From: Candidatus Spongiisociaceae bacterium
GTDB taxonomy: Bacteria > Actinomycetota > Acidimicrobiia > Spongiisociales > Spongiisociaceae
Direction of reading: 5' to 3'
Length of the DNA: 64,000 nt
Assembly (NCBI GenBank): GCA_965202665.1
Contig: OZ241841.1
Coordinates: 2,464,001 to 2,528,000 of the forward strand
Below the pieces are notes generated by a model. That model had not been told where the DNA came from and searched no databases. It was given only the letters and a program-made list of their open reading frames with translations. This document shows, piece after piece, positions 1 to 64,000 of this stretch; position 1 is the stretch's first letter, and each line of letters begins with the position of its first letter. A program made the position numbers and the translations under genes.

Positions 1-2
1 AA

Positions 3-3000
3 GTGGAGTCGGCCACGGTTAACGTGGTGGATCGGGGTATTGAGTTGTCGGTTAGCAGCGGTGGGTCGGCGTTGACCGGGTTGGGGGAGGACAGCGGTTC
101 CACCACCGTACGGGTAACCGCCACCCTCCCCGCCGCGTCGAGTACGCCGGTGATAGTGGGAGTGAACGTGACGGGCGGGTCCGCCACTTTGGACGACAAC
201 AGCGTGTTCGTAGCGGGGGAGGACTTCCGGGTCACCTATCCGCAGGGCGCTCCGCCGGCGGGTTATGGGATGGGAATTTCCATTCCCGCGGGACGGGCCA
301 GCGGCTGGGCGGATATTGTGGTGGTGGTAAACGACGACCAGGTAGCGGAAGGGGCGGCGGAGACGATATCCGTGGATGGGGCGGTGGCGAGCGGGAGCGT
401 GCTGACGGTGGTGGACACCGCTTTTGAGATCACCGACAACGACTCGGGTATAACCCTGAGCGTAACCGCCGACGCGTTGGAGGAAGACGGCGACGGGAGA
501 GCGGCCCGGGTTACCGCTTCTTTGGCGGGAACCACGTCGCAGATCGGGGTCGCCACCGTCGTAACGTTGTCGTTCGCGGCGGGGGCTGGTACGGAAGCGG
601 CTGATTTCACCGCCCCTGGGGCTGGCAGTGAGATTACGGTGACTATCCCGGCTGGTTCGGTCAGCAGTTCCTCCACCGCTCTGACCGGTTTGGGTATAAC
701 CGATGACGCTATCGCCGAGGTGGGGGAAACCATCCAAGTGGGGGGAACCACCCCGGGTTTGTCGGTTACTCCCGCTTCGTTGACTATTCAGGACGATGAT
801 TCGGTGATAGTCCTGACCGCTTCCGCGGCGGCGGCGGAAGGCGGAACCGGTTCGGGGATTACCGTGTCAGCCGCTTTCCAATCCGGAACCACCTCCTCCG
901 AAATCACTACCGCTACTGCGGTGGCTCTCACCGTGGGGGACGGAACCGCGGTCAGTCCCGCCGACTACCAAAACAGCGGAACGTACACCGTGACCATCCC
1001 CGCCCAAGCGACCGGCGCTGCCGCCGGAACGGCCCTGACTGGGCTGACTGTGAAACATGATGATATAACCGAAGGGGAGGAGACGATCATTATCAGCGGA
1101 ACTTCCACTTTGGGCGCCGCTGCTTCCGCTGTGTTGGCGGTCGCCGACGCCGACACCGCCCTCACCATCAGCGCTACCCCCGATCTGCTGGTGGAAAGAC
1201 CCAACCATTACATTGTGAGCGTCACCGCCGCCTTCGACAATGTTTCCTCTTCCGCCCGTACTGCGGCTGTTCCGGTGACGGTCACCCTCGCCGACGACAC
1301 CGCCACCCACGGCACCGGCAACGACTGGTACACCAACCTGCCTTCCAACCGGCAGCTGACGGTGAACATCCCCGCCGGACGGACCAGCGGCACAGCCACT
1401 TTCCGCATCGTTGCCCGCGCTGACAGCACAGGTGAACCCTTAGAGCGGGTTTCCCTCACCGGCGCCGCGCAGGTAGACGGCTCTGCGGTGACCGCTACCG
1501 CCGCCCGGTTGGAAATTGTCGACCAAGGGGTGACTCTGGGCTGGGCCAACAACACTGGCAGTGCGATAACCGCTATCGATGAGGACAGCGGAACCACCAC
1601 CTTGCGGATAACTGCTTCCATACCCGTGGTGGCCCCCGCCGGTGGCGCTGTCATAGGGGTGGACATCGCAGATGACGGCACCGCCGTCGCCGCCGTTGCT
1701 TCCACCGGTTTCGGAACCGGGGAGGATTACCGCATCTCCCTGCCCTCCAGTCCCGCCCCGCCCGCCGGATACGACCTAGCCGTCGCCATCTCCGCCGGGG
1801 AAACCAGCGGCCACACGACGGTTACGTTGCAGGTAAACGACGACAACACCGCCGAGGGGGCGTCGGAGGGGGCTGACCCGGAAACTATCCACATCGAAGG
1901 CGGTACCCTGACTTTGGGCGGATCTACTCTGCCGGTGGTGGGGGCCAACCTGAATATCACCGACGACGACCAAGCCCCCGATGAAATAACCATCACTCTG
2001 CAAACCCCCGGCGGGGCCGACCTTACCCAAATATTTGAAACAGACGCCTCCACTCCGGTGGTCGTAAAAGCCGCCTACCAGGGCGACAACACTCTGCCCC
2101 ACTCGGTGATCGTCCCCTTGGGAGTATCCAAAACCGGCGACACCGCCATACCCGCCGAGGACTACAAGGACGTAACCTCGCCCCCCTCCATTACCATCCC
2201 CGCCTACCAAACGCAAGGAACCGCCCGCTTCGACCTGGAAGCCATCGACGACGATGACCCGGAAAGCCCCGAAACGATCACCGTACGAGGCGACCCCGAC
2301 GACACCCTGACCGCCTTCACCGTCGGTGAAGACACCCTAACCCTCGTCGATGACGAAAGCGCCGTAACCCTCTCCCTGGATGTCACCCAGGCCCCCGAAG
2401 GAACCCGCCAAAATGTTACCGTGAAAGCCGCCTTCTCGGCCGGCGTCGCCCAAACCGCTCAGAAAACCATCCGAGTAACCGTAAACAACGGAACCGCCAC
2501 CGCCGGAGAAGACTATCAAACCCATGCCCCGTTCGATATCAGAATCCCCGCCAACAGCAACTACGCCACCACCAACATTACCCTAAACCTCACCCCCGAC
2601 GACCGCATCTACGAAGGCGACGAAACCCTGGAACTGACCGGATCGCACTCCCAGTTCACCGTCAGACCCGTCACCTTCACCATCACCGAAAACGACGCCC
2701 AACCCAACCGCATCACCCTATCTGCCAGCCCCAACCAAATAAACGAAGGCCAAACCGCAAACGTAACCATCACCGCCTCCCTCGGCTCAGTCGCTCTAAA
2801 AGAAGCCATAGAAGTTACCGTCACCCTGGGAACCGGAGAATCTTACCAACCCGGCCCCGGCACCACCCGCACCATCCGCATCCCCGCCGGCCAAACCAGC
2901 GGAAGCACCCGGATAGACATACAAATAACCGAAGACCCCACCCAAGAGAACGCCAAACGAATCCCCATAACAGGCGACACCGCCGGATTCACCGTCACCG

Positions 3001-3905
3001 ACACCGTTATCACCATCCCCGCCAACGACGCCCCCCCTGTCACCACCACCCCCACCCCCACCGGCGGCGGCGGAGGAGGAGGGGGCGGCGGCGGCGGTGG
3101 CGGTGGCGCCCCAGCCCCGCCCCCCGCAGGAGGCGGAGGGGGAGGGGGAGGCGGAGGTGGAGGTGGTGGAGGCGCCCCAGCCCCACCCGCAGGCGGCGGA
3201 GGGGGAGGGGGAGGAGGAGCCCCGCCCCCCGCGGCCGGAGGAGGAGCCCCGCCGCCCGCCGGTCCCGCCCCGCCGGTGGCGCCGCCGCCCGCGCCGGTGG
3301 CCTGCCAGGGACGGTTCTGCGATGACGACGGCAGCGTCCACGAACCAAACATCGCGCTGATGGCCGAATGGGGAATAACCATCGGATGCGACGCCAACGA
3401 TCCCACCAAATACTGCCCCAGCGCCCAAATCACCCGCAGGCAAATGGCCACCTTCATCTACCGCGCAGTCAACCCCCGCTGGCCCATCCAAATCCCCACC
3501 GGCATAGAAATCAACGACGTCCCCGCCGACGCCAGCTACCGCCCCTACGCCGACTGGCTGGTAAGCATCGGGGCCTTCCAACTGAACGACGGGAACTTCA
3601 ACCCCCGGGGCATAGTAACCCGAGTCGACATGGCGGTGATGATGGTAGCCGCTTTCCCCCACATCCAAGCCGTAACCGAATCCCAAAACCTGTTCGCCGA
3701 CACCGGCAGCTTGGACGCGGCGGTGGTGCGGGCCATCGAAGGCATCGCCGAAAGCGAAGTGACCAGAGGATGCACCACCACGCCCCCCCTAAGGTACTGC
3801 CCCAACAACCCAGTAACCCGGGCGCAGATGGCATCCTTCTTCGTAAGAGTAATCAACCAAGCCCCCGCCGCCACCACCGACGACGCCGCAGGCGCAAGTT
3901 CATAA
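3..3905 (+). CDS. Large surface/adhesin-like protein with Calx-beta-like repeats, Gly/Pro-rich linker and C-terminal SLH-like domains (5' end outside window)
   Basis: Recurrent 'GTA..G.DY', 'IPAG..SG', 'DD...EG.ETI' beta-sandwich repeat motifs; poly-Gly/PPPA linker; C-terminal 'FCDDDGSVHE..I','GC....YCP...ITR.QMA.F' motifs typical of Acidimicrobiia S-layer homology regions. Confidence 0.75.
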   Translation: MESATVNVVDRGIELSVSSGGSALTGLGEDSGSTTVRVTATLPAASSTPVIVGVNVTGGSATLDDNSVFVAGEDFRVTYPQGAPPAGYGMGISIPAGRASGWADIVVVVNDDQVAEGAAETISVDGAVASGSVLTVVDTAFEITDNDSGITLSVTADALEEDGDGRAARVTASLAGTTSQIGVATVVTLSFAAGAGTEAADFTAPGAGSEITVTIPAGSVSSSSTALTGLGITDDAIAEVGETIQVGGTTPGLSVTPASLTIQDDDSVIVLTASAAAAEGGTGSGITVSAAFQSGTTSSEITTATAVALTVGDGTAVSPADYQNSGTYTVTIPAQATGAAAGTALTGLTVKHDDITEGEETIIISGTSTLGAAASAVLAVADADTALTISATPDLLVERPNHYIVSVTAAFDNVSSSARTAAVPVTVTLADDTATHGTGNDWYTNLPSNRQLTVNIPAGRTSGTATFRIVARADSTGEPLERVSLTGAAQVDGSAVTATAARLEIVDQGVTLGWANNTGSAITAIDEDSGTTTLRITASIPVVAPAGGAVIGVDIADDGTAVAAVASTGFGTGEDYRISLPSSPAPPAGYDLAVAISAGETSGHTTVTLQVNDDNTAEGASEGADPETIHIEGGTLTLGGSTLPVVGANLNITDDDQAPDEITITLQTPGGADLTQIFETDASTPVVVKAAYQGDNTLPHSVIVPLGVSKTGDTAIPAEDYKDVTSPPSITIPAYQTQGTARFDLEAIDDDDPESPETITVRGDPDDTLTAFTVGEDTLTLVDDESAVTLSLDVTQAPEGTRQNVTVKAAFSAGVAQTAQKTIRVTVNNGTATAGEDYQTHAPFDIRIPANSNYATTNITLNLTPDDRIYEGDETLELTGSHSQFTVRPVTFTITENDAQPNRITLSASPNQINEGQTANVTITASLGSVALKEAIEVTVTLGTGESYQPGPGTTRTIRIPAGQTSGSTRIDIQITEDPTQENAKRIPITGDTAGFTVTDTVITIPANDAPPVTTTPTPTGGGGGGGGGGGGGGGAPAPPPAGGGGGGGGGGGGGGGAPAPPAGGGGGGGGGAPPPAAGGGAPPPAGPAPPVAPPPAPVACQGRFCDDDGSVHEPNIALMAEWGITIGCDANDPTKYCPSAQITRRQMATFIYRAVNPRWPIQIPTGIEINDVPADASYRPYADWLVSIGAFQLNDGNFNPRGIVTRVDMAVMMVAAFPHIQAVTESQNLFADTGSLDAAVVRAIEGIAESEVTRGCTTTPPLRYCPNNPVTRAQMASFFVRVINQAPAATTDDAAGASS

Positions 3906-3916
3906 CCACCCCAACC

Positions 3917-3956
3917 TATCCCGGCCTCTGCCCAACCCAGAGGCCGGGATACTTTT
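3917..3956 (+). terminator. Intrinsic terminator hairpin between convergent genes
   Basis: 14-bp perfect stem tatcccggcctctg / cagaggccgggata with 7-nt loop, followed by ctttt. Confidence 0.75.
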
Positions 3957-3970
3957 CCCAAACGAAAAAA

Positions 3971-4789
3971 CTAAGGAGAGCCCAGTTTCAGCCGTTTAGC
4001 CTTGCCGTACGCGGTAATTTGCGAATGGGGATGGCCGGTCGGGGATAAATGATCTCTGAGAAGGGCAAACGCCCGGTCCGGACGAACCCACATTTTCGCC
4101 AGCCGATAGTTCTTAGGATCAACGCGTATTTCTATCTCGCCAAGGTTCAGTAATCTGTCTTTTCCTTTTAGTTTGGCGGGGAAAATTATTTTTTGAGCGG
4201 GGGTCTGGGTTTTGTTATACTGTTTCGAAGTATCCGCCCCAGTATTTGCGCATATTATGTCTATTACTTCATCGGAGTCAAAAACATGAAAGTGTTTATC
4301 AGCAGGTCTGGCGGTTGATGGATCAAACGAGGGAGGTAGTATACCCAAGTACTCCACTTCTCCATCAAACAATGCTTTGTGCCAAAATGCCTTGAATACA
4401 TTTTCTTTTTGGAGTTCATCGGATAGTTCACGCATAGGAGGCTGGAGAGCCTGCTTGTAGTAGTCTCGGTTGTCGAGCATTGTTTCTCGATCTTTTGGAA
4501 AAACTCGAAGACAATCTCCAAGTAACGTCGCCACATTGCCAATGCCTTGGAGTATAGTGTTGCTATTCAAGCGAGATTCAGCATATAGGAAGACTTGCCA
4601 TGACCTTTTTCCTGACTTGACAGAGTGCCTGCCGTCATTGAAGTCGACAACATCTGTCTTACCAGTGTGAGACCCGCGAGTTACACGGCCGCCTAAAATG
4701 CCGGCATAGTCATCTTCGTTGGTATGCCCGGCCACCTTTTTCATTTGAGCCTCATCAGACTCCATACCTTTATAGCCCGGAGGTTTCAT
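3971..4789 (-). CDS. Putative type II restriction endonuclease (PD-(D/E)XK-like)
   Basis: 'KTDVVD...SVKSG' nuclease-like motif; start overlaps the MTase stop (TAATG); lower GC than the housekeeping genes. Confidence 0.6.
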   Translation of the reverse strand: MKPPGYKGMESDEAQMKKVAGHTNEDDYAGILGGRVTRGSHTGKTDVVDFNDGRHSVKSGKRSWQVFLYAESRLNSNTILQGIGNVATLLGDCLRVFPKDRETMLDNRDYYKQALQPPMRELSDELQKENVFKAFWHKALFDGEVEYLGILPPSFDPSTARPADKHFHVFDSDEVIDIICANTGADTSKQYNKTQTPAQKIIFPAKLKGKDRLLNLGEIEIRVDPKNYRLAKMWVRPDRAFALLRDHLSPTGHPHSQITAYGKAKRLKLGSP

Positions 4790-5826
4790 TAGAAGCCCTC
4801 TTTGACTATTAGCAGTTCGTGGGAATTCTTAACATGATGATAGCTGCCGTTCACGATTCTGTTCTTACCAATCCGAGTTTCCCCCTGACCCAAGGTGTAT
4901 TGCCATTCCACTTCTACAATAGTAAATCTGCTATACCATTCTCTGATTGCCTCACAATCATTGTAAGAAAGAATGAACCCGCCTTGATGGTCATAAAGCA
5001 AGTCTCGTAGCAATTCGTGGTCAAAGCCGTTATGATGAATCGGGAAGTTACGTTGCGGATAGATACCTTTGAACATACGACTGTCCCCATCCAGATAATA
5101 GGGAGGGTCGCAATACAAAAAGTCCTCTCGGTGGTTGGGAATCGTGTTTTCAAAGGAACCTGTGCCAATTTTTAGTTGCGGGCAACGAAAGGAACGAACC
5201 TTTTCCACCAAACGCTCGAAGCGAGTAACATCTTCATATATTTTTGACATCCAACCCAGGAATCCTGGTCCGTAGCTCAGATTGTGGTTAAACCAATAGT
5301 GGGCTGCCAGATCCAGGTTGTCATCAATGGGGGCAACTCCCTCCCAGTGACCTCGGAGGCGTTTCTTGACCAGAGAGTATGTGGATTTGTCGGGAGACCA
5401 TTCCAAGATGCGCTCCGCCAACCTGAGGGGGGAATAAAGTTGCTTCTGCCAATAATTGGTCAAAATATCGAAAACATCGTATCCTTGCACGCGGATGCCC
5501 AGTTCTTTGGCGCAGGCAATTTCCACCGAACCGCCGCCGAAGAACGGGGAAACCAATTTTTCCACGTTGTCCGGCATACGCTCGATGACATGACCGACCG
5601 CTAGGCTCTTCCCGCCCGCGTAGCGCAAGGGGAGGCCGTTGTAACGCCGGTAGCGATAGCGGCCCCGGCTCTGCAACTGCTGGAGGAATTCCTGTCTGTC
5701 GGTCATGGTCTGCGCGAAGAGACTAGTCGCCCCCCCGCTCCCGGCGGGTAAATCCCGGCGGGACCCCTCCCGACCCCTTCGGCGGGCGGCTTTTGCCGGC
5801 ATCGTACGGTTTTTCTCTACGGTCAT
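4789..5826 (-). CDS. DNA adenine methyltransferase (Dam/D12 class)
   Basis: 'LRYAGGKS', 'SPFFGGGS' SAM-binding motif, catalytic 'DPPY', C-terminal 'ELLI'. Confidence 0.92.
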   Translation of the reverse strand: MTVEKNRTMPAKAARRRGREGSRRDLPAGSGGATSLFAQTMTDRQEFLQQLQSRGRYRYRRYNGLPLRYAGGKSLAVGHVIERMPDNVEKLVSPFFGGGSVEIACAKELGIRVQGYDVFDILTNYWQKQLYSPLRLAERILEWSPDKSTYSLVKKRLRGHWEGVAPIDDNLDLAAHYWFNHNLSYGPGFLGWMSKIYEDVTRFERLVEKVRSFRCPQLKIGTGSFENTIPNHREDFLYCDPPYYLDGDSRMFKGIYPQRNFPIHHNGFDHELLRDLLYDHQGGFILSYNDCEAIREWYSRFTIVEVEWQYTLGQGETRIGKNRIVNGSYHHVKNSHELLIVKEGF

Positions 5827-5918
5827 TCAGCCCTCCATTCGTTGATGCGCTCAAGTTAGGGAGGGGCTGTGACATTTTCAGCCAAAGCCGCAATGACTGG
5901 GAAAAACCGGCTTTTCCC

Positions 5919-6590
5919 TCAACCGATGGAGCCGCATTGCGCGATTGCGACGATTACGACGAATATCAAGACGGCGACGCCGAGGAGGCATCCGCAGGCG
6001 GCGGCTTCGGACACTTCGCTTGTCTCCGGTTCGGGTTCGGGTTCGCTTTTTAGGCTTTCTTGCATTCTTTGACGGGCGGCCTGCTCCGCCAGAAGCTCCT
6101 GCCGGGCCCGTTCCGCTAGCCGTTCTTGCCGGGCCTGTTCGGCCAAACGGGCTTGCCGGGCTTTCTCCGCCTCCTCCCGTTTTCGCCGTTGCTCGTACGC
6201 TTCAACGGTCCGCCGGGCCTGGGATACCGGCTGGGGCGGGGCGGGGCGTTGCGCCCGCCGTTCATCGTATCGTTGGATGCCCGAACCGGGGCTTCCCCTG
6301 AAATTCTTCGCCGTTCCGGGCGACGCGTAGGGCCGGGTTCGGGAAGGCCGGGTTCCCGTTTCCCGGGGATGGGCGGCTGCGTCGCCGGCGAGGGACCGGT
6401 CGTAGGTGCGGCGTCGGCCGGGGTCGGACAGCGTTTCGTAGGCCTCGTTGATTAGGTTAAATCTGGCGTGGGCATGGCGGTCGTTCGGGTTGCGGTCCGG
6501 GTGGTGGCGTTTGGCGCGGCCGCGGAAAGCCTGTTTGATTTCCTCCTGGCTTGCGGTCTGTTGCACTCCCAGAATTTCATAATGGTTCAT
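5919..6590 (-). CDS. J-domain (DnaJ) protein with C-terminal transmembrane anchor
   Basis: 'HYEILGV...EIKQAFR...HHPDRNP...INEAYETLSD'; hydrophobic C-terminus. Confidence 0.85.
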   Translation of the reverse strand: MNHYEILGVQQTASQEEIKQAFRGRAKRHHPDRNPNDRHAHARFNLINEAYETLSDPGRRRTYDRSLAGDAAAHPRETGTRPSRTRPYASPGTAKNFRGSPGSGIQRYDERRAQRPAPPQPVSQARRTVEAYEQRRKREEAEKARQARLAEQARQERLAERARQELLAEQAARQRMQESLKSEPEPEPETSEVSEAAACGCLLGVAVLIFVVIVAIAQCGSIG

Positions 6591-6609
6591 ATCAGGTGCG
6601 GGCTGAAAG

Positions 6610-7095
6610 TTATGCGCAGTTGGCGATGATGCGGACTATGAAAACAACGAGAACCACCAGGCCCCACAATGCGGAGATTCTGGATCCGCCGCTTCTTTTG
6701 GGTTCGGGTTTGGTTCTGACGTTTTCCCGCATTCTTTGACGGGCGGTTTCTTCCGCCTGCCGGGCTTGCCGCTCTCTTTCCTTCACCCATTGCTCGTACG
6801 AGCCGGGGGCCGGGCGGGGGGCCTCCCAGGGCGGCGTGGGCGGTGGGGGCGGGGTGGGGGTGTTGTCGTTGAGGGCAAGGCTCAGGTCGTAGGTGCGGCG
6901 CTGGTCGGGGTCGGACAGCACCTCGTAGGCCCGGTTGATCCGGTTGAATTTGGCGTGGGCCTTGGGATCGTTCGGGTTGCGGTCCGGATGGTGGCGCATG
7001 GCGCGGCGGCGGAAAGCCTGTTTGATTTCCTCCTGGCTCACCGTCTGTTTCACCCCCAGAATTTCGTAGTGGGTTTTGCGCCGCGTGGTTCTCAT
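6610..7095 (-). CDS. J-domain (DnaJ) protein with C-terminal transmembrane anchor
   Basis: HPD motif J domain, Pro-rich linker, C-terminal hydrophobic helix; paralog of 5919..6590. Confidence 0.85.
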   Translation of the reverse strand: MRTTRRKTHYEILGVKQTVSQEEIKQAFRRRAMRHHPDRNPNDPKAHAKFNRINRAYEVLSDPDQRRTYDLSLALNDNTPTPPPPPTPPWEAPRPAPGSYEQWVKERERQARQAEETARQRMRENVRTKPEPKRSGGSRISALWGLVVLVVFIVRIIANCA

Positions 7096-7210
7096 CGACT
7101 CCTCATAGGTAAAGGCTGGTTGCTAATTTCGCCTGCTAGGTAAAATAGTGGTGAACGGGTGACGAAAACCGGCGGGGGAGGGGATGCCCGGCCTCGCCGG
7201 CGGTTACGGT

Positions 7211-7287
7211 TGGCATGCGTGGAGGGACTCGAACCCCCATCTTCCGGTTTTGGAGACCGACGCTTTACCCGATTAAGCTACACGCAC
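7211..7287 (-). tRNA. tRNA-Trp (CCA)
   Basis: Reverse complement GTGCGTGTAGCTTAATCGGGTAAAGCGTCGGTCTCCAAAACCGGAAGATGGGGGTTCGAGTCCCTCCACGCATGCCA: cloverleaf, anticodon loop CTCCAAA, GTTCGA T-loop, encoded CCA end. Confidence 0.95.
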
Positions 7288-7349
7288 CCGAAACGAACGG
7301 GTCGCTCGGGCGGCGCCATCGGAGAAACGCACGGTTTGCCATAATCTAA

Positions 7350-7379
7350 AGTTTAGCGCCCAACCGCTCAACCTGTCAA
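7350..7379 (-). promoter_or_regulatory. Putative sigma70-type promoter of tRNA-Trp
   Basis: TTGACA-N18-TAAACT on minus strand upstream of the tRNA. Confidence 0.55.
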
Positions 7380-7406
7380 CCGGGCCGAGTAGTTGCCCCG
7401 CTTCCG

Positions 7407-7697
7407 CTACTGGGGGATTCGATAGCCCAGATGTTCCAAAACGGCGTCGATCTCGGCTTGTTCTTCCTCGGTAACCATCAGGCCACTCTCTTCTATGAAA
7501 GCATCCAGTTCGGCGACCGCCTCGGCAACGCGTTGGGCTTTCTCCTCGGGGGTTTCGGTGTCTTCGTGTTGGAAGACGCTCAGGTCCAGGCCGAGCCGTT
7601 CCGCCCATTCCTCGCGGGTTTCGTTTTCGTACCCGTCGGGGATGTGCCTTTTCACCTGGTAGGTGCCTCCCGGGCTAGTCCAAACCTCCACCGCCAT
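7407..7697 (-). CDS. VapB-like antitoxin paralog A7 (N2-C3 module type)
   Basis: 96 aa, RBS aggaagg; C-terminal 'AVAELDAFIEESG..TEEEQAEIDA' helix resembles actinobacterial antitoxins found upstream of PIN genes. Confidence 0.6.
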   Translation of the reverse strand: MAVEVWTSPGGTYQVKRHIPDGYENETREEWAERLGLDLSVFQHEDTETPEEKAQRVAEAVAELDAFIEESGLMVTEEEQAEIDAVLEHLGYRIPQ

Positions 7698-7713
7698 GGC
7701 AAACCTTCCTGCC

Positions 7714-8041
7714 TCAGACGGAGAAGGTTTCTAGGTCGCAACCGAGGGAGGTCATTATTTCGGTGATGTCGGTTTCGTCGCTGGTGACGATTCTGTCCCC
7801 CCGTCCTAGGGCACTGACCACCACTGAGATGTCCACCACATCGGATGATCCGGTTTTGTGACTGGCTGCGCCAACCTGTTTGGCCAGGTTTTCATCCAAC
7901 GGTGTCTTCGTGTTGGAAGACGCTCAGGTCTAGGCCGAGCCGTTCGGCCCATTCCTCGCGGGTTTCGTTTTCGTACCCGTCGGGGATGTGCCTTTTGACC
8001 TGGTAGGTGCCCCCCGGGCTGGTCCAAACTTCCACCGCCAT
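7714..8041 (-). pseudogene. Deletion fusion: 5' half of antitoxin (7900..8041) joined out of frame to 3' half of vapC (7714..7903)
   Basis: Junction at shared tetramer cggt (7900-7903); antitoxin frame stops after 49 aa. Confidence 0.8.
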
Positions 8042-8173
8042 GGCAACCTCCTTATCGTTGCTACTTGTAATTTACCCGGCTTTGGAAAATACTTTGCCAG
8101 CCCCTGACCAGGCCTTTTGCCGGCTCAATGTCCGGGATGGCGCCTACCTCGCCCGCGTTGTTGGCAATGCCGG

Positions 8174-8482
8174 TCATTCTTGTTCCGGTTCTCCGTCGGG
8201 GTTGCGGAAGCCGAGGTGTTCCATCAGGGCGTCTAATTCGGCCTGTTGCTCCGGGGTGCGTGTCCAGCCCTGTTCTTCAAAGAATTTCTTGTTTTCGGCG
8301 ACGGCCTCGGCGATACGCTGGGCTTTTTCCTCCGGGGTTTCTGGGTCTTCATGTTGGAATACGCTCAGGTCTAGGCCGAGCCGTTCGGCCCATTCCTCGC
8401 GGGTTTCGTTCTCGTATCCGTCGGGGATGTGCCTTTTGACCTGGTAGGTGCCTCCCGGGCTGGTCCAAACTTCCACCGCCAT
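8174..8482 (-). CDS. VapB-like antitoxin paralog A5 (N2-C2 type)
   Basis: 102 aa from ATG 8482 with aggagg RBS; followed by a decayed vapC start stub. Confidence 0.6.
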   Translation of the reverse strand: MAVEVWTSPGGTYQVKRHIPDGYENETREEWAERLGLDLSVFQHEDPETPEEKAQRIAEAVAENKKFFEEQGWTRTPEQQAELDALMEHLGFRNPDGEPEQE

Positions 8483-8614
8483 GGCAAACCTCCTTTCGCG
8501 GCTTACGTACAATATACCCGGCTTTTGGAAATACTTAAACAAGCCCCTGACCAGGCCTTGCTGGCTCAATGTCCGGGATGGCACCGACCTCGTCCGCGTT
8601 GTTGGCAATGCCGG

Positions 8615-8722
8615 TCAGCGTTTCACCTTCGCCGAGTCGGAGACGCGCATTCCCAGGTGCTCAAAGAGGGCCGCGAGTTCGGCTTGCTCCTCCGCGGAAA
8701 GGGTCAGGCCTTCCTCTTTCTC
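8615..8722 (-). pseudogene. 3' remnant of antitoxin paralog A4, truncated by ISL3
   Basis: Encodes KEEGLTLSAEEQAELAALFEHLG, matching the C1 module. Confidence 0.7.
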
Positions 8723-9156
8723 GACCCCCGCAACGAGCAAAAACTGACCGGCCTCCTCCAAGCAGGAGACCCCCGCGGGGAGGTACGCGACGCATGGCAC
8801 GCTAAAGAAACCGTCCGGGGAATCTACCAAACCCCTACCCCCTCCGAAGGCGACCAATACCCCCGCCTGCTCGCCGCGGAACTCCAAGACCAATCCCGCT
8901 CCCCCGAACTCAACCAACTCGGACGCACCCTCCACCACCTGGCACTCCCAGATCGTGGCCTGGCATCACGCCCAAGTAATCAACGGACCCACCGAATCAG
9001 CCAACAACCTAATCAAACACGTCAAACGCGTCGCTTTCGGATTCCGCAACTTCCGCAACTACCGAACCCGCATCCTCTTCTACGCAGGAAAGCCCAACCC
9101 GAACCTACTCCCCAACCTCACCCCCCCCCCCCAAAAAAAAAAAAATCCGAAGAGCC
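8721..9156 (+). mobile_element. ISL3-family transposase 3' remnant with right end
   Basis: 'AWHAKETVRGIY...LGRTL' and, after a frameshift, 'NGPTESANNLIKHVKRVAFGFRNFRNYRTRILFYAGKPN'; ends ...tccgaagagcc (reverse complement GGCTCTTCG, typical ISL3 end). Confidence 0.85.
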
Positions 9157-9280
9157 GTTTTGCCAGGTTTTCATCCAACGGTTACACTTGGCATTGTTTC
9201 AATTCATGGAAGGGAACCATTCGGGGGTTGCGTCGTTCGGCGGCGATCAGGGCACCCGCGTCGTAGGTGACGCCGGTCAT
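9157..9280 (-). pseudogene. vapC remnant (internal deletion, premature TAA, cut by ISL3)
   Basis: MTGVTYDAGALIAAERRNPRMVPFHELKQCQV*. Confidence 0.8.
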
Positions 9281-9585
9281 TCCTGCGTTACCTCGTCGTC
9301 GGGGACTCGATAGCCCAAGTGCCTAAAGAGGGCAACTAATTCCGCATGCTCCTCCGCGGAAAGGGTCAAGCCCTCCTCCTCTCTGAAAGCCTTCAGTTCG
9401 GCGACCGCCTCGGTGATACGCTGGGCTTTCTCCTCGGGGGTTTCGGTGTCTTCGTGTTGGAAGACGCTCAGGTCTAGGCCGAGCCGTTCGGCCCATTCCT
9501 CGCGGGTTTCGTTTTCGTACCCGTCGGGGATGTGCCTTTTGACCTGGTAGGTGCCCCCCGGGCTGGTCCAAACTTCCACCGCCAC
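9277..9585 (-). CDS. VapB-like antitoxin paralog A3 (N2-C1 type)
   Basis: 102 aa, GTG start, ATGA overlap with vapC remnant. Confidence 0.6.
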   Translation of the reverse strand: MAVEVWTSPGGTYQVKRHIPDGYENETREEWAERLGLDLSVFQHEDTETPEEKAQRITEAVAELKAFREEEGLTLSAEEHAELVALFRHLGYRVPDDEVTQE

Positions 9586-9611
9586 AGCAAACCTCCCTTT
9601 CAGCCTTTTCG

Positions 9612-9659
9612 TCAGCGGCCAGCGGTTAACGCGCCCGCATCGTAAGTCACGCCGGTCAT
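9612..9659 (-). pseudogene. 15-codon vapC stub
   Basis: MTGVTYDAGALTAGR*. Confidence 0.7.
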
Positions 9660-9964
9660 TTTTGTTCTGGTTCTCCGTCGGGGTTGATGAGGCCGAGGTA
9701 TTCCATTACGGCGTCTAATTCGGCTTGTTGTTCCGGGGTGCGGGTCCAGCCTTGTTCTTCAAAGAATTTTTTGTTTTCGGCGAGGGCCTCGGCGACGCGT
9801 TGGGCTTTTTCTTCGGGGGTTTCGGTGTCTTCGTGTTGGAAGACGCTCAGGTCCAGGCCGAGTCGTTCGGCCCATTCTTCGCGGGTTTCATCCTCGTAGC
9901 CGTCTGGCGTATAGGAGATGACCCGATGGGTGCCTCCCGGGCTGGTCCAAACTTCAAATGCCAT
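9656..9964 (-). CDS. VapB-like antitoxin paralog A2 (N1-C2 type)
   Basis: 102 aa, aggagg RBS, ATGA overlap with vapC stub. Confidence 0.6.
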   Translation of the reverse strand: MAFEVWTSPGGTHRVISYTPDGYEDETREEWAERLGLDLSVFQHEDTETPEEKAQRVAEALAENKKFFEEQGWTRTPEQQAELDAVMEYLGLINPDGEPEQK

Positions 9965-9980
9965 AGCGAACCTCCTTGTT

Positions 9981-10268
9981 TCAGACGGAGAAGGTTTCTA
10001 GGTCGCAACCGAGGGAGGTCATTATTTCGGTGATGTCGGTTTCGTCGCTGGTGACGATTCTGTCCCCCTGTCCTAGGGCGCTGACCACCACTGAGATGTC
10101 TACCACATCGGATGATCCGGTTTTGTGACTGGCTGCGCCAACCTGTTTTGCCAGTGTTTCATCCAACGGTTCCACTTGGCATTGTTTCAATTCATGGAAG
10201 GTAACCATTCGGGGGTTGCGTCGTTCGGCGGCGATCAGGGCGCCCGCGTCGTAGGTGACGCCGGTCAT
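9981..10268 (-). pseudogene. PIN-domain toxin with in-frame 33-aa deletion
   Basis: 95 aa versus 128-aa intact copy; lacks WIVGNGIRPVVPAGVLAQVWRDGSGRQAPLAQI. Confidence 0.75.
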
Positions 10269-10573
10269 TCCTGCGTTACCTCGTCGTCGGGGACTCGATA
10301 GCCCAGGTGCTTAAAGAGGGCAACTAATTCCGCATGCTCCTCCGCGGAAAGGGTCAAGCCCTCCTCCTCTCTGAAAGCCTTCAGTTCGGCGACCGCCTCG
10401 GAGATGCGTTGGGCTTTTTCCTCTGGGGTTTCGGTGTCTTCGTGTTGGAAGACGCTCAGGTCCAGGCCGAGTCGTTCGGCCCATTCTTCGCGGGTTTCAT
10501 CTTCGTAGCCGTCTGGCGTATAGGAGATGACCCGATGGGTGCCTCCCGGGCTGGTCCAAACTTCAAATGCCAT
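10265..10573 (-). CDS. VapB-like antitoxin paralog A1 (N1-C1 type)
   Basis: 102 aa from ATG 10573 with aggagg RBS; ATGA overlap with deleted vapC. Confidence 0.6.
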   Translation of the reverse strand: MAFEVWTSPGGTHRVISYTPDGYEDETREEWAERLGLDLSVFQHEDTETPEEKAQRISEAVAELKAFREEEGLTLSAEEHAELVALFKHLGYRVPDDEVTQE

Positions 10574-10689
10574 GGCGAACCTCCTTTCGCGGTTAGGTAC
10601 AATATACCTGGTTTTGGAAATAATATGATCCACCTCTGACCAGGCATTTTACCGATTCAACGTTTGGGACGGCATCGGGCTTCGCTTTT

Positions 10690-11076
10690 TCAGATCGCGT
10701 AGATTTTCAGGTTGTGTCCAAGTGAGGCCATGATTTCCTTGATGTCGTCCTCATCGCTGGTCACTATTCTATCCCCGCGGCCTATGGCGCTGACGACTAC
10801 TGAGATGTCCACCACATCGTTTGATCCGGTTTTGTGACTGGCTGCTCCTACCTGTTTTGCCAGAGTTTCATCCAACGGTTCCACTTGGCATTGCTTCAAG
10901 ATCTGAGCAAGCGGCGCCTGGCGGCCGCTCCCATCTCTCCAGACTTGGGCGAGGACCCCGGCGGGCACCACCGGCCTGATCCCATTGCCAACGATCCATT
11001 CATGGAAGGTAACCATTCGGGGGTTGCGTCGTTCGGCGGCGATTAATGCGCCTGCGTCGTAGGTCACGCCGGTCAT
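10690..11076 (-). CDS. vapC: PIN-domain (VapC-like) toxin, only intact copy
   Basis: 'TYDAGALIAAER', 'VLAQVWR', 'DVVD', 'IVTSD..DI' acidic PIN motifs; 128 aa. Confidence 0.85.
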   Translation of the reverse strand: MTGVTYDAGALIAAERRNPRMVTFHEWIVGNGIRPVVPAGVLAQVWRDGSGRQAPLAQILKQCQVEPLDETLAKQVGAASHKTGSNDVVDISVVVSAIGRGDRIVTSDEDDIKEIMASLGHNLKIYAI

Positions 11077-11140
11077 TCTTGTTCTGGTTCTCCGTCGGGG
11101 TTGATGAGGCCGAGGTGTTCCAGCAAGGCGTCTAGTGCGG
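11073..11140 (-). pseudogene. 3' remnant of the antitoxin directly upstream of intact vapC
   Basis: Encodes ALDALLEHLGLINPDGEPEQE* (C2 module); N-terminal modules missing. Confidence 0.7.
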
Positions 11141-11262
11141 CGGAGGGTCGGCGGGGGTTGGTTGGTCGGGTTCGGTTCTAGTCATCGGGTTCGTCCTCCG
11201 TTTCTATCGTCCGGCGGCGGCGTAGGACGCCCATTCTGTGGCGTTATTATTCGTCCTCCGTT

Positions 11263-12501
11263 CTATCGGTCGGGCCAGCCCCAGTAAGCGGCGCCGGCGG
11301 CGTAGAGGGTGTCGTCGGCTTGTTGAAACAAGGCGGCGTATTCGTCGGTTCCGTAGGCGGCGGCGGCGGCGGCGAACTCCGCCGCCGCGGCGGCGAACCC
11401 GGCGGATAATTTCGCGAGGGCGGCGGCTTGGGCAAGGTCGCCGGGGTCGGCGTATTCAGCGGTGGCGGCGGCGTATTCAGCGGCGGCGCGGCGGGCGGCG
11501 GCGGCGTACTCCGCGGCGTATTCAGCCGCCGCGGCGGCGTACTCCGCGACGACGGCGGCTTCAGCGGCGGTGTGGTCATAATCATAATATGATGACCAAT
11601 ATTGTGGATGTCTCGCGGCGTCTTCCGTAGCCCATAAAGCATTGCTGGTGGCCACGTCGTATTGAACGACACCGCCGTAACTACCACTACCGGCCGGGCG
11701 GCGTGGGTTTATAGTGGAGTCGGTGGCGATGGTGTAGTAGGCGGTGAGGGCGGCGGCTCCGGCGGCGGCGTATTTAGTGGCTAAAGCGGCGAGTTCGTCG
11801 TGGGACGTGGCGTCGTGTCCGTGGTCGTTGTAGGCCAGGGGTTCAAAGACCGCCCATCTGGTGTGCATGTACAGGTAGCTACCTTCGCAGAAACCTCTTA
11901 AGGCGGCGTATCCCGCGAAGGCGGGGTCGGTGGAGTAGTCGGCGGGGTCGGTGGAGTAGTCAGCGGATGTCAAGGGGCGGCGGCCGTCGTAGTAGGTGAA
12001 CCAGCCAGCGGCGTAGAGTTCGCCGCAGGCGGCGGAGTAGGCGGCGGTGGCGAGCCGGTAGGCAACTGCCGCCGCCGTTTTTTGTTTAGGGTAGTGGTCG
12101 GCGGCGCGGGTAGCCCATTCGGCTCCGCGGGCGGTGTAGTAGATGACGGATTCCCTTGTCGTGGTCGGGGTCGCCGGGCGGGTAGTAGTCGGGGCGGTCG
12201 GGGCGGGTTGTAGTCCGTCTATTCCGTAGCGGAGGAAATGGGCTACATCCGCCCGCGTCCAAGAATCGTATCGGTCGTACAGGCGGCGGATTACTATCCG
12301 GAATTCGTTTTCTGATAGTTCCCGGTCGGGTTTAAACGACCCGTCCGGGTATCCCCGGAATAGCCCCTCCGCCACCGCCCAGCGGATAGAATCCGCCCGT
12401 TCGTGGTCGTCCGGTACATCGGGAAATCGTATCTGGGCGATTACCGGAACGGCTAGGGCTATCAGAGCGACCGCTACGCCCAGGCGTTTTACGAGTTTCA
12501 T
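11263..12501 (-). CDS. Secreted SLH-domain protein with Ala/Tyr-rich C-terminal repeats
   Basis: Signal peptide MKLVKRLGVAVALIALAVPVIA; SLH motif 'FPDVP...GLFRGYPDGSFKPD'; Pro/Thr linker; AAAEYAA repeats. Confidence 0.75.
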   Translation of the reverse strand: MKLVKRLGVAVALIALAVPVIAQIRFPDVPDDHERADSIRWAVAEGLFRGYPDGSFKPDRELSENEFRIVIRRLYDRYDSWTRADVAHFLRYGIDGLQPAPTAPTTTRPATPTTTRESVIYYTARGAEWATRAADHYPKQKTAAAVAYRLATAAYSAACGELYAAGWFTYYDGRRPLTSADYSTDPADYSTDPAFAGYAALRGFCEGSYLYMHTRWAVFEPLAYNDHGHDATSHDELAALATKYAAAGAAALTAYYTIATDSTINPRRPAGSGSYGGVVQYDVATSNALWATEDAARHPQYWSSYYDYDHTAAEAAVVAEYAAAAAEYAAEYAAAARRAAAEYAAATAEYADPGDLAQAAALAKLSAGFAAAAAEFAAAAAAYGTDEYAALFQQADDTLYAAGAAYWGWPDR

Positions 12502-12744
12502 TCCGTACCTTTCATCCGCCCGCTGGGGTTCTAGTCGTAAGGATATTAGCCAATAGTCGGCGACCACCCGCCGTCATCGCCGCGCCGTCTGTTCGGCGGG
12601 TAAAACCCTCCGGGTCGGGCTAACCGGCGGGGCGGCGGGGGTTCGTTCCCCGAATCGGCGTGCCAATATAACCGGCTTTTGGAAATACTTGAACAAGCCC
12701 CTGACCAGGCATTTTGCCAATCCGCACCCAGATTGTTGCGCGGG

Positions 12745-13698
12745 TTAAGCGTTGACTATTACTACGTCCGCCAGCTGGTCGTGGACGGCGCGGTCGTTTT
12801 GGTTGACAAACGGGGACAGGATGTATACCAGCGCTACAAACGACAGCAACACCCAGAAGGAGGTTACGATGGCGAAAATTATCAGGCATGCGCCGAAGAC
12901 CTGCGCCGCCCGGGTCAGCCCCCCGGGACGGCGGCCCCGCCTTTTCAGGAAGAAGCGCAACGCCGAAGCGACCAGCAAAATCATGATTCCCCATGACAGC
13001 AGATCGCCGGTGGGGGTGACGGCCAGCAGGCCGGGCAAAGCCAAAGACATCCGCGCTCCCGCCTCCCACCATCCCGGGCTCCCGCCGTCCGCCCCCACTA
13101 CTTTGACGCGGGCGGCCATCATTCCCAAAGTCCGGCCCCGCAGTCCCACCAGGAACGTCTCATAAGCGAATCCGATCAGGACGGCCCAGAAAAACGTCCT
13201 TCCGGCCGTGTCCGCGTCCGCCCCCAGCGCCCGGGCGGCCAGCACCGCGGCGCCTACGATTGCCAGATCGATCAAACGGGCGGCCAGTTGCCGGACGGGG
13301 GAAGCGAAAGAACCCCTTCGCGGAGGGTCGTCCCTCCGGTCGCCGCCGGACTCCCGGCCCGCATCCGACTTTGGTTGGGAGAAAGGTTGGCCGGACCCGG
13401 TGGGGTAGTCGGCGCCGGTGAAAGCCGAGCCTTCGTTGCGGGCGTAAGAGGACTGGCCGGTCGCCGCCGCGGAACGCATGCGGTCGTATTCCCGCCGTTG
13501 TTCGGGGTCGGACAGCACCGAATAGGCTTCGTTGACTTTTTTGAAACGTTCGCCCGCCCGGTTCCCGGAGCCGGGGTTGGCGTCCGGGTGGTGCTTTTTG
13601 CTCAGCCTCCGGAAAGCGGCTTTGATTTCCTCCGGGGAGGCGTCCGGGCCTACCCGCAGCGTCTGGTAAAAGTCGGCGGCCGCTGGGCGGGTCCTCAC
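12745..13698 (-). CDS. J-domain + RDD-family membrane protein
   Basis: N-terminal J domain (HHPD); 'ASPVRQLAARLID', 'GRTLG', 'HDQLADVVIV' RDD motifs. Confidence 0.8.
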   Translation of the reverse strand: MRTRPAAADFYQTLRVGPDASPEEIKAAFRRLSKKHHPDANPGSGNRAGERFKKVNEAYSVLSDPEQRREYDRMRSAAATGQSSYARNEGSAFTGADYPTGSGQPFSQPKSDAGRESGGDRRDDPPRRGSFASPVRQLAARLIDLAIVGAAVLAARALGADADTAGRTFFWAVLIGFAYETFLVGLRGRTLGMMAARVKVVGADGGSPGWWEAGARMSLALPGLLAVTPTGDLLSWGIMILLVASALRFFLKRRGRRPGGLTRAAQVFGACLIIFAIVTSFWVLLSFVALVYILSPFVNQNDRAVHDQLADVVIVNA

Positions 13699-13700
13699 GG

Positions 13701-14687
13701 CTACTTCCCCAAAGTTCCGTCCAGCGCCGAGTTGAGGAAACGGTGCATGCGGGCGCGGGCGGAGGCGGCGTATTCATGGTCGAACAGGTCGAAACCGTGC
13801 ACCGCCCCCGGCCAAAAGTCCAGTTGGCGGGGTATTCCGGCCGCTTTCCATCGGGCGTCCATGAACAGGGTGTCGTCAAGCAGGGGGTCCGCGTCCCCCA
13901 CCGTGAACATGGCGGGCGGCATTCCGGCCAGGTCGGCCAGCAAAGGGGACGCATCCGGGTCGTCCCGCCGATTTGAATCCGCGAACTGGTCGATGAACCA
14001 GGAGGTGATGGGCGTGTTGAGGATCAGGGGGCGGTCGCCGAAGCGGCGCATGGAAGGTGAGCCGCGCAGATCGTACACCCCGTAGGTAAGCAGGGCCGCC
14101 CGGAAGGGGGCCAGGCCGTGCCGGTCCCGCAACCGCAGGCAGGTGGCCGCCGACAGGTGGGCCCCCGCCGACTCCCCCCCGATGGCCGCCAGTTCCCCTC
14201 CCAGATGTTGCGGGGCGTGGCGGGCCAGCCACAGGGCGGCCCGTTCGCAGTCGTCCGGGCCCGCCGGGTAGGGATGTTCGGGGGCCAGCCGGTAATGGAC
14301 GGAGGCCACCGTCAGCCCGGCGGAGTCCGCCAGGTCCTCCAGCAACGGGTCCTGATGGTGGGGGGCTCCCAGCGTCCAACCGCCCCCGTGGATGTGCATG
14401 AACACCCCCCTGGTTTCGCCCGCCGGTTTGATGACCCGCATTCGCACCGGCCCGTCCGGGGCGGGAAAGGCCATGTCCGCCGCCCGTTCGCTGAAAGTCA
14501 GCGGTCCCAGCAACGACCGCCCCTCCTCCCGGGCGCGGCGGGCCTCTTCCGCCCCCGCCTCCCAGATGGGCGGCAGTTCGCGGCAGTTTCTCTCCATTTG
14601 TTCGTTGAAAGCCAGCACCGAGGCGGGGGCCCGGGCCGGAATTTCGTTTATCACCCCAGGCCCGCCCCGGTTTCCTCCCGCAACCAT
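13701..14687 (-). CDS. Alpha/beta hydrolase (HSL-family esterase)
   Basis: HGGGW, GESAG, DPLLD, HGF motifs. Confidence 0.9.
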   Translation of the reverse strand: MVAGGNRGGPGVINEIPARAPASVLAFNEQMERNCRELPPIWEAGAEEARRAREEGRSLLGPLTFSERAADMAFPAPDGPVRMRVIKPAGETRGVFMHIHGGGWTLGAPHHQDPLLEDLADSAGLTVASVHYRLAPEHPYPAGPDDCERAALWLARHAPQHLGGELAAIGGESAGAHLSAATCLRLRDRHGLAPFRAALLTYGVYDLRGSPSMRRFGDRPLILNTPITSWFIDQFADSNRRDDPDASPLLADLAGMPPAMFTVGDADPLLDDTLFMDARWKAAGIPRQLDFWPGAVHGFDLFDHEYAASARARMHRFLNSALDGTLGK

Positions 14688-15784
14688 TTCACAACCTCGA
14701 TCAGGGCGTCTTCTTCACTCATCCCGGCGTCCAAAGCCCGCTGGTAGGTGGCCATTTGCCGTTGGGCGGAGGTGCCCCGGCGCAGGATGGAGCGCACATG
14801 CTCCACTTCTTCCACGCAGTCCAAGGCTTCGGCGTCGGGGCGCACCATTTCCAGGATTTCCTCCACCAGGTCGGGGAAGTCCACCAGGGTTTCCTTGCCC
14901 AAATCCAGCAGTTTGTCCTCCGTCCCGTATCGTTGCGCCCGCCACACGTTTTCCTCGATCAGGAAATGCTCGTAGAGCCGCCAACTTTTGTTTTCCACCC
15001 GCAACCGCCACAGCATTCGCATCAAAGTCACGTAGAGGGCGGCCAGGCACAGGGTGTCCTCCAAGCTGGTGGGCAGGTCGGGGATGCGCAGTTCCACCGT
15101 CGGGTAGCGCACCGACGGGCGGGCGTGCCACCAGATTTTGGAGGCGTCTTCGATGATTCCGGCGTCCACCAGCACGTCCACATGGCTTTGGTATTCGTTC
15201 CAGGAGGCGAAGTAGGAGGGGAGGCCGGTGCGGGGGGCGGCGTGGAACACGGAGATGCGGTAGCTGTGCAGGCCGGTGTTGGCCCCCTCCCAGAACGGGG
15301 AAGAGGAGGACAGGGCCAGCAGATGGGGCAGGAAATAGGAGATTTGGTTGAGCAGGTCGATGCGCAGATCCCGGTCCTCCACCCCCACGTGCACGTGCAT
15401 CCCGCAGATGAGCAGTCGGTGCATTACCGTCTGGAAATCGGCGGCCAGTTCCTGGTAGCGCTCGCCGAGGGTAACCTGTTGCTCCTGCCAGCGGGCGAAA
15501 GGATGGGTGGAGGCGGCGGTCACCCCCATCCCGTGCCGGTCGGCCAGGTCGATCACCACTTTGCGCACCTGCGACAGGTCTTGGCGCAAATCGGCGATGT
15601 TGGCGCAGACGCGGCTGCCGATTTCCAGTTGCGCCTGCAGAAACTCGGGCCGGGCCCGCCCCTCCAAGGCCTCCGCCGCCTCTTTCAGCAGGTGGGCGGT
15701 GTCGCCCTGGATAAGCTGGTGGGTGCTCTGATCGACGAGAAGGTATTCCTCCTCAACGCCGATCGTCCAATCTGGTTCTTTCAT
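14651..15784 (-). CDS. ybdK: Carboxylate-amine ligase (YbdK/GCS2 family)
   Basis: 'TIGVEEEYLLVD', 'CGMHVHVG', 'SSPFWEG', 'PTVELR'. Confidence 0.9.
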   Translation of the reverse strand: MKEPDWTIGVEEEYLLVDQSTHQLIQGDTAHLLKEAAEALEGRARPEFLQAQLEIGSRVCANIADLRQDLSQVRKVVIDLADRHGMGVTAASTHPFARWQEQQVTLGERYQELAADFQTVMHRLLICGMHVHVGVEDRDLRIDLLNQISYFLPHLLALSSSSPFWEGANTGLHSYRISVFHAAPRTGLPSYFASWNEYQSHVDVLVDAGIIEDASKIWWHARPSVRYPTVELRIPDLPTSLEDTLCLAALYVTLMRMLWRLRVENKSWRLYEHFLIEENVWRAQRYGTEDKLLDLGKETLVDFPDLVEEILEMVRPDAEALDCVEEVEHVRSILRRGTSAQRQMATYQRALDAGMSEEDALIEVVKWLREETGAGLG

Positions 15785-15860
15785 ACCCCCAGTGTAGCAG
15801 ATGGTTGCGACAGAGGGTTATCGTCTATTCGCATGAGAGAGTTAGGGACAGCAAAACAGA

Positions 15861-16178
15861 TTACCGTTTCAGTTGTTTGTATTCGTTGATTAGCGCGTGG
15901 AGCGTTTTCTCTGTCGAAACAACAATCCAAAACTTCGGCCCATCCTCGCTTTGTTGCTTGGTTACCCTTTTGGCAACGCGAGAAGGGGTTTTGAATATTT
16001 CGTCATCTTGCGACACGTCATTTATCCAGGTTCCGTCTTCATTTTTACCATACCGCAATAGTTTGATATGACCTTGCTCATTAACTATAGCTTCTGCTGA
16101 TGCAGGTCCCGGCGTCTTTCGTGATGACCTAAGCAGGTCCCCGACATGCAACAACTCGGCACTGATGAGATCATGCAA
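15861..16178 (-). CDS. RAMA-like domain; separated C-terminal half of a duplicated GIY-YIG-RAMA gene
   Basis: Paralogous to C-terminus of 16998..17924; out of frame with upstream GIY-YIG half. Confidence 0.6.
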   Translation of the reverse strand: MHDLISAELLHVGDLLRSSRKTPGPASAEAIVNEQGHIKLLRYGKNEDGTWINDVSQDDEIFKTPSRVAKRVTKQQSEDGPKFWIVVSTEKTLHALINEYKQLKR

Positions 16179-16189
16179 CTTTACACGTT

Positions 16190-16789
16190 TTATTGTATTT
16201 TAGGTTGCTTGGATAAAACATCCTTAGGTTTTTGGACGTCGATCCTTTGTTTTGGTTTTTTATCCAGATCTACGCCCAGGATAGAAAGAAGGGAGAAAAT
16301 GTTTGCGGCATGGTGTCTGTATTTGTCCCATACGTCCATGTATACCTCTGGTCGTCCCGTGGGTCGGGCCGAATTGGCCAGGTTTATGCCAGAGAGGGAT
16401 GACAATTTCTCCCATAGCACATGTTCCATCACGGCCGCCTCTTTTTGCGGTAGGGAAGATTTACTCTCGTCACCGGTGAAGCACACGGCGATATGCCATT
16501 CAGAAATCGCATCCTTGGGGTTTTGGTAATGATTTTTGAGTCGCTGGCCGAGGCCATCTTTGGCTTCAGCGGATTTACCCACATAAATGGTCTGCAACCC
16601 GATATCGTTTGGAACTATATCAACCAGTAGGTAGGTGCCCGGTGTTTCCAAGACACGAGTTTTGGTGAGGTCGGACCCTGTTTGCAGGGCGTGTCGCCAC
16701 ACAACTACCAGGCGGGGCCGCGGTTCCTCGTCGGTACCGATTGAGACGACGCCTCTTTTGACGAAGGCGAAAATAAATTCTTTCGACAA
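16190..16789 (-). CDS. GIY-YIG-like nuclease domain (N-terminal half of split copy)
   Basis: 'GTYLL...IYVGKS...QRLKNH...W..AVCF...E' pattern. Confidence 0.65.
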   Translation of the reverse strand: MSKEFIFAFVKRGVVSIGTDEEPRPRLVVVWRHALQTGSDLTKTRVLETPGTYLLVDIVPNDIGLQTIYVGKSAEAKDGLGQRLKNHYQNPKDAISEWHIAVCFTGDESKSSLPQKEAAVMEHVLWEKLSSLSGINLANSARPTGRPEVYMDVWDKYRHHAANIFSLLSILGVDLDKKPKQRIDVQKPKDVLSKQPKIQ

Positions 16790-16997
16790 GGGAGTTCCCT
16801 TCTGTTGCTTGTCCTATACTCTTTCCAGAATATGGAGGCAGTATAGCATAGCCGAGTGGTGGCGTCGTTTATTTGTTTAGATGGACAAATCGGATTCAGC
16901 GCCTCCGCTGATCCCGCTTTACGGACTCTTCGGATTTGAGGGGCGGGTCTTGGTGCAAATTGGCGATGTTCGCATAGACGCGGTTGCGACAAACGGG

Positions 16998-17924
16998 CTA
17001 CCGGCCGGAACGCAAGTTGAGCCGCTGGTAGTCGTCGCCTATATCGGCCAGGGTTTTGCCGGACGATGCGACTACCCAAAAAGTCCAGCCATTGGGATCG
17101 CTCTTGCCGCCTGCATCTCTTATTACTTTACCGCCTGCACCGGATGGCGAATCATAAACAAGCCTCTGTTTGGAGACATCGTTTAACCATCGCCCTTCAT
17201 CATCTTTGGCATATCTAAGTAGCATTATATTTCCTTGTATATCGTTAATTTTTGCTTCAGCTTGTTGCGCCCGATTCTTGCGGGATGACTCCAGAACCTC
17301 CCCTACTTGCAACAGTCCGGCAACGAGCAGATCTGAAACTGTTTCTTCACGTCGCTTGGGACTCTTACTCTTTTGTTCGGGAGGGGGATCGCTGGGCCGT
17401 TTTGGAATTTGGGTTGTCTTATCCAGCAACACTCCTAATGCTCCCAGCAAAGAGACGACCGTTTGCTGGTGCGCTTTCAGATTCTCCCATTTGGTATTGG
17501 GGAGGCTGGGTTCGATGGGAGTTTGTTGGTTGGCGAGGGAAATGCCGGGGCGGGCGGTCAAGTTCTCGTACAGCAAATATTCCAGAGCACGGGATTCCAC
17601 CTGTCCCAACGTGCTGTTTCTATCATCTCCGGTGAAACAAACAGCTATTAGCCATTCTGAAATATTGGCAAGAGGCGTAATACAGTGCTGATGGATTCTT
17701 TGGTTGATGAGAGTTTCCGCCGACCTGCCCACATATAGCGACTGTTTGCCGTCTTTCCCCGGAATCAGATCCGCCAGAACATAGACTCCCGACTTGTCCG
17801 GAAAATCCGGTTTGGGTTCTAAGGCGTGCCGCCACAGCAGGGTGATGTGCGGTTCGGGTTTTTCACCGGTCCTGACCGAGACGATGCCTCTTTTGAGAGG
17901 GGTGAAAATAAATCTTGAGGACAA
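16998..17924 (-). CDS. GIY-YIG nuclease fused to RAMA-like domain
   Basis: 'SGVYVL...LYVGRS...QRIHQH...LE' plus 'VSDLLVAGLLQVG...YDSPSGAG...NGWTFW...KTLADI'. Confidence 0.7.
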   Translation of the reverse strand: MSSRFIFTPLKRGIVSVRTGEKPEPHITLLWRHALEPKPDFPDKSGVYVLADLIPGKDGKQSLYVGRSAETLINQRIHQHCITPLANISEWLIAVCFTGDDRNSTLGQVESRALEYLLYENLTARPGISLANQQTPIEPSLPNTKWENLKAHQQTVVSLLGALGVLLDKTTQIPKRPSDPPPEQKSKSPKRREETVSDLLVAGLLQVGEVLESSRKNRAQQAEAKINDIQGNIMLLRYAKDDEGRWLNDVSKQRLVYDSPSGAGGKVIRDAGGKSDPNGWTFWVVASSGKTLADIGDDYQRLNLRSGR

Positions 17925-17987
17925 GGGCGGCTCCCTTCTGCGGCTTTCCAGAATTTAGGAAAGCGTAGCAGGGGGGTGTGACGGGTT

Positions 17988-18806
17988 TCAGGAAACTTTG
18001 CTTCGTTGGCGGACGGCTTCGAATAGTAGAACTCCGGTTGCCATGGCGGCGTTTAGGGAATCCGCCTTTCCCGCCATGGGGATTCTGGCTTGGGGGTGGC
18101 CTTGGTTTAGCCAGGCGGGGGTCAGGCCCAGTTGTTCGGAGCCTATAACTATCGCCGTCGGGCCTGTCAGGTCGGATTCCCAGTGGGGGGCGGGGGCGTT
18201 GGGGCGGGCCAGCAACGGCGCTACTCCTCGGCAGCGCAGCCATTCCCGTGTTTCATCGGCGGGGGCGGTCGCCACCGGGACCGTGAACAGGGAGCCCACC
18301 GAGGAGCGCACTACGTTTGGGTTGAACAGGTCGGTGCGGGGGTCGGCGGCTATCACCGCGTGCGCCCCGGCGGCGTCGGCGGTGCGCAGCATCGTTCCCA
18401 GGTTGCCCGGTTTTTCAATGCCTTCCGCTACCAGAATCAGCATCGGCCCGGTTTGGTCCATCCGGTTCTCCAGGCCGTCCAAGCCGGCGGGGAAATGGGG
18501 GGCTACCGCCAGCAGGCCCTCCGGCCGGTCGCGGTAGGCGGCTTTGCGGAACGGCCCCTCGGCCAGATGAATCAACCGGGCCCCGGCTTCGGTCAGGCGT
18601 TTTATCAGGGCCGGCTCGTTCACTCCCAGAAACAGGTTTTCGCACACGTACAGTTCCGATATTTCCAGCCCCGCCCCGGCGGCTTTGGACAGTTCCCGAA
18701 ATCCCTCGATTATGAAAGCCCGCTCCCCGTCGCGGTGGCGGCGGGAGCGCAGACGCACCAGCCGTTTCACCTTGGGGTTGGCGGGGGAAATGATTACATC
18801 GGACAG
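17988..18806 (-). CDS. TrmH/SpoU-family RNA methyltransferase (start approximate)
   Basis: 'EKPGNLGTMLRTADA', 'IGSEQLG', 'IPMAGKADSLN'. Confidence 0.9.
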   Translation of the reverse strand: MSDVIISPANPKVKRLVRLRSRRHRDGERAFIIEGFRELSKAAGAGLEISELYVCENLFLGVNEPALIKRLTEAGARLIHLAEGPFRKAAYRDRPEGLLAVAPHFPAGLDGLENRMDQTGPMLILVAEGIEKPGNLGTMLRTADAAGAHAVIAADPRTDLFNPNVVRSSVGSLFTVPVATAPADETREWLRCRGVAPLLARPNAPAPHWESDLTGPTAIVIGSEQLGLTPAWLNQGHPQARIPMAGKADSLNAAMATGVLLFEAVRQRSKVS

Positions 18807-18820
18807 GGGCGCGCTCCGGG

Positions 18821-19645
18821 TCAAACGGGGGGCGGGGCTTGATCGAGGAGAACCGACTGGCTTACCCGGCCCACGTCCCCCCGTTGGTCGAACAGGAGCG
18901 AATCGGAGCCCCCCCGGCCGTTGGGGAAAAGGCGGCTGCGGGCGGCCAGGGCGATCCAGTCCCCCTCCGGCTCCCGCCAGAAAGTGACGGTCAGGTCGGG
19001 GTTGATGAAAATGTGCCGGTCGGGCCGGACCATCCAGCTGATGCCCTGGGCGCTGTCGGATATTCCCACCGCCCGTTGCGCCCCGGTCGGTTCCTCGCCC
19101 GCCACCAACGGGCACCGCCAGCGGAACCAGATGACGGCCGGGCCGGGGGAGTCGGTGGCGCCGTCGGCCAGGCGCCGTTCGCAGGACAGTCCGTAGAAGT
19201 GGGGGTAGCCCACTATTCCCTCGAACAGGTCCGATTCGGGAGGGGAGGCGCCGGGGCCGGGGGGAGGCGGGTAGGCGGTGGCGTCCAGGCCGGACAGCGG
19301 GAGATGTTCGGCCAGCGTCCGGATTCCCCAGGCGCGGGCCCAGGCCAGCGGTTGGCCGTGCTGGTCGACGGCTTCGACGGAGGTCATCTGCACCCGCCGC
19401 CCGGGACGGGAAACTTCGGTTTTCACCCGCAACGGGGCCAGGGGAACCGGTCCCGGCAGTTCCACCGACAGGCGGGACAGGGACATCCCCTCCGGCAAGG
19501 TTTTTTCCACGGCCCGGGCGATGAGGGCCGCCACCGGCCCCCCGTGCTGCGCCCGTTCCGACCAGGGGCTGGCCGTGTGCGGGGCGGGGATGAACCAGGC
19601 CCCGTCCCGCCGGTACAGCGGTTCCACCGGGCCGATGTCGCTCAT
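18821..19645 (-). CDS. TesB-like acyl-CoA thioesterase
   Basis: 'SPW...QHGGPVAAL', 'FINPDLTV'; ATGA coupling with upstream gene. Confidence 0.8.
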   Translation of the reverse strand: MSDIGPVEPLYRRDGAWFIPAPHTASPWSERAQHGGPVAALIARAVEKTLPEGMSLSRLSVELPGPVPLAPLRVKTEVSRPGRRVQMTSVEAVDQHGQPLAWARAWGIRTLAEHLPLSGLDATAYPPPPGPGASPPESDLFEGIVGYPHFYGLSCERRLADGATDSPGPAVIWFRWRCPLVAGEEPTGAQRAVGISDSAQGISWMVRPDRHIFINPDLTVTFWREPEGDWIALAARSRLFPNGRGGSDSLLFDQRGDVGRVSQSVLLDQAPPPV

Positions 19646-20229
19646 GGGCTTATGGTAGGCACGGGGGCGGGGGCCGGTTGCGGGCGTTTGGGCCGGTCGG
19701 CGGGGGCGGGGAAGCCCACGGTCACCACCCCGATGGGCCGGAAGTCGGCGGGGAGCCGCAGCAGGCCGCCCAAGCCGGGGACGGCGTGGGCCCCCAGGAA
19801 ACCGGCCGCCAAACCTTCGTCGACCGCCGCCAGCAACAGGTTCTGCAGGGCGGCTCCGATGTCCACCCACCAGAAAGGGACGGGCCATTCCCCCTCCGCC
19901 AAACCGGCCAAAAGCGACTCGGACTTGTCCGGGAGCCGGTAGCGGTTCACATAGGCGGCGGGGGAGACGCAGGGGATGATGTGCGCCGGGGCCCGGCTCA
20001 GCCACGGCTGGTAGCCTTTTTCCACGTAGCCGTCCTCCCCGGCCCGGCGGGCGATTTCCCGGCGCAGGCCGGGGTCGGTTACCACCTCCAGCCGCCGCCC
20101 TCCGGTTCCCCCGGCGGCGGGGGCCCGTTCGCCCGCCTCGGCGATCCGCCGCACCGCCCGGAGGTCCACCGGGGCGTCCCGGTAGCGGCGCACCATCCGC
20201 CGCCGGGACAGAACCTGGTGGAACTCCAT
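19642..20229 (-). CDS. Nitroreductase family protein
   Basis: 'RRRMVRRY', 'DIGAALQNLLLAAVDEGL'. Confidence 0.85.
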   Translation of the reverse strand: MEFHQVLSRRRMVRRYRDAPVDLRAVRRIAEAGERAPAAGGTGGRRLEVVTDPGLRREIARRAGEDGYVEKGYQPWLSRAPAHIIPCVSPAAYVNRYRLPDKSESLLAGLAEGEWPVPFWWVDIGAALQNLLLAAVDEGLAAGFLGAHAVPGLGGLLRLPADFRPIGVVTVGFPAPADRPKRPQPAPAPVPTISP

Positions 20230-20236
20230 CCGGCGG

Positions 20237-21604
20237 TCAGGCCTCCCGCACCGCGGCCGCCAGTTCCTCCAGACCCGCTTTGGCGTCGGCGAACAGCATC
20301 AAAGTGCTGTCCCGGTAGAAAAGGGGGTTGTCGATGCCGGCGAAGCCGGGGGAGAGGCTCCGTTTTATAACTATGGCGGCGGCCGCCCGGTCCACTTCCA
20401 GGATCGGCATCCCGAAGATGGGGGAGCCGGGGTCGTCGCGGGCGGACGGGTTCACCACGTCGTTGGCCCCCACCACCAAGGCCACGTCGGTGGCGGAAAA
20501 GTCGGGGTTGATTTCATCCAGGTCCAGCAGCGCCTCGTAGGGCACGTCCGCTTCGGCCAGCAACACGTTCATGTGGCCGGGCATGCGCCCCGCCACCGGA
20601 TGGATGGCGTAACGGACCCGCACCCCCCGTTCCCCCAGCCGGTCGGCCAACTCCCGCACCGCGTGCTGGGCTTGGGCCACCGCCAAACCGTATCCGGGCA
20701 CCAGGATCACCGACCGGGCGTAGGCCAAAGTGATGGCCGTGTCCTCGATTCCCGCCCGGCGCACCGGTTGCCCGCCCGCCGCCGCCGGTTGTCCGCCCTC
20801 CGACCCGAAGGCCCCGAACAGCACGTTGCCCAGCGACCGGTTCATGGCCCGCGACATTATGTTGGTCAGCACCAGCCCGGAGGCCCCCACCAGGGCCCCG
20901 GCGATTATCAGGGCCACCGAATCGATGACGAAACCGGCCGCGGCCGCCGCCAGCCCGGACAGGGAATTCAGGAAGGCCACGATCACCGGCATGTCCGCCC
21001 CGCCGATGGGCAGGGTGCGGGAAACCCCCAGCAAGCCGGCCAGCCCGACCGTCGCCCACAGGGCCGCCGCCCCGCCGCCCGCCACCGCCCAGGCCGCCGC
21101 CGCAACCAAGCACGCCCCCAAAACTATCTCCCCGGCCACCTGTCCCCACAGCAGGAGGGGGCGGCCGGTCACCAGGCCCGCCAGTTTGCCGAAAGCGATG
21201 AAACTGCCGGTGAAAGTGGCCACCCCGATCACCACCGAAAACGCAACCGTGACGCCCGTTTCCGCCGACAGGGGGGAGTTTTCCAAGAATTCGGCCGTGG
21301 CCACCAGGGCCGACGCCCCGCCCCCGAAGCCGTTGAAAGCGGCCACCAGCTGCGGCATCCCGGTCATCGCCACCCGGCGGGCCAGAACCGCCCCCGCCCC
21401 GGCCCCGACCGTCAGCCCGGCGCTCAGCGCCCACCAGCTGACCGCCCCCGACTCCGCCAACGTGACGATCACCGCTATCAGCATTCCCAGCGCGGACAGT
21501 TGGTTGCCGGAGCGGGCGGTGTGCGGCCCGCCCAGGCGTTTCAGGCCGACGATGAACAGGCAGGCGGCCAGCAGGTAGAAGACGGCGGCCAGTTGCGGGT
21601 TCAT
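20237..21604 (-). CDS. pntB: NAD(P) transhydrogenase beta subunit
   Basis: 'PGYGLAVAQAQ', 'HPVAGRMPGHMNVLLAEA', 'GANDVVNP'. Confidence 0.97.
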   Translation of the reverse strand: MNPQLAAVFYLLAACLFIVGLKRLGGPHTARSGNQLSALGMLIAVIVTLAESGAVSWWALSAGLTVGAGAGAVLARRVAMTGMPQLVAAFNGFGGGASALVATAEFLENSPLSAETGVTVAFSVVIGVATFTGSFIAFGKLAGLVTGRPLLLWGQVAGEIVLGACLVAAAAWAVAGGGAAALWATVGLAGLLGVSRTLPIGGADMPVIVAFLNSLSGLAAAAAGFVIDSVALIIAGALVGASGLVLTNIMSRAMNRSLGNVLFGAFGSEGGQPAAAGGQPVRRAGIEDTAITLAYARSVILVPGYGLAVAQAQHAVRELADRLGERGVRVRYAIHPVAGRMPGHMNVLLAEADVPYEALLDLDEINPDFSATDVALVVGANDVVNPSARDDPGSPIFGMPILEVDRAAAAIVIKRSLSPGFAGIDNPLFYRDSTLMLFADAKAGLEELAAAVREA

Positions 21605-21918
21605 CAGCGTTCGTCGGGCGGGGGGTCGTCGGGCGGAGGGTCGTCGGGGCGGCGGCGGAACATTTCCAGCATCCGGTCGGTGACCAAAAATCCGCCCACC
21701 ACGTTTACGGTGGCGAAAGCCACCGCCAGGAACCCCAAAACGGCCGCCGCCGTTCCGCTCCGCCCGGCCACCGCCAGCGCCCCCACCAGGGTGATGCCGG
21801 AAATGGCGTTGGAGCCGGACATCAACGGGGTGTGCAACTGCGGGGGAACTTTGGTGATCACCTCGAACCCGACGAAGGCGGCCAGCGCGAACACGGTGAG
21901 CCCCGCCGCCAAAGTCAT
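21604..21918 (-). CDS. pntA: NAD(P) transhydrogenase alpha subunit part 2
   Basis: 'LHTPLMSGSNAISG', 'NVVGGFLVTDRMLEMF'. Confidence 0.95.
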   Translation of the reverse strand: MTLAAGLTVFALAAFVGFEVITKVPPQLHTPLMSGSNAISGITLVGALAVAGRSGTAAAVLGFLAVAFATVNVVGGFLVTDRMLEMFRRRPDDPPPDDPPPDER

Positions 21919-23033
21919 TGCCCGCCCCCCAGTTGTTCCAACACCGCCGGATGAACCACTTCCCCGTCTTTGGCCAGGGTGACCCCGGCGACGATCGGGT
22001 CGTCCGGGCCGGGGGCGGGATCCGCGGTCAGGTATTTCACCAGTTCGTAGGCGTTGCGGGCGTAGAGGCGGGAAGAGTCGGTGGCCATGCGGGACTCTAT
22101 GAAAAGGGGGCCGGAAACCGTCACCCCGTTCACCGTCTTCGTCCGCCCCGCCTCGGTTTCTCGGCAGTTGCCGCCCCGGGACGCCGCCCCGTCCACTATC
22201 ACCGACCCGGGGGCCATGCCGCGCACCGCCTCGGCCGCCACCAGCAGGGGGGCGGGGCGCCCGGGAACGGCGGCGGTGGTGATGACCGCGTCCGCCTCCG
22301 ACAGATGGGGGACGAGGGCCTCCCGGAGGCGGTGCGACTCGTCTTCGCTCATCGTCCGGGCGTAGCCCCCGGCAGCGGACCCGTCCGGCGGGGCGGCCGC
22401 CGCCTCTATGAAATCCGCCCCCAAACTTTTCACGTCCTCCGCCGCCTCCTCCCGCACGTCGAAGGCCCGCACCACCGCCCCCAGCCGGCGGGCGGTGGAA
22501 ATGGCGGACAGCCCCGCCACTCCGCATCCCAGCACCACCGCTTTGGCCGGGCGCAGGGTGCCCGCCGGGGTGACCATCATGGCGAACACCCGGGGCAGGA
22601 GGGCGGCCGCCTCCAAAGCCAACTGGTAGCCGGCCAGCGAAGCCTGGGAGGTGAGGGCGTCCATGGACTGGGCGCGGGTGGTGCGGGGCAGGGTTTCAAA
22701 AGCCAGGGCGGTCACGCCGCATTCGGCCAAAACCCGAATGGACGGCGGGTCGTCCAGCGGGGCCAGCAAACCGATCAGCAGGGAACCGGGGCGCAGGCTT
22801 TTCCGCTGTCCGGGATCGGGGGGATGCACCGCTATCACCGCCTCCGCCTCCCGCGCTTCCCCCACTTCGCATCCCGCTTCCCGGTAGGCGTCGTCGTCGA
22901 AACCGGCCGCTTGGCCCGCCCCCGGTTCCACCATCACTTGGTGGCCGTCGGCCAGGTAGCGGCGGACGATGTCGGGGGTGATCCCCACCCGCTTTTCTTC
23001 GGGGAGGGGGCTGCGGAGCGCGCCGACCAGCAC
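21915..23033 (-). CDS. pntA: NAD(P) transhydrogenase alpha subunit part 1
   Basis: 'PRTTRAQSMDALTSQ', 'GCGVAGL', 'GGNC'. Confidence 0.95.
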   Translation of the reverse strand: MLVGALRSPLPEEKRVGITPDIVRRYLADGHQVMVEPGAGQAAGFDDDAYREAGCEVGEAREAEAVIAVHPPDPGQRKSLRPGSLLIGLLAPLDDPPSIRVLAECGVTALAFETLPRTTRAQSMDALTSQASLAGYQLALEAAALLPRVFAMMVTPAGTLRPAKAVVLGCGVAGLSAISTARRLGAVVRAFDVREEAAEDVKSLGADFIEAAAAPPDGSAAGGYARTMSEDESHRLREALVPHLSEADAVITTAAVPGRPAPLLVAAEAVRGMAPGSVIVDGAASRGGNCRETEAGRTKTVNGVTVSGPLFIESRMATDSSRLYARNAYELVKYLTADPAPGPDDPIVAGVTLAKDGEVVHPAVLEQLGGGQ

Positions 23034-23036
23034 CGC

Positions 23037-24104
23037 TCAGGCCTCCGCCGCCAGGGAGGCTATCCGGTCCCCGATCTGGCCGGTGGAAGCCCCCATCTCC
23101 GGGCCGCCCATCGCCCCCAGGGTAGGCAGGACGGCCGCCGCCGCCGCCTCCAAAGCGCGGGCCGCCGCCTCTTCGCCCAGGTGGTCCAGGCACAAGGCGG
23201 CCGACAGCACCGCCGCCACCGGGTTGGCCCAGCCCCGCCCGGCGATGTCGGGGGCGGAGCCGTGCACCGGTTCGAACATGGAAGGGAAGACCCCGTCCGG
23301 GTTGAGGTTGCCGGAGGCGGCCAGGCCCATTCCGCCCTGCACCGCGGCGCCGATGTCGGTGACTATGTCGCCGAACAGGTTGTCGGTCACCACCACGTCG
23401 AACCGTTCCGGGCAGGTGATCATGTACAGGCACATGGCGTCCACGTGTTCGTAGTCGGTTTCCACCGACGGGTAACGAAGCGCTACCTCGTCCACCGTTC
23501 TCTGCCACAGGTCCCCGGCGTGGGTGAGGACGTTCGTCTTATGGCACAGGGTGAGGCGCCCGCGCCGGGCCGCCGCCCGCCGGAAGGCGAAATCCACCAC
23601 CCGTTCCACTCCGAACCGGGTGTTGAGCGACTCCTGGGTGGCCACCTCGGCCGGGGTGCCCCGGCGCAGCGAGCCGCCGGTGCCGGCGTAGGGGCCTTCG
23701 GTGTTTTCCCGCACCACCAGCAGGTCGCACCGCTCCGGGGTGAGGCCGGCGATGGGGGAGGGAACCCCGGCCAGCAACCGCACCGGGCGCAGGTTGACGT
23801 ATTGGTCGAATTGGAAGCGCAGGCGCAACAGCAAACCCCGCTCCAGCACCCCCGGCGGCACTTCGGGGACGCCCACCGCCCCCAGCAGGATGGCGTCGAA
23901 GCCGGCCAGTTCCTCTTGCACCGAATCGGGCAGAATCTCCCCGGTGGCCAGGTAGCGCCCGCCTCCCAAATCGTAGGATTCGGTTTCCACCGCGAAGCCG
24001 AAGCGCCCGCCCGCGGCCCGCACCGCTTTCAAAGCCTGGGCGGTCACCTCCGGACCCACCCCGTCCCCGCCGATCACCGCCAAGCGGTGGCGCCGCTCAG
24101 TCAT
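23037..24104 (-). CDS. leuB: 3-isopropylmalate dehydrogenase
   Basis: 'GDGVGPEV', 'VRENTEG', 'DNLFGDI', '[12 protein letters not shown]'. Confidence 0.95.
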
Positions 24105-25620
24105 CCGTTGCGCCGGCGGCGGCCGCGGTGTTGAGGGCCTCCAGAAAGGCGTGGCCGGAACCTTCCACCACATCGGTGGAAACCGCCCGCCCGGAGAAAG
24201 AGTCGCCCCCCACCCGGATGACGACGCTCACTTCGGCCATGGCGTCCGCCCCGGCGGTGACCGGGACCACCCGGTAGTCCAGCAGGCGGGGCTGGAAGTC
24301 GAAAGCCCGGACCAGGGCGGAAAACACGGCGTTCACCATCCCGTTGCCGGTTCCCTCCAAAGTCATCGTCTCCCCGTTGCGTATCACCCGTACCGCGGCC
24401 GACGGGTCGGCGTCGGTGCCCCCGCTCACCCGCAGCCATTCCAGCCGCACCGTCTCCGCCACCTCCCGCACCTCCATGTTGATGATGGCCCGCAGTTCCC
24501 GTTCGTTGATTTCGATCTTGCGGTCGGCCATCTCTTTCACCTTCTGGAAGGCGGCCTCGAACTGGTCCTGTTCCAAAGAGACGTCCATTTTGGACAGGGC
24601 GTCGGCGAACCCGGCCCGGCCGGAATGCTTGCCCAGCACGATCTGGCTTTCCGCCCCCACCGATTTGGGATCCATGATCTCGTAGGTTTCCCGGTCCCGC
24701 AGCACCCCGTGCTGGTGGATGCCCGATTCGTGGGCGAAGGCGTTGCGCCCCACCACCGCCTTGTTGAAGGGCACCATGTAACCGGTAAGCCGGGACACCA
24801 GGCGGCTGGTGGGCACGATCTCCTCGGTGTTGGCCCCCACTTCCACCCCGAAATGGTCTGCCCGGGTTTTGACGGCCATGATCACCTCTTCGGTGGAAGT
24901 GTTGCCCGCCCGTTCCCCGATGCCGTTGATGGCCCCTTCGATCTGGCGGGCCCCGGCGTGGATGGCGGACAGGGAGTTGGCCACCGCCAAACCCAGGTCG
25001 TTGTGGCAGTGGGTGGAGACGATCACATCGTCCCGCCCGCCGGTCACCTCCTCGTACACCCGGCGCAGCAGATGCACGTAGTCCTCGGGGGTGGCGAAGC
25101 CGACCGTGTCCGGGATGTTGATGGTGGTCGCCCCCTGTTCCACCGCCGCCCGGCAGCAGGCGATCATGAAATCCGGGTCGGAGCGGGTGGCGTCCTGGGG
25201 GGAAAATTCCACATCGTCCACGTAGCGGCGGGCCCGGGCCACCGCCTCCACCACCGAACGGAGCACCTCGTCCGGGGTCATCCGCAACATTCGCTCCATG
25301 TGGATGGGGGAGGTGCTTTGGAAGACGTGGATGCGGCGGCGGGCGGCGGGCCGCACCGCCTCGTGGGCTTGGTCGATGTCGTCCGGCGCGCACCGGGCCA
25401 GGGAGGCGATCACCGGGCCCTCCACCAGGCGGGCGATCTGCTGCACGCCGAAAAAGTCGCCTTTGGAGGCGGCGGCGAACCCGGCTTCGATCACGTCCAC
25501 CCGCAGTTTGGCCAGCTGGCGGGCGATGGCCAGCTTCTCGTCGGGGGTGAGGGCGATGCCGGGGGCCTGCTCGCCGTCGCGCAGGGTGGTGTCAAAGATG
25601 ATAAGTTGGTCTTGCGGCAT
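24097..25620 (-). CDS. leuA: 2-isopropylmalate synthase
   Basis: '[10 protein letters not shown]', 'HCHNDLG', 'GIGERAGN', 'HESGIHQ'. Confidence 0.97.
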
Positions 25621-25664
25621 GGGGTTTCTCCGATTTGCTAGGGAGGTTACGGGCGGTTGGCGGC

Positions 25665-25694
25665 GCCTCCACGGCCGTCACCGGCCATGGAGGC
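25665..25694 (-). promoter_or_regulatory. 13-bp hairpin in leuA leader (possible attenuation element)
   Basis: gcctccatggccg-GTGA-cggccgtggaggc; loop contains the stop of a short Leu-containing ORF. Confidence 0.45.
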
Positions 25695-25754
25695 TGGTAA
25701 GTCCCAGGTTCTCCCGTAGGCGTTCGGCGCGGGCGGTCATAGCGGTCATGCCCG

Positions 25755-26759
25755 TCAAGCGGGGGTTTTGGGGTCCAAAAAGGGCATCAGGTTGCGCAAG
25801 CGGGCCCCCACCTGTTCGATCTCCGAGTTGCGTTCCGCGGTCCGGCGGGCCAGCAGGTTGGCCGCCCCGGAACGGGCCTCCTCCATCCACGCTTTGGCGA
25901 AGGAGCCGTCCTTTATTTCGGCCAGCACCTTTTTCATTTCCCGCCGGGTGTCGGCGGTGATGATCCGCCCCCCGATGCTGTAGTCGCCCCATTCGGCGGT
26001 GTCCGACACCGAATAGCGCATCCAGCTCAAGCCCCCCTCGTAGAGCAGGTCCACGATCAGTTTCAACTCGTGCAAGGTCTCAAAGTAGGCCGACTCCGGC
26101 TGGTAGCCGGCTTCGGTCAACGTCTGGTAGGAGGCTTTGATCAGCTCCGACAGGCCGCCGCACAGGATCACCTGCTCCCCGAACAGGTCGGTTTCGGTTT
26201 CTTCGGCGAAAGTGGTTTCCAGCACCCCGGCCCGGGTGCCGCCGATCCCCCACGCGTAGGACAGGCCCAGGCGGGCGGCGGAGCCGGTGGCGTCCTGATG
26301 GACGGCCAGCAGGCACGGCACCCCGGAGCCCTCCGTGTAGGTGCGGCGAACCAGATGGCCGGGGCCTTTGGGGGCCACCATCAGCACGTCCAAGCCGGGG
26401 GCGGGGGACACCTCCCCGAAGCGGATGTTGAAACCGTGGGCGAACAGCAAGGCGTCGCCTTCCCGCATGCGGTCGGCGATGCGGGAGCGGTAGAGGTCGG
26501 CGGCGTGCTGGTCGGGCACCAGCATCATCACCGCGTCGGCCCAGTCGGCCGCCTCGGCCGGGTCGGCCACCGCCAGGCCCTCCTCCCGGGCCGCCTCCCG
26601 GCTGCGGGAGCCCTCTCGCAAACCCACCGTCACCTCCACCCCCGACTCGCGCAGGTTGAGGGCGTGGGCGTGCCCCTGGCTGCCGTAGCCGATGACCGCC
26701 ACCCGGCGGCCGCTCACAATCGACGGGTCGGCGTCCTGGTCGTAAAAAATGGCGGCCAT
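25755..26759 (-). CDS. ilvC: Ketol-acid reductoisomerase
   Basis: 'IGYGSQGHAHALNL', 'APKGPGH', 'ETETDLFGEQ'. Confidence 0.97.
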   Translation of the reverse strand: MAAIFYDQDADPSIVSGRRVAVIGYGSQGHAHALNLRESGVEVTVGLREGSRSREAAREEGLAVADPAEAADWADAVMMLVPDQHAADLYRSRIADRMREGDALLFAHGFNIRFGEVSPAPGLDVLMVAPKGPGHLVRRTYTEGSGVPCLLAVHQDATGSAARLGLSYAWGIGGTRAGVLETTFAEETETDLFGEQVILCGGLSELIKASYQTLTEAGYQPESAYFETLHELKLIVDLLYEGGLSWMRYSVSDTAEWGDYSIGGRIITADTRREMKKVLAEIKDGSFAKAWMEEARSGAANLLARRTAERNSEIEQVGARLRNLMPFLDPKTPA

Positions 26760-26788
26760 CGCTTATCCTCCCGTCCCGGTCCCGGCGT

Positions 26789-27298
26789 TCATCCGGCCAC
26801 CGCTTTCAGTTTGCGCCCCTTCGGTTCGCGGGCCATGGCGATCCTGCCCGATTTGACCATTTCCTGCAGGCCGAACGGGCGGAGCAGATCCACGAAGTCG
26901 TTTATTTTGGAGGGCACGCCCAGCACCTGGAAGGTAATGGAATGGGCCGACACGTCCACGGCGGTGGCGTGGAAAATGTTGGCCAAGGCCATTATTTCGG
27001 CCCGCCGCCCCGGTTCGGCTTTCACCCGCACCAGCATCAGTTCCCGCTCCAAGGTGGTGGCAGGGTCCATCTCGGTGATTTTCACCACGTTGATCAGCTT
27101 GTGCAGTTGCTTTTTCACCTGCTCCAGTTCGGGGGTGTTGACCACCACCGTCATTTTGGACATTCCCGGCTCGGCGGTGGGGCCCACCGCCAGCGAATGG
27201 ATGTTGAACCCGCGCCGGGCCAGCAAGGAGGCCACCCGGGCCAGCACGCCCGGCTTGTTTTCCACCAGCACGCTCAGCACCTGATGGCGTTGCTCCAT
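26789..27298 (-). CDS. ilvN: Acetolactate synthase small subunit
   Basis: 'LSVLVENKPGVLARV...RRGFNI.SL', 'KQLHKLINV'. Confidence 0.95.
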   Translation of the reverse strand: MEQRHQVLSVLVENKPGVLARVASLLARRGFNIHSLAVGPTAEPGMSKMTVVVNTPELEQVKKQLHKLINVVKITEMDPATTLERELMLVRVKAEPGRRAEIMALANIFHATAVDVSAHSITFQVLGVPSKINDFVDLLRPFGLQEMVKSGRIAMAREPKGRKLKAVAG

Positions 27299-28998
27299 TA
27301 CAGATCCTCCGGTCCGGTTATGATCACGTCGTTGGGGCCCCCGGCGGGCACCATCGGGAACACCATTTCGTCGCGGTCCACTGCGAATTCGGCCACCACC
27401 GGGCGATCGTCGATTTCCAGCATCCGGTTGATGGTCCCCTCCACGTCCTCCGGGCGGTCGGCCCGCAACCCGGCGCATCCCAGGGATTCGGCCAGTTTCA
27501 CGTAGTCGGGGTAGCGGTCGCCCAGGTCGGAGGCGGAAAACCGCCCGTTGTAGAAGAGACGCTGCCATTGGCGCACCATCCCGTGGGCGGCGTTGTTGAA
27601 CAGGGCCACCTTGATGGGGATGTTTTCGGCGGAGGCGGTGAGCAGCTCCTGGAAGGTCATTTGGAAGCATCCGTCCCCGTCGACCGCGATCACCTGGGCG
27701 TCGGGGCGGCCCGCTTTGGCCCCGATGGCGGCCGGCACCGCGAATCCCATCGTCCCCAGCCCGCCCGAGTTGATCCAGCGGCGGGGGGCTTGGAACGGCC
27801 AAAACTGGGAGGCCCACATCTGGTGCTGCCCCACCCCGGACACCACCACCGCCTCCTCGTCGGCCAGCTCCGCCAAGCGGGTGACCACGTACTGCGGCTT
27901 GATCGGGCCGTCCGGCTCCTGTTGGAAGCGCAACGGGTGCTTCTCCTGCCAGCCGCGGATGGAATTCCACCATTTGTCCAAGTCGGGGGCGGGGCGCTCC
28001 CCCCACGCCTCGCACATTTTTTCCAGGATGCGGCGGGCGTCTCCCACCACCGGCACCTCCGCCGCCCGCACTTTGCCTATTTCAGCCGGGTCGATGTCGG
28101 CGTGGATCACTTTGGCGAAGGGGGCGAAAGCCTCCGGGTCGCCGGTCACCCGGTCGTCGAACCGCACCCCGATGGCCACCAACAGGTCGGACTGCTGCAT
28201 GGCGGTGGTGGCCGCGTACAGCCCGTGCATGCCGGGCATGCCGATGGCGCTGGGGTGGCCGTCGGGGATGGCCCCCCGTCCCATGAGGGTGGTGATGACC
28301 GGGATGCCGGTCAGGTCGGCGAAGGCGGTGAGGGCGGCGGCGGCCTCCGCTTTGATGATCCCGCCCCCCACGTACAGCACCGGCCGTTCCGCCCCCTCGA
28401 TCATGCGGATGGCCTCTTTGATGCGCCGGGGGTGGGGCTCGGTGGTCGGTTTGTAGCCGGGCATGGAAATTTCACCCGGGTCCCGCCAGGTGATCTGGGC
28501 GTTGAGCACGTCTTTGGGCACATCCACCAACACCGGGCCGGGGCGGCCGGTGCCCGCCAAGTGGAAGGCCTCGGCCACCGTTTGGGCGATGTGGTTGGCG
28601 TCGGTGACGAAAAAGTTGTGTTTGGTGGCGGGCATGGTGATGCCGGTGGTGTAGGCCTCTTGGAAGGCGTCGTTTCCCACCGCCTGGGTGGGGACCTGCC
28701 CGGTGACGGCCACTATGGGCACCGAATCCATCAAAGCGTCGGCCAAAGGGGTGACCAGGTTGGTGGCCCCCGGTCCGGAGGTGGCGATGGCCACCCCCAC
28801 CCGGCCGGTGGCCCAGGCGTAGCCTTCCGCCATATGGCCGGCGCCCTGCTCGTGCCGGGCCAGGATGTGACGGAATTCAGCGTCCAGGATGGGGTCGTAG
28901 GCGGGGAGGATGGCCCCCCCCGGGACGCCGAACGCCACTTCCGTCCCCTGTTGTTCAATCGCTTTGATGAGGGCCTGGGCGCCGGTGATGGTGGCCAT
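27298..28998 (-). CDS. ilvB: Acetolactate synthase large subunit
   Basis: 'RHEQGAGHMA', 'TSGPGATN', 'GDGCFQM' TPP motif. Confidence 0.97.
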   Translation of the reverse strand: MATITGAQALIKAIEQQGTEVAFGVPGGAILPAYDPILDAEFRHILARHEQGAGHMAEGYAWATGRVGVAIATSGPGATNLVTPLADALMDSVPIVAVTGQVPTQAVGNDAFQEAYTTGITMPATKHNFFVTDANHIAQTVAEAFHLAGTGRPGPVLVDVPKDVLNAQITWRDPGEISMPGYKPTTEPHPRRIKEAIRMIEGAERPVLYVGGGIIKAEAAAALTAFADLTGIPVITTLMGRGAIPDGHPSAIGMPGMHGLYAATTAMQQSDLLVAIGVRFDDRVTGDPEAFAPFAKVIHADIDPAEIGKVRAAEVPVVGDARRILEKMCEAWGERPAPDLDKWWNSIRGWQEKHPLRFQQEPDGPIKPQYVVTRLAELADEEAVVVSGVGQHQMWASQFWPFQAPRRWINSGGLGTMGFAVPAAIGAKAGRPDAQVIAVDGDGCFQMTFQELLTASAENIPIKVALFNNAAHGMVRQWQRLFYNGRFSASDLGDRYPDYVKLAESLGCAGLRADRPEDVEGTINRMLEIDDRPVVAEFAVDRDEMVFPMVPAGGPNDVIITGPEDL

Positions 28999-29063
28999 TT
29001 TCTTTCCTTGTCGGTTCTGTTCGGGGGGTTGCCGTTGCTTGTCTTGTCCGGGGAAATCTAATC

Positions 29064-29091
29064 AAAATAAAAGCCCCCCGTTCGGGAGGCT
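29064..29091 (-). terminator. ilvB attenuator terminator
   Basis: AGCCTCCC-GAAC-GGGGGGCT followed by TTTATTTT on minus strand. Confidence 0.85.
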
Positions 29092-29128
29092 GATGCGCAC
29101 GCGCCGTTTGCCCGGCGGCGTGCGCCTT

Positions 29129-29158
29129 CTAAAGTACCAGGGTTTGGTCGATCCGCAT
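29129..29158 (-). CDS. ilvB leader peptide MRIDQTLVL
   Basis: 9-aa ORF with Ile/Leu/Val/Leu control codons between promoter and terminator. Confidence 0.8.
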   Translation of the reverse strand: MRIDQTLVL

Positions 29159-29164
29159 GGGGAT

Positions 29165-29193
29165 ATTATGAAATATCGGCGGCGATTTGTCAA
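29165..29193 (-). promoter_or_regulatory. sigma70-type promoter of ilv-leu operon
   Basis: TTGACA-N17-CATAAT. Confidence 0.85.
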
Positions 29194-29246
29194 GTTGCGG
29201 GCGGCGGGCGGCGCGTTACCCGTCCGGAGGTCGGTATGATAGGGCT

Positions 29247-30566
29247 ATGGAACGTTTCTCATCCGACCGATTAGTCCAAGTAATCAACCTGGCGCGCGAA
29301 GTTTTGCATGACTTGGAGCCGGGCGAAGTGCCCCATCCGTTGCGCAAGGTGCGGGCCGCCACCGGCCGCAAACTGCCCGCCCCGCTGGCGCGTCTTCTGT
29401 TGCGGGAGTTGAACACCGACGAGTGGTTGCGGGAAAAAGTGGCGGAGAAGTTCGAAGGGGAGGCGGATTCCTCCGACAGCCAGGAGGCGGCGGCCGCCCT
29501 TTTCCTGTTGCGTCCGTCGGGCTGGGAGGAGCGCCTGGCCGACGCGGGGCGGGCGGCGGTGGAGGAAGCCGAGTCGCAGGCCGTGGCCGCCTTGCGCAAA
29601 AAGGCGGCCGGGCTGGAAAAAGAGCTGGCGGCCGCCCACGACAAGGAGAAGGGGCTGCGCAAGCGGGTGGAGCAGGCCCGGTCGGAGACCCCCCGCAAGG
29701 TGAAGGAGGCGCGGGAGGCGGCCTACCGGGATCGGGACGCCAACCTGCAGGCCATCCAAAACATGAAGAAGGAGCAACGGGACATGGCGGCCCGGTTGCA
29801 GGCCAAAGAAGCCAAATTGGCGGAGGCGCAGGAGCGGCTGGCCGTCACCCGCGAAGAGTTGCTCAAGGAACGGCAGAAGGAGCATCACGAGGAGGCCAGT
29901 TTCGGGATCAACCCGTGGGGGGATCACGATGAACTGGGGCGGGCCCGGATTTTGGACGAAGTGTCCACCGCCTTTTTGCCCCCGTCGGAGTTCGACGAGG
30001 AGATGCTGTACGGGGACGGCCGGGGGAAACCGGAGCTGCCCGGGTTGCCGCCCGGCGTCAACCCGGAGAAACGGGAGGCGGTGGAGTGGCTGCTGACCCG
30101 TCCCGAGCCGTACGCGTTGCTGGTGGACGGCTACAACCTGGCTTTCAAAATTCACAGCCTCCGTTCCGATGACCCAGACATTCAGATGATCTCCGACCTG
30201 CCCAAGGCCCGGCGGCAGGTGGACGCCTGGCTGGCCCGTTTCCGCCGCAAGGCGGCCAACTGGCCGCAGGTGGTGGTGGTGTACGACTCGCGGGCCACCA
30301 GCGACCTGAACTCCTATCACGGCCACGGCGGAATTCAAGTGAAATTCACCGCCCAGGGGCTGACCGCCGACCGGTGGCTGCTGGACATGGCCATCGAGAT
30401 GGGCAAACGTTCGGTGGTGATTTCCAGCGACCGGGAAGTGCGGGAGGGGGCCATGGACGCCGGGGGTTTGGCCCTGTGGAGCGAAGCCATGGCCGCCTGG
30501 ATGCTGGATCTGAAACCGGGGGCCACCATCCGCTACGGCCCCTACGGGCCCACCCGCCTGGCCTAA
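29247..30566 (+). CDS. Coiled-coil + NYN/YacP-like RNase domain protein
   Basis: 'LLVDGYN', 'VVVVYD', 'TAD', 'VISSDREV'. Confidence 0.8.
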   Translation: MERFSSDRLVQVINLAREVLHDLEPGEVPHPLRKVRAATGRKLPAPLARLLLRELNTDEWLREKVAEKFEGEADSSDSQEAAAALFLLRPSGWEERLADAGRAAVEEAESQAVAALRKKAAGLEKELAAAHDKEKGLRKRVEQARSETPRKVKEAREAAYRDRDANLQAIQNMKKEQRDMAARLQAKEAKLAEAQERLAVTREELLKERQKEHHEEASFGINPWGDHDELGRARILDEVSTAFLPPSEFDEEMLYGDGRGKPELPGLPPGVNPEKREAVEWLLTRPEPYALLVDGYNLAFKIHSLRSDDPDIQMISDLPKARRQVDAWLARFRRKAANWPQVVVVYDSRATSDLNSYHGHGGIQVKFTAQGLTADRWLLDMAIEMGKRSVVISSDREVREGAMDAGGLALWSEAMAAWMLDLKPGATIRYGPYGPTRLA

Positions 30567-30605
30567 GCTCCGTCCGGTTTTCTTGCTAAGTCAGGGGGCG
30601 GGGGG

Positions 30606-32297
30606 TCAGCCGTCGGTTACGCAGCCCCGGCTGGCCGAGTCGACGGTGCGGATGTATTTGGCGAGGGCGCCCCGGGCGGCGGCCGGGGGAGGGGCGGCCC
30701 ATCGCCCGCGGCGGGCGGCCAGTTCCTCCTCGGAGACGCGCAGGGTAATGGCGCGCTCGGCGACGTCGATGGAAATGACGTCCCCCCGTTCCACCAAGGC
30801 GATGGGGCCGCCCTCTTGGGCCTCGGGGGTGATGTGCCCGATCAGGAAGCCGTGCGAGCCCCCGGAAAAGCGCCCGTCGGTGATGAGGGCCGTCTCCTGT
30901 CCCAGCCCGGCCCCCATAATGGCCGCGGTGGGGGTGAGCATTTCCGGCATTCCGGGGCCGCCTTTGGGACCTTCGTAGCGGATGACGATCACCGAACCGG
31001 GGCCGATCTCGCCCCGTTCCAAAGCCCGCAGCATCTCCTCCTCTCGGTCGTAGGGGAGGGCGGTTCCGGTGAAGGCCGTGCCCTCCTTGCCGGTGATTTT
31101 GGCCACCGCCCCCTCCGGGGCCAGGTTGCCCCGCAGAATCTGCAGATGGCCGGTTTCCTTGATGGGATCGTCCCACGGCCCCACCACCCGCCCCCCGTCG
31201 CTCAGGCCGGGGACCTCCGCCAAATTCTCGGCCAAGGTGCGTCCGGTGACGGTCAGGCAGTCCCCCCGGAGGCGTCCCCGTTCCAGCAGCATTTTCAGCA
31301 CCGCGGGCACGCCGCCCACTTGGTGCAGGTCGGCCATCACGTGCTTGCCGGAGGGTTTCAGGTCGGCCAGATAGGGGGTGCGGTCGCTGATCTTCTGGAA
31401 GTCGTCGATGGCCAGGTCCACTTCCGCCGCATGGGCCATGGCCAGCAGATGCAGCACGGCGTTGGTGGAGCCGCCCAGCGCCATGACCAGGGTGATGGCG
31501 TTGTCAAAGGCCTCCCGGGTCATGATGTCCCGGGGTTTGATGTCTTCTTCCAGCAAGCGCCGTACGGCAGCCCCGGCCGCCCGGCATTCGGTCTCCTTGC
31601 CGGGGTCTTCGGCCGGGGTGGAGGAGGAGAAGGGCAGGCTCATCCCCATGGCTTCGATGGCGGAGGCCATGGTGTTGGCGGTGTACATCCCCCCGCAGGC
31701 CCCCGCCCCCGGGCAGGCGCGGCGCACGATGTCCAGGCGGGCTTCATCGTCCAAACGGCCGGCGATCATCTCCCCGTAGGACTGGAAGGCGTTTACCAGG
31801 TCGATGGGGTTTCCGTCCCGGTCCCGGCCCGGTTGGATGGTTCCGCCGTAAATCATCAGGGAGGGACGGTTGAGGCGGGCCATGGCCATCACCGAACCGG
31901 GCATGTTTTTGTCGCAACCGGGAATGGAAACGTTGGCGTCGTACCATTGGGCGCTCATCACCGTTTCGATGGAGTCGGCGATCAGGTCCCGGGACTGGAG
32001 GGAGAAGGACATCCCGTCGGTGCCCATGGAGATGCCGTCCGACACTCCGATGGTGTTGAAGCGCATCCCCACCATCCCCGACTCCTCCACCCCTTCTTTG
32101 ACCAAGGCGGCCAAGCGGTTCAGGTGCATGTTGCAACTGTTGCCCTCGTACCACATGGAGGCGATTCCCACCTGGGCCTTGTCCATGTCGGCGGGGGTGA
32201 GGCCGGTGGCGTACAGCATGGCCTGGGACCCTCCCTGCGAGGACTCCTGGGTGATGCGGCGGCTGATGCGGTTAATGGGGTTGGCGGGATGGTTCAT
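30606..32297 (-). CDS. ilvD: Dihydroxy-acid dehydratase
   Basis: 'CNMHL', 'GCDKN', '[12 protein letters not shown]', 'TDGRFSGGS'. Confidence 0.97.
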
Positions 32298-32397
32298 GTT
32301 TCCAATCGTAATCGAACGGGCGGGCGGCGGACGGCGGCGGGGGAGGTTAACCTGGGGATATGGAAACTTCGCGTTCGGAGCAACCGGGCGGGCGGCG

Positions 32398-33153
32398 GTG
32401 TTGATCGTCAGCGACGTGCACGCCGCCTTCGGGGCGTTGGCGGAGACGGCCCGGCGGAGGGAGCCGTTGCTGGTGCTGGGCGATTTGCTCAACTTCGTGG
32501 ACTACCGCACCGGGGAGGGGATTGCGGCCGATGTGTACGGCCCCGGCCATGCCCGCAGTTTCATCAAAAACCGCACCGTCGGGGATTGGGACGCCAACCG
32601 CCGGTTGTGGCGGTCCGCCAACCGGGGGCGGGAGCGGGAAATGGCCGACCGGGTGCGGGAGGCGGTGACCGACCAGTACCGGCGCGCCCGGCGCGCCCTG
32701 GCCGGGTCGGGGGCCTATGTGATATTCGGAAACGTGGACTGGCCGGAGGAGATGCGCTCCATCCTCGGGGAGGAGGTGCGGTGGGCGGACGGGACGGTGG
32801 CGGAAATCGAAGGGCGGAAAGTGGGGTTCGCGGGCGGGGGGGTGCCCACCCCGGCCCGGGCCCGGGGGGAGGTGGCGGTCGAGGAGATGGCCGAAAAACT
32901 GGACCGTCTGGGGCGGGTGGACATTTTGTGCACCCATGTGGCCCCTTCGGTGGCTCCCCTGCATCGGGATGTCATCACCGGAACGCTGGAACGTTCCTCG
33001 GCGGCGGTGTTGGACTACCTGCTCTCCCATCGGCCCGCCTTCCACTTTTTCGGCGACATTCACCAGCCGCAGGCGGTCGCCTGGCGGGTGGGGGACACCT
33101 TGTGCCGCAACGTCGGCTATTTCCGCGCCACCCGCCGTCCGGTGCGCCATTAG
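32398..33153 (+). CDS. Metallophosphoesterase
   Basis: 'SDVH', 'LGDL', 'GNVD', 'THV', 'FGDIHQP'. Confidence 0.8.
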
Positions 33154-33204
33154 CCTGGGGCGGGCGCGCAGACTTGGGGTAAGAATCCGGGAAGGGTTAA
33201 GGGC

Positions 33205-33648
33205 ATGGTCGAAGCCACGGTGCAGACGATAGAAGTGAACGCTTCGCCGGAGGAATGCTTCGCGGTGGCGGCCGACCTGGCCGCCTATCCGGAGTGGGCG
33301 GGCGAAGTCCGCCGGGTGGACATCCGCAGTTGGGGCCCGGACGGCCGCCCGCAACGGGCGGAGTTGGTGGTCGACGCCATGGTGCGCCAAGTGACGGCGG
33401 ACCTTTCCTATTCCTACGACCCGCCCCGGTTGATTAAATGGAAGGCCCTGCCCAATAAGGACTTGGCCGGGTTGGAGGGGTCCTACGAGTTCATCGCCGC
33501 CCCCGGGGGAACCAGGGTGGTGTACGCCTTGGCGGTGGAACCGGCCTTCCCGGTCCCCGGTTTTCTGCGCAAGCAGGGGGAGAAGCAGATCGTCGGCACC
33601 GCCCTGCGCAGCCTGCGCAAACGGGTGGAGTCGCTGACCGGCGGCTAG
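33205..33648 (+). CDS. SRPBCC/polyketide cyclase-family protein
   Basis: 'ADLAAYPEW', 'LEGSYEF', 'PVPGFL'. Confidence 0.8.
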   Translation: MVEATVQTIEVNASPEECFAVAADLAAYPEWAGEVRRVDIRSWGPDGRPQRAELVVDAMVRQVTADLSYSYDPPRLIKWKALPNKDLAGLEGSYEFIAAPGGTRVVYALAVEPAFPVPGFLRKQGEKQIVGTALRSLRKRVESLTGG

Positions 33649-33767
33649 TTAAGCTAGTTGAGCTATTTGCGCGGGGAGGGGGGCGTAGGAAACCGGCCGC
33701 GCCCGGGGGAAGGAGGAACCCCGGGCGGGCCGATTGTCGATGGGAGATCGATCGGACGGGCCTTGGG

Positions 33768-34196
33768 TCAGGCCCTTTCGATCTCCACGGTTTTGGGCAG
33801 CGTCTCCGGACGTTTGCCGACGGTTATTTCCAGCAGGCCGTTGGAGTAGGAGGCCCGGATGGCGTCCGCGTCGCAGCTCTCCGGAATCCGGATGGAGCGG
33901 GTGAACGAACCCTGGGCCAGCTCCCGCCGACGGTAGGAGGTTCCTTCAGGGGCGGCGAAGGAGCGTTCGCCTTTGACGGTCAGCACGTCGTCCTCCAACG
34001 TCGCCTCCAAGCCGTCCGGATCGAACCCGGCCAACTCGTAGCGGACGGTCAGGGACTCCTCCGTCTCCGTCACGTCCACCCTCGGCTGCCAGGAACCGTC
34101 GGAGGGGGCGGCGAGCCACCCGCCTCCCCAGGCCGGTCCGAAGACGTCCAGCAGCCGGGTCAGCTCCCGGCCCGGCCGCACTCGCAAAGTGTTCAT
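33768..34196 (-). CDS. Hsp20 small heat shock protein
   Basis: 'PRVDVTE', 'LTVKGER', 'GSFTRSI', 'ASYSNGLLEI'. Confidence 0.92.
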   Translation of the reverse strand: MNTLRVRPGRELTRLLDVFGPAWGGGWLAAPSDGSWQPRVDVTETEESLTVRYELAGFDPDGLEATLEDDVLTVKGERSFAAPEGTSYRRRELAQGSFTRSIRIPESCDADAIRASYSNGLLEITVGKRPETLPKTVEIERA

Positions 34197-34412
34197 TGTT
34201 TTTTCCTTTCTAGTTGGTTTGTTTTTGGTTGTTTCCGCCCCCCGGCGCCCGCTTGCGCATCTGCCGGAGAGGCCTTCACTAAATATAATACTAATACACT
34301 TAGATTTTATTCCATCATCTTTTTATTTTTTGTTTACGGGCCGGCCCCGCCCCCCGGATATTTTCCCTGCCGGAGGGGTGTCCCGGCGGGCCGGCGGGTA
34401 GAATGAAAAACG

Positions 34413-35372
34413 ATGAAAACTATGAAATCAACCGATGGCTTGACCTTGGGCATCGACTTGGGGGGGACTAAGATGGCTTTGGCCCTGGTGGACGCCGAGG
34501 GGCGGATGCGGGAGTTTTCCTCCATGCCCCGCCCCGCCACCGGGGCGGCCATGGAGTTGGAGCCGGTGGAGGCGGCGGAGCGGATCATCACCCCGCAGGT
34601 GCGGGCGGCGGGCATCGGGGCGGCCGGGTTGGTGAGGCCGTCCGACGGGGTGCTGTCGTGGGGTCCCAACGTGATGGGCCGGGAAGTGCGTTTTCAGGAG
34701 ATTTTCCAGGCCGAGCTGGGTTTGCCCGCGGTGGTGGACAACGACGCCAACTTGGCCGCCCTGGCTGAAACCCGGATGGGGGCCGCGGTCGGCTACCGGC
34801 ATGTGCTGATGATCACCTTGGGCACTGGCATCGGCGGGGGATGGATCATCAACGGAGCCCCCTACCACGGCCGTTCCTTCGCCGGGGAGATCGGCCATAT
34901 GATCGTGGATGTGGGCGGGCCGTTGTGCACCTGCGGGCAACGGGGATGCTGGGAGACTTTCGCCTCCGGACGGCGGTTGGACCAGATGGCCCGCGATTTG
35001 GTGGCCGCCCATCCCAGCGGGCTGACCGCCAAGCTGGCCGACGAAGTCCCACCCAAGGGCGAGCATCTCACCCAGGCGGCCATCGAAGGCGACCCGGACG
35101 CTATGGCCGCCCTGTCGGAAATGGCCGGCTGGCTGGGAATGGGGATCGCCGGGTTGGTGGCGGCCCTCGATCCGGAGATAGTGGTGGTGGGGGGCGGGGT
35201 GTCGGAAGCGGGGGATCTGCTGTTGGCCGACACCCGGGCCGCTTTCGCCCGCGCATTGGAAGGGGCCGAGCACCGGGATCCCACCCCCATTGTGCGGGCT
35301 AGCCTGGGGGAGAACGCCGGCGTGATAGGCGCCGGACTCCGCGCTTGGGAACTACTGGGAGGAACAGAGTGA
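34413..35372 (+). CDS. ROK family sugar kinase (glucokinase-like)
   Basis: 'GIDLGGT', 'NDANLAA', 'GEIGH...CTCG.RGCWE'. Confidence 0.9.
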   Translation: MKTMKSTDGLTLGIDLGGTKMALALVDAEGRMREFSSMPRPATGAAMELEPVEAAERIITPQVRAAGIGAAGLVRPSDGVLSWGPNVMGREVRFQEIFQAELGLPAVVDNDANLAALAETRMGAAVGYRHVLMITLGTGIGGGWIINGAPYHGRSFAGEIGHMIVDVGGPLCTCGQRGCWETFASGRRLDQMARDLVAAHPSGLTAKLADEVPPKGEHLTQAAIEGDPDAMAALSEMAGWLGMGIAGLVAALDPEIVVVGGGVSEAGDLLLADTRAAFARALEGAEHRDPTPIVRASLGENAGVIGAGLRAWELLGGTE

Positions 35373-35770
35373 CAGCCGAACCCGTATCGCCGACCGCCGC
35401 CCCCCCGTTGCGGGCCGACTGGAAGCATGAACTGGCGCAAGCCGTTCCCAACCTGGCCAAACTGATCGTGCGGACGGCGCGCGATCCCCGGGTGCCGGTC
35501 AAGTCCAAAGCGGTGACGGCGGCCGCGGTGGCGCTGGCCGTTTCCCCCATCGATCTGATACCCGACTTCATTCCCGTTCTGGGCCGGGTGGACGATGTGC
35601 TGTTGGTGGCGTTCGCCGTCAACCGCTTGGTGGAGCAAACCGGGATAGCGGTGGTGCGGGAGCATTGGGACGGCGACCCCCGCTTGCTGTCCGCCATGCT
35701 GGAAATAATCGACCTGACGGCCGGCATGATCCCCCGCCAGGTGCGGTTGCTGCTGAACCGCTACCTGTAA
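35369..35770 (+). CDS. DUF1232/YkvA-family protein
   Basis: 'SPIDLIPDFIPVLG..DD'. Confidence 0.85.
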   Translation: MTAEPVSPTAAPPLRADWKHELAQAVPNLAKLIVRTARDPRVPVKSKAVTAAAVALAVSPIDLIPDFIPVLGRVDDVLLVAFAVNRLVEQTGIAVVREHWDGDPRLLSAMLEIIDLTAGMIPRQVRLLLNRYL

Positions 35771-35846
35771 CCCCGGCCCGGCCCCCCGCAGGTTCCGCCG
35801 GTAACCGACCGCGGGCGGCGAAGGTCATACCTCCCGCGGTGAAAGC

Positions 35847-36782
35847 GTGAAATCGGTTAAATACGGCGTTCTTTTTCCCGGCCAGGGCTCCCAGCGGCCC
35901 GGCATGGGAGAAGAACTGTTCGCGGCCCGGCCCGATCTGCTGGGGGAAGCCGCCGATCGCATTCTGGGGTGGTCCCTGCGGGAGGTTTGCCTGCGCGGCG
36001 ACGCCGAACAGCTGACCCGCACCGACCGGGCCCAGCCCGCCCTGTACGCCCTGTCCTACGCCCTGTGGGATGAGTTCTCCCGGTTGTCTCCCCGGCCCCC
36101 GGCGGGGGCGGCCGGCCACTCCCTGGGGGAGTACGCGGCGTTGGCGGCGGCGGGATCTTTCACTTTCGAGAACGGGTTGCGATTGGTGGCCGCCCGGGGG
36201 AAGGCCATGGCGCGGGCTTCCGAAGCGGAACCGTCGGGGATGGCCGCCCTGTTGGGGGCCGACCGGGAGCGGGCGGAGGAGGCGGCCGCCGCCCGGCGGG
36301 GGGAAGGGGGCCGGTTGTGGGCCGCCAACCTGAACGCCCCCGGCCAGGTGGTGCTGGCGGGCGGGGCGGAGGACATCGCCTGGCTGCGGGAGAACGGTTC
36401 CCGGTTCGGGGTGCGCCGGGTGGCGGAACTGCCGGTGGCGGGGGCCTTCCACAGTCCTTTTATGGAGTCGGCGGCTCCGGAAGTGGCCGCCGCTTTGGCC
36501 GCCTCCGCCATCGGGGAGCCCCGCTTTCCGGTGTGGAGCAACGTGACCGCCCGACCGGCGGCGGGCGGGGAGCTGGCGGATCTGCTGGAGCGGCAGGTTA
36601 CGTCCCCGGTCCGGTTCGCCGAATCGTTGACGGACATGGCCGGGGCCGGCGTGAACGTTTTCATCCACATCGGCCCCGGGGATGTGACCGCCCGGTTCGC
36701 CAAACGGACCGTAGCCGGGGCGGAAACTTGGACGGTGGACACGCTCCGGGCGGCGGAGGAGGCGGCCCATGCCCTCGGCTGA
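35847..36782 (+). CDS. fabD: Malonyl-CoA:ACP transacylase
   Basis: 'FPGQGSQ', 'GHSLGEY', 'GAFHS'. Confidence 0.95.
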   Translation: MKSVKYGVLFPGQGSQRPGMGEELFAARPDLLGEAADRILGWSLREVCLRGDAEQLTRTDRAQPALYALSYALWDEFSRLSPRPPAGAAGHSLGEYAALAAAGSFTFENGLRLVAARGKAMARASEAEPSGMAALLGADRERAEEAAAARRGEGGRLWAANLNAPGQVVLAGGAEDIAWLRENGSRFGVRRVAELPVAGAFHSPFMESAAPEVAAALAASAIGEPRFPVWSNVTARPAAGGELADLLERQVTSPVRFAESLTDMAGAGVNVFIHIGPGDVTARFAKRTVAGAETWTVDTLRAAEEAAHALG

Positions 36783-36884
36783 CCGCAGTCGGCGGGGAGG
36801 GCTTCGCCGGGGAAACCGCCGTTATCGGCCCGGCGGTCAATACAATAAGCAACCGGTGAGCAACCGGTCGGCCAAGGAGAACCA

Positions 36885-37961
36885 ATGCGCTACGCCGAGA
36901 TAACCGGCTGGGGGAAAGCCCTGCCCCCCACCGTGCTCAGCAACTCGGATTTGGAACGGATGGTCGACACCAGCGACGAATGGATCACCACCCGCAGCGG
37001 CATCAAAGAGCGCCGCATCTCCCATGTGGCGGCCACCGACATGGCGGAGGTGGCGGCCCGGCGGGCGGCGGCCGGGGCCGGGATTGAAATGTCGGAGATC
37101 GACTTGGTGGTGGTCGCCACCTGCTCCCCCGAGTCCGTCATTCCCGCCTCCGCCTCCTATCTGCAGGCCAAGTTGGGGGCTGAAAACGCCGGGGGAATGG
37201 ATCTGAACGCCAACTGCTCCGGCTTCGTGTACGGCTACGTGACGGCGGATTCCCTGGTGCGGTCGGGGGCGGCGGACACCGTGTTGCTGGTAGGCGTGGA
37301 ACGGCTCAGCTGGGTCACCGACTATTCGGATCGGGGCACGTGCATCCTGTTCGGGGACGGGGCGGGGGCGGTGATCGTCCAATCCTCGGACGCCCCGGCC
37401 GGGGTGATGGGCTCGGAGTTGGGCGTGGACGGGACGATGGCCGACATTCTGTGCGTGCCCAACGACGGCACCGTCCGCCCCGGCTCGGCCGGCCCGGAAA
37501 GCAAAATCGTCATGTCCGGTTCGGACGTTTTCCGTCAAGCGGTTACCGCCATGGCGCAAGCCTCCGAGTCGGTGGTGCGGCAGGCCGGATGGGATTTGGA
37601 CGACATCGACCTGTTGGTGCCCCACCAGGCCAACCAGCGCATCATCGACGCCACCGCCCGCCGCCTCCGCCTGGAGCCGGCCAAAGTGTTTCTCAACATT
37701 CACGCCTACGGCAACACCAGCGCCGCCACCATCCCCATCGCCCTGACCGAGGCCTTGCAGGCGGGACGGGTCCCCCCCCGCGCCAACCTGGTGTTCGCCG
37801 CCTTCGGCGGGGGGCTGACCTGGGCGGCGGCCGCGGTGCGGTTCGGGGAGCGGGTGACGCCGAAAGCGGACTCGGAGGCCTCCCTCCCCGGCACCGACCT
37901 GACGGTGTGGGATTTGCTGGAGCCCAACTTCGAACACTTCGGACGGTGGAGCCCGGTATGA
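36885..37961 (+). CDS. fabH: 3-oxoacyl-ACP synthase III
   Basis: 'DTSDEWI..RSGI.ERR', 'ANCSGF', 'PHQAN', 'GNTSAA'. Confidence 0.95.
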   Translation: MRYAEITGWGKALPPTVLSNSDLERMVDTSDEWITTRSGIKERRISHVAATDMAEVAARRAAAGAGIEMSEIDLVVVATCSPESVIPASASYLQAKLGAENAGGMDLNANCSGFVYGYVTADSLVRSGAADTVLLVGVERLSWVTDYSDRGTCILFGDGAGAVIVQSSDAPAGVMGSELGVDGTMADILCVPNDGTVRPGSAGPESKIVMSGSDVFRQAVTAMAQASESVVRQAGWDLDDIDLLVPHQANQRIIDATARRLRLEPAKVFLNIHAYGNTSAATIPIALTEALQAGRVPPRANLVFAAFGGGLTWAAAAVRFGERVTPKADSEASLPGTDLTVWDLLEPNFEHFGRWSPV

Positions 37962-38692
37962 ACCGGACGGCGCTGGTGACCGGAGGCTCGCGGGGCATAG
38001 GGAGGGCGGCGTGCCTGGAACTGGCCCGCCGCGGGAACCGGGTGGCGGTGAATTTCGCCCGCTGTTCCGAGGCGGCCCGGGCGGTGGTGGACGAGATCGC
38101 AACCGGCGGGGGGGAGGCGGCTTCGTTCCAGGCCGATGTGAGCGACCCCGGCCAGGTGCGGGAACTGTTCGCCGGGGTGGAACGGGCGTGGGGGCCGGTG
38201 GAGATTTTGGTCAACAACGCCGGGGTGACCGACGACGGCCTGCTGTTGCGCATGGGAGAGGATTCCTGGCGGCGGGTGCTGGAAGTGAACCTCACTTCGG
38301 CTTTTCTGTGCAGCAAGGCGGCGTTGCGGGAGATGGTGCGGGCCCGTTGGGGGCGGATCGTCTGCGTAAGTTCGGTGGCCGGGTTGGCCGGCAACCCCGG
38401 CCAGGCCAACTACGCGGCCGCCAAGGCGGGGATGATCGGCTTCGCCAAATCCTTGGCTAAAGAGGTCGGCTCCCGGCGGATTACGGTCAACGCGGTGGCC
38501 CCCGGTTTCATAGCCACCGACATGACCGCCGGGCTGGAGGGGGCGGCTGAGGAGGGGGCCCGCGCCAACGCCAGCCTGGGGCGCATCGGCCTGCCGGAGG
38601 AGGTGGCGGCTGCGGTAGGGTTTCTCACCTCGGAAGAGGCGTCTTACGTGACCGGACAGGTGTTGCGGGTGGACGGCGGGTTGGCCGTCTGA
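37958..38692 (+). CDS. fabG: 3-oxoacyl-ACP reductase
   Basis: 'TGGSRGIG', 'NNAG', 'GQANYAAAK'; position in fab operon. Confidence 0.93.
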   Translation: MNRTALVTGGSRGIGRAACLELARRGNRVAVNFARCSEAARAVVDEIATGGGEAASFQADVSDPGQVRELFAGVERAWGPVEILVNNAGVTDDGLLLRMGEDSWRRVLEVNLTSAFLCSKAALREMVRARWGRIVCVSSVAGLAGNPGQANYAAAKAGMIGFAKSLAKEVGSRRITVNAVAPGFIATDMTAGLEGAAEEGARANASLGRIGLPEEVAAAVGFLTSEEASYVTGQVLRVDGGLAV

Positions 38693-38748
38693 CCGCCGCA
38701 AAATCGTACATCCAACCCGACGGGAAAATCGAACAAAGGAGAACGAAG

Positions 38749-38997
38749 ATGGACAGGGCGCAGGTACAGGCCGACATCAAGGATCTGTTGGTGGAGGAGT
38801 TGGCGCTGGACGCCGACAAGATCCACGACGGGGCCGGCTTCGAGGAGGATCTGGAAGTGGACTCCTTGGGGGTGGTGGAGCTGCTCATGGCCTTGGAGGA
38901 CAAGTTCGGGGTGAGCATCCCCGACGAGGAAGCCGAGTCCATCACCACGGTGGGCGAAGCGGTGGATCTGGTCCACAAGAAGGTTTCCGAGTCTTAG
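38749..38997 (+). CDS. acpP: Acyl carrier protein
   Basis: 'DLEVDSLGVVEL' phosphopantetheine motif. Confidence 0.95.
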   Translation: MDRAQVQADIKDLLVEELALDADKIHDGAGFEEDLEVDSLGVVELLMALEDKFGVSIPDEEAESITTVGEAVDLVHKKVSES

Positions 38998-39030
38998 CGG
39001 CCGCCGCGGGCGGGCAGGCGGAGCCGTTAG

Positions 39031-40278
39031 ATGCGCAACGGCGGACGGCGGGTGGTGGTGACCGGCATGGGCGCCGTCACCTCCCTGGGTCATGACATCC
39101 CCGACACTTGGGCGGGGGTGCGGGACGGGCGTTCCGGCATCAGGCCCATAACCCAGTTCGACACTTCGACGGTGGCCACCCACTTCGGGGGGGAGGTGCA
39201 GGGCTGGGATGCGGAGTCGGTCATTCCCCGCCGGGAGGCCCGTCGCATGGACCGGTTCGCCCAGTTTTTCATCGGCGCCGCCCAACAGGCATTCGACGAC
39301 GCCGGGCTGGTTTTCGAGGAGGAGGCGGAGGCGGAACGGGCGGGGGCCGTCATCGGTTCCGGCCTGGGGGGGATGCTGTCCTTCGACCAGCAGTTGCGGG
39401 TGATGTGGGAGCGGGGCCCGGACCGGCTGAGCCCGTTGGCGGTGACGATGATCATCCCCAATGAAGCGGCCGGTTTGGCTTCCATGCGTTTCAACCTGCG
39501 GGGTCCGGTGACCTGCGTGGTGACCGCCTGCGCAGCCTCCGCCAACGCCATCGGGGACGGGGCGGAGATCATCCGGCGGGGGGCGGCGGATGTGATGCTG
39601 GCCGGAGGGGGGGAGGCCACCCTGTGCGAATTCGGGATCGGTTCTTTCAACAAAAGCAAGGCCCTGAGCACCCGCAACGAAGATCCGCAGGGGGCGTCCC
39701 GGCCGTTCGACCTGCACCGGGACGGGTTCGTAATGTCGGAGGGTTCGGCCTGCCTGGTGTTGGAGGAACGGGAGCGGGCGCGGGAACGGGGGGCCCGTAT
39801 TTACGGGGAGGTGCTCGGCTACGGGATGACCTCCGACGCCTATCACGTGACTTTGCCGCGACCGGGCGGGGCGGGGGCGGCGCAGGCGATGACCGCCGCC
39901 CTGCGGGACGCCGGGTTGCCGCCGGAGCGGATTGATTACATCAACGCCCATGGGACTTCCACCAAAGCCAACGACGCCACCGAGACGCAGGCCATCAAGA
40001 CGGCCCTGGGGGAAGCGGCCGCCGCGGTGCCGGTTTCCTCCACCAAATCCATGACCGGCCATCTGCTGGGCGGGGCGGGGGCTTTGGAGTCCATCTTTTG
40101 CCTGCTGGCCATGCGGGACGGGATTCTGCCGCCCACTATCAACTATTCAACCCCCGACCCGGAATGCGATTTGGATTACGTTCCCAACCAGGCCCGCCCG
40201 GCCCGGGTGGAATACGCCATGACCAACTCTTTCGGTTTCGGCGGCCACAACGTTTGCCTGGTCTTCGGCCCCGCCTGA
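39031..40278 (+). CDS. fabF: 3-oxoacyl-ACP synthase II
   Basis: 'TACAAS', 'NAHGTST', 'KSMTGHLLG', 'NSFGFGG'. Confidence 0.95.
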
Positions 40279-40567
40279 GCCCCCCGCATAGGTTTATCAC
40301 CGGCGGCGCACCCCGCCCAACTATCTAACTGTACATGGCCGGCAGGTTGGTTACCGTCTGTTGGGTTGGGGGTTTGCTTCCGAGGCGGTAGCGGGGTCGG
40401 TGGTTATGTGGTAGCGGAGCCAGTGGTTGAGGACTTGGTTTGGGATTTGGTTGTATCCCGCCGTGGGTATTTGGCGCGAAACAAAGGCGGCAATCCCGGC
40501 GTCATAGGGATGGCCGTTTGACTGCGTTGCGCGGTGCCCCGCCCGGAACCCCCGGCAACCGAAACTC

Positions 40568-40813
40568 TTACTCCTCGTGCTCCCCGGCTCCCCCGTACTT
40601 GGTTTGCCGCCATTCGGCTAGGGAGCGGTGGGCCAGGGCGGTCACCACCCCCACTCCGATCGCGGCCGTCAAGCCGGAGGCCAGCCCGATGAAAAACACC
40701 CCCGCCCCGGCGCAGGAACCGGCGCAACCGGCCCGGGCCACCACCCCCCCTATGAATCCCCCCACCACCCCGGCGGCGATCACCGGAATGAAAAAAGACA
40801 GGCGGATTCTCAT
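40568..40813 (-). CDS. Small membrane protein
   Basis: Two hydrophobic segments; ATGA coupling with upstream ORF. Confidence 0.55.
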   Translation of the reverse strand: MRIRLSFFIPVIAAGVVGGFIGGVVARAGCAGSCAGAGVFFIGLASGLTAAIGVGVVTALAHRSLAEWRQTKYGGAGEHEE

Positions 40814-41574
40814 TGCGGGCCGTCTTTCCGCCGGCGGCCCCTACGGTCGAACCCGGCTGAGTCCAACAACGCCGGGGGAACCACTTCCGGGAGGACGGAC
40901 ACCGCCTCCGCCCGCCGGGGCGGCGGGCGCTCCGCGGCCAGACGGGCGTCCCGGCTCCAAGCTATTGCCGTCAACCCGGCGCAGACGACGGCCAGCCCCG
41001 CCCCCGCCGCCGTATGCAGGCCGATGGCCGCGGCCAGGCCCAAAGGGAGCAGACCCAGGCGGACCGCCCACAGCGCCCCCGGCAGGGCCCGGGCGTAGGC
41101 CCAGGCGGCCAGCGCGCCCCCTGCGGCCAAAACCCACCCCGGCGGGGTGACCCCCGGAACCGCCAAAGCCCCGGTCGCCCCGGGCAGGGCCGCCAAGCCG
41201 AGGACCAGAACCGAGGCCCGGGGGGGCACCCGATCCGGTTTGACGTTGCGCAGCCATCCGTCCAGCGGGCGGGTCCAGAGCAGAACCATCCCGGCCGCCC
41301 CGGCCGCCATGCCCAGCCACCACCACCAGTCGGTTTCCATGGCGATCGCCAGCGCCCCCCAAACCCCTCCCAGCGCCGAGGCCAGAACCCGAACCCACCG
41401 GCCGGGGGAGAGCAACAGGGCCACCGCCGGGATGGCCGCCAACGCCGCCAAGTCGGCCGCCACCAGGAAAGTCCCCCCACCCCCCCAAAGGGAACCGGCG
41501 AACAACAGGCGCAAAGGCCAGATCAGGCCGGCGGCGGTCAGCAGGCCGGCGGCGGCGCACACCGTACGGGGCAT
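40810..41574 (-). CDS. Multi-pass membrane protein, unknown function
   Basis: Multiple hydrophobic helices; start at ATG 41574 inferred. Confidence 0.55.
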   Translation of the reverse strand: MPRTVCAAAGLLTAAGLIWPLRLLFAGSLWGGGGTFLVAADLAALAAIPAVALLLSPGRWVRVLASALGGVWGALAIAMETDWWWWLGMAAGAAGMVLLWTRPLDGWLRNVKPDRVPPRASVLVLGLAALPGATGALAVPGVTPPGWVLAAGGALAAWAYARALPGALWAVRLGLLPLGLAAAIGLHTAAGAGLAVVCAGLTAIAWSRDARLAAERPPPRRAEAVSVLPEVVPPALLDSAGFDRRGRRRKDGPQ

Positions 41575-41668
41575 GGTCTTATTATGCCCGATCAACGCCC
41601 GATCAATGCCCTGAGCGACGCCCCGGTTCGGTCGGTGAGAAGAAAGACCGGCTCCGCCCCGGCCTTGA

Positions 41669-42235
41669 ATGGTTACCATCCGGGAGATGGAATCCGATAG
41701 GCCGGAAGTCGGGAAATGGCCGGGCGAGGCGGTGTTCTGCTCCCAATGCGGAACCCGTTTGCGCCGCCGCCTGCTGTACGGGCGGGAGCGGGGATGGTGT
41801 CCGCAGTGCGGACGGATCGACTTTCGGGCCCCGCAGGTGGGGGTGGCGGCGCTGGTGCGGGACGAGCGGGGCCGGGTGCTGATGGTGAAACGGGGCCCGG
41901 AGGCCACTCAGCCCGGCAAATGGTCCCTACCGGCCGGGTTTATGGACTACGGCGAGGGGATGCGGGAGGCTGCCGCCCGGGAACTGCGGGAGGAAACCGG
42001 TTTGGAGGCGGAGATGGGCGATCCGGTCCACGCCGCCGCCAACTTTCACGATCCGGAGAAACTGAGCGTGTGCATCTGGTTCGCCGCCGCCGTGATCGGC
42101 GGGGAGTTGGCGGCCGGTTCGGACGCGGCGGACGCGGGATGGTTCCCCCCCGACGATCCCCCTGAGTTGGCTTTCGAAACCGACGCCGCCCTCCTCCGGC
42201 GGATAACGGAGGATGGCAAAGACCGGGAAGGCTGA
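41669..42235 (+). CDS. NUDIX hydrolase with N-terminal Zn ribbon
   Basis: 'FCSQCG...CPQCG' and Nudix box 'GEGMREAAARELREETG'. Confidence 0.9.
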   Translation: MVTIREMESDRPEVGKWPGEAVFCSQCGTRLRRRLLYGRERGWCPQCGRIDFRAPQVGVAALVRDERGRVLMVKRGPEATQPGKWSLPAGFMDYGEGMREAAARELREETGLEAEMGDPVHAAANFHDPEKLSVCIWFAAAVIGGELAAGSDAADAGWFPPDDPPELAFETDAALLRRITEDGKDREG

Positions 42236-42381
42236 GCGGCGCCGGGTAGGCGCCCAGTCGGCATCCGATAGAGTAAAATATCCAAAGTAAAACAATCGGC
42301 GGGCATTCACCTAGGGCCGGAGGGTTGGGTGTGGCGAAAGTAGCGCAAGTAGCGCAACCATTGGACAACGGGTTTCATCCG

Positions 42382-43068
42382 ATGATGACCTTGCACACCT
42401 ATTCCATTGCGGAGGCGGCGCGGTTGATCAGCGTTCCCCGCACCACCCTGCATGGTTGGACGCAACCCCGTAGCGACGCCCGGGGGGAGTGGGGCCCGCT
42501 GGTGGAGCGCGTTCCCGGCCAGCGCGCCCTGTCTTTTGTTTCGTTGGCGGAGGCCTTTGTACTGGCGGCGGTGCGGGCGGCCGGAGTTTCCCCGCAGATC
42601 ATTCGTCCGGCGGTGGAAAAGTTGCGGGAGGAGATCGGTTTGGAGTACGCCCTGGCCTCCCGGAGGATGTTCACCGACGGGGCGGAGTTGCTCCATGAGT
42701 TTGCGGGAGATTCCCGGATCAGGCGGGCGGTGGGGCGGTTGACGGCGGTACGCAACGGGCGATGCGCGTTCCGGCCGGTGGCGGCGGGTTATCTGCAACG
42801 GCTGGTATATGAAGGGGGACGCGTCTCCAAAATCCGCCTGGAAACGCCCGGCGCGGCGATAATCCCGGGGGTTGGATCCGGCAGGCCGGTTTTTGAGGCC
42901 GCCTCTTGCTTGGTGGAAGTGGTGCTGTACCACTATGACGGCGGGGATGCGGTGGAGCAGCTGGTGGAGGACTTTCGGGTGCCCGCCGAATGCATCCAAG
43001 CGGTTATCGAACAGAGGCCCGCGTGGGCGGAGATGAGCGACCGCGCCAAGATCAGAAAAGCCGCCTGA
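42382..43068 (+). CDS. HTH + DUF433-type antitoxin-like protein
   Basis: 'YSIAEAARLISVPRTTLHGW', 'LSFVSLAEA', 'GSGRPVF','VEDFRVP'. Confidence 0.7.
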   Translation: MMTLHTYSIAEAARLISVPRTTLHGWTQPRSDARGEWGPLVERVPGQRALSFVSLAEAFVLAAVRAAGVSPQIIRPAVEKLREEIGLEYALASRRMFTDGAELLHEFAGDSRIRRAVGRLTAVRNGRCAFRPVAAGYLQRLVYEGGRVSKIRLETPGAAIIPGVGSGRPVFEAASCLVEVVLYHYDGGDAVEQLVEDFRVPAECIQAVIEQRPAWAEMSDRAKIRKAA

Positions 43069-43078
43069 AAGGAGGGGG

Positions 43079-43699
43079 TCAGGCGGGGGTTATGCGGGCC
43101 GTTTCCCGCCACGGCTCGCCCGCCTGCAGCCCCTCCTCGTCCGGGGGGACCAGGGTGATGATTTCGGCGTGCTCCGGTTTCTCGTCCCAGAACCCTTCCA
43201 GCGGGCGGCCGGTCAGCGACAGGCGGGCGGCCTGCAGGGGATCCTGGTGGGAAACCACCGCCACCTCCTGTCCGGCGGGACGGCCCGCGAGCAGGGCGGT
43301 GACGGCGCGCTTCATGCGGTCCGCCAAAGCGGTGAGCGACTCCGGGGAGAAATCCATCTGCAGGGGATTGGTTAGATAGGCGCGCAACTCGCCGGGGCGC
43401 GCCTCCTCCAAATCCTCCCAGCGCAGGCCGCGCCAGCGGGCCAGCAAACCCCATTCGCCCAGTTCGGGCAGGATGTGCAGCGACAGGCCGGCCCGCCCGG
43501 AAATGACGGAGGCGGTTTGCAGGGCCCGCCGCAACGGGGAGGAGTACACCGCCGCCAACGGGCGGTCCGCCAGATGGGAAGCGGCCGCTTCGGCTTGGCG
43601 CCGGCCCCGTTCGCTTAGCCCGAAGCCGGGCAGGTCGGCGTACACCACCCCTTGCGGATTTTCCACCTCCCCGTGCCGTATCAGATGGCAGGAGGACAT
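43079..43699 (-). CDS. Histidine phosphatase family protein
   Basis: 'LIRHGE', 'SSPLRRA', 'VSHQ'. Confidence 0.9.
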   Translation of the reverse strand: MSSCHLIRHGEVENPQGVVYADLPGFGLSERGRRQAEAAASHLADRPLAAVYSSPLRRALQTASVISGRAGLSLHILPELGEWGLLARWRGLRWEDLEEARPGELRAYLTNPLQMDFSPESLTALADRMKRAVTALLAGRPAGQEVAVVSHQDPLQAARLSLTGRPLEGFWDEKPEHAEIITLVPPDEEGLQAGEPWRETARITPA

Positions 43700-43758
43700 G
43701 CCGCCAGGGTAGCCGTCCGGGGGTGTTTCGTCGCAGGGGGCGGCTAGGTTGGCGGATT

Positions 43759-44982
43759 ATGGACGGGCCGCGCATCGCAGAACCGAAACTGCATGTGGAC
43801 ATGGACGCCTTTTTCGTGGAGGTGGAACGGTTGGACGACCCTTCCCTGCGGGGGTTGCCGGTGGCGGTCGGGGGGGACGGCCCGCGGGGGGTGGTGGCCT
43901 CCGCCTCCTATGAGGCCCGGGCCCGCGGGGTGCGGTCGGCCCTGCCCATGTCGCGGGCCAAACGGATGTGCCCCGAGATGGTGGTGGTTCCCGGCCGCCA
44001 CCGCCGCTACGCGGAGGTCTCCGAGCGGGTGTTCGCCGTGTTCCGGGATTTCACCCCGCTGGTGCAGGGGCTGTCCTTGGACGAGGCTTTTTTGGACGTG
44101 GGCGGGTTGCGCTACCACTACCGGGACGCCCGGCGGGCGGCCGAGGCCATCCGGGCCCGCATTTTGGACGAGACCGGCCTGCCCGCCTCGGTGGGGGCGG
44201 CCACCGTCCTTTTCCTGGCCAAAATGGCCTCCGGGATGGCCAAACCGGACGGCGTGTACGTGGTGGCGGCCGGAACCGAGGCGGAGTTTCTGCGCGACCT
44301 GCCGGTGCGCAAGTTGTGGGGGGTGGGCGAATCCACCGGGGCGGAACTGGCGAAAATGGGCATCGCAACGGTGGGCGACCTGGCCCGCACCCCGCTTCCC
44401 GTTCTGCGGGGGCGGCTGGGCGATGCGGCGGGCGTACGCCTGCATGATCTGGCGCACGGCGTCGATCCCCGGCAGGTGGAGGTTTCCTCCTCCGCCAAGT
44501 CGGTGTCCGCCGAAGAGACCTACCAAGCCGACATTTCCGACCGCCCCGCCCTGGAAACGGAACTGCTGCGCTTGGCCGACCGGGTTTCCCACCGGTTGCG
44601 ATCCTCCGGCCTGTCGGGCCGCACCGTTTCCGTCAAGGTTCGCTTCTCCGACTTCTCCACCGTTACCCGCTCCGAAACTTTGGACGGCCCCGTCGACCTG
44701 ACCCGGATTATCTACCGCAGCGCCCTCCGCCTGCTGGACAGGGCCGGCGCCGGGGGCCGCCCGGTGCGGTTGCTGGGGGTGGGGGTGAGCGGCCTGACCG
44801 GGGAGGCTCAACCGGGAAAACCGGAGCAGCCGACGCTGGAGGAAGCGGACGGGCGGGCGGGGCGCTGGGATGATCTGGCCGAGGCGGTGGACGGGGCCCG
44901 TCGCCGGTTCGGGGCCGGGGCTTTGCGTCCCGCCCGCCTCGGCTCCGCCGACGGCGCGCCTAAAAAAACAAATCGCATATAA
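43759..44982 (+). CDS. dinB: DNA polymerase IV
   Basis: 'HVDMDAFF', 'SYEAR', 'SLDEAFLD'. Confidence 0.95.
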   Translation: MDGPRIAEPKLHVDMDAFFVEVERLDDPSLRGLPVAVGGDGPRGVVASASYEARARGVRSALPMSRAKRMCPEMVVVPGRHRRYAEVSERVFAVFRDFTPLVQGLSLDEAFLDVGGLRYHYRDARRAAEAIRARILDETGLPASVGAATVLFLAKMASGMAKPDGVYVVAAGTEAEFLRDLPVRKLWGVGESTGAELAKMGIATVGDLARTPLPVLRGRLGDAAGVRLHDLAHGVDPRQVEVSSSAKSVSAEETYQADISDRPALETELLRLADRVSHRLRSSGLSGRTVSVKVRFSDFSTVTRSETLDGPVDLTRIIYRSALRLLDRAGAGGRPVRLLGVGVSGLTGEAQPGKPEQPTLEEADGRAGRWDDLAEAVDGARRRFGAGALRPARLGSADGAPKKTNRI

Positions 44983-45019
44983 TGGGCGCGCGGGCAAAGC
45001 GGAACGATGGAGCGGCGGT

Positions 45020-45346
45020 ATGGCCCTGAGCGAGCGCGAACGGAAAATTCTCGACGAAATTGAACGTCAGTTCAAAAAGGAAGGTCCCGAGATAACGGAC
45101 GAGATCTCGGACTACGCCTCCTTTTCCCACCGTTGGATACGCTTTTCGGTGTTGGGAACGGTAGCGGGCGTGTTGCTTCTGGGCACCTACTTTTTCAGCC
45201 GCGAGCTGGCCCTGCTGGGTTTCGGGGTAACGGTGGCGTCGGTCAGCGCCTTGGTGTCCCTCATCCGCCGGGAGCGACAGCGGGCCGCCGGCCGGGACGG
45301 CCTCAAATACGATCCAAGATTTATCCGCCGTTTTTTTCACAGCTGA
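45020..45346 (+). CDS. DUF3040-like small membrane protein
   Basis: 'MALSERERKILDEIERQF' plus two TM helices. Confidence 0.65.
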   Translation: MALSERERKILDEIERQFKKEGPEITDEISDYASFSHRWIRFSVLGTVAGVLLLGTYFFSRELALLGFGVTVASVSALVSLIRRERQRAAGRDGLKYDPRFIRRFFHS

Positions 45347-45505
45347 TTTTTCTTGACTACGATTGCCGTCTGTAGGCGGAGCAAGCGGACGAGATGGCGA
45401 GCCATCCACCTCCCCGTTCGGATACCCTGGAGTTGTTGCGCTCCTCCTGCCGACACCCCGACGGAAGGGCGGGCGGGTGCGCCCCCAGGATGCCAGGAGT
45501 AAGGT

Positions 45506-46012
45506 TTGCCACAAGGATTCACCGCCGGCCAAGCGTCCCGGCTGACGAACTGCACGGAGCACCAGCTCCGCTACTGGGACCAAGTGGGGTTGCTGGAGCC
45601 GTCGGTGCAGGCCACCGGCGGCCGGGCGGGCAAGCGCCGCCTGTATTCGTTCCAGGATTTGGTGGCCCTGCGGGTGGTGCGCAGCCTCTTGGACAGCGGG
45701 ATGTCGCTGCAACGGGTGCGCCGGGCCTGGGAGTACCTGCGCCGGCACGGCGACATGGACCGCCACCTGGGGGAGCTGACTTTGATCACCGACGGGGTCA
45801 CCATTTTCCATCTGGGCGATGACGACCAGGTGCTGGACGCGTTGCGCAACGGCCAGTTGGCCTTCCTGGTGGAGGTGGGGAAGGTGGCCCGGCAAGTGGA
45901 GGAGGACGTGACCCGGTTCGAACTGGACCGGGAACGGTTTCTGGAGTTTCTGCGCAGCGGGGAGGAGGATGTCCGCAGTCAGCGGCGCGGGCGGCGGGCG
46001 GCGGGCGGTTAA
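45506..46012 (+). CDS. MerR-family transcriptional regulator
   Basis: 'QLRYWD..GLL.PS', 'RLYSFQDL..LRVV.SLLDSG.SLQ'. Confidence 0.88.
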   Translation: MPQGFTAGQASRLTNCTEHQLRYWDQVGLLEPSVQATGGRAGKRRLYSFQDLVALRVVRSLLDSGMSLQRVRRAWEYLRRHGDMDRHLGELTLITDGVTIFHLGDDDQVLDALRNGQLAFLVEVGKVARQVEEDVTRFELDRERFLEFLRSGEEDVRSQRRGRRAAGG

Positions 46013-46048
46013 CGTCCTCCGGGCCGCTCGGCGCGGGCCGGACGGCCC

Positions 46049-46297
46049 GTGACCGGGATCGTGTGGCGGGTGTTGTTGCGCCGGCCCGGCCTGGCGGCGG
46101 AGGCGGCGCGCTTGGCGGCGGCGGCCGCTCCCCGCGGTTGGTTCCGCCGCCCCCCTTTTCTGCCCATCCCGGATCCCGAGTATCTCCGGTGGCGAATGGC
46201 CGCCGCCTACGGCCGCCCCGACCGGAAACCGACCGTTCGGGAAATGGAAGATTTTTTGGTTTGGCGGCGGCGGTTGCGCCGCGCCCGCGCCCGGTGA
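46049..46297 (+). CDS. Small conserved hypothetical protein
   Basis: 'PRGWFRRPPFLPIPDPEYLRWRM..AYG' actinobacterial-type motif. Confidence 0.55.
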   Translation: MTGIVWRVLLRRPGLAAEAARLAAAAAPRGWFRRPPFLPIPDPEYLRWRMAAAYGRPDRKPTVREMEDFLVWRRRLRRARAR

Positions 46298-46393
46298 AAC
46301 GGGGGGATGGTTTCCGCTCCGCGCCGGGCTTGGTAAGGTTAGGGACGCGCCCGGCGGCAACCGCCGGGCGCGATAGGGAAAAAGGAAAGGAAA

Positions 46394-46900
46394 ATGGCCG
46401 AACGGGCGCTGGTCCTCAACGCAACCTATGAACCGCTGTCCATTGTCAGCAGCCGCCGGGCCGTCGTGCTGGTGTTGCGCGACAAGGCGGACACGGTGGC
46501 CCCCGCCGATGTCACCTGGCGCACCGCCGACCGGACTTTCGAGGTGCCGTCGGTGGTGCGGTTGCGCAACTACGTGAAGGTGCCGTACAACCGCCGCGTT
46601 CCCCTTACCCGAACCGCGGTGTTCGCCCGCGACGGTCACCGTTGCCAGTATTGCCGGGCCCCCGCCGAGAGTTTGGACCATGTGGTGCCCAAGGCCAACG
46701 GCGGTGAGCACAGCTGGGAGAACGTGGTGGCCTGTTGCCGCCGGTGCAACATGCGCAAAGGCGACCGGTTGCCGCACGAGGCGGGGCTGAAACTGACCCG
46801 CACCCCTTCCACACCCAACTATCAGGGCTGGCTGTACGCCGCTTTGGGACGAAGCCGCGATCCGCGCTGGGTCCCCTACCTGCTGGCCGAACCCGCCTGA
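46394..46900 (+). CDS. HNH endonuclease
   Basis: 'LVLNATYEPL', 'RDGHRCQYC...DHVVP...GG...WENVV.CC..CN..K'. Confidence 0.9.
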   Translation: MAERALVLNATYEPLSIVSSRRAVVLVLRDKADTVAPADVTWRTADRTFEVPSVVRLRNYVKVPYNRRVPLTRTAVFARDGHRCQYCRAPAESLDHVVPKANGGEHSWENVVACCRRCNMRKGDRLPHEAGLKLTRTPSTPNYQGWLYAALGRSRDPRWVPYLLAEPA

Positions 46901-46981
46901 CCCCGCCGGGCGGGGCAGCGAGCGCAGGGGGTAAGATAACGGGGTTCCGGGAAATATTCCGGGAAGCGATGGAGGTAAAGC

Positions 46982-47554
46982 ATGGCCGTAGAATCGATGA
47001 TGTTGCCGCTGGGCACGCCCGCCCCCGATTTTGACCTGTTGGACACGGTGAGCGGGAAGCGGATGCGCTTGGCCGATTTTGCGGAGGCCAAGGCCCTGGT
47101 GGTGATGTTCATATGCAACCACTGTCCGTACGTGATCCATCTCCGGGAGGGCTTGGCGGAGTTCGGCCGGGACTACGCCGGAGGGGAGGCGGCGGTGGCG
47201 GCCGTCAGCTCCAACGACGCCGACGGCTACCCGGACGACGCCCCCGATCGGCTGGGGGAGGTAGCGCGGGAGGTCGGATACCCCTTCCCGGTGCTGTACG
47301 ACGAAACGCAGGAGGTTGCCTTGGCCTACAAAGCGGCCTGCACCCCCGACTTCTACCTGTTCGACGCCGACCGGAAGCTGGCCTACCGGGGCCGGTTCGA
47401 CGGCTCCCGCCCCAATTCGGGGGTTCCGGTCACCGGCTCCGATCTGCGGGCGGCGGTGGACGCCGTTTTAGCCGGCGAACCGGTAACAGACCGGCAGTCG
47501 CCTTCCATGGGTTGCTCCATAAAATGGCGCCCCGGCGTAGACCCCGGCTACTAG
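46982..47554 (+). CDS. Thioredoxin/AhpC-TSA family redoxin
   Basis: 'CNHCPYV', 'AACTPDF', 'SMGCSIKW'. Confidence 0.9.
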   Translation: MAVESMMLPLGTPAPDFDLLDTVSGKRMRLADFAEAKALVVMFICNHCPYVIHLREGLAEFGRDYAGGEAAVAAVSSNDADGYPDDAPDRLGEVAREVGYPFPVLYDETQEVALAYKAACTPDFYLFDADRKLAYRGRFDGSRPNSGVPVTGSDLRAAVDAVLAGEPVTDRQSPSMGCSIKWRPGVDPGY

Positions 47555-47760
47555 GCCAGACCAGGTAAATCCGAGCCGGATACCGCCCGTAGCGGGGGGG
47601 AGGGGCACTCTGGGCCGTTCAAGTAAGAATGCGACCCCCTGTCCCGACCGTTTACGGGTATCGTCCATCCATGCCCGCAATTATTAGCGGAACGCCCGTA
47701 CCGACGCGCAACCCGACGGGTTGTCCGGGCTTAATTTGAACCCCCTTTTTTTTTGGGGTA

Positions 47761-48010
47761 GGGGAAGCGTTTTCAAGAACGCGAAAGAATTACTTAGCCT
47801 CGCTTGCCTCCAAATTTGGCTTCTACCAGGTATTTTGCCGGCCCGTTACGTGAACCCCCCGACGACCCCCTTGTCCGGGTCGGATTTTCTGGGTATGTTG
47901 TGGGCGGGTGGGAGGGGGGTGGGTGGGCCCCGAGTTAAGAAATTTTTCGGGAACGCGAAAAAAATGCTTAGCGGGGGGAGTGGCGTAGTGTCGGAATCGG
48001 GGGGGGGGGG
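47761..48010. repeat. ~250-bp non-coding direct repeat, copy 1
   Basis: Colinear with 49489..49713 (e.g. gaagcgttttcaagaacgcgaaagaattactt; gcttgcctccaaatttggcttctaccag; gaacgcgaaaaaaatgcttagcggggggagtggcgt). Confidence 0.9.
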
Positions 48011-49492
48011 AAGGGGGGTGTTCCTGTCTGTTTGTCAAGTTGAGTTGGGTTGGTGGTGGGGGTTGTAGGGGGTTTGGGTTTTGAGCATGGTGAGGATGAT
48101 GTGTGCTGTGGCGGCGGGCGACGGCGGTGAGGGCGGTGCGGTGGCTTTTGCCTTGGTCGCGTTTGGTTTGGTAGTAGCGTTCGGCGTGGGGGTCGTTTCG
48201 GATGGCTACTAAGGCGGCTTGGTGCATGGCGTTTTGGAGCCGTTTGTTGCCTGCTCGGTTGTGGGTGGTGGTGTTGAGGGTGGTTCCGGAGCTGTGGTGG
48301 GTGGGGGCTAGGCCGTAGGAGGCTAGTTTGGCTCCGTTGGCGAACCGGTGGGGGTCACCCTGTTTCGGTGAGGGTTGGGGTGGTGGTCCTGGTAGCGAAT
48401 CCGGGGATTGTCACCGGGACCTGTCCAAGAGGGTGTGTTCGCAGCTCCTCGCTGAGGGCTTTCTCCAGTTGCTTGCGGTGAGTAACGATTCGGTCGAGGG
48501 TTTCGGCGTGGTTGGGGATGATCTGGGCCCAGGCTTCCGCGGCGGGAAGTTCGATGGGTTGGGATTTCACCGCTTCCCAGATAAGGGGGGCGGCTTTGTC
48601 GGATAGGCGGGGGGAGCGTTTGTGGATAAGGTTGCGGATACGAGCCCGGCCCGCTTTCCGCAACTGCCCGATGGTGGGGTATTTACGGAGTAGGTCCAGG
48701 ATTCCGGGGCTGGTCAGCCGGTTGCCGATAGTCCGTTCCAAAGCGGGGCAGGTGCTGAGCAGGGCGTCCCGGAGACGGTTGATGATCCGCGTTTGATCGG
48801 CGGCGAGGTCTTCGTCATGGCCGTTCAAAGCCCGCATACGAGCCAGTTGCCCATCGGTTGCCTCCACAACATGGAGCCGGTCCAGGTTGCGTCGGGCGTA
48901 ATCCGCCAGAACCCAGGCGTCTTTCGGATCCGTTTTAGCGGCGCCGTCGTATAGTTGGGCGGCTCGGCGCATCCGCAACCCGGTAACATACGCCACCGGC
49001 GCCCCCCGCTGCTCGGCGGCCGTCAGTAACATCACCGCTCCGCTGGAGATCATATCCACCACCATCAACGCCCGGTGTTCCCCGGCGGCGGCCTCTGTCT
49101 GGTCCAGCAGCTGCTCCACTGCGGCCGGGTCGTTGCCGACCGAGCCCTCGAACAAAGTTTCCCCATCCGGGGTCAGGGCTTGCGCCCAGTGCCGTTCCTT
49201 GCCCATATCCACACCAACGAACACCCCTATTTGCGGCTGATCGCCCGTCATCTCCGGCTCCTCCCGAAGTCGCTTACTTGTCTCCGCTCACCGGCGCGAT
49301 CGTCTCATCCACCTTACAAACATCCCAACCTTCGGGTCGCAGGTTCCCCTAAGAGCTACGACCGCACACAAACATAGCGGGCGGCAACACATCCCAAGAC
49401 CTCAAAATGACAGGGCGGGCGAGCCCCTGCCCGCTATGCCGAGTGACCGGCCAAGAATAAAACCAAAACCGGCCCAACAAAGGTAAGGGGGG
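48011..49492 (-). mobile_element. IS110-family element bounded by 8-bp direct repeat aagggggg
   Basis: aagggggg at 48011-48018 and 49485-49492; DEDD transposase; ~235-bp non-coding left end; TTGACA near right end. Confidence 0.85.
48035..49251 (-). pseudogene. IS110 transposase, frameshifted in C-terminal half
   Basis: 'GVDMGK', 'AKTDPKDA' in frame to 48355; 'GDPHRF...GLAP...SG...GNKRL...YY..K...GK.H..AL.AVARR' continues in other frames. Confidence 0.85.
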
Positions 49493-49713
49493 AAGCGTTT
49501 TCAAGAACGCGAAAGAATTACTTGGTCTCGCTTGCCTCCAAATTTGGCTTCTACCAGATCTTTTGCCGGGCCGTTATGTGAACCCCCCCGACGACCCCCT
49601 TGTCGAGCTCAGTTTTCTGAGTATGTTGTGGGGGTGGGCCCCGAATTAAGAATTTTTTGGGAACGCGAAAAAAATGCTTAGCGGGGGGAGTGGCGTCGTA
49701 TCGGAATCGGGGG
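49489..49713. repeat. ~225-bp non-coding direct repeat, copy 2
   Basis: Imperfect copy of 47761..48010. Confidence 0.9.
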
Positions 49714-49791
49714 AGGGGCGTTTTATGTGTGCTTGCGTGTGAGCGCCTGCGGGTGGTTTTGGCTACTTAGACCGGGGCGGGACCTAGGGAC

Positions 49792-50982
49792 CTAGGCGAG
49801 AAGTTGTTTTTGCAGGGGGGCGGGGAAGCGGACTTTGAAGCGGGTGTTTCCTATCAGTTTCTGCAACCGGTGGGCGGTTTGGTTGATGTCGTTCCGCTGT
49901 TCGGGGCTGACTTCGGCCAGCAACCGGATGGCGATTTCCCCGTCGGGGCGTTGCGCCCAGCCGCCTACGATCCGGCCGTCCGCCCACACGGTGGGACCGG
50001 CGTTGCCGTTGCGGTCGAACAGCAACGGGACGTGCTCCGAGTTCAAAAACCAGTCTTTGTCTTTCCAGCCCATCGTGGTCGGATCCAAACCGGGAAGCAA
50101 CGCCGTCCAAGGCGGGGTTTCCCCGGTCGGTTGGTCGTCGCCCCCGTTCACCCAGCCCGCCCGTCCGCCCGGCAAAATAACCTCCGCCGCCCCCGCCTGT
50201 TGCAAGGCCCGCCGGGTTTTGGCGGCCGTCCATCCCGTCCACCACCGCAGGTCGGTTTCGGGAGCGGGGCCGAACCGGTCCAGCCACCGCCGGGCCAGTT
50301 CCGCCGCCGCCTCCTCCGGGTCCTCCCCGTCCAACCCGTCCGGGAAGCGGTCGGTCATCGCCGCCCATTGGTACTGGGAGCTGATCCAGGAACCTCCGTC
50401 CGGCCGCCCCCGCACGATCCGCCCTTCGAATCCCATCAGGAACAACAACCGGGCCAGGGCCGACTGTTGCGCGTTGTAAGGTTTGCCCGGGGCCAGGTCC
50501 AGCATCACCCGCAAGTCGGGCAACTCCCGCCCCAGGGTGCGGGTGTCCGCCTCCCCCCGGTTGCGCAGAACTTCCAACACCCTCCCGGCGGCGGATTCCA
50601 TCCACGCCCGGCCGTCCCCCATCCCGCCCTGCCCTTCCAGCAGGCCCGCCATTCTTTCCTTTTCTTTGGCCAGGATGTCGACGGCGGCCGCGGCGTGGGC
50701 CAGGCGGGCCGTCTCCGGGGTGGACACCCAGATGGTGCGGCGCATGGCGTGAAAGCGGATCAGGCGGTAATCCTCGTAGAGGGCCCTCCCCACCGATTTC
50801 AGCGAAGGAACCACCATGCGGGCGGCGGCCGACAGGTACACCGAAACCGGGTCGCTGGAATGGAGGCAAACCAGGGCGTCGGCGATGGCGGCCGGATCGT
50901 CGGTACGGGCGGACGGCATCAGCAAATGCCGATGGGCCAACCGGCGGCGGCGTTCCCCGTCGTCGAAGACGGCCGCCGCCAT
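49792..50982 (-). CDS. Winged-helix AlkZ/YcaQ-like (HTH_42) DNA glycosylase family protein
   Basis: 'LHSSDP.SVYLS..AR', 'MRRTIW', 'WL.RFGP....DL.WWTGW', 'LLPGLD...MG', 'DGRIVG.W'. Confidence 0.75.
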   Translation of the reverse strand: MAAAVFDDGERRRRLAHRHLLMPSARTDDPAAIADALVCLHSSDPVSVYLSAAARMVVPSLKSVGRALYEDYRLIRFHAMRRTIWVSTPETARLAHAAAAVDILAKEKERMAGLLEGQGGMGDGRAWMESAAGRVLEVLRNRGEADTRTLGRELPDLRVMLDLAPGKPYNAQQSALARLLFLMGFEGRIVRGRPDGGSWISSQYQWAAMTDRFPDGLDGEDPEEAAAELARRWLDRFGPAPETDLRWWTGWTAAKTRRALQQAGAAEVILPGGRAGWVNGGDDQPTGETPPWTALLPGLDPTTMGWKDKDWFLNSEHVPLLFDRNGNAGPTVWADGRIVGGWAQRPDGEIAIRLLAEVSPEQRNDINQTAHRLQKLIGNTRFKVRFPAPLQKQLLA

Positions 50983-50985
50983 CCC

Positions 50986-51399
50986 CTACGCCGGGTCGTC
51001 CAGCAGGGCGGCGAAGTCGGCCGCGATCCGTTTCCAATGCCGGCGTTGGGTTTCCCGTTCGGCGGCCCCCGACAGCCGTTCCTGATGGAAACGAATCCCG
51101 GTGCGCTCCCCTTTGTCCTCCAAGGCGATCTGCACCGTGCTGTCGTGGTCCCAGTGGGCGGGCCGCCAGGTGAGCCGGATGCGGTCGTTGGGGCGGAAAC
51201 TGCGCAACTCGCCGGTTACGCCGTCCGCCGTCTCATAGGCCTCTTTTTTCAATCCCCGGAAGGCGACATCCTCCCCCAGCCACAGGGCGATGCCGGCCGG
51301 GCTGACCAGTCCCCTCCACACATCCTCCACCGGCCGCCCAACGGTGACGGACACTCCTATCTGCCATCCGGCGTCTTTGGTTTTCCCGACCGGCGTCAT
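50986..51399 (-). CDS. SRPBCC/AHSA1-like protein
   Basis: 'GWQIGVS.T', 'RIRLTW', 'FHQERL'. Confidence 0.7.
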   Translation of the reverse strand: MTPVGKTKDAGWQIGVSVTVGRPVEDVWRGLVSPAGIALWLGEDVAFRGLKKEAYETADGVTGELRSFRPNDRIRLTWRPAHWDHDSTVQIALEDKGERTGIRFHQERLSGAAERETQRRHWKRIAADFAALLDDPA

Positions 51400-51512
51400 C
51401 TGCGCCTCTCCTTGCTTGGTCCCGGCAGCCCCATTTTATCCCGGCGGGTTTTCCAGACAGCCCCCGGTATAGTTGGAACCGACCGGCAGGCGGGAAGAAG
51501 GGAAATAAACAG

Positions 51513-52433
51513 ATGCGCGTTATCGCTCCGATCGGGTCCGAGACGGTGGGCGTCCCCGCTTCCCCGCAGGAGGCGGCGGCCGACGCCGCTAAAGCCGAAG
51601 AGTTGGGTTTCGGAGCCGCCTGGTGCGCCCATTTCAGCCGGGGGCTGGATTCGCTGACCGTGCTGGCCGCGGCAGCCGTCGCCACCTCCCGTATTGAACT
51701 GGGGGTGGGGGTGATCCCCACCTATCCCCGTCATCCGGCGGCGTTGGCCCAGTCGGCCGCCACCGTGCAGCAACTTTCCGGGGGCCGGCTGACTTTGGGG
51801 GTGGGGGTGTCCCACCGCCCCCTCATCGAAGATATGCACGGCTTGGACTATTCCAGCCAGCTGGGGCACCTGCGGGAATACCTGATCGTGCTGGGCGGGT
51901 TGCTCGACGACGGTTCCTGTTCTTTCGCAGGCGAGCATTACCGGGTGGAGGCGTCCATCGCCGTACCCGGAACCTCCCCGGTTCCCATGGTGGTGGGGGC
52001 CCTGTCCCCGGCGATGAGCCGGTTGGGAGGGGAGTTGGCGGACGGGGTCACCACTTGGCTGGCCGGCCCCCGTTCTTTGGAGCAGGTGGTGGTTCCGGCG
52101 GCGGCCGAAGGGGCGGGGGCGGCCGGACGGGCCGCGCCGCGGGTGATAGCGGGCATGCCGGTGGCTTTGGATTCCGACCGGGAGCGGGCCCGGCGGGCAG
52201 CCGCCCAAGCTTTCAGCCGCTATGGGACGTTGGTCAACTATCAGCGGCTGTTCGAACGGGAAGGGGTGGACGGCCCGGCCGATTTGGTGGTCTTCGGAGA
52301 CGAGAGCGAGGTGCGGTCCGGCCTGCGGGCCCTGTTCGAAGCCGGGGCCACCGAAGTGTGGGCGATACCTTTTGACACCGGGCTGGGAACCGCGCCCGCG
52401 CTTGAACTCCTGGCCGAACTGGCTCGGGAATAA
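51513..52433 (+). CDS. LLM-class (probably F420-dependent) oxidoreductase
   Basis: 'RIELGVGVIPTYPRHP..LAQ.A', 'GRLTLGVGVSH'. Confidence 0.85.
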   Translation: MRVIAPIGSETVGVPASPQEAAADAAKAEELGFGAAWCAHFSRGLDSLTVLAAAAVATSRIELGVGVIPTYPRHPAALAQSAATVQQLSGGRLTLGVGVSHRPLIEDMHGLDYSSQLGHLREYLIVLGGLLDDGSCSFAGEHYRVEASIAVPGTSPVPMVVGALSPAMSRLGGELADGVTTWLAGPRSLEQVVVPAAAEGAGAAGRAAPRVIAGMPVALDSDRERARRAAAQAFSRYGTLVNYQRLFEREGVDGPADLVVFGDESEVRSGLRALFEAGATEVWAIPFDTGLGTAPALELLAELARE

Positions 52434-52458
52434 CGCCCCGGCGCCGGGGGAGCGGGAC

Positions 52459-56994
<4,536 letters not shown>

Positions 56995-56998
<4 letters not shown>

Positions 56999-57798
56999 AG
57001 GCGGAAAGTCCTTTCCAACTCTTCGGTCCGAAACTCCCTTCGGCGCACCCGCAGGGGATCAATTTGGCGAATCAGTTCGATGCGGCGGCGGTCGGGCGGC
57101 TGCAAAGCGGACAGGTCGGGGGCGGGGCGCACTTCGAAGCCGGTGGCCCGTTCGATGTCGGAGAGGGTCGTATCGGGGAATATGCGGCGCAGGCGGGCCC
57201 GCCCGTCGGGGAAGTCGAACACGCCCAGTTCGGTCACCATCCGGTCCGGACCTCCCCCGGTGAAGCCCAGCTCCGCCCTGGTTCCGGCCGGGGTGCGGTG
57301 GCCGAGGTCGGTGATGAAATCGCATTCTTCCACCAGGCACCGGCCGGAGCGGTGGTTGGCGCTCCAAATGGTGATGCGGCGCACGGTGGCCGACACGTTG
57401 CATCCGCCCCCGCCTCCTCCCATTTTCACTTTGGGGCGGGGCATGCCCCCCACCGCGGTCAGGTTGGCGTTTCCCCAAGGATCGATCTGCGCTCCGGACA
57501 GGAACATGCGGTCGATGTCCCCCCGCACCGCCGCGTCGAAAAACTCCTCGAAGCGCATGGAGTAGGCCGCCCCCCTTTTCAGGGAGGCGTCGTTGCCGGT
57601 GGGGGGGATGAAAGGCGGGGACGGGTCGACGGCGTACATCGCCCCTTCGATGAGCATCATGCGGGGGGCGTGGGTGCGTTTGGCCAGATGCATGGCGACC
57701 TGCGCGCAGGGGCTGGCGAACCCGTGGAAGACGGCTTCCCCGTCCCGGATAGTGCGGGCCAACTCGGATACGAACCATTCGTCGAGGGTGAACTTCAT
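56995..57798 (-). CDS. CoA transferase beta subunit (GctB-like)
   Basis: 'MMLIEG', 'GAQIDPWGN.N', 'GGGGG', 'DFIT', 'VTELGVFDF'. Confidence 0.85.
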
Positions 57799-58709
57799 CG
57801 GAACATTTCCATCCAGGCCCGGTCGGATTCCCGCCAGCGGGTTAGGTTCTCCAACCTGGCTTCCCCGATCAGGCGGCGGTATTCGGTTTCATCCGCCCCG
57901 GTTACGTATTTTTCCAGATAGGCGGCGGCGCCCGCCGGGGAGGCCGCTTCCCGCACCCATTCCGCGAGGTGGGGGCGGTCGTAGGCGTAAACCGGATAGC
58001 AGGAGGCGGGATGGGCCCCGTAGGGGGTTTCCGCCACCGCCGCCACCTGATGGGCGGGGATGACCACGCCCGCCCCGGCCACTTCTTCGGCGGGGGCCAG
58101 CCGTTCCACGGTGGCGATCACCTGCGCCGCCGCCCCCGCCAGCCGCTCGTCCAAGACGTAGGGCTGCTCCAAGTGCAGGTTGCCCCCCCGGTCGCCCAGC
58201 GGGGCGTGGACGAGGACCGCGTCGGGGCGCAGGGCGGGGACCGCCGTCAGGCGTTCCCCGGTGAAAGGGCAGGTGATTTCCCCGTATTCGGGATGCAGGT
58301 CGCGGATCCCGGTTCCGCGCACCCCCCGCACCGGCAGGAAAGGCAACCCCATTTCCGCCGCCCGCACCTGGGTGAGGATGGTGTCGCAGCAGCTTTCCCG
58401 CACCTCCAACGTTCCTTCCTGGGCCGCCCGGCGGAAGGCGGGGGCCAGGCCGTGGTCCTGTTCGAAACCCACGTAACTCTGCTCGCATATTTTGACCAGG
58501 CCGGCCGCGATGAGCAGTTCCATGTCTATGGAATGGGCGGAGCCGATGATGCGCAGTTCGCCGATCTGCTGGCGTATCAACTCCCGCACCAGGGCCATCG
58601 GCAAACGGGCCGACAGGCTCCCCCCCAGGGCGACCAATCCGCCATGGGGAACCATCCGGGCCGCCTCCTCCAAAGAGGCGGTTTTATCGGAGGCGAGGTG
58701 GAAAGGCAC
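57795..58709 (-). CDS. CoA transferase alpha subunit (GctA-like)
   Basis: 'PMALVRELIRQ', 'GLPFLP', 'CPFTGE...VPAL.PD..LVH', 'PYGAHP'. Confidence 0.85.
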   Translation of the reverse strand: MPFHLASDKTASLEEAARMVPHGGLVALGGSLSARLPMALVRELIRQQIGELRIIGSAHSIDMELLIAAGLVKICEQSYVGFEQDHGLAPAFRRAAQEGTLEVRESCCDTILTQVRAAEMGLPFLPVRGVRGTGIRDLHPEYGEITCPFTGERLTAVPALRPDAVLVHAPLGDRGGNLHLEQPYVLDERLAGAAAQVIATVERLAPAEEVAGAGVVIPAHQVAAVAETPYGAHPASCYPVYAYDRPHLAEWVREAASPAGAAAYLEKYVTGADETEYRRLIGEARLENLTRWRESDRAWMEMFR

Positions 58710-58721
58710 GGGCGGATGGGA

Positions 58722-59501
58722 TTATTGGGCGGTCATCCCGCCGTCCACCGTGAAAACGGCCCCGGTTATGAAACTAGCTTCCCCGGAGGCCAGGAACAGG
58801 GCGGCCCGGGCGATGTCCATCGGTTGGCCGAGGCGTCCGATCGGGTATTTGGCGGTGGTCAGTTTCAGGCCCAGTTCCACATCGCCGTCGCCGCGTTTGG
58901 CCAGCAGCGGCTCCATGAGCGGGGTGTGGACGGTGCCCGGGCAGAGGGCGTTCACCCGGATTCCGTCCGGGGCCAGGTCGACGGCCATGGAGCGGGTCAG
59001 GGAGGTAACCGCCCCTTTGGCCGCGCAGTAGGCGGCAATGCCCGCCACCCCCGCCAGGGCGGCCACCGACGCCTGGTTTACGATCGCCCCCCCGCCCGAC
59101 TCCCGCAGGCGGGGAACGGCGGCCCGGGAGGTCAGGAAGGTTCCTTTTACGTTCACCGCAAAGCAACGATCCCAGTCTTCTTCCCCCGCCTCGGCCACCG
59201 AGCCCGTCGAACCCACCCCGGCGTTGTTGTACAAGACGTCCAAGCGGCCGAATTCGGAGTAGGCCCGTTCCACCGCCTCCCCGATCCGGGCGGCCTGCGA
59301 CACGTCGGCTTCCAGCGGCAGGGCCGTCCCCCCTTCGGCGCCGATCAAGCGGGCGGTTTCGGCGGCCGCTGCCCGGTCGACGTCCACCGCCGCCACCGCC
59401 GCCCCTTCCCGGGCGAACAGCAGGGCGGCCGCCCGCCCGATGCCCGACCCGGCCCCGGTGATCAGGGCGGCTTGCCCGTCCAGACGCTTCATATCGTTCA
59501 T
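58722..59501 (-). CDS. SDR dehydrogenase, 2-(S)-hydroxypropyl-CoM dehydrogenase-like
   Basis: 'TGAGSGIG','AYCAAKGAV','CPGTV','AKYP.GR','VDGGMTA' resemble XecE; genomic context. Confidence 0.65.
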   Translation of the reverse strand: MNDMKRLDGQAALITGAGSGIGRAAALLFAREGAAVAAVDVDRAAAAETARLIGAEGGTALPLEADVSQAARIGEAVERAYSEFGRLDVLYNNAGVGSTGSVAEAGEEDWDRCFAVNVKGTFLTSRAAVPRLRESGGGAIVNQASVAALAGVAGIAAYCAAKGAVTSLTRSMAVDLAPDGIRVNALCPGTVHTPLMEPLLAKRGDGDVELGLKLTTAKYPIGRLGQPMDIARAALFLASGEASFITGAVFTVDGGMTAQ

Positions 59502-59625
59502 ACATTCCAGTTTACGACCCGCCTGTGACACGCGCCGCGTAAGACCCCCTTTGCTTGACGGAGAGATTCCCGGCTAAGCGCGGCTAGCCTTGGGAAACAA
59601 TCTTTTGGGATAAGGAGGACGGATT

Positions 59626-60351
59626 ATGGGCGTAGCGGTGGTGACGGGCGGGGGGTCGGGGATCGGTCGGGCGGCCTGCGCCCGGCTGGGCGAAGACGGG
59701 TTCGCCCTGGCGGTTTTGGACTTGAACCGGGAGGCGGCGGAGGAGGCCGCGGGCGGGGGGTTGGGGTTGGGGACCGACGTTTCCGATCCGGAACAGGTGG
59801 AGCGGGCCTTCGACCTCATCGAACGGGAACTGGGGCCGGTGCGGGTTCTGGTCAACAACGCCGGCATAACCGGTTCGGCGGCGGCCGCCCGCCTGCACGA
59901 AACTCCTTTGGAGGAGTGGGAGCGGGTGATGGAGGTGAACGTGCGGGCCCTCTATCTGTGTTCCCGCGCCGCCCTGCGTTCCATGATTCCCCGCCGCGCC
60001 GGGCATATCATCACCATGGCTTCCGTGGCCGGGATTTCCCCTTTTCCGGGCCGGGCGGCTTATTCGGTTTCCAAAGGGGCGGCGTTGCTGTTGGCCAAGT
60101 CCATCGCCCGCGACTACGCCGCCGACGGGATACGCTCCAACGCGGTCTGTCCGGGGATGGCGGAGACCCCGATGACCGCTTGGCGGCTCAACCAGCCTGA
60201 GTTGCGGGCGGCCGTCGAGTCGCGGATTCCCCTGGGGAGGGTGGCGCAGCCGGAGGACATCGCCGACGCGGTGGCCCTGCTGGCCTCCGACCGTTTGTCC
60301 TATATGACCGGCCACGCCCTGGTAGTGGACGGGGGCTGGTCCATTTGGTGA
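59626..60351 (+). CDS. xecD: 2-(R)-hydroxypropyl-CoM dehydrogenase
   Basis: 'NNAGITG....LH.TP', 'FPGRAAY..SKG', 'CPGM.ETPMT.WRL.QPELR' including both sulfonate-binding Arg positions of XecD. Confidence 0.85.
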   Translation: MGVAVVTGGGSGIGRAACARLGEDGFALAVLDLNREAAEEAAGGGLGLGTDVSDPEQVERAFDLIERELGPVRVLVNNAGITGSAAAARLHETPLEEWERVMEVNVRALYLCSRAALRSMIPRRAGHIITMASVAGISPFPGRAAYSVSKGAALLLAKSIARDYAADGIRSNAVCPGMAETPMTAWRLNQPELRAAVESRIPLGRVAQPEDIADAVALLASDRLSYMTGHALVVDGGWSIW

Positions 60352-60395
60352 ACAGGGTGAACTGGGTGAACCGGTGAACCGGTGAACGGGTGAAC
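60347..60395 (+). repeat. Six tandem GGTGAAC heptamers
   Basis: Copies at 60347, 60356, 60365, 60373, 60381, 60389 (period 8-9 bp). Confidence 0.9.
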
Positions 60396-60597
60396 TAGCG
60401 AAAACCCCTCCGGGGGAGAGACTTGAAGTTAAAAATTTTTTCCCGTTCCCGCCCCGGTCGGGCAAACGGGGGCTGTACCATAAGCGGGGCAACGTGCAAC
60501 GAGTACGAGTAAGCGAGCAGCAACGAACGACAAGGAGGTAACCACAGGTACGCACCCGGCCCCGCTTTCCAACGAGACGAGCCAAGGAGGAAATATT

Positions 60598-61704
60598 ATG
60601 CAGATCAGAGGTCAAGAGGTGACGATTCCCACCTCCATGGTGGGGAATTACCCCAATCCGAGATGGTGGGACGCCCACTGCGTCCGTTCTTGGAGCGGCG
60701 ACCAGGAGCCGCCCGACTCCTTCGTGCGGGAAGCTTTGGAAGATGCCACGTCGGCCTTGGTAACCGACCAGGAGAACGCCGGTTTGGACATCATCACCGA
60801 TGGGCGATTGCATGGGGACAACTACGCCGACCAGGCGCTCTACTACTACTACAAGCGTTTGGGTTACGACCTGAAAGGCGGTTACCTGGGGTTCCCCATC
60901 TACAGCCGGTTGCACGCCGGGACCCTCACCCAGGAGGTGAAGCGGCGGGGGGCGATCATGGTGGAGCAGGCCCGCGCCCTGCGCCGGGCCACCGACAAGC
61001 CGACCAAGGTGCAGTACACGGGGGTGCAGGTGCTGGCCCAGGCCACCAACGACCTGTTCTACGACAACCCGTACGATCGGGCGATGGCCATCGCCGAAGC
61101 GGTCAACGAGGACATCTTGGAAGTGGACGCGATGGGCATCGATTTCATCCAGTTGGACGAGTTCACTTGGCCCTACTTCTACGAAGACTGGGCCATAGAG
61201 GCTTTCAACCGGGCGGTGCAGGGCGTGCAAAACGCCCAGATCATCGTGCACATCTGCTGGGGCAACTGGGGCGGCACCCCCGCCTACATGCCGGACGACA
61301 CGGCCGGGTCGGAGGGCATCTTCGACCTGACCATCCGGGAAGGCGACGAACCGGCCGCCACCGCCTCCATCGTCCCCCAGGCGTACGGGGCCGACATCAA
61401 CGTTCTCAACTTGGAGAACTGCGGTCGGCGCTCCGATGACCTGTCCGGCTTGGAGGTGATCCGGCAGCACCCGTTGCCCGACAACGTGATGTTCTGGGCG
61501 GGCGTGATCGACGTCAAGTCCACCATCACCGAGACCGCCGAACAGGTGGCGGGGCGCATCCGGCGGTTGCTGGAGTACATCCCGGCCGACCGGCTGGGGG
61601 TGACCACCGACTGCGGGCTGATCCTGCTCCAGCGCTACATCGCGGTGGACAAGTTGCACGCCTTGGCGTCGGGGGCGGAGCTGGTCCGCCGGGAACTGGG
61701 CTAG
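60598..61704 (+). CDS. etnE: Epoxyalkane:coenzyme M transferase
   Basis: 'GNYPNPRW.D', 'DGRLHGDNYADQALYYY', Zn ligands 'HICWGN' and 'DCG'; MetE-like fold; strong aaggagg RBS. Confidence 0.92.
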   Translation: MQIRGQEVTIPTSMVGNYPNPRWWDAHCVRSWSGDQEPPDSFVREALEDATSALVTDQENAGLDIITDGRLHGDNYADQALYYYYKRLGYDLKGGYLGFPIYSRLHAGTLTQEVKRRGAIMVEQARALRRATDKPTKVQYTGVQVLAQATNDLFYDNPYDRAMAIAEAVNEDILEVDAMGIDFIQLDEFTWPYFYEDWAIEAFNRAVQGVQNAQIIVHICWGNWGGTPAYMPDDTAGSEGIFDLTIREGDEPAATASIVPQAYGADINVLNLENCGRRSDDLSGLEVIRQHPLPDNVMFWAGVIDVKSTITETAEQVAGRIRRLLEYIPADRLGVTTDCGLILLQRYIAVDKLHALASGAELVRRELG

Positions 61705-61788
61705 AAACACGGGCGGAACCCGTTGTCTCCGGCGTTGGCGACCGGCGCCGGGGGCGGCTTTCCGCCGGTTCGCTAGATTAAATATATT

Positions 61789-62721
61789 ATGGCGGCCGAA
61801 CAGCCTTCTCCCAACGCCCGGGCCCATCCTTACCGCGGGTTGTCGGTGCAGCATGTGGACCGCTCCCCGGAACCCGATTTCGTCATGGAATACCTGCTGG
61901 GCCGGGAGGTGTACCGCCGCACCGACTACGTGGGCTTGGTATACGGGGAACATGGCGAACATGGGGAACGCGGGCCGGAGGCGGCCCTGGCGGCGGTTAC
62001 CCGGGCCGAGGCGGGCCCCGACGACCTGTTCGCCCCGGTAACCGAAGTGGCGGTGTGGTCGGGCCCGGACCGCACCATGCTGGTGGAAGAGGAGACGGCG
62101 GACGTGGGCAACGCCACCGCTTTGGCGGAGGCCGCCCTGGCCCGGGCCCGCCCCGGCGTGTCCGGGTTTTTGGTGAAAGGCAAATTCGAGCATATTAATT
62201 TTATCTGGGAGCCGTCCCCGTTGCGCATTCACGTGACCGAAGTGACCCCTCCCGACCCGCCCAAGCTGCTGGAGCAGGCCCGGCAGGCGGTGGCCTACGA
62301 CGAGGACCTGCCCCCGATAGAGTTGGTTTTGGAGGAGGTAACCTTCTCCGAGCTGGCCGCTCCGTCCCCTTCTCGCTCTTACTTGGTGCCGTGCCGGGGG
62401 GCCGGTTTGGAGTTGCCCGGCGAGTTGTCCTACCTGGACACCCGCCCCGCCCGCCGCGGGGATTGGGTGATGATCGGGTGCGAACGTTCCATGCAACTGC
62501 ATCGCCATTTCTACGGGGACGATCCCCCCCAGGTGGACATCTGCCCCCGCCGCCGGGTGGACGAAGCCGAACCGGAGGGGCGGTGGCTGGTCAAATGCTG
62601 CATGTTGGAGCGGGGAACCGAGTTCGAGCCGGGCCGGGCGGTGGTGCCCTGGGGGGCGAATTTGGACGAGGTGCGCCGCGCCCTGCGCTGGCTGGCCGGG
62701 GTTCCCGCCCTGAGCGGATGA
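61789..62721 (+). CDS. Cys-rich conserved protein, probable XecB/XcbA-like CoM biosynthesis protein
   Basis: Position between EaCoMT and lyase gene; 'YLVPC','IGCERS..LH.HFYG','DICP','KCC' motifs; function assigned by synteny only. Confidence 0.5.
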   Translation: MAAEQPSPNARAHPYRGLSVQHVDRSPEPDFVMEYLLGREVYRRTDYVGLVYGEHGEHGERGPEAALAAVTRAEAGPDDLFAPVTEVAVWSGPDRTMLVEEETADVGNATALAEAALARARPGVSGFLVKGKFEHINFIWEPSPLRIHVTEVTPPDPPKLLEQARQAVAYDEDLPPIELVLEEVTFSELAAPSPSRSYLVPCRGAGLELPGELSYLDTRPARRGDWVMIGCERSMQLHRHFYGDDPPQVDICPRRRVDEAEPEGRWLVKCCMLERGTEFEPGRAVVPWGANLDEVRRALRWLAGVPALSG

Positions 62722-64000
62722 GCATTTTCCTGGGGGATTCCACCGTCTACGGCCATCTGTGGGCCACCGACGAAGCGAGGGGGATTTTGGAGGAGGAGGC
62801 CCGGTTCGCCTCCTGGTTGGAAATTTTGGCTTGCCTGGCCGAGGCGCAGGCGGAACTGGGCCTGGTTCCGGCCGGGGCCGCCCGTTCCATCCGGGAGGCG
62901 GCGGGCGGGCTGGAACTGGATTTGGAAAAGGTGGCGGAGCAAACCCGGGCCACCAGCCATTCCACCTTGGGACTGATCGGGGAGTTGCGCCGCCGGCTGC
63001 CCGAACCGGCCCGGGAGTGGGTGTATTACGGGGCCACCGTCCAGGATCTGAGCGACACGTGGACCGCGCTGGTGATGCGGCGGGTGGGCGACTTGCTGGA
63101 CCGGGATTTGCTCCGCATCCGGCGGGCGGCGGCGCGGCTGGCCCGGGAGCATAGCGAAACCCCGATGCTGGGGCGCACCCACGCCCAGCCCGGCTTGCCG
63201 ATACCGTTCGGGTTCAAAGCGGCGGTGTGGGCGGACGAGTTGGACCGCCACCGGGAGCGTTTGGAGCAGGGGCGGAGCCGGTGGGAGGTGGCGCAGTTGG
63301 GCGGGGCGCTGGGCACCATGGAGTTTTGGGGGGAGGAGGCCGTCCCCCTTTTGGAGGCTTTCGCTCGCCGTTTGGGGCTGGGGGTTCCCAACATCGCCTG
63401 GTTCACCAGCCGGGACCGCCCGGCCGAGTTCGTAGCCCTGTTAGCCGCCTGCGCCGCCACCATCGCCAAAATCGGCAACGAGATCATGGAGTTGCAACGG
63501 TTGGAGATCGGGGAGGTGCGGGAGCCGTTCATTCCGGGGACGGTGGGCAGCATCACCATGCCCCAGAAACGCAACCCGGAGTTTTCGGAACATTTGGACA
63601 CGCTGGCCCGGCTGGTGCGGTCGGCGGCGGCGGTGATGGCCGAAGGGATGACGCAGTTGCACGAGCGGGACGGCCGGGGTTGGAAGGCGGAGTGGGCGGC
63701 GCTGCCGCAGGCGTGCGCCATGACTTTGAAGGCGACCAGCCTGGCCGCCCCGTTGCTGGAAGGGTTGGAGGTGGACGGGGAGCGGATGCGGGCCAACATG
63801 GAGGCGCAACGGGGATACGTGTTCGCCGAGCCGGTGATGCGGGCTTTGGCCGATCGGGTGGGCAAGCACACCGCCCACGAGATCGTCTACCGGGCGGCCA
63901 TGAACGGGGTGGAGTCGGGAATGTCCTTCGCCGACGCATTGTTGGCCGACGAACGGGTTTCCGCCCATTTGGACCGCCCGGGGGTCATCGCCCTGTTCGA
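62718..64000 (+). CDS. Adenylosuccinate lyase-superfamily protein (XcbD-like), 3' truncated by window edge; absent from ORF track
   Basis: Own translation from ATG 62718 (ATGA overlap): 'YGATVQDLSDT', 'GRTHAQP', 'GSITMPQKRNPE', 'HERD'. Confidence 0.85.
   Translation, partial: MSIFLGDSTVYGHLWATDEARGILEEEARFASWLEILACLAEAQAELGLVPAGAARSIREAAGGLELDLEKVAEQTRATSHSTLGLIGELRRRLPEPAREWVYYGATVQDLSDTWTALVMRRVGDLLDRDLLRIRRAAARLAREHSETPMLGRTHAQPGLPIPFGFKAAVWADELDRHRERLEQGRSRWEVAQLGGALGTMEFWGEEAVPLLEAFARRLGLGVPNIAWFTSRDRPAEFVALLAACAATIAKIGNEIMELQRLEIGEVREPFIPGTVGSITMPQKRNPEFSEHLDTLARLVRSAAAVMAEGMTQLHERDGRGWKAEWAALPQACAMTLKATSLAAPLLEGLEVDGERMRANMEAQRGYVFAEPVMRALADRVGKHTAHEIVYRAAMNGVESGMSFADALLADERVSAHLDRPGVIALF

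Follow-up and report, generated by a model that had tools for sequence, protein, structure and literature searches.

The closest described systems are type II toxin-antitoxin modules of the VapBC kind, whose VapC-type toxins have four conserved acidic active-site residues (PMC6118392). The locus analysed here resembles them in the PIN/VapC fold of one product, the small upstream partner, the overlapping stop and start codons and the invariant Asp residues. It differs in that the partner has no recognisable ribbon-helix-helix (RHH) or other DNA-binding domain, the toxin has Gln44, and the genes form tandem arrays with an excess of mosaic partners. Arguments over whether selection keeps orphan antitoxins, or whether they are debris, have usually drawn on scattered single loci. 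The accounts of chromosomal erosion given in PMC13617665 and PMC7192599 describe toxins lost before or with the antitoxin, as is also seen here; in Photorhabdus, pseudogenes were tallied as toxin-only in 185 cases, both in 186 and antitoxin-only in 8 (PMC13617665). As described there, however, erosion is followed at single loci across strains, whereas here several states share one array with a live toxin, which relaxes the order-of-loss constraint for spare antitoxins. Two further systems are comparable. The orphan immunity arrays of the Vibrio cholerae type VI secretion system (T6SS; PMC5361080) likewise combine few toxins with numerous protective genes, have remnants of toxins where units join and contain mosaic genes common to several lineages, but here the gene order is reversed and the toxin, small and VapC-like, is probably not a delivered effector. 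Among 16 local ORFs scanned, no secretion family was found. Phage T4 amplifies an antitoxin against toxIN (10.1101/2022.04.14.488369), again recombination-driven amplification in a toxin-antitoxin conflict; what is reported there is phage counter-defence under experimental evolution with another toxin-antitoxin system, in contrast to the chromosomal protein pair described here.

The window, a 64,000-nt stretch of the genome of a sponge-associated Candidatus Spongiisociaceae bacterium, holds a minus-strand tandem array with seven copies of a VapC-fold PIN gene, one of them whole, and eight copies of a gene for a partner of about 100 aa upstream of PIN, five whole and three broken (Table 1). We interpret the region as a tandem array of a two-gene module, in which a likely antitoxin overlaps the PIN gene. 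A 4-nt overlap of partner stop and toxin start is found in the window, at a second locus and in genomes G001, G004 and G013. Whole, orphan and broken copies thus stand side by side with one apparently live toxin.

Table 1. Features of the array and its surroundings, in order along the minus strand (positions within the window)
Feature	Coordinates	Strand	Support or remark
Orphaned leader, promoter-like	12664..12713	-	Conserved TATATT hexamer; matches leaders at 8510, 10599, 8067 and in G001
SLH-domain gene between leader and first unit	11263..12567	-	Pfam SLH E=8e-9
Broken partner A0, last ~23 codons, C1 class	11073..11144	-	Cognate position of whole toxin; tblastn 77% over 22 aa
Only full-length PIN (VapC-fold) gene, 128 aa	10690..11076	-	Pfam PF01850
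Leader with RBS	10574..10689	-	
Whole partner, likely antitoxin, 102 aa	10265..10573	-	Non-C1 C-half
PIN copy, in-frame 33-codon deletion	9981..10268	-	Likely pseudogene
Whole partner, 102 aa	9656..9964	-	C1 C-half
PIN start stub, 15 codons	9612..9659	-	
Whole partner, GTG start	9277..9585	-	Non-C1 C-half
PIN copy, same 33-codon (99-nt) deletion	9157..9280	-	TAA at codon 33; IS-truncated
ISL3 3' fragment	8720..9156	+	Pfam DDE_Tnp_ISL3 E=1.6e-11
Broken partner, last ~34 codons	8615..8719	-	5' part lost beside IS
Decayed PIN start stub	8580..8618	-	Start codon lost; fused to next leader
Whole partner, 102 aa	8174..8482	-	C1 C-half
Decayed PIN start stub	8140..8177	-	Same event as 8618 stub
Broken partner, codons 1-47	7892..8041	-	Then out-of-frame junction (7900 deletion)
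PIN 3' half, from codon 67	7714..7900	-	Behind 4-nt CGGT microhomology junction at 7900
Terminal whole partner, 96 aa	7407..7697	-	No PIN gene behind
tRNA-Trp(CCA)	7211..7287	-	Bounds array; second copy in genome

The original prediction of a single full-length PIN reading frame was borne out. Its 128-aa product scores above the Pfam cut-off (27.3 bits against 23.6; E=6e-6), and its model (pLDDT 96) has only VapC proteins among its best structural matches: 5x3t_B comes first (Z 14.9, rmsd 2.6, 123 residues aligned), and 5x3t, 9h6a, 5ed0, 5ecd, 3zvk and 6ifc tie at Z 14.0-14.9. The nearest solved relatives are only 12-20% identical, and a sequence search of solved structures gave no match with the toxin alone and a best VapC match at E=0.88 with a profile. 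Among 94 PIN proteins, D7, D87, D90 and D108 are kept in all, and E15 and D111 in 93. Position 44, where we would expect Glu, is Gln in 93 of the 94. Purifying selection acts on the whole PINs, whose dN/dS is 0.09-0.30.

Lesions in the other PIN copies were found where they had been predicted, at 9981, 9612-9659, 9157-9280, 8140-8177, 8580-8618 and, with its CGGT microhomology, 7900. They are real and of several kinds, but not all are independent, two being due to shared descent. Specifically, the deletion at 9981 is exactly 99 nt and removes residues 27-59, and with them a strand of the core, a pair of helices and Q44; it is one event present in two copies. The stubs at 8177 and 8618, which have 5 and 7 mismatches to the toxin start over 28 nt, are 93% identical over 60 nt and continue into the same leader as is found after the full toxin, and on this comparison they too are one event. 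The 8177 stub decayed while the partner upstream of it stayed whole. Not every stub need be a remnant of a formerly complete copy; some may mark where a partial duplication or displacement ended. The ISL3 fragment is 86-93% identical to other copies in the genome, and its left part and neighbouring array DNA are deleted. The 99-nt deletion allele is known as five distinct database proteins, and two of these have also lost an Asp that is invariant in all 94 full-length proteins; the 95-aa product is therefore probably dead, which favours the non-toxic over the dominant-negative outcome among the two that had been raised for it.

Five partner reading frames keep their frame and a purine-rich RBS, as predicted, the copy at 9585 starting with GTG. 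The accompanying claim that the antitoxins had stayed intact fails, given the three further, broken copies in Table 1, two of which are due to strain-specific events. In contigs of runs X4 and X9 the partner at 8615-8719 extends into an upstream partner half (joint 8718-9776). The A0 remnant has lost its 5' part and has an in-frame stop 14 codons upstream, so that in this strain the whole toxin's own upstream partner is gone. A frameshift linking an ATG at 11185 to this remnant was considered and rejected as a sequencing slip, because contigs of two runs are identical to the window there.

The partner is probably the antitoxin, judging from gene order and from profile links of its C-terminal hairpin to RHH partners. 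It lies directly upstream of, and overlaps, each of the six other whole PIN genes of the clade in G000, G001, G004 and G013, and A0 holds this position for the seventh, that of the window. By hhalign, partner residues 46-94 match the partners that accompany the closest PIN relatives (P=95%, E=3e-8), and these in turn align with the C-terminus of RHH partners (P=75%). A direct profile match to RHH partners was nil (P=0.4%), the N-half being unlike the RHH part, and the protein has no recognisable DNA-binding domain. Its model, a beta-hairpin with short helices (pTM 0.47), found no Foldseek match at E<=0.001, with a best Z of 3.0 among 48,161 chains; Atlas features gave only hypothetical clusters (0.89-0.90, low recognition score). 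One may ask whether the partner is mainly an antitoxin at all. The PIN could be a weak or non-toxic nuclease whose copies are lost because they are dispensable passengers, and the small acidic partner could have a dosage-selected role of its own. Consistent with this, no Pfam or NCBIfam family matches the partner above cut-off, its N-half is conserved (pN/pS 0-0.3 between window copies) while unlike that of RHH partners, the PIN has Gln44, and only 21 of 45 M. tuberculosis VapBC toxins tested were reported as toxic in M. smegmatis (PMC6118392). We nevertheless consider this very improbable: every whole PIN of the clade has an upstream partner or whole partners in its array, small upstream partners with the shared hairpin occur at all 21 sister loci examined, and the whole PINs are themselves kept by purifying selection.

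The partner is narrowly distributed. It occurs in 4 of 28 other genomes of the family (in G019 by a weak C-terminal match only) and in none of 300 further genomes sampled from the class. Scans of metagenome contigs gave 593 pattern matches for the partner alignment and 304 for the toxin, with no locus confirmed among them.

To explain the excess of whole partners, we favour, with about even confidence, arrays that recombination has built and that shed excess toxin while maintaining antitoxin dosage. The competing account is ordinary birth and death, in which the pair duplicates, toxins are purged first owing to the harm done by unneutralised toxin, and the spare antitoxins, being neutral leftovers, decay only afterwards. 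If the copies are silent or neutral, the array is an ordinary, well-documented decay series. Within the window, the difference between partners (5/8 whole) and PIN genes (1/7) is not significant (Fisher p=0.12), two lesions each damage a partner and a PIN together, and partners were spared at three of six junctions (P=0.08). Thus, of the selection originally proposed, the part directed against surplus toxin is plausible, and is indeed the expected outcome given that toxin-first decay is the norm described in PMC13617665, but selective retention of antitoxins is not established by the window alone. The dN/dS comparison suggested as a check did not discriminate: partner pairs gave 0.17-0.41, evidence of purifying selection on partner sequence, but broken toxins against the whole one gave 0.07-0.18 and, because values are equally low for broken toxins, these ratios mostly reflect older selection. 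Where the terminal orphan can be placed uniquely, strains differ by three synonymous and two non-synonymous changes, too few to demonstrate selection. All this agrees with birth and death, as does the breakage of three of the eight partners, two by strain-specific events.

Evidence from relatives points the other way. Across six loci in four genomes, which amount to about three independent sites, 10 units are partner-only, 6 have both genes, 3 neither and 1 only the toxin (sign test p=0.012, the units not being independent; 5/5 arrays, p=0.06; 3/3 genomes, p=0.25). Partners were spared at 7 of 11 junctions against 1.8 expected; a crude uniform model puts P at about 3e-4, a simple gene-length null at 0.41. 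Units of a partner with a toxin stub recur in G000, G001 and G004, and junctions in three genomes repeatedly lie immediately past a partner's stop codon and immediately ahead of the following leader or RBS. Furthermore, a partner-partner-toxin layout is common to orthologous loci of two genera, and 12 near-identical whole 96-aa proteins of the terminal type are recorded among 14 database proteins fetched (the window's own included), in a search that detects only near-full-length proteins. Against this background we regard purely neutral birth and death as rather unlikely. A single toxin is no rule, since a closely related assembly appears to carry two full-length toxins (P0067, P0068) and one G004 array carries two.

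Under the dosage explanation, recombination would add partner copies or preserve them, and excess toxins would be trimmed. The helical hairpin at the partner's C-terminus would bind and block the PIN nuclease. With no DNA-binding domain recognisable in the partner, the operon would probably be unable to repress itself, and the antitoxin:toxin ratio would be set by gene dosage; every additional whole toxin would then be costly, and junctions that lose toxin but spare partner and leader would be retained. In this strain the whole toxin, its own partner lost, would rely on downstream copies in trans. The array bears on the control of a toxin-antitoxin pair whose antitoxin may have no DNA-binding domain.

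The partners, as judged from their sequences, are mosaics, with N-halves homogenised within arrays and a C1 class of C-halves that spans genera. N-halves cluster by locus, the closest copies being 92-99% identical in nucleotides within G001, G004 and the second G000 locus, whereas C1 joins copies from four genomes of two genera with a UFBoot of 96, and N-half and C-half trees are mutually incompatible (AU p=2e-57 and 2e-5). In the window's array, near-identical N-halves carry three or more natural C-terminal variants, a ready panel for tests of cross-specificity. The mosaicism also invites the idea of an antitoxin repertoire, in which several C-terminal cassettes on a common N-half, acquired through sequential toxin displacement, act against incoming PIN variants. 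C1 and non-C1 copies occur together in four of five multi-unit arrays, junction toxin remnants resemble the displacement model (PMC5361080), and the specificity of some VapBs is tied to the C-terminal 30 residues (PMC7354431). The toxins argue against it. They group by genome and not by partner class, and a grouping of C1-paired toxins, and with it toxin-partner co-phylogeny, is rejected (AU p=3e-8, 8 toxins); toxins behind the two partner classes are 92-93% identical over residues 1-26 and 60-95. Specificity at the level of single residues may still exist. In T6SS-type arrays, by contrast, each protective type corresponds to a distinct toxin type. In addition, the analysis identified no mobile vector, and one G004 array is single-class. 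The antitoxin diversity originally proposed is therefore real as regards the mosaic C-halves, but toxin clades do not match it, and we consider the repertoire improbable. A broader version, that sponge-symbiont actinobacteria maintain cassette-like arrays of a VapB-like antitoxin that has no DNA-binding domain and in which a homogenised N-half carries a swapped toxin-binding C-half, an old cross-genus polymorphism forming a growing repertoire against incoming VapC variants, is speculative to the same degree. It is similarly doubtful that orphan immunity arrays have a type II toxin-antitoxin counterpart in such arrays.

The contigs assembled from runs X1 and X2, which come from two studies and of which one may be the window's source, match 8017-8390, 8458-8763, 10544-11027 and 11079/11087-13000 with no differences, and an assembly artefact is rejected for those junctions bridged by run contigs. 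Among the contig records listed, none spans the whole array or bridges the 7900, TAA or 99-nt junctions, so the order of units rests on the single-contig assembly.

Site-specific, integron-like assembly was also considered and rejected: a palindrome-like motif of the leaders is not enriched genome-wide (47 against 39.8 expected), and no integrase occurs among the 16 local ORFs scanned. A sigma-70 scan left the leaders, including the one at 12664, unflagged (3 sites against 1.8 by chance). The leader at 12664 likely once drove the first unit of the array and was split off by the SLH gene, which is likely a strain-specific insertion. This gene is missing from the orthologous G001 locus and is skipped in run X9, where the leader is joined straight to a partner start (joint 8503-12660).

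The window spans G000:C1:2464001-2528000 of a 2.77-Mb single-contig genome. Its array is on the minus strand, flanked by a DnaJ-RDD gene and an SLH gene on one side and by the second tRNA-Trp on the other; sponge and marine metagenomes are among the runs containing the stretch. Each repeat unit comprises a promoter-like leader, a partner gene A (96-102 aa, the likely antitoxin) and a gene T encoding a VapC-fold PIN protein; the stop of A overlaps the start of T. The original prediction held that the toxin copies were inactivated by differing lesions while the antitoxins stayed intact. The toxin lesions and the single whole T are as described, but three of the eight A copies are also broken, leaving one whole T among seven against five whole A (Fisher p=0.12). 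By our reading of the sequence, four distinct first hits removed T only (the 99-nt deletion, the 9659 stub, the 8177/8618 stub and the terminal loss), one, at the SLH gene, took out just A, and two cut both (the 7900 junction and an IS-adjacent one). The TAA and IS in unit 4 landed on a copy already carrying the deletion.

Units of the window array, in transcription order, and loci carrying the same module elsewhere
Feature	Coordinates	Strand	Content
Unit 1	A 11144-11073; T 11076-10690	minus	A remnant; whole T
Unit 2	A 10573-10265	minus	A; T with 99-nt in-frame deletion
Unit 3	A 9964-9656	minus	A; 15-codon T stub
Unit 4	A 9585-9277	minus	A, GTG start; T with same 99-nt deletion, TAA, ISL3 cut
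Unit 5	A 8719-8615	minus	A remnant; decayed T stub
Unit 6	A 8482-8174	minus	A; same decayed stub as unit 5
Unit 7		minus	A codons 1-47 fused to T 67-128 out of frame; 4-nt microhomology
Unit 8	A 7697-7407	minus	A without T
L026, second locus of the source genome	G000:C1:2542658-2543844		A, A-T (two partners, one whole PIN gene); 68 kb from window array
G001 locus			A-stub, A-stub, A-T
G004 array one			A-stub, A-T, A-T, broken pair
G004 array two			A, A-T
G013 locus			A-T

Contigs from two runs of different studies matched several junction-spanning pieces of the array with zero differences; none of the matching pieces covers the whole array. In other runs (X4 and X9) a partner runs on where the IS sits in the window, and in X9 the leader is joined directly to a partner without the SLH gene. 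Thus, strain-specific events account for two of the three broken partners. The ISL3 fragment ends in 12 C followed by 13 A (9121-9145), whereas the corresponding stretch of three other copies reads 6 C, T, 4 A; this reflects either slippage or assembly error, and the run contigs are cut at that point. The inserted SLH protein (11263-12567) has a long repetitive Ala/Tyr/Glu-rich C-terminal part with no assigned family. On the minus strand at 11132-11185, a 17-codon frame starting from an ATG with a strong RBS overlaps the unit 1 A remnant out of frame; it is probably what is left of the beginning of a further gene, now deleted. A 107-codon minus-strand frame (8615-8938), probably due to chance, begins antisense to the IS fragment and continues, without a change of frame, into the last 34 residues of a partner, a stretch holding most of the putative toxin-binding hairpin.

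Antitoxin-rich units recur in related genomes. Of 41 genomes, five gave a match to A and four of these carry full-length copies; the 20 units in total include ten with A only, six with both genes, three with neither and one with T only (p=0.012). Counted by array, the A-only excess is 5/5 (p=0.06); counted by genome, 3/3 (p=0.25). Based on flanks, the G001 locus is orthologous to the window array and one G004 array to L026, whose neighbours we take to be a helicase-like gene on one side and the beginning of the cell-division cluster on the other. The G013 locus has the same downstream flank as that G004 array, so about three independent sites are represented. Both neighbouring partners were spared at 7 of 11 junctions versus 1.8 expected (P=3e-4), under a null that spreads deletions of the same estimated lengths, two of them guessed, evenly over the 807-base unit, with the terminal loss left out. 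The window alone gives 3/6 (P=0.08), and a gene-length null gives 0.41. Proteins attributed, by indirect grouping, to a 2,764,661-base contig include two full-length, one frameshifted and one deleted T, with six full-length and one frameshifted A; the two full-length T count against a strict one-toxin rule.

The expectation of selection for antitoxin dosage or diversity, and against toxin dosage, fared unevenly. The proposed dN/dS comparison did not bear it out: every one of the 10 pairings among the window's intact partners gave 0.17-0.41, but the three measurable broken toxins gave 0.07-0.18 against whole T, so the signal is mostly older than the breaks. Toxin-first loss is itself ordinary, and the surviving antitoxins could be neutral leftovers of such decay. 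We consider this somewhat unlikely; the recurrence of antitoxin-rich units lends some support to selection.

Among 16 intact partners, the N-halves group by locus, unlike the C-halves. Six copies drawn from four genomes form a single C-half class (UFBoot 96), and the N-half and C-half trees are each rejected on the other half's data; the trees are midpoint-rooted for display only and carry no claim on donor or order of events. Such mosaicism could serve a repertoire of specificities, a reading that we hold unlikely and that is weakened by the lack of grouping of eight toxins by partner class.

A had 61 homologues among 66 similar-length candidates, none named, and matched no protein family above the cut-off. 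The predicted structure (pLDDT 74, pTM 0.47) contains two short helices, with a beta-hairpin at the N-terminus and a helical hairpin at the C-terminus. A small upstream partner, of three types, is present at all 21 more distant PIN loci examined. In small alignments (5-8 rows for sister types), A residues 46-94 align with one type (P=95%), A aligns weakly with a second (P=9%) and does not align directly with the ribbon-helix-helix (RHH) type (P=0.4%); the first and second types each match the RHH type at its C-terminal end (P=75% and 93%), and some relatives of the RHH type are named RHH regulators. We infer that A combines a common, putatively toxin-binding hairpin with a replaced N-terminus. 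We consider a role other than antitoxin very unlikely. Across sister PIN pairs, the N-terminal domains of the partners vary by lineage and their C-terminal hairpin is common. Two sister loci with a different partner type (L038 in G018, L045 in G020) hold two whole pairs each in tandem, and a third (L044 in G011) has the order partner-toxin-partner.

D7, D87, D90 and D108 of T are invariant across 94 aligned proteins (the window T and 93 of 120 listed matches, from 365 in all, after exclusion of short, frameshifted and extended forms). At position 44, 93 of the 94 carry Gln where a Glu would be expected, so toxicity is likely rather than certain. The 33-residue deletion is predicted to take out strand 36-38 and helices 39-45 and 51-59. 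Five alleles with this deletion are recorded; D7 is lost in one of them and the D108 equivalent in another, as expected of a pseudogene.

We give an even chance to the proposal that unit-to-unit recombination gains and reshuffles partner copies, that excess toxin is trimmed away, and that partners and leaders are retained because dosage sets the antitoxin:toxin ratio. The sequences show the unit anatomy, its recurrence, the mosaic partners and the constraint on sequence; beyond these, the proposal would involve partner-toxin binding, a toxic T, lack of autorepression, expression of the units and present-day selection, and the whole toxin in the window strain would depend on downstream partners. 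Tandem VapBC-like arrays that carry mosaic antitoxins turned up nowhere in the literature we searched, our coverage of subscription papers being thin; what is new is that antitoxin-rich arrays with exchanged C-halves recur.

The array is flanked by three DnaJ-domain genes (5919-7095 and 12745-13698): a tandem pair sharing 83% identity over 206 nt, and one fused to an RDD domain. The genome's second tRNA-Trp(CCA), at 7211-7287, has 86% identity over 59 nt with the other copy. A low-GC pair (about 50%; 3971-5826), comprising a type II DNA methyltransferase (PADLOC E=2e-112) and a 272-aa neighbour, possibly an endonuclease, suggests a variable island adjoining the tRNA-Trp. A 105-aa ORF (15861-16178), matched in part to PDC-S14 by PADLOC (E=3e-8), lies on the margin of a further low-GC stretch, 16001-18000.
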